DNA of 27,013 bases from a virus (Duplodnaviria > Caudoviricetes). The DNA lies in the IMG/VR virus record IMGVR_UViG_3300047386_000036, positions 1-27,013 of that record; one strand, written 5' to 3'. Positions 1 to 27,013 of this stretch are shown piece by piece (the stretch's first letter is position 1; each line of letters starts with the position of its first letter). The position numbers and the translations under genes were made by a program. The notes beneath the pieces were generated by a model. The model worked only from the letters and a program-made list of their open reading frames with translations. It did no database searches and was not told the DNA's origin.

Positions 1-2261
1 TCTTTTCCTGATAAATACAAATCTCCAGAGTTAACCATAGACTGTATAAAGAGGTGCGTTCCGTTTGTATATATTGCTCCGAACTCAACTCCATTATCTT
101 TTAATTTAACATCCCCGCCATCGACATCAATATTTAAATCGCCACCAATGTCAAAAGTAAGATTTCCTGCATCTGTAATACTTGACCCATTAATAGTTAT
201 ATCATCAACAGTAAGTACACCAAATGTGCCTGTACCAGAAGACGTTACACCTGCGTTGGCTGTTAGAACTCCAGATACATCAACACCGCCACTTCCTATA
301 GTCATTCTAGTAGCATCAGCAGTTTGTAATTCAAGATTAAATGCCGTATCAGACCCTGCTCTCACTACATTTATTTCTGCTACTTGGTCGCTTGTTGCAC
401 CTGTATCAGATGCAGAAAAATGTATAGAAGGACCAAAGCCATTAGCCATATCCCCCGAACTTGTAGCTTTTAAATCTAAAATTTGTAAAGATGCGTTAGT
501 TGTAGCATGAGTTCTAGTAAAACTAGAAGCTCCGTTTGTGACTGATAAATGACTTCCAACAGTCAAAGTGCTTGCCATATCAACAGCACCATCAATGTCC
601 ACAACATCAAGGTTAGTCGTGCCGTCTACGTCTATGTCACCTGAGATGTCTAAAGAAGCTACTGTAGCTGTACCTGTAAGCGTAGGAGCAGTAAGTGATT
701 TGTTTGTAAGAGTTTGTGAGCCTGTAAGTGTTGCTACTGTACTATCTATTGCAAGAGTAACTGCATTACCTGTTGCAGAACTATCAAGACCTGTACCGCC
801 TGATACAGTCAATGTTTCAGAATCTAAATCAATAGCAATCGTTCCGCTATCTGTTGTAATGTCTAAGTCTTCTGCGGTTATTTGAGTATCTACATAGGCT
901 TTAATGGACTGCTGAGAAGCAATACCTGTAGCACTATTAGAAGACATATCATCTTCATCAAGAAAAGCTTTACCGTCAAGTATGTTAAGTTCTGCGGCTG
1001 TACTTGTAACACCATCAAGAATATTAAGTTCTGCTGTTGTTACTGTAGCCCCATCAAGAATATTAAGTTCTGCGGCTGTTGATGTAGTTGCTAGTGTAAC
1101 TGCACCGCTAGAGACGTTAAAGTCATCTGAGTTAAATGATGCAATACCTTTGTTAGATGTTGTAGCATCTTCACCAGTAATTGTAAGAGTATTACTAGAT
1201 GCTGAAGTATCAATACCTTCACCACCTGTAACTGTTAATGTTTCGCCGTCTAAGTCAATTGCAATAGTACCACTATCTGATACTAGGTCTAGGTCTTGTG
1301 CAGTGTCTTGTGCGTCTACGTAAGCTTTTACGGACTGTTGTGTTGGAATAAGTGTTGCTGAGTTAGAAGCCATGTTGTCTTCATCAACAAAAGCTGTAAC
1401 TGTAATAGTACCATCTGTGATACTACCATATGTTAAAGTGTTAATAGTAGTAGCGTTAATTGTACCGCCTTCTACTTTATCACCAGAAATTTGATTGTCT
1501 GCTAGTGTTAGTGTACCTGCTGAAACATCTAAAGTTTTACCAGAGCCTACAGTAATATTAGCGGCATCTATCGTACCACCGTTAATGTCTGCTGTATCAG
1601 CTACAAGGCTATCAATGTTTGCAGTGCCGTCAATATATAAGTTTCTCCACTGCTGTGTAGAGCTACCTAGGTCATATGTATCATCATCATCAGGAATAAT
1701 ATTAGAGTCTACATCAGCACCAAATACAACATTGTCAGTAGCCGAATCACCCATAGTGATTGTTCCACCGTTAAATGTAGTTGTACCTGTTACTGTAAGA
1801 TTACCGCCAACACCTAAGTTACCAGAAATATCTGCGTTACCATTTATATCAATAGTTGTAGCGGCTATCTGGACTTCGGTATCGGCTACTATATCGAGTT
1901 GTCCATCAGTGCTAGAATTAATATAAATTGCTGTGTCTCTAAACTGTACCTTTTCTGTTGTTGTAAGTAATAGGTCATCTGAGAATTGGAAGTAATCTTC
2001 ATCTTCCATCCAACTTAAAACACCATCGTTAGAGTTAGCGTTAAAAGTAATTACAACATCGTTGTCTGTGTTAGTACCAAATACTAAAGAATTGCTAAAC
2101 AGATTTGAAATTGGTCCACCATCACCTGCGGTAGAACCATCATGAGTATGTCCTGTTGCTACGTTAAAAGCATTTACTAGTTGATTAAATTCGTTATTAA
2201 ATAGTGCCGCTGTAATTGTATCGCCATCACTAAACGAACTTTGTCTTACATAAGTAGCCAT
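1..2261 (-). CDS. Tail fibre/tail spike-like virion protein, truncated at the window edge (not in the ORF track)
   Basis: ATG at 2261 with GGAGAG RBS. My manual translation stays open to the window start (~753 aa: MATYVRQSSFSDGDTITAALFNNEFNQLVNAFNVATGHTHDG...). It is T/S/D/G-rich with internal repeats and lies directly after the tail tubular B gene. Confidence 0.85.
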   Translation of the reverse strand, partial: MATYVRQSSFSDGDTITAALFNNEFNQLVNAFNVATGHTHDGSTAGDGGPISNLFSNSLVFGTNTDNDVVITFNANSNDGVLSWMEDEDYFQFSDDLLLTTTEKVQFRDTAIYINSSTDGQLDIVADTEVQIAATTIDINGNADISGNLGVGGNLTVTGTTTFNGGTITMGDSATDNVVFGADVDSNIIPDDDDTYDLGSSTQQWRNLYIDGTANIDSLVADTADINGGTIDAANITVGSGKTLDVSAGTLTLADNQISGDKVEGGTINATTINTLTYGSITDGTITVTAFVDEDNMASNSATLIPTQQSVKAYVDAQDTAQDLDLVSDSGTIAIDLDGETLTVTGGEGIDTSASSNTLTITGEDATTSNKGIASFNSDDFNVSSGAVTLATTSTAAELNILDGATVTTAELNILDGVTSTAAELNILDGKAFLDEDDMSSNSATGIASQQSIKAYVDTQITAEDLDITTDSGTIAIDLDSETLTVSGGTGLDSSATGNAVTLAIDSTVATLTGSQTLTNKSLTAPTLTGTATVASLDISGDIDVDGTTNLDVVDIDGAVDMASTLTVGSHLSVTNGASSFTRTHATTNASLQILDLKATSSGDMANGFGPSIHFSASDTGATSDQVAEINVVRAGSDTAFNLELQTADATRMTIGSGGVDVSGVLTANAGVTSSGTGTFGVLTVDDITINGSSITDAGNLTFDIGGDLNIDVDGGDVKLKDNGVEFGAIYTNGTHLFIQSMVNSGDLYLSGK
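973..1089 (-). repeat. Three tandem 39-bp (13-aa) repeats, xTxTxAELNILDG, within the tail fibre
   Basis: ccrtcaag..t.ttaagttctgc recurs at 973, 1012 and 1051. Confidence 0.9.
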
Positions 2262-2273
2262 TGATTATCTCTC

Positions 2274-3875
2274 CTATTGTCTTCCTGATGGTCTATAATT
2301 TATATACAAACCGTTAATTGCATATGGTGCATTTGTATCTGAACTAAATATTTTAAAAAAGTTACTGTGTCCACTACCTGTTAAAGATTGCCTTACAAGA
2401 GGCTGTTCTGTTGCACCAAACTTTTGAGAACCAAATAAAGCTAATCCAAATATAGCAGGTTCTGGTATTTCTGTTAATACTACGTCAGCAGGTTGTGGAG
2501 TGTCTAAACTGTCGTAATCAAATCTAACTCTTAGTGTTGGCTGTGCATCTCCTTCTGGAGTAAATGCAATTTTAGCATAATCTAAAGTTTTAAGAGTCCC
2601 TAAGTCTCCATAATCATAATCTGGAGATTGATACTCTGCTTCAATGTTTGCACCATTAAAACTATTACCTGTATTATGATTAAAGATTTTACCATCTCTA
2701 TCACCATGATAAACTCTTTCTAATCCTGTACTATCAAATCCAGATGTAATAGCAGGTGCTTGGATTCCTAATGTTTCTGACCATTCAAATCCTTGTGGTC
2801 TAAGTGTTCCTATAATACCTTTTGAAGTTGCTGTTGTATCTGTAGCTGTACTATAAAACATTCTGTATTGTGACTTGTCTCTAAGTACAACACTACTAAA
2901 TTGTAATGTATTAGCGGCGGCGGCTATGTCATTAATTAAAGGCTGTATAGCCTGACTAATTGTACCTAACTCAACGTCACCAATTCTTGATGTACCAGCA
3001 ACTGTTCTGAATCCATCAGGTGCTAAAAATATTAAGTCACCAGCAATCTCTTGGATTGTTTGACCATCTAAGCAACCTACATTTTTAGTAACAGGAACTA
3101 CAGCAGTCGTAGACGCATTATTTATATTTTGTAATTTAAATATTGAGTTTTGACAAAATATAAATAATTCGTTACGGAAACTTTTAAGACCTACTACCTT
3201 GTCTTCTAATGTTACACTACCTGAACCTGAACCACTAAAACTATCTATATCATTTGTACTACTATAATAAATAGTGTTAGGTGTAGAAGGGTCTCCTGCA
3301 ACAACTAAATGTTGGTCATGTATTGTACAAAACTTTGCAGTAGTAGAACCACTAATAGTTATTTGACTTGCAAAGTAAGTTCTAGCATTTATGTTTGCAG
3401 ATGTACCTGTCATTTTAAATAAGAAAGGTTTGTTATTACCACTCTTATCTGTTATAACTACTTCACCGTAAGTTGATGTACCTTCAAATACAGCAAACTC
3501 ACACTGGTCTACACCGCTAAGTACTAACTCACTTCTTCCTGTAAATGCAGAATAATTATCTCCACTAGAATCAACACTAGCTTTATTAAGTTGTAGCCAA
3601 GCATTATCTCCGTCTTGACTAAAAAATATATCATCACCTACAACGGCTATTACACCATCAGCATATACTAACAAACCTTCTACATCATTAGTAGTATTAG
3701 GTAGCGTATCACCAAACAAACTAAATCCGTTTATTCTACGATAACCACCTTCAGTAGATACTTCAAAGTTTCTTAACTTAGTAGCAACTCCTGGGGTTTG
3801 TAGTAACGCTAAAGAGTTAGTAGACTTATTAAGTCCACCTCCTAACGGTACGGAAAAAGGTTGAGAACCTGCCAT
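2274..3875 (-). CDS. Tail tubular protein B / nozzle-like (beta-propeller-type) protein
   Basis: 533 aa with N-terminal GGLN, NFE...GGYRRING and VGC motifs typical of podovirus nozzle proteins; follows tubular A. Confidence 0.7.
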   Translation of the reverse strand: MAGSQPFSVPLGGGLNKSTNSLALLQTPGVATKLRNFEVSTEGGYRRINGFSLFGDTLPNTTNDVEGLLVYADGVIAVVGDDIFFSQDGDNAWLQLNKASVDSSGDNYSAFTGRSELVLSGVDQCEFAVFEGTSTYGEVVITDKSGNNKPFLFKMTGTSANINARTYFASQITISGSTTAKFCTIHDQHLVVAGDPSTPNTIYYSSTNDIDSFSGSGSGSVTLEDKVVGLKSFRNELFIFCQNSIFKLQNINNASTTAVVPVTKNVGCLDGQTIQEIAGDLIFLAPDGFRTVAGTSRIGDVELGTISQAIQPLINDIAAAANTLQFSSVVLRDKSQYRMFYSTATDTTATSKGIIGTLRPQGFEWSETLGIQAPAITSGFDSTGLERVYHGDRDGKIFNHNTGNSFNGANIEAEYQSPDYDYGDLGTLKTLDYAKIAFTPEGDAQPTLRVRFDYDSLDTPQPADVVLTEIPEPAIFGLALFGSQKFGATEQPLVRQSLTGSGHSNFFKIFSSDTNAPYAINGLYINYRPSGRQ

Positions 3876-4649
3876 TTAGAAATAAGTCCTGTCATCTGAC
3901 ATATAAGTAGGTGCAGGATTAATCAAATTAGATTTCATAGTCCTCATATTCTTTTTATATTCGTCAAGTGCGAAAGAAGCTTGTTGTAGATTTTCTTTAA
4001 ATTGATGTACATAATATCTTGTACGTGCTGTTATTACATTACTATATTGTTCTGGCATAGTAATCGCATCATTATATGCTGACAATGATGTAGGCTTTTC
4101 AAAAGCATAAAAGTGTACGTTATACACTTTATCAGGTATTGGACTTAATCCAAACTTTCTATGGTCTGGGCTTTTAATAACATATCTTGGTTCACCATGA
4201 GAAGCATCTGAACCATTTGCATCATCTGCATTTTCACTATCTCTATAATATTGCTTCCAATCAGATAGTGTTAAAAATTTTAATCCTTTAGAAACGTAAG
4301 GAGTTGTTTCTCCACTTACATTTATTGTTGTTAAATAAAAATCATCCCAATCTACTGAAGAGTAGTCGGTTGTAATATTTGAACTACCACTTTTCAAAGT
4401 ATACCATCTTGTTCCTGCTGTTGTAGCTACAGTTACATTACCATAAAAAGGGTCTGTACCCCCACTAACTCCTGCTGAAAAAAAAGGTAGTTGTGGTTCT
4501 TGATTTGCTATATCAAATATAGATTTATTAATAGCATCTTTTACAAATGCTTGAATACCTGTTGCACTTTCAAAAGTACCAGAAGTTAAGACAACTTCAT
4601 TAAGTTCTCTCAATACTTCATTACTTAAATCTAAATATGTACTAGCCAT
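3876..4649 (-). CDS. Tail tubular protein A / head-tail adaptor
   Basis: 257 aa with the N-terminal TYLDLSNEVLREL motif and SPIPDKVY, typical of adaptor proteins; lies between capsid and nozzle genes. Confidence 0.7.
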   Translation of the reverse strand: MASTYLDLSNEVLRELNEVVLTSGTFESATGIQAFVKDAINKSIFDIANQEPQLPFFSAGVSGGTDPFYGNVTVATTAGTRWYTLKSGSSNITTDYSSVDWDDFYLTTINVSGETTPYVSKGLKFLTLSDWKQYYRDSENADDANGSDASHGEPRYVIKSPDHRKFGLSPIPDKVYNVHFYAFEKPTSLSAYNDAITMPEQYSNVITARTRYYVHQFKENLQQASFALDEYKKNMRTMKSNLINPAPTYMSDDRTYF

Positions 4650-4822
4650 TATTTTTTACCTTTAGCCTTTAGCTTTGCTTTTTTACTTAAATCTTTAAAA
4701 TGAAAAAGTTTTACGCTGGTCTTACTGTGTGTTTTGCCAGAATGTAAATCTCCGTTAGGCATTTTGTGTGAACCGCCTTTATGTTCAGTGCCGTCTTTTT
4801 TATAATGTTTTACGCCTTTCAT
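4649..4822 (-). CDS. Small basic His/Lys-rich hypothetical protein (57 aa)
   Basis: Manual translation MKGVKHYKKDGTEHKGGSHKMPNGDLHSGKTHSKTSVKLFHFKDLSKKAKLKAKGKK. Its stop overlaps the next start (TAATG). Confidence 0.75.
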   Translation of the reverse strand: MKGVKHYKKDGTEHKGGSHKMPNGDLHSGKTHSKTSVKLFHFKDLSKKAKLKAKGKK

Positions 4823-4824
4823 TA

Positions 4825-4983
4825 TTAATTAGCCTTTGCTTTAGGTGTTCCTTTATAAACAGGTTGACATCCATCCATTTTAACTTCTCCACCACTCATA
4901 TAATTTACACGTCCACCAGACATCATTTTCTTTTTAGCCATACCACCATACATCATTTTCTTTTTTTTATCTTTACCATACAT
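4825..4983 (-). CDS. Small basic Met/Gly-rich peptide with three MxGG repeats (52 aa)
   Basis: Manual translation MYGKDKKKKMMYGGMAKKKMMSGGRVNYMSGGEVKMDGCQPVYKGTPKAKAN; AAGGA RBS upstream. Confidence 0.75.
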   Translation of the reverse strand: MYGKDKKKKMMYGGMAKKKMMSGGRVNYMSGGEVKMDGCQPVYKGTPKAKAN

Positions 4984-4999
4984 TATAATTATTTCCTTT

Positions 5000-5030
5000 A
5001 AAAAGTGGAGAGGTCCGTGAAGACCCCTCC
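5000..5030 (-). terminator. Rho-independent terminator after the major capsid gene
   Basis: Minus strand GGAGGGGTCT-TCAC-GGACCTCTCC followed by ACTTTTT, 10 nt after the capsid stop. Confidence 0.85.
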
Positions 5031-5040
5031 GAGTTTGACA

Positions 5041-6015
5041 TTAGTCAATTACGTAGAATGCACTACATAGGGCATCATCTCTAAGTACTTTCGCACCATA
5101 GACATGAAGACCACGCACAATATCACCAAACGATGTTGGGTCTCTCAACACTTCAGTTGAAAGAATTGTGTTTGCAGTAGCCGTAGAACTCATATGTCCA
5201 GCCATAACTTTACCAGTCGCATTAGACGTAGCGGCAATGTTATTAGACTTGTACATGTCGAATCCACGTAGCTTTCCACTAGAAACTAAACCGTTTCTGA
5301 TTGAGCCTTGACCTGCGTTGAAGTCAACAGATAGCATTTTAGAGCCAGATTGTGACAACTCTTCATAGAATGAAGGAGGTGCAACAAACCAACGACCTTC
5401 TTCAGGTACGTTTTGGTCATCTAATAGTCTAGCCATTCTAGCCATTAGGTCAATAGCATCTACACCAGTTCCATCTGAACCAAGTAGGTCTACAGAGTTA
5501 GTTGCGTGAGTCATAGTAGCATCAGCAGTAGCACTGTCAGAACCAATAATATGGTCAGGGGATGAAGCAGAACAACCAGCAAACATAGTAGCTAGTACAG
5601 CCGCATCGTATGCATCTTTAAGAGCATAAGCCGCAGAGCTTGAAGCTACTTCTTTGAAGTTAACATGTGACATATTGCTTTCGATATCATCTACGATGAA
5701 TTTAAAAGCTTTAGCACTGTCAACAACCAAAGAAATTTCTTGGTCGGTTAGTTTTGTGTCAGTAGTGTCAGAACCACGAGTGTAGTCTGATACTGAAATG
5801 ACAGGTTCTTTAATAATCTTTACAGAGTCTCCGAAAGAGGAAATTTCACCAGCATAATCTGTGTTGGTGATAGCTTCTACAACCGAGGCTTTTCTGAAAA
5901 AGTTTAAAACCTTTTTAGAGTAAACCGAAGGTAAGAAGAAACTATTAGTTTGTCCACTTACGGAGTTTGCAAAGTTAGCATTTGTATCTGTTGAGGGTTC
6001 AAAAAATTGAGCCAT
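5041..6015 (-). CDS. Major capsid protein (HK97 fold, T7/P22-like podovirus)
   Basis: 324 aa with FLPSVYSKKVL, GDSVKI, VPEEGRWFVAPP and DIVRGLHVYGAKV motifs; strong AAGGAG RBS; follows the scaffold gene and is followed by a terminator. Confidence 0.92.
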   Translation of the reverse strand: MAQFFEPSTDTNANFANSVSGQTNSFFLPSVYSKKVLNFFRKASVVEAITNTDYAGEISSFGDSVKIIKEPVISVSDYTRGSDTTDTKLTDQEISLVVDSAKAFKFIVDDIESNMSHVNFKEVASSSAAYALKDAYDAAVLATMFAGCSASSPDHIIGSDSATADATMTHATNSVDLLGSDGTGVDAIDLMARMARLLDDQNVPEEGRWFVAPPSFYEELSQSGSKMLSVDFNAGQGSIRNGLVSSGKLRGFDMYKSNNIAATSNATGKVMAGHMSSTATANTILSTEVLRDPTSFGDIVRGLHVYGAKVLRDDALCSAFYVID

Positions 6016-6043
6016 GATACTTCTCCTTTAAGTTAATTATAGT

Positions 6044-6922
6044 TTATTTCGAGATTCTGCCTTCTTGCATAGCATCTGATATTTCCTTTTCGTATTTATC
6101 AAATTCTGCCATACTCATAGACGCAATCTCCCTTTCTGACCAAATTTTCTCAGAAGTAGGCTCTACACTAGTTGTTTTAGTAGAAACCATATCTGCCGCA
6201 GATTGTCTGGTCGGTTTTTTAGAAGATGGCTTAGTCTTTGGAACATCAATACCAATATCTTTTTTAAACAAATCAAGAGCACGTGAAGCTAAATCAGCAT
6301 CGTCATTGTTGTCATATATCCATGCTTGAATAGATGAGTGTTGTTCTTTTGCCCATTCATGAAAGTCATCACTGTTTCTAATATCTTCAAAATCAGGATG
6401 TCTATCCATCAACCTTTTTTCTGCATCTTGTCGTACTAAATCGTTTTCACGTTCTTGGAGTTTACTAAGGCGTTCTTCTAGAACTTTTGCTTTAGATTCA
6501 CTTTGCATATGAGCAACGGTTTCTACAACTTCATACACATCAGGATAGTCTGTCTTAAACTTTTCAAGTTCTTCTGGGGATTTAGGTGCTCTATACTCAG
6601 GTTGTTTAACTTGATTTAGCAGTTCTTCTTCCCTAGACTTAAATTCATTAAGCTTACTATCGTAATGTTTTTTTAAATCATCATAGCGTTTTTTGTAGTC
6701 TGGCTTCTTGTAAGGGGTTTCCTTTTTTGATTCCAGTTCCTCTCTATTAACACTTCCTTCATTACCAATTTCAGTTACGTCATCGCTTTTAAAAAGTTTA
6801 TTTTGAGGGTCTTCAAAATACATACTATTAGATGATACAAAAGGTTTATCATCACTATTGTGCCAATCTTTTTTTGCATTATAAGGATTTGGCGTTTGTT
6901 CTTTTTGGACTGTATTAGTCAT
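6044..6922 (-). CDS. Capsid scaffolding protein
   Basis: 292 aa, highly charged and helical (DYKKRYDDLKKHYD), C-terminal AMQEGRI; directly upstream of the capsid gene. Confidence 0.75.
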   Translation of the reverse strand: MTNTVQKEQTPNPYNAKKDWHNSDDKPFVSSNSMYFEDPQNKLFKSDDVTEIGNEGSVNREELESKKETPYKKPDYKKRYDDLKKHYDSKLNEFKSREEELLNQVKQPEYRAPKSPEELEKFKTDYPDVYEVVETVAHMQSESKAKVLEERLSKLQERENDLVRQDAEKRLMDRHPDFEDIRNSDDFHEWAKEQHSSIQAWIYDNNDDADLASRALDLFKKDIGIDVPKTKPSSKKPTRQSAADMVSTKTTSVEPTSEKIWSEREIASMSMAEFDKYEKEISDAMQEGRISK

Positions 6923-6937
6923 CTTCTTCTCCTAATC

Positions 6938-7043
6938 AGGGCTTCGTTTACAAGGTAGCTCTATGTCGACTAGAGGGCTTGTATGTAAAGGTCGCCTTTC
7001 GGGTTTTTAAAATAATAAAGTGCCTATAAATAGGGTGGCTTTA
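6938..7043 (-). promoter_or_regulatory. Structured 5' leader of the scaffold gene (putative cis-regulatory RNA)
   Basis: Two stem-loops containing three G-CNAC-C / G-CM-C internal loops, ending just before the AGGAG SD. Confidence 0.65.
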
Positions 7044-7598
7044 TCGTTGTCTTAATCTTGGATTAGCTGATAACATACCCTTACGGATTTCGTTATTTAC
7101 TATATCTTCCTCAACGGGTTTCCCTAAAGGGTCAACATCTCGTCTTTGGTCAACTAGCATTCCACCAATATTAAGATTTTGCCTTTCATCTGCTTTAGCT
7201 TCAGCATCTTTCATCATAGACATTAAAGTGTCTTCTCCGATTTCTTCTACAGCTTTAGCAGTAAAGACAAATTCACCGTCAGATAACCTTGCAGGTATAC
7301 TGTCGGAGACTCCTGTTCCTGGTCCTTCTACAGAACCAGAACCAGCAAATTCTTGTGCTACTCCTACTACTTTATCAAAAAGTGTTTGTAGTTCGTTATC
7401 TTGTTCTAGTTTTGACATTAACATATCTTGTTCTTCTTCAGATAATGCTTCATCTAATATAAAATCTGTATGGTCTTCTTCCATATCTTCGTCAGATACT
7501 AACTGAGGTTGAGCAGGAATAATAGCTATACCGACATCACCACCCATGTCATAGTTGTCTCTGTCATCTGTTAGCATTCCTTTCTTTTTACTATACAT
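7041..7598 (-). CDS. Acidic head-module protein with a GPGTGxSDSIPARLSxGEFV domain
   Basis: 185 aa; I recognise the motif from phage tape-measure/internal virion proteins; lies between portal and scaffold. Confidence 0.75.
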   Translation of the reverse strand: MYSKKKGMLTDDRDNYDMGGDVGIAIIPAQPQLVSDEDMEEDHTDFILDEALSEEEQDMLMSKLEQDNELQTLFDKVVGVAQEFAGSGSVEGPGTGVSDSIPARLSDGEFVFTAKAVEEIGEDTLMSMMKDAEAKADERQNLNIGGMLVDQRRDVDPLGKPVEEDIVNNEIRKGMLSANPRLRQR

Positions 7599-7824
7599 TT
7601 TCTTCTCTCCTAGTTAGTGCTTCTTTAACCTGTAGGTCCAACTGCTCTAGGCGTACCAGAGAACTCATCTTCCCCTGCAACCGGAACATTTCCTGTTCCG
7701 ATGTTGCCACCACCAGTGCCTGTAGGTCCAAGGTTTTGAGGTTGTTGAGGTGCTCCTTGAAGTCCTCCCATTGGGGACTGTTGACTATTGGGTTGAGCTT
7801 CTTCGCCATTTGTTTGTCCAGCAT
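7591..7824 (-). CDS. Small conserved-type protein downstream of the portal, overlapping the portal 3' end
   Basis: 77 aa with a ...QEMFRLQGK... helical motif common in the small gene after podovirus portals. Its stop overlaps the next start. Confidence 0.65.
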   Translation of the reverse strand: MLDKQMAKKLNPIVNSPQWEDFKEHLNNLKTLDLQALVVATSEQEMFRLQGKMSSLVRLEQLDLQVKEALTRREENV

Positions 7825-9835
7825 TTTGCATTCCTATAATTTGTGCCATCACAGCCGCTTCTTCAGGGTCGTTGAGTATCTCATCAGGGTCTAAGTCTAA
7901 GCTGTAGGCTAATTCACTAATCAATTTAGAAATCTTAACAAATGGTGCAACAGCAGGATTCTGAGCAGTTTGTAAGAACATTGTCAGTCTTTGACTTCTT
8001 ACTTCTTTCTGCATTAAGCTGTTAGTACCTGTAGCCTTAACTTCTAAATCACCTTTGACATCCAACTCGTCCTCTAGAAATTGCATGTTCCACTGGAAGT
8101 AGGCTTCCCCTAGTGGTTTCAATAAAAAGTCATCAAGATTCTTGATAACTGTTTTAATGTTTAAACTAGATGCTCCAAGTAACATAGACATACCAGAGGC
8201 AGTCCTTGTCATACTTTGAACACCTGTCTGTCCGTGAGAGTAACTAGGTATACCAGTTTGCTCATCTGCAAGTTGCCTAAACTTGTCGAACATCATTAAG
8301 TTTTCTTGTGATGTATTAGGAAACTTTAAGCCGTGTATAGCTTGCCCAGGCATTCCTGCTTGTCTGCGGAATATTTTTCCTGGATATATTTCCATTGATT
8401 GTCCACCAACTAAAGCAGACTCATCTACATCAAAAACTAATGAACCAGACATTGCTAGATTATCAATAGCCATTCTTGCATGACCATTCATAATCTGTTG
8501 AGAATCATCCATGTTTTCTGCTACACCAATACCAAAGAAATTATATGGGTTTCTTTCATATGGGAAAGCGTGATATGGAATTCTATAAGGAGTGAAAGGA
8601 TTAAGTACTGCTCTTAATAAGTAAGTACCACATGTCCATATATTTACTTGTACTTCGTCTAGGTCATCAACACTGTCAGGTAAGTCAATACCTACTTCTC
8701 TTGCATACTCTGCATCCATAATGCCCCAATATTCTAAGACTTCAAAGTTAGAACCAATCTCTTCATCGTATCGCGAATCATCTTTTAATTGACTTTCAAA
8801 ATCTTTTTCTACATAGTTTGGACCCATTTGAATTGCATTACGTATAGAATCATCATCAAAATAAGGCATGTTTCGTAGTTGTCTTAATTGACTACGATTC
8901 ATTTTATGTCTATGAATTATATATTCACATTCTTCCATGTTAGTTGCATTAGGGTCTGGATAAAAATCCCAACAACTAACAAACTCAATACGTGGTACTC
9001 TTACTTCTAAAGGATTGTAAGTTCTGTTACCCTCCTCATCTGTATCCCACTTGTGTAATTTTTTATTAAAGTTAAATGGTCCTTTAACAATACCAGTACC
9101 TAATAAAGCCGACTCTAGTAAAGCATTTCTCATTTCAGAGTTGCCGTTAGATTCTTCTATCTGGTCATGGATTAACTTTTCCATACGTCTAGCGGCTCGT
9201 TGTGCTGGAGATAGTTCTAAAGCTTGTGGGTCAGGACTTGCCCCGTCTGTAAGTATACCTGCATCTTCTGCTTGGTCTTCTAAGCTATCTTCAAATATTC
9301 CGTTTAAGTAAGTAGCTCCTGCTTTTAAAACTTTACCGTCACCCTCATAACCTACATCGTATGGATTATCTTTAAGGTTTCCAAAGTTATCTGGTCGTTC
9401 CTCTTCTTCACCTATTGAAGTTTCTAAACTAGGTGTAGGATTAGAAGTATCTAGATGTGCGTAGTCTGTTTCACCTTCAGGTATCTTGGTTTCTGAAATT
9501 CCTATCGGAAATTTTCCTGTACCAAATATAACATCTACAAGTTGACCAAAAGCCGCAAGGACTTTTGTTTTAGTAATTTTAACAAATACTCGTGACTTTT
9601 CAGACTCCCTAAACTTTACATTTTTAGAGTAAAGCCCTCTATAGTTTTCGTAAGCTTTAAGCCAACGAGTCTCATCTGTTTGTCGAGCATCTTCTGCTAT
9701 TGCGAATCTATCTTTAATAGTTCCAATAATATTTCTTTGCTGGTCTTCCTCAAGTGTAAGTTGGACTCCAGATTCGCCTTCTACTTCTTCATAAATACTA
9801 TTAGCGTTTAAAAATGTATTTTCGTTTTCTGCCAT
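7625..9835 (-). CDS. Portal (head-tail connector) protein
   Basis: 736 aa with ALLGTGIVKGP, WDFYPDP, FFGIGVAE and TRTASGMSML motifs and a Q/G/P-rich tail; follows TerL. Confidence 0.9.
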   Translation of the reverse strand: MAENENTFLNANSIYEEVEGESGVQLTLEEDQQRNIIGTIKDRFAIAEDARQTDETRWLKAYENYRGLYSKNVKFRESEKSRVFVKITKTKVLAAFGQLVDVIFGTGKFPIGISETKIPEGETDYAHLDTSNPTPSLETSIGEEEERPDNFGNLKDNPYDVGYEGDGKVLKAGATYLNGIFEDSLEDQAEDAGILTDGASPDPQALELSPAQRAARRMEKLIHDQIEESNGNSEMRNALLESALLGTGIVKGPFNFNKKLHKWDTDEEGNRTYNPLEVRVPRIEFVSCWDFYPDPNATNMEECEYIIHRHKMNRSQLRQLRNMPYFDDDSIRNAIQMGPNYVEKDFESQLKDDSRYDEEIGSNFEVLEYWGIMDAEYAREVGIDLPDSVDDLDEVQVNIWTCGTYLLRAVLNPFTPYRIPYHAFPYERNPYNFFGIGVAENMDDSQQIMNGHARMAIDNLAMSGSLVFDVDESALVGGQSMEIYPGKIFRRQAGMPGQAIHGLKFPNTSQENLMMFDKFRQLADEQTGIPSYSHGQTGVQSMTRTASGMSMLLGASSLNIKTVIKNLDDFLLKPLGEAYFQWNMQFLEDELDVKGDLEVKATGTNSLMQKEVRSQRLTMFLQTAQNPAVAPFVKISKLISELAYSLDLDPDEILNDPEEAAVMAQIIGMQNAGQTNGEEAQPNSQQSPMGGLQGAPQQPQNLGPTGTGGGNIGTGNVPVAGEDEFSGTPRAVGPTG

Positions 9836-9838
9836 ATC

Positions 9839-11476
9839 TTAATAACCAAAAGTTGAATCAGAAGGGCTAAATACATCTGATTTTATTCTTAACATCCTAT
9901 CTTGAGGATGGTCCATTCTTGGTCTACTCATAACCAAGTACCTTAACGCATCATATGCGTGGTCAGCCGCATGAGTGTCAACATCTTCAGGGTTAGACTT
10001 AGAAAGAGGCAAAGCCTGTATTTCTTTTATTAGATTGACACATGTATTAAATATCTGCAATCTGGGTCTTCCTGTACTGTTGTTCTTTCTCAAATGCTCA
10101 TGTATCTGAGTCTTACCTGCTAACCTATTCTTATCGGCTCGTCTTAGTTTATGTCCTTTATTAACTAATATTTCACCTATTGTTGGACCAGTATATCCTG
10201 TTCTTGACCAAGCGGCTGTATCTAATACACCTGCTATTGACCTAATCTCATCCTGTTCCATTTCTGTAATGGTATCTCCGAGTGCTTCACCTGTTAGACC
10301 CTTTCTGTATAGTTCTCTATATATTATGATGGTCTTATCTTCAGGGTCTATAACAGCCCAGAGACAACAACTTTCTGCGGCATAACCGTAGTCTACCGCT
10401 TTAACTCTTTCCCACCAACTTGGTAATTCAAATGGCGGTATAACATGTGTCTCTACTTCAAACTCTGCAAATGCCGCACCTTCTGAGATATCCCAGTTAC
10501 CTTCCAACAACTGTTTACGTTGTATGGCTGGTAAGGATTGCAACATCCTTTCATATTCACCGTCTTCAGCAAGGTGAGGATTATCCTGTAACAATGCTGG
10601 TATAAACTTTCTTGTGAGTCCGTCATGTCCTTGGAAACTTGTATTATGTTCCGCAGGTTCTACGTATCTCTTTTTAACCCAATGAGCACCTACACCTCCT
10701 GGGTTAGCTGTACATCTGAGATATGTCTTAATCTCTGGGTTAGTCGTTCTTAGTCGTGATGCTAAGTAGTTCCAACCAAACTCTGTAGGTAAATGAGTTA
10801 TCTCATCAAAACCTATCCAACTGTACGCTTGTCCTTGATAACGATAAACATCTGCATCTCGTTCCAAGAATCCAAATTCAATCTTTGCTCCACTAGGGAA
10901 CTGCCATAACTTTTCTACTTCTTTAAACTTAGCACCTTTAAATGCTATTGGATAAAGCTCACGAGACTTATCTATTAGTTCTCGTAGTTCTGGCATAGAC
11001 CTTCTTAATATTAAAGCTCTGTGTTCTGGAAAGTGACAGTATCGCAACGGGTCTATTAACATTGCAAAACTTTTACCACCACCTGCCGCACCACCGTAAA
11101 GAACATCCTTCTCACCTGCGGCAAGAAAGTCTGTCTGCGGTCCTTCGTTTGGCATGAAAGCCACATGAGAACCAGTGCTATCTAAATGTTGTTGTATAGT
11201 ATCAGGTAACTCTTTGGTTTCTGATTCTGTTAAAACATTAGATGTTAAAACTTTCTTTTCTTTGTTAAATTCTTTTTTAACTCTTGCTAAACTTCTTGTT
11301 AGCTTTTGAACTTTTTTATTCTTTTTTTGTAATTTATTCTTAGCCTGTAAAGCCAACTTCATATCAGAAAGTTCTGAATTTTTAGGTCTACCTGATTTTA
11401 ATCGGGGAGTACCATCTTTCTTTAGTATATAAGTCCCATCTGGATTTGTCAAGTACTTTTTTGATTTATCTACCAT
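9839..11476 (-). CDS. terL: Terminase large subunit with a basic N-terminal extension
   Basis: Walker A GGAAGGGKS, Walker B IGFDE, TANPGG coupling motif, nuclease residues DYG and DHAYDALRY. Confidence 0.95.
   Translation of the reverse strand: MVDKSKKYLTNPDGTYILKKDGTPRLKSGRPKNSELSDMKLALQAKNKLQKKNKKVQKLTRSLARVKKEFNKEKKVLTSNVLTESETKELPDTIQQHLDSTGSHVAFMPNEGPQTDFLAAGEKDVLYGGAAGGGKSFAMLIDPLRYCHFPEHRALILRRSMPELRELIDKSRELYPIAFKGAKFKEVEKLWQFPSGAKIEFGFLERDADVYRYQGQAYSWIGFDEITHLPTEFGWNYLASRLRTTNPEIKTYLRCTANPGGVGAHWVKKRYVEPAEHNTSFQGHDGLTRKFIPALLQDNPHLAEDGEYERMLQSLPAIQRKQLLEGNWDISEGAAFAEFEVETHVIPPFELPSWWERVKAVDYGYAAESCCLWAVIDPEDKTIIIYRELYRKGLTGEALGDTITEMEQDEIRSIAGVLDTAAWSRTGYTGPTIGEILVNKGHKLRRADKNRLAGKTQIHEHLRKNNSTGRPRLQIFNTCVNLIKEIQALPLSKSNPEDVDTHAADHAYDALRYLVMSRPRMDHPQDRMLRIKSDVFSPSDSTFGY
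11424..11452 (-). promoter_or_regulatory. Sigma70 promoter inside the 5' end of terL
   Basis: Minus strand TTGACA-17 nt-TATACT. Confidence 0.6.
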
Positions 11477-11711
11477 ATAGTTTATCTACGTGTTTTTTTA
11501 ATCCTGGTCTAGACATCTTACGTCCTGTTTCTGCTTCTAACCAGTCTACTCCAATACCCAGACTAATTTCCCCATGAAAGACTGCTTCAGATACTTCTTT
11601 AAGTACTTGTAACTCTTCATCTATAGGCTTTAAGAAAGAACCAGCTTCATTTTCTAGTTCGTATCCAAAAGGTATAGTAGAAGAAGTTCTGGTTATATAA
11701 CCCTCCTTCAT
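11466..11711 (-). CDS. Small putative DNA-binding protein resembling an isolated serine-recombinase 'recombinase' domain
   Basis: 81 aa with IPFGY...P..EE..L, then helix-W-L...TGR.MS..GL; no catalytic domain. Confidence 0.6.
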   Translation of the reverse strand: MKEGYITRTSSTIPFGYELENEAGSFLKPIDEELQVLKEVSEAVFHGEISLGIGVDWLEAETGRKMSRPGLKKHVDKLYGR

Positions 11712-11959
11712 TTTACTTTCCTATACTTCCTAACTTTTTTCGCTACTTTACTTGGTTGTTTGGAGTGTTGTTTTCCTTTGGCTGTATCTGCTCTTTTCTT
11801 TCTGGTTGTTTTGGCATACTCTGAAGATGAAAGTGCACTAATCGCCTTCTTCGGGAGATATCTCTCACCTGTCTCAGACGATTTCTTACCACTCTTGGTA
11901 GTCCATTTTTGCTTTGTCCAAGCTTTAAGACTTCTTTGCGGTTTTTTTAGGTTTGACAT
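11708..11959 (-). CDS. Lys-rich hypothetical protein (resembles the C-terminal half of DUF5872-like proteins)
   Basis: 83 aa with QRSLKAWTKQKW and GERYLPKKAI motifs. Confidence 0.7.
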   Translation of the reverse strand: MSNLKKPQRSLKAWTKQKWTTKSGKKSSETGERYLPKKAISALSSSEYAKTTRKKRADTAKGKQHSKQPSKVAKKVRKYRKVK

Positions 11960-12089
11960 TTTTTTTAGCCTTTGGTGTTTCCGTAGTTAAACATTTTTTA
12001 AATAGTTTTGCATATCCTTCTTTAACTGCGTTTATCCAGTTTGTTACATATAATTTACATTTATTGTAAATGTTTCTTATTTTATCCAT
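11925..12089 (-). CDS. Small Lys-rich hypothetical protein (54 aa)
   Basis: Manual translation MDKIRNIYNKCKLYVTNWINAVKEGYAKLFKKCLTTETPKAKKNVKPKKTAKKS. Its start overlaps the upstream stop (TGATG). Confidence 0.6.
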   Translation of the reverse strand: MDKIRNIYNKCKLYVTNWINAVKEGYAKLFKKCLTTETPKAKKNVKPKKTAKKS

Positions 12090-12283
12090 CATTTATAGCC
12101 ACCTCCAGCGGCTTTATATTCTTTTGCTAAAAGCTGGGCTTTTCGAGCAGACCATTGTCCAGCGTTGCCACCTTTAGTGCCACGCTTAATCTTCTCGAAA
12201 AGTCTCTTACGCATACTTGGCTTGGTATAGTTCCCAGCTTTGTTGACTGTAGATTTACTTTTTGTTTTCTTTTTTGCTGGCAT
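12089..12283 (-). CDS. Lys-rich hypothetical protein (resembles the N-terminal half of DUF5872-like proteins)
   Basis: ATG at 12283 after GGGAGG; motif YTKP..R...KGG.AGQWSARKAQLLAKEYK..GGGY. Confidence 0.75.
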   Translation of the reverse strand: MPAKKKTKSKSTVNKAGNYTKPSMRKRLFEKIKRGTKGGNAGQWSARKAQLLAKEYKAAGGGYK

Positions 12284-12431
12284 TTTCCCTCCCAAAAATT
12301 TTATCCCAGTTATCTCTATACTGTTTAGAATGTATATTTATTCTAGGTTTAGAACCTTTACCCCCACTACTGGTTTTGTAAATACTTCTACGCAACGGCA
12401 CAGCATTTTCATTACTACCTATTTGTGACAT
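12255..12431 (-). CDS. Small hypothetical phage protein (GKGSKPR...NWDKIF type, 58 aa)
   Basis: Manual translation MSQIGSNENAVPLRRSIYKTSSGGKGSKPRINIHSKQYRDNWDKIFGRENASKKENKK; starts 1 nt after the previous stop. Confidence 0.7.
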   Translation of the reverse strand: MSQIGSNENAVPLRRSIYKTSSGGKGSKPRINIHSKQYRDNWDKIFGRENASKKENKK

Positions 12432-12432
12432 T

Positions 12433-12723
12433 TTACCATTTTACCTTATCGGCCCAATATGCGGCTGACATTTTACCCTTTGCAATATTTTTAGCGTGTC
12501 TAGCTTTAAAAGACTTTCTTTTAGCTTTCATTCTAGCTGATTCTCCTGCTTTAGGAGCACCTGCTGTTTTAGCACCCTTCTGACCAAAACGTATTGTTTT
12601 AATCTTATCACCTTCTTTAGCCACTACAATGTGCGATTTTTTAGGATGACTAGGTGTTCGTTTAGGTTTGTTAAAGCCAGAGACTCCTGCTCTTTTTAAC
12701 CTACTATCTTTTTCTTTTGGCAT
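12433..12723 (-). CDS. Lys-rich hypothetical protein (IRFGQ...RKSFKARH...SAAYW type)
   Basis: 96 aa, very basic, coupled to TerS by TAATG. Confidence 0.8.
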   Translation of the reverse strand: MPKEKDSRLKRAGVSGFNKPKRTPSHPKKSHIVVAKEGDKIKTIRFGQKGAKTAGAPKAGESARMKAKRKSFKARHAKNIAKGKMSAAYWADKVKW

Positions 12724-13163
12724 TAGTTTTCTATCTCCTGATACGTAGCATCTTCAGCCTCAATAACTACCGGAGTTTTATCGGGCATTAAAAAGATACC
12801 TCCACTATTCATATTATGATTAACATCTATTTTATCTACTTTACTGACTCCTACCCTATCTAGTAAAGTCTGTGCGGCTGTTAGCTTATTAGCGGCTTGC
12901 ACTACAGGCTTTTTAGATTCCATAATTTCAACAACTTTAAAGGCGGCTTTTGGGGCAGAGTTAGCTAGTATCTCTTGAGTAAGTTCTAGTATCTCAGACT
13001 TTAAAGTTTTTACAACATGATGATAATGACTAGAATAACCAGCAAGCTCTGCGGCTTTCTTTGCATCACCTTGAGTATCTACAAGATGATTAAGGAAAGA
13101 CTGTTGCTTTTCAGTCAGTTCTCTTTTTGTTATTGTTTTATCAACACTTGGTAAAATAGCCAT
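12723..13163 (-). CDS. terS: Terminase small subunit
   Basis: 146 aa with the LTEKQQSFL...AKKAAELAGYS HTH and AAQTLLDRVG; first gene of the packaging arm. Confidence 0.8.
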   Translation of the reverse strand: MAILPSVDKTITKRELTEKQQSFLNHLVDTQGDAKKAAELAGYSSHYHHVVKTLKSEILELTQEILANSAPKAAFKVVEIMESKKPVVQAANKLTAAQTLLDRVGVSKVDKIDVNHNMNSGGIFLMPDKTPVVIEAEDATYQEIEN

Positions 13164-13169
13164 GAATCT

Positions 13170-13198
13170 AGTATACAGTTCTATTTTAAGATTGTCAA
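13170..13198 (-). promoter_or_regulatory. Sigma70 promoter for the packaging/structural arm
   Basis: Minus strand TTGACA-17 nt-TATACT, 6 nt before the terS ATG. Confidence 0.85.
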
Positions 13199-13212
13199 GT
13201 TTAAATTAAGTA

Positions 13213-13241
13213 TTGACAAAATACGATTTCATTGCTATAAT
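13213..13241 (+). promoter_or_regulatory. Consensus sigma70 promoter with extended -10, pointing into non-coding DNA
   Basis: TTGACA-17 nt-TATAAT preceded by TGC. Confidence 0.85.
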
Positions 13242-14052
13242 AATATTGTGCCCCCGAGGGTCAATATAGACAATATCTTGTCGTCATTCTGATAAAACAA
13301 TCACCTAAAATAAATACTTCCTAGTCTCTTAAACTTTAAAGGTTTTAGTGTCGGGGCGTTAACTAGTTCTGGTTAATGGGCTGTGCGCTATAAAATGTAT
13401 AACCATGCTATAGATATATAGGGTAGGGGGAGTGGGCTCCTGCCACCCCTTGAGTAAACTGAGAGAGGTGGTTCTAGTAGACCTCAAAGCCACTCCAAAC
13501 TCAATAACTTGGAAGACTTCAAGGCTATTCTCTTACAAGCACAACACTATCTTTCTTTCTATAAAGTTTTAAACTTGAATAGTCACATGAAGTCTTTCAA
13601 GTCAATCTCTTTTCTAAGTCTATACCTTTTAGAACCTATTGAAATCTCCTTTATTCTAACATATCTTCTGGTCTTTAGCAAGCTTAAAATCTAACATTAC
13701 TTAAAAGATACAGTTATATCTTTCTACGCTAAAGGCGTATCTCATGCACCTTCTACGATTTATCTCCCAATCTTCATAAATCATTGAACACACAGCACTG
13801 TAAAGCCTTCCAAGCCCTTAAAGTCAAACACCTCGTGGCTATCTAATGTCTCCAACACTCCACTCCCACTAACGATTAAATCTCAAGCTACCCACTCAAC
13901 TATTGAAACCTAGAAAACTTGCTAAGTTTCCGTTGTTCGCGTAACCAGCACCACCATTTTCTCCTAACAATTTCTAGTTTACAGGAACATAAAGATTTTA
14001 AAGTATATAAATGTAAAGGATAATACCCTTTGGGCTTCACTACGTTCAGTCC

Positions 14053-14081
14053 TTTACACTTTAAAATCTTTATGTTTTAAT
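14053..14081 (+). promoter_or_regulatory. Putative promoter of the two-gene unit inside the inverted repeat
   Basis: TTTACA-17 nt-TTTAAT with extended TGn. The -10 lacks the conserved A at position 2. Confidence 0.45.
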
Positions 14082-14109
14082 CCTGTAAAGAAATTATAAG
14101 GAGAAAATA

Positions 14110-14301
14110 ATGATACTAATTACTTATGCGAACAACGAAACCTTAGAGTTTTCTACAGTTTCAACAGCCGAGATGTGCACCTTGAGTTTACTCGTAAGTG
14201 GCATCGAAGCGTTGGGAATTAGATGCAACGATGCGTCTGACCTTAACCGCTTGCAAGACTACATTGCTGGCATTCAACAATCCATAAATCTTAGGAGATA
14301 A
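14110..14301 (+). CDS. Hypothetical early protein (63 aa)
   Basis: AAGGAG RBS; lies in the right arm of the inverted repeat. Confidence 0.7.
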   Translation: MILITYANNETLEFSTVSTAEMCTLSLLVSGIEALGIRCNDASDLNRLQDYIAGIQQSINLRR

Positions 14302-14304
14302 ATC

Positions 14305-14580
14305 GTGGAAAATACATTCGATATAAACGCCTTTAGCGTAGAAAGACATAAAAGCCCTGCATCTTACAAACAATGTCAGGCTTTAAGCTATAAGTTTGCT
14401 AAAGACCAGAAAACAGGGAAAATAAATTGGAGATTTCAAAAGCAGGTTCTCGGTTGTTTGTTCGGTTTAGCTTCAGAAAAGAGATTGACTTTCAAGAAAG
14501 CTAATGATTTATTCAAGTCTAAAACTTTACCAAAACCTTATATGGATAAGATAGCGTTGTACTTGAAAGAAAATAGCTAA
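14305..14580 (+). CDS. Basic hypothetical early protein (91 aa)
   Basis: AGGAG RBS, GTG start, followed by a terminator. Confidence 0.75.
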   Translation: MENTFDINAFSVERHKSPASYKQCQALSYKFAKDQKTGKINWRFQKQVLGCLFGLASEKRLTFKKANDLFKSKTLPKPYMDKIALYLKENS

Positions 14581-14584
14581 CCCT

Positions 14585-14619
14585 AAAGCCTCCAAGCTAC
14601 TGAGTTTGGAGGTTTTTTT
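14585..14619 (+). terminator. Rho-independent terminator
   Basis: GCCTCCAAGCT-ACTG-AGTTTGGAGGT followed by a T-run. Confidence 0.85.
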
Positions 14620-14745
14620 ATGCCTATCTATCACTTAAATTCAGTTTACTTTATAATGATGAGTGCTATTTATATGGGGTTTTAGTCGCCCACTCCAAAG
14701 AAGTTAATTAAACTTAATTAAGTAATTTAAGACTCGAGCTTACGG

Positions 14746-14794
14746 TTGGTCGGTTGGTTGAGGGACGTTTTTAAATTGGTCGGTTGGTTGAGGG
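14746..14794 (+). repeat. Two perfect 19-bp direct repeats TTGGTCGGTTGGTTGAGGG
   Basis: At 14746-14764 and 14776-14794 (30-bp period), followed by a very AT-rich tract. Confidence 0.9.
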
Positions 14795-14910
14795 CGTATT
14801 TAAGTTAAAATACAGGACAAATGTGCTAATTTAAGTTAAAAAATGTAATTTATTTACAAAAAAGTTTGTATTTATTTTAATATTATGTTAAATTATTAAG
14901 TTTTTTTTAG

Positions 14911-14977
14911 TTTTAATATTATAAATATATCTTAAATTAGTTAAATGCTTGACAACTTTGTCGGCTTCGGGCACCAT
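14911..14977 (+). promoter_or_regulatory. Early sigma70 promoter with a duplicated upstream element
   Basis: TTGACA (14949)-17 nt-CACCAT. The upstream TTATAAATATATCTTAA...AAATGCTTGACA is shared with the 16273-16340 promoter. Confidence 0.6.
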
Positions 14978-15029
14978 GTTCGGGTCAGCAAGGGATGTTC
15001 CTTGTAAAACAATGCAAAGGAGATAGAAA

Positions 15030-15239
15030 ATGACGAAAGCTGATTTATTTTGTGAGTGGTCTGTTGACCAAGATTTTAAAAGAAACGAACATTTTGAACT
15101 TATTAAAAAGTTTGATTTAAATTGTGAAGTATTTAATACTTATTTAACTGAAGATTGTGATTGGTATGGTGAAAAAACTAATATTATTTTTAGTGATGGA
15201 AGTCAACTTGTTTTAAATTATAAAGGTGAAATAGAATGA
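15030..15239 (+). CDS. Hypothetical early protein
   Basis: 69 aa, AAGGAG RBS. Confidence 0.7.
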   Translation: MTKADLFCEWSVDQDFKRNEHFELIKKFDLNCEVFNTYLTEDCDWYGEKTNIIFSDGSQLVLNYKGEIE

Positions 15240-15442
15240 TAGTTTTTAATTACGAAAGCAAGAAAGAACTTAAAGAAAATATCGGCAAGCGTTTAGATTA
15301 CATTGAAACCAGCATGTTTGGTAATGAATATGTATCAAATGGTGTATTAACTGGAGCAAATAGACCTCACATTACTGGAAAAGGTAGAGAGTTTTTTGCA
15401 AATGTTACTATGAAAGATAATTTAATAGCGGCGGTCAAGTAA
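15236..15442 (+). CDS. Hypothetical early protein
   Basis: 68 aa, ATGA overlap; YESKKELKENIG.RL.YIETSMFG.EY motif. Confidence 0.75.
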   Translation: MIVFNYESKKELKENIGKRLDYIETSMFGNEYVSNGVLTGANRPHITGKGREFFANVTMKDNLIAAVK

Positions 15443-15474
15443 TATAAACTATAGTTATTTAATTGGAGAAAGGT

Positions 15475-15759
15475 ATGAAAGATTTAAATCCCATGATAAC
15501 ATTAAAAAATGGCACAACCTTGAGTGTTCAGGCTAGTGAGTTCCACTACTGCACACCTAAAACTGATGAGCCTAAGCACTGGGAAGATTATTATACGGTG
15601 GAAGTAGGTTTTATAACTGACAATACAGGACAGCAGGTCAATCCACCAGAATCTTGGAGGAATTATACAGATGGTGGTTTCCCATCTGATGTTTATGGTT
15701 TTGTTCCAGTAAAGTTAGTAAAAGATTTTATTAGTTTAAAAGGTGGTGAAGTAATATGA
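15475..15759 (+). CDS. Hypothetical phage protein (LSVQAS..HYC.P...VEVGF type)
   Basis: ATG at 15475 after GGAG; start revised from the ORF track. Confidence 0.75.
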   Translation: MKDLNPMITLKNGTTLSVQASEFHYCTPKTDEPKHWEDYYTVEVGFITDNTGQQVNPPESWRNYTDGGFPSDVYGFVPVKLVKDFISLKGGEVI

Positions 15760-15968
15760 AAAAGTTCACAAACTTACAAAAAGCACAACGGTATATCAAT
15801 GACTTAGGATACTTTGTTAATGAGAGACATTCACTTAAACAAGACAAGTCTTTTATATATCATCACAAGTTTTCTAAAAGCAAACATTTGTTTTTAAAAT
15901 CTGATTATACTTTTTTGAGTGCAGGTTCTATGGAAATGGGAACTGTGTGGACTATTCAAACTTTTTAA
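15756..15968 (+). CDS. Hypothetical early protein
   Basis: 70 aa, ATGA overlap. Confidence 0.65.
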   Translation: MKKFTNLQKAQRYINDLGYFVNERHSLKQDKSFIYHHKFSKSKHLFLKSDYTFLSAGSMEMGTVWTIQTF

Positions 15969-15982
15969 TTTAGTCTACAGTG

Positions 15983-16011
15983 TTGACACATGGCAAAGAA
16001 TCAACTAATAT
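15983..16011 (+). promoter_or_regulatory. Possible sigma70 promoter
   Basis: TTGACA-17 nt-TAATAT. Confidence 0.45.
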
Positions 16012-16037
16012 ATTTACACACAACAAAGGAGCAACAC

Positions 16038-16250
16038 ATGAAAACTACTTTTGAAAAACTAGAGCCCTGCGATTTAAAAGGAGATACAACAATGAGAGAA
16101 GATACTATAAACCAATTAGAAAACGAGATTATCTGCGAGGCACTTGAAGATTTTATCGACGCTATGCGAGAGGATGTCAACGCGACTAATGCGGAGATAC
16201 TTGAAAGCGTATTAAAAGAACTTGATTATAAATTAGGTTTTGTTGCATAA
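16038..16250 (+). CDS. Acidic hypothetical protein (two in-frame starts, 16038 and 16092)
   Basis: An AAGGAG RBS precedes both ATGs. Confidence 0.6.
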   Translation: MKTTFEKLEPCDLKGDTTMREDTINQLENEIICEALEDFIDAMREDVNATNAEILESVLKELDYKLGFVA

Positions 16251-16272
16251 CGGATAAAAATACGGAATTACT

Positions 16273-16340
16273 TTTTAAGATTATAAATATATCTTAAGAT
16301 TATAGAAATGCTTGACAGGGTGACGGAGATGCGGTACACT
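16273..16340 (+). promoter_or_regulatory. Early sigma70 promoter with a quasi-palindromic upstream element
   Basis: TTAAGAT-TATAAATAT-ATCTTAA, then TTGACA (16312)-17 nt-TACACT. Confidence 0.75.
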
Positions 16341-16383
16341 TCTCAGCGACAACAACGAATCATTAATCATAAAGGAGATAATT

Positions 16384-16497
16384 ATGGATGACAATGAATA
16401 TGATGAACTTATGAACTATCTTGAGTCTTTAGAGGCTTTAGAGGCTTTAGATGAGGCAGACAAAGAACTTGAAGAATCAATTAACCCAACAATTTAA
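16384..16497 (+). CDS. Very acidic 37-aa peptide
   Basis: AAGGAG RBS; MDDNEYDELMNYLESLEALEALDEADKELEESINPTI. Confidence 0.65.
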   Translation: MDDNEYDELMNYLESLEALEALDEADKELEESINPTI

Positions 16498-16506
16498 GAG
16501 ATAATT

Positions 16507-16701
16507 ATGGAAATTAATATTCACAGAGTCAGTAAGATTGAAGTTAAAAAGCGCAGTGATTTAGCTAATTTTTCTACAAGAGATATTGTAATTCATAGTA
16601 AAGAATATGATTTTGAAACAAGAAAATATATTGATAGAACACTAGAATTAAATTGTTTTCTTAATGATAAATCAGTTGCAAAGCTTGTTTATACAGACTA
16701 G
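16507..16701 (+). CDS. Hypothetical early protein
   Basis: 64 aa ORF in operon context. Confidence 0.65.
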   Translation: MEINIHRVSKIEVKKRSDLANFSTRDIVIHSKEYDFETRKYIDRTLELNCFLNDKSVAKLVYTD

Positions 16702-16768
16702 AATTTAAGCGTGGGTATCGCTTCAAAACTACCCAACTAATATTAACTTATATCATTGGAGATAGATT

Positions 16769-17188
16769 ATGAAAATTACATATTCAAAGAAAGGCAGTAA
16801 GACAACCACACCAATCAGTCAAGCACCATACTCAGTTAAAGCTGTATGGCACAGGGCTAACGATTTAGGTATTAACATTGTGAGAGTTCGTAGTGACAAA
16901 GAACGTTATGAAGTCACCAAGGGCGATACTTTTGTAGGTTGGCATGGTGGTAAAACATCGCTTTACAAGCAACGTCAGAACCCTCGTAAGCCATTGTTTT
17001 TTATGAGAAAAATTGCTTTAGGTCAAGAAAACAAGGGTATGCAAGTGCTTGAAATTTCTACTGACATGGATACACAACAAACTTTTGATGTGATAGATGA
17101 CTTTGAGTATAATACTTCTTTAAGTTTTTTCCAGAGATTGGTCATGAACTTTACCAGATTGATTACTGGTAGGCACTTGATATCCTAA
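16769..17188 (+). CDS. Hypothetical early protein
   Basis: 139 aa, GGAG RBS; flanked by two predicted pseudoknots. Confidence 0.75.
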   Translation: MKITYSKKGSKTTTPISQAPYSVKAVWHRANDLGINIVRVRSDKERYEVTKGDTFVGWHGGKTSLYKQRQNPRKPLFFMRKIALGQENKGMQVLEISTDMDTQQTFDVIDDFEYNTSLSFFQRLVMNFTRLITGRHLIS

Positions 17189-17238
17189 GTGTTAAGTGCT
17201 AGGTATCACTATAAAGTGCCTCTTTAATTTTAATAAGG

Positions 17239-17490
17239 ATGATTGCAATGGAAAAGAAAACACACGGTAGAATTTTAGTAGAGTTAGCAAACATTTGGAT
17301 TATAGAAGGGCGTGAAGATTTGTTTGATGATTTTGTTGAAGATGTATGTTCGGAGTATGACTTTTACAATGGTACTATGTCTGTAAAAGATTTAGCTTCA
17401 ATATGGTTGCAAAAGAAATTGTTTATTTCTAATCCTTTGTCAAGTAGAGATGTAGAAAGAATGGCAAAAGATTATGGAGAAACAGAATGA
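17239..17490 (+). CDS. Hypothetical protein
   Basis: About 83 aa; the start may be 17248. Confidence 0.65.
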   Translation: MIAMEKKTHGRILVELANIWIIEGREDLFDDFVEDVCSEYDFYNGTMSVKDLASIWLQKKLFISNPLSSRDVERMAKDYGETE

Positions 17491-17795
17491 AAGATAAAAT
17501 AGAAGAAATGTATCTTGATTATTTTAATAATTTTATTACTATAAGTTATTTTGCTGAATATTATGGAATAAGCACAAAAAAAGCAGAGAGAATTATTAAT
17601 ATTGGAAGGAGAATAAATCATTCAAGATGCAAGGATGTAGAACCTGTAATGCATATGCTCCATAATAGATTTTGTTTATCTTACAATCTTACTAATGACG
17701 AGTGGTGGGTTCAAGATAGATTTGAACACTTGGGAAGATACACACAATATTCAGATGCTTTAATTGCTATAGATAAAAGAATGAAAAATGTATAA
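17487..17795 (+). CDS. Hypothetical protein with an HTH-like N-terminus
   Basis: MYLDYFNNFITISYFAEYYGIS...A..II..GR motif; GGAG RBS; ATGA overlap. Confidence 0.7.
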   Translation: MKDKIEEMYLDYFNNFITISYFAEYYGISTKKAERIINIGRRINHSRCKDVEPVMHMLHNRFCLSYNLTNDEWWVQDRFEHLGRYTQYSDALIAIDKRMKNV

Positions 17796-17811
17796 ATTTT
17801 AGGAGATAGTT

Positions 17812-18522
17812 ATGAGTTATAGTTTATTGAGTTTTAGTAACCCAAAGATTTTAAAAGGTCGGGATGTATATTCAGAATACTTGAGTGCTATATTGCACTT
17901 GAGTCCAGTTAATACAAAAATATGTCCCTATCAGGATATTGCAGGTTGCAAGGAGGCTTGTCTTAATACAGCAGGACGTGGTGGTATTATAAAGAAGGGT
18001 GAAACCACTAATACCATACAACTAGCTAGAGAACGTAAGACTAAGTTGTTTTTAGAAGCTGGAGATATCTTCATGGACTACCTGATTACAGACATACAAA
18101 AGTTTGTAAGATACTGTAGTAAAAAAGATAAGCTTCCTTGCTTGAGACTCAATGGTACTAGTGACATACAATGGGAGCATATCAAGATTGACGGTAGGAA
18201 TATCTTTGAGATGTTCCCTGATGTACAGTTCTATGACTATACTAAAATACCTACAAGAAAGATTGAGCAGTACAAAAACTACCACTTGACATGGAGTTAT
18301 TCAGAAGCTAGTAGCAAATATGCACAATACTTTGATGCTATCAAATACAATATTGCTGTAGTCTTTCATGGTACAATGCCTATTTATTACAAGGGCAGAG
18401 AAGTTATTGATGGAGACAAGAGTGATATTAGATTTATGGACAAGCCCAATGTAGTTGTTGGACTTAAAGCAAAAGGCAAGGCACGACATGATAACTCTGG
18501 CTTTGTAATTCATACAGCATAG
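17812..18522 (+). CDS. Gp88-like phage protein (Cys-rich, putative Fe-S/radical-SAM-like)
   Basis: 236 aa with CP.....GC...CL..AGRG, RLNGTSDI, FYDYTK, NYHLT.S and DGD.SD.RF.D motifs. Confidence 0.75.
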   Translation: MSYSLLSFSNPKILKGRDVYSEYLSAILHLSPVNTKICPYQDIAGCKEACLNTAGRGGIIKKGETTNTIQLARERKTKLFLEAGDIFMDYLITDIQKFVRYCSKKDKLPCLRLNGTSDIQWEHIKIDGRNIFEMFPDVQFYDYTKIPTRKIEQYKNYHLTWSYSEASSKYAQYFDAIKYNIAVVFHGTMPIYYKGREVIDGDKSDIRFMDKPNVVVGLKAKGKARHDNSGFVIHTA

Positions 18523-18532
18523 GAGGTAGAGT

Positions 18533-18727
18533 ATGATTGAAATAATAATGTATATAATTTCCATTGGTGTTATAATAATTCTTATACAAGGTGCTTGGTT
18601 GACAATACAAGACTCAGAAAAATTACATGAAGAGTGCAAAAAAGTATCTAAAAAGAATCCAAAATTAACAAGACTACAAGTAAAAGTTTTAGCCCGATTA
18701 AATTTAAAGGAGAATTCAGATGAGTAG
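18533..18727 (+). CDS. Small membrane-anchored protein
   Basis: N-terminal hydrophobic stretch and basic tail; AGGAGG RBS. Confidence 0.7.
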   Translation: MIEIIMYIISIGVIIILIQGAWLTIQDSEKLHEECKKVSKKNPKLTRLQVKVLARLNLKENSDE

Positions 18728-19184
18728 AATGTTATGTAGTATTAGTGATGACCCATACAACGATTACAGTGATTACATTGAAGGTACTGGTGTTTATAAA
18801 GGTACTAAAGAAGTTGATGGTGCTGATATATTTAAGTGGACTCAAGACCAGACAGAAGCAAGTTTGTTTTTGACAGAGACTATGCTTAACAAATCTATTA
18901 TAGATGCAAACAAGAGTGTTATTATTTTGACAGGCATGATGGATTTAAGTTATGATAACATGGTGGCTGGGTACAAGCACATCTACCCTGCTATATTTGA
19001 AAACGGTGTAGAGTCTCAAGTAAATTTCTACAAGACTAAACGTGGTGATAAGCGTCTATCTGTTAAGAATTTAAAATCACAGGCTGAAGCAGGTATGGTT
19101 TTAAGACTTGTTGTAGACTGGAGTTGGGACATTACAGACTCAACAGGCAAACCATTGATTACATTACTATTGGAGGTAATATGA
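18720..19184 (+). CDS. Hypothetical protein, possible EcoRII-N/B3-like DNA-binding domain
   Basis: LTETMLNKSIIDAN ... FYKTKRGDKRLSVKNLK..A..G..L pattern. Confidence 0.55.
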   Translation: MSRMLCSISDDPYNDYSDYIEGTGVYKGTKEVDGADIFKWTQDQTEASLFLTETMLNKSIIDANKSVIILTGMMDLSYDNMVAGYKHIYPAIFENGVESQVNFYKTKRGDKRLSVKNLKSQAEAGMVLRLVVDWSWDITDSTGKPLITLLLEVI

Positions 19185-19525
19185 AAGGCATACTTATAAA
19201 CCCATTCGATGAGACAATTAAAGAAGTTGTATATACAGGTAATATTCAGGAGATATATGACTTGATTGATTGCAGAACTTTTGATATAGTTCGATTAAAC
19301 AATAGAGATGATATGTATATTGATGATGAGGGACTACTTATTGACAACAGATACTTTACTATTGGTAATAAAAATTATGCAGGTCGTGCTTTAATTATGT
19401 CTCATGATGATGAGGGAGATACTGTAGGCACAGAACTGACTGTACAAGACATAGAAAGTGTGGTACAATGGTTGCCTGAAGGACACAGAGAGACTCCTTA
19501 TATGGAGTTCAGAGCTTGGAATTAA
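19181..19525 (+). CDS. DUF3846-like protein
   Basis: ATG at 19181 after GGAGG; MKGILINP...IYDLIDC...MYIDDEGLL...AGRALI. Confidence 0.7.
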   Translation: MKGILINPFDETIKEVVYTGNIQEIYDLIDCRTFDIVRLNNRDDMYIDDEGLLIDNRYFTIGNKNYAGRALIMSHDDEGDTVGTELTVQDIESVVQWLPEGHRETPYMEFRAWN

Positions 19526-19528
19526 TAT

Positions 19529-19792
19529 ATGAATTCAAAACAAATTAAAAAACTTAGAAAGAAAGTCAGACCTATACAGGTTGAGTGGCTTCGTACCTTA
19601 TTGCCTGAAGACCAAGCAGAGTCTATTACTGTTGATACAGTTGAGGGACTACTCCCAGAGCAGACACATGCTTTTGGTCAAGGACAATTACACATGTCAT
19701 ACATGACAGACAAATGGATTATGAAATATCTCAAACAGTATCCAGACATTACAACTTTTGATGAACTAATAAAGGTATCTAAACATGGATGA
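19529..19792 (+). CDS. Hypothetical protein
   Basis: 87 aa, basic N-terminus MNSKQIKKLRK. Confidence 0.7.
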   Translation: MNSKQIKKLRKKVRPIQVEWLRTLLPEDQAESITVDTVEGLLPEQTHAFGQGQLHMSYMTDKWIMKYLKQYPDITTFDELIKVSKHG

Positions 19793-20048
19793 GTATATTG
19801 TTGAGGTCGTAATAGATAATCATAGAGAAACTATTAAAACTTATGCTACTTCAATCTATTCTGCTATTGATAGTTTAATTACTATGTCTATGATAGATGT
19901 TGTGCTTCACGTGACTTGTACTACCAACGGTAAGACATGGGATGTTGAGGGCATGGACATGAAAGCTATGAGAGAAATGAGAGCAGAGATAGATGAAGAA
20001 GCTTTGCTAGAATCCTTCAAAGATTTTGATAGCAACACAATACATTAA
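19785..20048 (+). CDS. Hypothetical protein
   Basis: 87 aa acidic ORF overlapping the previous stop. Confidence 0.65.
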   Translation: MDEYIVEVVIDNHRETIKTYATSIYSAIDSLITMSMIDVVLHVTCTTNGKTWDVEGMDMKAMREMRAEIDEEALLESFKDFDSNTIH

Positions 20049-20057
20049 GAGAATATT

Positions 20058-20267
20058 ATGGAAGATGGATTTATAAGATTAACAGAAGATGAGTACAGAT
20101 ATTTCTGCGATTGGATTGCTGTACACACACAAGAACTATATGAAAACAAAGTAGGCTATGAGGCACGATGGACTCTTGACCCTAAAGTTTTCTATGTAAA
20201 ATTATTGGATGAAAGCTTATATACTATAGATGAAATAATGCTTGACATTCGCAAAGAGATGGTGTAA
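20058..20267 (+). CDS. Hypothetical protein
   Basis: 69 aa acidic ORF. Confidence 0.65.
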   Translation: MEDGFIRLTEDEYRYFCDWIAVHTQELYENKVGYEARWTLDPKVFYVKLLDESLYTIDEIMLDIRKEMV

Positions 20268-20270
20268 CAT
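20242..20270 (+). promoter_or_regulatory. Sigma70 promoter for the replication module
   Basis: TTGACA-17 nt-TAACAT upstream of ssb. Confidence 0.7.
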
Positions 20271-20413
20271 GTGCAACATTACACTGAGCAACCAAAGAAC
20301 TTTAAGCCCTCTATCTCCAAATAATAAACTATTTGGTTTGGCTTCAGTCCACAACTCCGAGAGTAGTTGGCTCATTAACTCTCTTTTATTTAACTAACAT
20401 CATAGGAGGCAAT

Positions 20414-20827
20414 ATGATAATTGACGGAACGGCTTATTGGGCAAGCATCAAAACACCCAATACCACTTTTGAACCCATGTACACAGTCAACCTTGTGGTT
20501 GATGAGGCAACAGCTAATGACTTTGCATCACGTGGACATACTATTAAAGTAATGGACGAAGGTTCTGCTATAGTAATCAAGCGGAAAGTAAATGGTCCTA
20601 ATGGAATGGTTAGGTCTGCACCTAGATTGCTTGACCAAAATAAACAGGAAGTAAATCTTGCTGTGGGTAATGGCTCTAAGGTTAGAGTCCAGTGTAACGA
20701 ATACGCTTGGGAGTATGCAGGTAAGGCAGGAAAAAGTCTTGACCTACAGGCTGTCCAAATCGTAGACCTCATTGAATACAAAGCCGAAGATGGCTCTGAG
20801 TTCTTTGATGAAACAGAGGAGTTTTAA
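20414..20827 (+). CDS. ssb: Single-stranded DNA-binding protein (T7 gp2.5/DUF2815-like)
   Basis: ATG at 20414 after AGGAGG; VGNGSKVRV and LQAVQIVDLIEY motifs; acidic tail ending in Phe. Confidence 0.85.
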   Translation: MIIDGTAYWASIKTPNTTFEPMYTVNLVVDEATANDFASRGHTIKVMDEGSAIVIKRKVNGPNGMVRSAPRLLDQNKQEVNLAVGNGSKVRVQCNEYAWEYAGKAGKSLDLQAVQIVDLIEYKAEDGSEFFDETEEF

Positions 20828-20828
20828 T

Positions 20829-21080
20829 ATGATTGTTAGTATTAAAAATGATGATGGTGTTACATCTTATGATGTGACTAAAATTGAAGATGAGAATGCT
20901 AGGGCAAATGCTAATGTAATAATTAGTAAGGTGTCACAGTTAGAAGTCTTACTTGAAGCACTAAGTTTTACTAGTGCTACGCATAGAGGTAATCTTGAAA
21001 GCTTGCTTAAAGAAAACCCTGATGCTATGGTTGAGACAGAAGAAGGAGAGGTAGAAGATACTGAAACTGATTCTGAATAA
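20829..21080 (+). CDS. Hypothetical protein with an acidic tail
   Basis: ATG at 20829 after GAGGAG (MIVSIKNDD...). Confidence 0.7.
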   Translation: MIVSIKNDDGVTSYDVTKIEDENARANANVIISKVSQLEVLLEALSFTSATHRGNLESLLKENPDAMVETEEGEVEDTETDSE

Positions 21081-21087
21081 CTTTAAC

Positions 21088-21116
21088 AGGCTGGGTGTAA
21101 AAGCCTAGCCTTTTTT
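21088..21116 (+). terminator. Rho-independent terminator/attenuator before the primase gene
   Basis: AGGCTGGG-TGTAAAAG-CCTAGCCT followed by a T-run. Confidence 0.75.
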
Positions 21117-21130
21117 CTACTGGAGATAGA

Positions 21131-22795
21131 ATGATACAAGAACGAACCCAATTCATTAAACACAAATTACCCTGTCCTAAATGTTCAAGCAGTGATGCAG
21201 TCTCTCTCAATGAGAATGGTTCTGCTAAATGCTTTAGCTGTGATACTTTTTTTACAGACTATGACAACGAATCAACAGGCAAGGTAATTGAAATGACAAC
21301 AAAACCCAAGTCTGATAACACATTTCTTACATCTTATACTGGTGCTTACGGTTCACTAACCGACAGAGGTATCTCTGAAAAAACAGCAACCAAGTATGGT
21401 GTTAAGATTGTCAAGGACAGAAACAACAACGTAGTACAACACATCTATCCATTCTTTAATGGTAACGAGGTTGTTGGTACTAAGACACGATATGTAGAGA
21501 ACAAAAACTTTGCTTGCAATGGAACATTTGAAGGCACTGGTTTGTTCGGAGAACAACTACATGGTAATACAGGTGGTAAATATCTGACTATCACTGAAGG
21601 TGAGTGTGATGCTATGGCAGTAGATGAACTGTTCCAAGGTAAGTGGGCAGTGGTATCCGTCAAGCGTGGTGCGTCATCAGCAGTGAAAGATATACGTGAA
21701 AGCATAGAGTTTGTTGAATCCTTTGACAATGTAGTACTGTGCTTTGACAATGACAAGGCAGGTAAAGAAGCGGCAAAAGCTGTAGCTAAAATACTAAAGC
21801 CTAACAAAACTAGAATCATGTCGTTCCCTAACGGATTCAAAGATGCTAATGAGATGCTCAAGCAGAAGAAGTTTCAAGAGTTTACTCAAGCATGGTGGAA
21901 CGCCAAGACATATACACCTTCAGGTATCATGGAGCTATCATCTCAAAAAGGTGATTGGTTGCATCGAGAAGAGAAGGAGAGCATTGCATACCCTTGGGAA
22001 GGACTTAACAAGAAACTATATGGAATGCGTAAAGGAGAACTGGTCACACTTACAGGTGGTACAGGTCTTGGTAAGTCTAGTGTTACCAGAGAGTTGGAAC
22101 ATTGGCTTATTAAAAACACAGATGACAACGTAGGTATCGTAGCCCTTGAAGAGAATTGGTTACGTACTGCTGATGGTATTTTATCCATCGAGGCTAACGA
22201 TAGAATCTATCTGACAGAGAAGCGTAGAAACTATTCAGACGATGACCTTCTAGGTTTGTTTGATAAAGCTATTCCTTCTGGCAGAGTATTCATTCACTCA
22301 CATTTAGGAGCTACTGATATTGATGATATCTTTGCCAAGCTCAGATACATTATTGTAGGCTGTGAATGTAAATGGGTAATCGTTGACCACTTACATATGT
22401 TAGTCAATGTGTTACATGAAGGTGATGAGAGGCGTGGTATTGATATGCTTATGAATCGCTTGAGGTCTCTGGTAGAAGAGACAGGTGTTGGTATGATATT
22501 AGTATCACACTTACGGAGAGCCGCAGGAGATAAGGGACATGAGCAGGGTATTGAAGTATCCCTATCTCATCTCAAAGGTTCACAGGGTATTGCACAGTTA
22601 TCAGATTGTGTTATTGCACTGGAAAGAAATCAACAGGCAAGTAACCCTGAAGAAGCTAATCTTACTAAGGTTCGTGTACTAAAATCTAGGTACACTGGAG
22701 ACACAGGATTGGCTTGTGGTCTCCGATATAATTCAGATACTGGTAGATTGTTTGAAGTATCTGAGGAGGAAACATTTGACAATGAACAGTTCTAA
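21131..22795 (+). CDS. DNA primase-helicase (T7 gp4-like)
   Basis: Zn finger CPKC...CFSC, TOPRIM TEGECDA/FDND, Walker A GGTGLGKS, IVDHL, LVSHL and KSRYTG. Confidence 0.96.
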   Translation: MIQERTQFIKHKLPCPKCSSSDAVSLNENGSAKCFSCDTFFTDYDNESTGKVIEMTTKPKSDNTFLTSYTGAYGSLTDRGISEKTATKYGVKIVKDRNNNVVQHIYPFFNGNEVVGTKTRYVENKNFACNGTFEGTGLFGEQLHGNTGGKYLTITEGECDAMAVDELFQGKWAVVSVKRGASSAVKDIRESIEFVESFDNVVLCFDNDKAGKEAAKAVAKILKPNKTRIMSFPNGFKDANEMLKQKKFQEFTQAWWNAKTYTPSGIMELSSQKGDWLHREEKESIAYPWEGLNKKLYGMRKGELVTLTGGTGLGKSSVTRELEHWLIKNTDDNVGIVALEENWLRTADGILSIEANDRIYLTEKRRNYSDDDLLGLFDKAIPSGRVFIHSHLGATDIDDIFAKLRYIIVGCECKWVIVDHLHMLVNVLHEGDERRGIDMLMNRLRSLVEETGVGMILVSHLRRAAGDKGHEQGIEVSLSHLKGSQGIAQLSDCVIALERNQQASNPEEANLTKVRVLKSRYTGDTGLACGLRYNSDTGRLFEVSEEETFDNEQF

Positions 22796-24515
22796 AATAA
22801 TATTCGACATTGAAGCTGATGGTTTAGACCCGACTGTAATACATTGTATTGTAGCTAAAGAGTTGGGTGGAGCAGTACACACTTTTGACAACATGCAAAT
22901 CGAAGAAGGTATTAAATTCTTAGAAAATGCAGAAGTTCTTATAGGTCATAACATTATAGGTTATGATATACCAGTAATACAAAAACTACATGGTGCTAAA
23001 GTAACACACAAGTTAGAAGATACATTAGTTATGTCAAGATTATTTAACCCTGTTCGTGAGAATGGACATAGCTTAAAGACTTGGGGGTGGCGTGTTGGTA
23101 TGGCTAAACAAGACCAACCCGAAACCTTTGATGAGTATACACCTGATATGTTAGACTACTGTGTTCAAGATGTAAAACTAAACGAGGTTGTATACAATTA
23201 CTTACTCAAAGAAGGTAAGATGTTTAGTGAAGATTCAATCAATCTTGAGCACAGAGTTGCTGAGATAATGCGACAGCAAGAAAAGAATGGTTTCTTTTTT
23301 GATACCAAGAAAGCTATGGAGTTGCTTGCTGAATTAAAAGACAAGCAGTTACAGGTTGAAGAAGAAGTTCATAACACATTCAAACCTAAGATGATAGATG
23401 ACAAGTTAGTAACACCTTACATTAGAAAGGATGGTGAGTTATCTAAACGTGGACTAACAGATGATGAGTACAACAACTGTATCAAGACACAGAATGTTAA
23501 ACCTTTCATGAGACAGAAGTTAGTTGAGTTTAACTTAGGTAGTCGTAAACAAATAGGTGAGTACCTTATTGACTTTGGGTGGAAGCCTGAAAGATTTACT
23601 CCAACAGGTCAGCCGATTGTTGATGAGGGAACTCTCAAAAAAATTGAACATATACATGAAGCTAAATTAATTGCAGATTTCTTACTTTATCAGAAGCGTA
23701 TAGCACAGGTTACATCTTGGATAGATGAACTCAAGGGTGATAGGGTACATGGGTATGTAAATCCCAACGGTACAATCACATCTAGAATGACTCATCGTAG
23801 TCCTAACATGGCACAGATTCCAAACTCTAGTAGTCCTTATGGACAAGAGTGTCGTTCTTGTTGGACAGTACCTCAAGGTTACAAGCTTGTAGGTATTGAT
23901 GCTAGTGGATTAGAACTACGAATGTTAGCACACTATATGGATGACCAAGAGTATATTGATGAGGTTACACATGGAGATATACATACTAGGAATCAAGAGT
24001 TAGCAGGACTTAAAACTCGTAATGAAAGTAAGACATTCATATATGCATATTTGTATGGGGCAGGTGATGCTAAGATAGGTTCTATATCTGGTGGTGGTGC
24101 AAAGCAAGGTAAGAAACTCAAGGCTACGTTTCTTAAAAACTTACCATCACTTAAAATACTAAAGGACAGAGTACAGAAAGCATCTGAACGTGGGTTCTTG
24201 AAAGGACTTGACGGTAGAAAAATATATGTACGTAGTCAACATGCCGCACTAAATACTTTATTACAAGGTGGTGGTGCAATAGTTATGAAAAAAGCCATGA
24301 CAATCTTACAAGAAAAGATAAGTTTAAATGCTCTTGATGCTAGGTTTGTAGCTAATATACACGATGAGTGGCAGATAGAAGTAAAAGAATCGCAAGCCGA
24401 ATGCGTTGGTGTGTTTGGTGTTGAGGCAATAGAAGAAGCAAGTAAATATTATAAGATGCGTTGTCCTCTAACAGGTGAATACAATATAGGAGAGAACTGG
24501 TATGAAACCCACTAA
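22782..24515 (+). CDS. polA: DNA polymerase family A (T7 gp5-like) with 3'-5' exonuclease
   Basis: ATG at 22782 after GAGGAGG; FDIEADG, GHNI, motif A DASGLELR, motif B KTFIYAYLYG (Tyr at the E. coli 762-equivalent position), motif C HDE. Confidence 0.96.
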   Translation: MNSSKIIFDIEADGLDPTVIHCIVAKELGGAVHTFDNMQIEEGIKFLENAEVLIGHNIIGYDIPVIQKLHGAKVTHKLEDTLVMSRLFNPVRENGHSLKTWGWRVGMAKQDQPETFDEYTPDMLDYCVQDVKLNEVVYNYLLKEGKMFSEDSINLEHRVAEIMRQQEKNGFFFDTKKAMELLAELKDKQLQVEEEVHNTFKPKMIDDKLVTPYIRKDGELSKRGLTDDEYNNCIKTQNVKPFMRQKLVEFNLGSRKQIGEYLIDFGWKPERFTPTGQPIVDEGTLKKIEHIHEAKLIADFLLYQKRIAQVTSWIDELKGDRVHGYVNPNGTITSRMTHRSPNMAQIPNSSSPYGQECRSCWTVPQGYKLVGIDASGLELRMLAHYMDDQEYIDEVTHGDIHTRNQELAGLKTRNESKTFIYAYLYGAGDAKIGSISGGGAKQGKKLKATFLKNLPSLKILKDRVQKASERGFLKGLDGRKIYVRSQHAALNTLLQGGGAIVMKKAMTILQEKISLNALDARFVANIHDEWQIEVKESQAECVGVFGVEAIEEASKYYKMRCPLTGEYNIGENWYETH

Positions 24516-24924
24516 AGAAAACAGAAAAAAGTTTGATATAGATTTGGCTTATGGCACAGTGAGAGAAGAAAAAATAGCAGAGATGCTGACTGATAAAAAG
24601 ATAGAAGTAAAGTCTGAGAAAGACATGTGGCAAAAGACAGGTAACATTTGTATTGAATATGAATCTTGGGGTAAACCGTCAGGCATCAAGGCTACCGAAG
24701 CGGATTATTGGTTCCATAATTTATGTGTAGGTGATAACGAGTTTTGTACTTTAGTGTTTAAAACAGATGTGCTTAGAACTATTGTAGATAAGCTTGATAC
24801 GTTTAAGACTGTAGCAGGTGGAGACCACAAGGCTAGTAAAATGTTCCTTGTTAATCTACAAAAATTATTCTCATCGGATGTTATAAAAGCATTTAAGGAT
24901 TCAGAAAATGATAAAGAAAAATAA
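24502..24924 (+). CDS. PD-(D/E)XK-like hypothetical protein
   Basis: FDIDL.YG..RE, IEVKSE, TGNICIEY and PSGI..T.ADYW motifs. Confidence 0.7.
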   Translation: MKPTKENRKKFDIDLAYGTVREEKIAEMLTDKKIEVKSEKDMWQKTGNICIEYESWGKPSGIKATEADYWFHNLCVGDNEFCTLVFKTDVLRTIVDKLDTFKTVAGGDHKASKMFLVNLQKLFSSDVIKAFKDSENDKEK

Positions 24925-25720
24925 ACAAACTATTGACAAATCTAAATTAGACAATTATAATAAATTCACGGCTGAGTCGGGTCATTGGTATGCACAAGAT
25001 GGTTCGCCTATGTATACCATCATCGGTGCTAACGGTAAGGAAAGAAACACTACACTTAGAGATGCTAAGAAACTAAACTTAGTTCCTTCTGTTACTACCA
25101 TCATTGGTATGATAGCTAAACCTTCCCTTGAAAACTGGAAGATTAATCAGGCTTTAAACTCAGCACTTACTTTAGAACGTAACGAAGATGAATCTTTTGA
25201 TTCTTTTGTTTATCGTTGTAAAGAAGACTCAAAAAAGATTGGAAAACAAGCCGCCGAAAGAGGCACACAAATCCACGACTTAATTGAAAACGGTTTCTTA
25301 GGTACGTTCACCAGTGAACCCTATGAAGTTATCAAGAAATATCTTGATGAACATTTTCCTAATGAAAAGTGGATAGCTGAAGATTCTTTTTGTGCTGACA
25401 TAGGGTATGGTGGTAAGATAGATTTATATTCTAAGTCTGGTATCTTTGTCGACTTTAAAACTAAAGATAACTTAGAAGGTAAAGACCCTGCTAAATTAGT
25501 ATACGATGAGCACGGTATGCAGTTGTCTGCTTATGCACAAGGATGTAACTGTGACAATCCTCAGAGAGTTTCTATCTTTGTAGATAGGAAAGACACAAGT
25601 TTAATTGCATGTCACAAGTGGGATGATAAGACACATGACAGACATCTCAACATGTTTAACTCTATATTACAGTACTGGAAGCTAGTTAAAAACTACGACT
25701 CCTCAATTACTGATGCCTAG
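24908..25720 (+). CDS. PD-(D/E)XK (RecB/Cas4-like) exonuclease
   Basis: PSVTTI, AAERGTQIH, GKIDL, VDFKT and QLSAYA motifs. Confidence 0.85.
   Translation: MIKKNKQTIDKSKLDNYNKFTAESGHWYAQDGSPMYTIIGANGKERNTTLRDAKKLNLVPSVTTIIGMIAKPSLENWKINQALNSALTLERNEDESFDSFVYRCKEDSKKIGKQAAERGTQIHDLIENGFLGTFTSEPYEVIKKYLDEHFPNEKWIAEDSFCADIGYGGKIDLYSKSGIFVDFKTKDNLEGKDPAKLVYDEHGMQLSAYAQGCNCDNPQRVSIFVDRKDTSLIACHKWDDKTHDRHLNMFNSILQYWKLVKNYDSSITDA
24933..24961 (+). promoter_or_regulatory. Perfect-consensus sigma70 promoter inside the exonuclease ORF
   Basis: TTGACA-17 nt-TATAAT. Confidence 0.65.
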
Positions 25721-26150
25721 AAGAGTACCAAGAAAACCTCGACCAAAAAAAGTCGATGTCCCAAAAGGATATGATAGTATCTGGGAAGCTACACTGCACG
25801 ACACCATATTAAAAAAGTGGAAGCATCATTGGGATACGGTTGACTATGTAATTAAACATAAATATGAGCCTGACTTTGTTAAGAAAATAAAAGGCAAGAC
25901 AATTTTATTAGAAGCAAAGGGTAGGTTCTGGGATTTTGCAGAGTACAGTAAATACATCCATGTAAGGGAGGCTTTACCAAAAGGTTACGAATTAGTATTC
26001 TTATTCCAAAAACCTTTTGCTCCAATGCCAGCCGCAAAGAAAAGAAAAGATGGAACTAAACGTACTCATGCTGAGTGGGCTGAGACTAATAACTTTAGAT
26101 GGTACAACGAAGAAAGTTTACCTCACGAATGGAAAAATAATGAACTATAA
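25713..26150 (+). CDS. Endonuclease I / Holliday junction resolvase (T7 gp3-like)
   Basis: YDS.WE, YEPDF, LEAKGRF and THAEWAE..NF.W motifs. Confidence 0.88.
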   Translation: MPRRVPRKPRPKKVDVPKGYDSIWEATLHDTILKKWKHHWDTVDYVIKHKYEPDFVKKIKGKTILLEAKGRFWDFAEYSKYIHVREALPKGYELVFLFQKPFAPMPAAKKRKDGTKRTHAEWAETNNFRWYNEESLPHEWKNNEL

Positions 26151-26424
26151 ATTTGATGAAGATAAAATAATAAAAGACATAATACTCTATGTAAATCAAA
26201 CATATGACCAACACTATGCCAACGGCAAGTATCAAGCTACTGATATGATACTAGATGCAGGACACGGAGAAGGTTTTTGTATGGGTAACATCATGAAGTA
26301 TGCAATGCGGTACGGAAAAAAGAATGGTAAATCTAAAATGGACTTGCTTAAAATTATTCACTATGCTATAATAGCTTTATACGTACAAACAAACAAGACT
26401 GATAAGGAATCAAATAATGGTTGA
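26140..26424 (+). CDS. DUF3310 (SaV / T7 gp1.7-like) protein
   Basis: ATG at 26140; HY...GFCMGNIMKY..RYGKKNG..DLLKIIHY. Confidence 0.75.
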   Translation: MNYKFDEDKIIKDIILYVNQTYDQHYANGKYQATDMILDAGHGEGFCMGNIMKYAMRYGKKNGKSKMDLLKIIHYAIIALYVQTNKTDKESNNG

Positions 26425-27013
26425 AGATAAAATTGGAAAGAAACCTTATCTTGGAATTGAGATAGACTATGACAAAGAAAAAACATTTGATAAGTTTAGT
26501 CTTGACACTTTAAAAGATAGATATTTTTGGGAGAAAGAAACACATGCACAAGAAGCATTCGCAAGAGCCTCCGTCTACGGAGCAACCTACAAAGGGGAAA
26601 CAGATTTTGAATTGGCTCAAAGACTTTATAACTACTCTTCCTCTCGTTGGTTCATGTTCAGTACTCCTATACTTAGTAACGGGGGTACAAGCCGTGGGCT
26701 TCCTATCAGTTGTTTTCTCAATTATGTTCCTGACAGCAGGGGTGGTTTATCTGCTCACTATGATGAGAACGTATGGCTCGCAAGTAGTGGTGGAGGCATC
26801 GGTGGATATTGGGGCGATATTAGGAGCAATGGTGTTTCAACTTCTCATGGCTCTCGTTCTACTGGAAGCATTCCTTTCCTCCACGTTGTAGACTCACAAA
26901 TGTTAGCCTTTAATCAAGGCACTACAAGACGAGGAAGTTATGCCGCATATATGGACATCAGTCATCCAGAGATTGAAGAGTTTATTAACATGCGTAAAGA
27001 ATCGGGTGGAGAT
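26417..27013 (+). CDS. nrdA: Class I ribonucleotide reductase alpha subunit, truncated at the window edge; no N-terminal ATP cone
   Basis: Manual translation MVEDKIGKKPYLG...FSTPILSNGG..RGLPISCFL...GGGIG...QGTTRRGSYAAYMDISHPEIEEFI. Confidence 0.92.
   Translation, partial: MVEDKIGKKPYLGIEIDYDKEKTFDKFSLDTLKDRYFWEKETHAQEAFARASVYGATYKGETDFELAQRLYNYSSSRWFMFSTPILSNGGTSRGLPISCFLNYVPDSRGGLSAHYDENVWLASSGGGIGGYWGDIRSNGVSTSHGSRSTGSIPFLHVVDSQMLAFNQGTTRRGSYAAYMDISHPEIEEFINMRKESGGD

What the first reader, a model, noticed from the sequence alone, without database searches (positions are those of the whole stretch)
13429..14696. ~1.27-kb strand-asymmetric fold-back: a non-coding mirror of an entire two-gene transcription unit
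Seen: the apparently intergenic 13429-14020 is a collinear, degenerate reverse complement of 14050-14696. That right arm holds a candidate promoter, two RBS-led ORFs (14110-14301, 14305-14580) and their terminator. The mirror has indels and lacks intact copies of the ORFs. By eye, most substitutions in the left arm (read on minus) relative to the right arm (plus) are A>G or C>T. Examples: aaaataatgatactaatt > aaaatggtggtgctggtt; caacagccgag > caatagttgag; gaaaatac > gaaggtgc; aaacaatgtcag > aagtaatgttag; tagcgttgtact > tagtgttgtgct. These give G.T/G.U wobbles when the MINUS strand folds, but A.C mismatches when the plus strand (the mRNA) folds. Inference: neutral decay of a duplication should not be this directional, so a ~570-bp hairpin of the template strand appears selected while the mRNA stays open. 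One hypothesis: near the genome end, a single-stranded 3' minus tail (from entry, resection or strand displacement) folds back. This could rebuild a transcribable duplex mini-operon, protect the end or self-prime. It would be analogous to, but much larger than, Frpo/ssi single-strand promoters of conjugative plasmids. An alternative is a long structured antisense RNA. I know of no described equivalent in podophages.
Basis: partly seen in the sequence, partly recalled or inferred. Interest (0 to 1): 0.93.

Follow-up and report, generated by a model that had tools for sequence, protein, structure and literature searches.

The report
Phage end mirrors its first genes
A family of marine viruses of bacteria keeps, right beside what is likely the end of its genome, a non-coding backward copy of its first two genes that changes letter by letter along with them, likely so that one DNA strand can fold back into a long double helix and keep those genes readable and protected when the end is single-stranded.

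Summary
Confirmed and extended. Window 13429-14020 is an 80%-identical, gap-rich reverse complement of 14050-14696 (two ORFs and a terminator) in an HTVC103P/HMO-2011-related marine podophage. It is not an assembly artefact. The mirror occurs in 65 of 67 ORF2-bearing loci. In 30 of 30 lineages it fits its own genes best, with 183 double changes against about 43 expected. Selection acts on the minus (template) strand fold: sheared tandem G.A at 20 sites against 1 on plus. Mismatch contexts fit DNA energies better than RNA. Contig ends suggest the left arm is the ~0.6-kb direct terminal repeat, so the fold-back would be the first 1.3 kb of the genome. Relatives with other genes in this slot mirror those genes instead, often only the leader, RBS and start. 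Best reading: a single-stranded 3' end snaps back into a DNA rod that keeps the first genes transcribable and shielded; this function is untested. Four look-ups in the scan's notes found no earlier report of this element.

The parts
12723..13163 (-). terminase small subunit; start of the late (structural) arm
   Evidence: PHROG 51/2538, E about 1e-5; 54% identical to HTVC103P terS
13170..13198 (-). sigma70-type promoter for terS (11/12)
   Evidence: conserved in the alignment
13213..13241 (+). perfect sigma70-type promoter (12/12) firing toward the terminal motif and the mirror
   Evidence: conserved in 20 IMG/VR relatives, L069 and cultured HTVC115P/HTVC103P
13359..13376 (.). short inverted pair TTAACTAG..CTGGTTAA; the second half starts about 41 nt before the inferred left end; likely a terminase-related site (inferred)
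13410..13444 (+). conserved TATA/G-rich motif at the inferred left genome terminus (about 13408-13415)
   Evidence: 7 contigs of relatives start 4-37 nt before the motif; an X4 unitig starts at 13410
13429..14020 (-). left arm: non-coding degenerate mirror of the two-gene unit; inferred to coincide with the direct terminal repeat (about 13410-14015)
   Evidence: 621-nt terminal redundancy in the contig of L079/L104; no shared ORF seen in the lineages visible in the cut output; stop-free stretches 44-103 aa
13974..13983 (+). second CTAGTTTACA motif, kept in the left arm whether or not it pairs; about 41 nt before the inferred right boundary of the terminal repeat
14021..14049 (.). apical loop of the fold-back
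14050..14696 (+). right arm: leader with a -35-like hexamer and variable -10, ORF1, ORF2, terminator and closing stem
14110..14301 (+). ORF1, 63 aa, no known family; four-fold sites unusually conserved
   Evidence: four-fold divergence 15/161 vs 126/494 in terS
14305..14580 (+). ORF2, 91 aa, basic all-alpha protein of no known family
14586..14619 (+). intrinsic-terminator-like hairpin with T run
   Evidence: sequence; conserved; not called by the scan
14678..14696 (.). closing stem that pairs with the terminal motif 13429-13449; predicted 3' flap of 19 nt from 13410
14700..14945 (.). AT-rich, repeat-containing origin-like region (19-nt repeat at 14746 and 14776; DnaA-box-like motifs in many relatives); origin role inferred
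14949..14977 (+). promoter-like site (TTGACA-17-CACCAT) of the main early operon
   Evidence: sequence; alignment

Best explanation
The non-coding left arm is a co-evolving, bulge-interrupted inverted copy of the adjacent two-gene unit, likely forming the phage's ~0.6-kb direct terminal repeat, so that when the left end likely becomes a single-stranded 3' tail of the minus (template) strand it would snap back into a ~570-bp DNA rod that would keep the first genes transcribable and the end shielded. Steps: (1) Shown: mirror, covariation and strand-specific pairing signatures. (2) Inferred from energy fits (about 0.7): the folding molecule is DNA. (3) Inferred from contig ends (about 0.8 for a terminus here, about 0.65 for left arm = terminal repeat): the minus strand's 3' end lies about 19 nt outside the closing stem. 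(4) Inferred: 5'-to-3' resection by a host or phage exonuclease, or unwinding from the adjacent origin-like region, exposes this strand. The mirror then serves as a stand-in non-template strand, in the way Frpo does for plasmids but over a whole operon. (5) Inferred: the 15-25% mismatch and frequent bulges keep the duplex genome stable and let the perfectly matching right-end repeat displace the rod when the ends anneal. Late read-through from the promoter at 13213 would silence the same genes as a side effect.
For: Mirror in 65 of 67 ORF2-bearing loci with enough upstream DNA, down to 31% amino-acid identity. Own right arm is the best partner in 30 of 30 lineages. In 10 disjoint pairs, 183 of 281 right-arm changes have a partner change (about 43 expected), 143 of them restoring Watson-Crick pairs, mostly scattered. 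Single changes favour minus-strand G.T 158:29. G is enriched at mismatched left-arm positions (0.33) but not at bulged ones (0.16), and neutral four-fold sites have G/(A+G) 0.11-0.14. Sheared-orientation GA/AG tandems occur at 20 distinct sites on minus vs 2 in the other orientation and 1 on plus; TG/GT 19 vs GT/TG 2. Minus is more stable in 29 of 30 lineages with DNA energies and 27 of 30 with RNA. Mismatch context fit gains 18.6 log-likelihood with DNA vs 2.5 with RNA parameters; YGAR context at 12 of 20 sites vs 0.32 background, p=0.009. Terminus. The mirror tracks whichever genes fill the slot. An exonuclease and a gp2.5-like SSB/annealing protein are encoded.
Against: No experiment or raw-read evidence shows single-strandedness, transcription or the termini. 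No consistent sigma70 promoter is made by the fold: best scores are 6-10 of 12 at varying positions on both arms. Lineages are not independent, so p-values and likelihood gains are inflated. Contig starts near the motif could come from assembly breaks at a shared conserved stretch (X1 and X2 break at 13350-13389). Only one mirror-bearing contig shows the 621-nt redundancy. PhageTerm called the more distant phiM6 pac/headful, with its fixed end about 20 nt past a similar motif and the genome numbered toward terS. L068/L069 carry a flipped ORF2 with no mirror, and several terS-close relatives score at background, so the rod is not needed for replication or packaging in the family. Exonuclease polarity is unknown.
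Confidence: 0.5

Rival explanations
1. Same minus-strand DNA rod, but its main job is replication or repair: the closing stem places the genome's 3' end at 14696, next to the origin-like region, where it would self-prime rightward synthesis after a 19-nt flap is trimmed (parvovirus-like snap-back).
For: The closing stem is predicted in the DNA fold and matched the pattern in 15 of the 24 long-mirror lineages with IR score above 300. An AT-rich region with repeats and DnaA-box-like motifs follows directly, and cumulative GC skew turns near 14000-14500.
Against: Short-mirror relatives pair only the leader, RBS and start and show no closing-stem match. The hairpin-primed product would carry the degenerate arm in place of the genes and would need recombination to give normal ends (inference). 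L069 keeps an inverted terminal-motif pair without a mirror.
Confidence: 0.17
2. Antisense timer: the conserved promoter at 13213 sits outside the terminal repeat, so only the late-entering right end or concatemers transcribe the left arm. The resulting antisense or hairpin RNA shuts off ORF1/2.
For: The promoter is perfect and universally conserved and points into the mirror. Read-through RNA is predicted to bury both RBS. The minimal mirror always covers the RBS and start codon.
Against: This duplex has plus-strand geometry, yet plus-strand G.U is depleted (29 vs 158) and tandem motifs favour minus. The promoter is also present in phages without a mirror.
Confidence: 0.15
3. A minus-sense, rod-shaped non-coding RNA of about 1.3 kb, transcribed leftward across both arms, is the functional molecule (decoy or scaffold).
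For: All minus-strand pairing signatures also stabilise RNA; minus is more stable as RNA in 27 of 30 lineages. The bulged rod resembles viroid-like RNAs (recalled).
Against: No leftward promoter to the right of the arms in the scan or in the alignment. Non-wobble mismatch contexts take the wrong sign under RNA parameters. No Rfam family.
Confidence: 0.1
4. Neutral inverted duplication kept similar by template-switch (quasi-palindrome) conversion, with strand-biased mutation producing the asymmetry.
For: Template switching is known to homogenise imperfect inverted repeats (abstract starts of PMC7202029 and PMC3820800). GC skew flips here, and some unmirrored terminal stretches are C-rich on plus.
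Against: No perfect run exceeds 26 nt in 30 lineages. Compensated sites are mostly scattered and the tandem mismatches are orientation-specific. Bulged bases lack the G bias. Mirror ends track the transcription unit across 31-75% protein identity. ORF1 synonymous sites are constrained.
Confidence: 0.05

Closest known systems
Frpo/ssi single-strand promoters of conjugative plasmids (PMC11541004, passages read)
   Same: Imperfect fold-back of entering single-stranded DNA that mimics a duplex upstream of first-expressed genes, on the template strand.
   Different: Frpo is a promoter-sized element in DNA known to enter single-stranded. Here the mirror covers up to a whole operon and terminator (about 570 bp) in a tailed dsDNA phage, and no fold-made -35/-10 pair was found.
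Phage N4 virion-RNAP hairpin promoters (PMC4496689, passages read)
   Same: Template-strand hairpin favoured over the non-template one; a sheared G:A pair contributes.
   Different: N4 hairpins have stems of about 7 bp, are extruded by supercoiling and are read by a phage-encoded polymerase. None of these features was seen here; the window is a partial genome.
T5 first-step-transfer region and iss (bioRxiv 866236, first of six parts read)
   Same: Terminal-repeat region with first-expressed small genes, then non-coding repeats, inverted repeats and DnaA boxes.
   Different: No mirror of genes is described in the part read; the T5 repeat is 10 kb and carries A1/A2, which have no detected counterpart here.
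Terminal snap-back hairpins of parvoviruses and the T7 concatemer M-hairpin (recalled, not checked in a paper)
   Same: A 3' end folding back to prime or protect.
   Different: Those are short, near-perfect palindromes and do not copy coding genes.
HTVC103P-type pelagiphages / HMO-2011-related podophages (10.1101/2019.12.14.876532, passages read)
   Same: terL 65% and terS 52-54% identical, same gene order at the junction, same back-to-back promoters.
   Different: The cultured members have no ORF2 and no long mirror in the junction stretches examined.

Membership tests
Frpo/ssi single-strand promoters | Imperfect inverted repeat that folds on the template strand upstream of first-expressed genes | tested here: met
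   (predicted fold plus covariation)
Frpo/ssi single-strand promoters | Near-consensus -35 and -10 hexamers presented by the fold | tested here: not met
   best sites score 6-10 of 12 at inconsistent positions; one search shows a conserved -35-like hexamer but a variable -10
Frpo/ssi single-strand promoters | Located in the leading region of a conjugative element that is transferred as ssDNA | tested here: not met
   phage packaging and replication genes flank it
Frpo/ssi single-strand promoters | Transcription by host RNA polymerase from ssDNA | not testable with these tools
   needs in vitro transcription
N4-type hairpin promoter | Short stem with a 3-nt loop read by a virion RNA polymerase | tested here: inconclusive
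   the rod is about 570 bp; no RNA polymerase among the window proteins scanned, but the window is about half a genome
Short direct-terminal-repeat (T7-like) packaging | Fixed ends with an exact terminal repeat | tested here: inconclusive
   621- and 248-nt redundancies in two contigs and clustered starts; no raw reads; phiM6 was called pac
cis-antisense / type I antitoxin RNA | Antisense RNA whose duplex with the mRNA is the selected structure | tested here: not met
   plus-strand wobble depleted 29:158; tandem motifs favour minus
Known structured RNA families (Rfam) | Match above the gathering score | tested here: not met
   3 weak hits, all far below threshold
HTVC103P-type / HMO-2011-related podophages | HMO-2011-like packaging module with T7-like PolA, primase-helicase and SSB | tested here: met
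   host unknown and no whole-genome classification done

The most novel reading that the evidence does not exclude
A tailed double-stranded DNA phage whose terminal repeat has evolved into a spare, non-coding complementary strand for its first operon. The genome end goes through a programmed single-stranded stage, snaps back into an operon-length DNA rod that is transcribed and resists end-directed host nucleases, and is released when the far end arrives. The mirror is re-tailored to whatever genes occupy the slot.
Probability: 0.4. Interest if true: 0.93.

Novelty: categorically new. Interest (0 to 1): 0.86.

Why it matters
Tailed phages are thought to act as duplex DNA at entry. An operon-length fold-back under selection on one DNA strand implies a regular single-stranded stage at the genome end in a lineage related to one of the most abundant marine phage groups. 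It would extend the plasmid Frpo principle to phages at gene scale and give terminal repeats a new role. It also flags two unknown small proteins as candidates for first-acting host-takeover or anti-defence factors. The covariation signal gives a simple genome-scan test for similar mirrors, and each step can be tested with synthetic DNA.

Tried and rejected
Assembly artefact: rejected. Function of ORF1/ORF2: no PHROG or Pfam family, no Atlas hit, no Foldseek match at E<=0.001, best VIA Z 4.5 (not meaningful). The 63 profile hits are unnamed, and 10 of the most distant or longest gave only weak or unrelated matches. RNA-labelled runs X19, X20, X23, X24 hold mostly relatives' pieces as unstranded contigs and are uninformative. 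Unitig depths in X1-X4 cannot show a doubled repeat. A fold-made bubble promoter was considered but not supported. A cap on helix length: observed maxima are below random expectation in 24 of 30 lineages (mean 18.2 vs 21.4), but individually clear in only 5, so it is weak. Clustering of contig ends 3.2-3.9 kb upstream falls in the conserved terL ATPase region and was read as assembly breakage. No long inverted repeat in junction stretches of HTVC115P, HTVC103P, HTVC104P (record end only), HMO-2011, MW202701 or phiM6; best score 87. The second genes of short-mirror relatives were not scanned against family libraries, so their relation to ORF2 is open. The p-value for contig starts used hand-entered counts (7 and 17; the list gives 16 far ends) and a uniform span although flanks differed, so it is rough. 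Literature searches found no description of this element; subscription papers are mostly outside the library, and no supplements were read.

Full report
Observation. The reverse complement of 13429-14020 aligns with 14050-14696 at 453 of 567 pairs (score 523; 200 shuffles reach at most 104.5). A>G outnumbers G>A 25:4 and C>T outnumbers T>C 29:8 (p=1.7e-7). The minus strand folds more stably than the plus strand: -632 vs -457 kcal/mol as RNA and -314 vs -257 as DNA. It is the only long inverted repeat in the window. Unitigs of three runs cross the loop without differences listed (X1 and X2 may be the source). Wobble-type changes are 47% of substitutions, and the plus strand still forms 448 mirror pairs.

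Context. The window is part of a marine podophage. Its terL is 65% identical and its terS 52-54% identical to cultured HTVC103P-type pelagiphages (paper passages). It encodes PolA, primase-helicase, a gp2.5-like SSB, an exonuclease and endonuclease I. The host is unknown. The element sits where the late arm (minus) and the early arm (plus) diverge. Back-to-back sigma70-type promoters at 13170-13198 (-) and 13213-13241 (+, 12/12) are conserved in 20 IMG/VR relatives, L069 and two cultured phages. To the right lies an AT-rich, repeat-bearing region with DnaA-box-like motifs in many relatives, followed by the main early promoter (the DnaA consensus is recalled).

Conservation and co-evolution. 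Of 68 loci encoding an ORF2 relative, one has too little upstream DNA. Of the other 67, 65 carry the mirror, down to 31% protein identity. The two exceptions (L068, L069, one phage type) have ORF2 flipped and lack ORF1. After dereplication to 30 lineages (29 of the 60 usable loci plus the window), each left arm fits its own right arm better than any other (30 of 30). In 10 disjoint pairs, 183 of 281 right-arm changes are matched by a change at the mirror site (about 43 expected), and 143 restore Watson-Crick pairing at mostly scattered positions (15 overlapping pairs give 302 and 228). Arms stay 75-88% identical with 20-50 gaps, and no perfect run exceeds 26 nt. Four-fold sites in ORF1 differ at 15 of 161 positions vs 126 of 494 in terS; ORF2 (58 of 216) is not reduced. 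Relatives with other genes in the slot mirror those genes: in full in L189 and L201, or only 80-270 nt around the leader, RBS and start in 8 of 14 loci examined. L085 and L094 have a local repeat nearer the terminus, L096 has a long mirror cut by its contig end, and L119, L139 and L144 are at or near background.

Which strand. The gross wobble excess is significant in 12 of 30 lineages and never significant in the other direction; 5 lean slightly to plus. Finer tests point to minus. Single changes give minus-strand G.T 158 times vs 29 for plus. G is enriched at mismatched left-arm positions (0.33) but not at bulged ones (0.16), while neutral sites are G-poor. Tandem 5'-GA/AG in the sheared orientation occurs at 20 distinct sites vs 2 in the opposite orientation and 1 on plus, and TG/GT at 19 vs 2 for GT/TG. 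A simple strand bias in mutation is unlikely to give orientation-specific double transversions. The aligned structure is more stable on minus in 29 of 30 (DNA) and 27 of 30 (RNA) lineages. Short-mirror relatives show no consistent wobble bias.

DNA or RNA. G.A mismatches outnumber C.T by 1.5-1.9-fold within the same mutation class, as DNA but not RNA parameters predict. A context model gains 18.6 log-likelihood with DNA energies and 2.5 with RNA energies, which take the wrong sign for non-wobble mismatches; for wobble pairs alone the two fit about equally. Sheared tandems sit in YGAR context at 12 of 20 sites vs 0.32 background (p=0.009); that this context is the DNA-preferred one is recalled. 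Lineages are related, so these figures overstate certainty. No leftward promoter that could make a minus-sense RNA was found.

Terminus. A G-rich motif at the base of the left arm is shared family-wide. Among 131 motif loci passing a TATA filter, 5 contigs start within 40 nt before it and 16 start further away. Two more (L104, L305) were dropped by the filter because the contig cuts the TATA, which gives 7 near starts. In the window's own lineage an X4 unitig starts at 13410. One 51,452-nt mirror-bearing contig has a 621-nt terminal redundancy running from -13 to +607 relative to the motif, while its left arm spans +17 to +624; a mirror-less relative has 248 nt. Both boundaries of the 621-nt repeat lie 41-46 nt after a C(T/A)(A/G)GTT(T/A)A motif, which the window has at 13369 and 13974 (distance counted by eye), so a repeat of about 13410-14015 is predicted. 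Caveats: breaks at a conserved shared stretch could also cluster contig starts. The 248-nt case does not end at that distance from such a motif. PhageTerm called phiM6 (terL 46%) pac-type, with its fixed end about 20 nt past a similar motif (paper passages).

Mechanism. At a left end the minus strand carries the 3' terminus and is the template of ORF1/2. 5'-to-3' resection or unwinding from the adjacent origin-like region would expose it (inference from established phage biology). The DNA fold pairs it to within 19 nt of 13410. I judge it most likely (0.5) that the rod supplies a stand-in non-template strand so the first genes remain transcribable and the end is not left as free single-stranded DNA. 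Imperfection would keep the duplex genome stable and allow displacement by the exact right-end repeat. The minimal mirror over leader and RBS fits this. The absence of a fold-made promoter and the existence of mirror-less relatives count against it. Rivals are self-priming next to the origin (0.17), an antisense timer from the 13213 promoter (0.15; read-through RNA buries both RBS, but the selected geometry is the wrong strand), a minus-sense rod RNA (0.1) and neutral conversion (0.05).

Proteins. ORF2 gives a confident all-alpha model (pLDDT 85.5) with no informative structural or family match. ORF1 has 5 homologues and no family. Their function is open.

Comparison and novelty. It works most like Frpo single-strand promoters (PMC11541004, passages) and recalls the N4 template-strand hairpin (PMC4496689, passages) and the T5 first-step region (bioRxiv 866236, part 1 of 6), but it fails membership in each. 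PMC13037366 (passages) supports only the stability of sheared G-A pairs in DNA mini-hairpins. Ten literature searches and four look-ups in the scan's notes found no description of a gene-mirroring terminal repeat in a tailed phage; the library lacks most subscription papers. Verdict: a real, selected, undescribed architecture whose function is inferred. Interest 0.86.

Noticed in passing
L068/L069, around 3680-4710 of L069: ORF2 homologue flipped and alone, without a mirror, yet flanked by an inverted pair of the terminal motif 969 nt apart; possibly an inverted or ancestral state of the cassette.
   Followed up: partly
window 13213-13262 and HTVC115P record end (L063): The outward-facing promoter is followed by a conserved CCCCC.GGGTC motif; in HTVC115P a terminator-like hairpin follows about 90 nt later, suggesting a small RNA or a packaging-linked transcript.
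   Followed up: no
paired arms of 30 lineages: C>T mismatches are strongly enriched where C precedes G (42 mismatches against 44 Watson-Crick sites, far above other contexts); this could reflect thermodynamics, methylation or site avoidance.
   Followed up: no
window 14700-14945; L015, L016, L020, L022, L025, L031, L046: Origin-like region with TTGAGGG-containing repeats and several DnaA-box-like motifs in many relatives, reminiscent of the T5 iss region.
   Followed up: partly
L075, L089, L095, L099, L105, L122, L128, L151 (about 400-1100 nt after the terminal motif): The first-gene slot holds several different small-gene pairs (about 60 aa plus 114-141 aa), each with its own short mirror; some second genes show by eye a motif like ORF2's N-terminal helix.
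   Followed up: partly
window 11466-12723 (-): Run of tiny K/R-rich ORFs between terS and terL; an earlier scan note on another genome describes such a cassette.
   Followed up: no
window 757-1398: 216-nt direct repeat and three 39-nt repeats in the minus-strand gene at the window's left edge, probably a tail-fibre repeat.
   Followed up: no
L064 (HTVC115P 185-348) and L066 (HTVC103P record end): Short imperfect inverted repeats of 60-100 nt near the junction of cultured pelagiphages; they do not mirror genes.
   Followed up: partly
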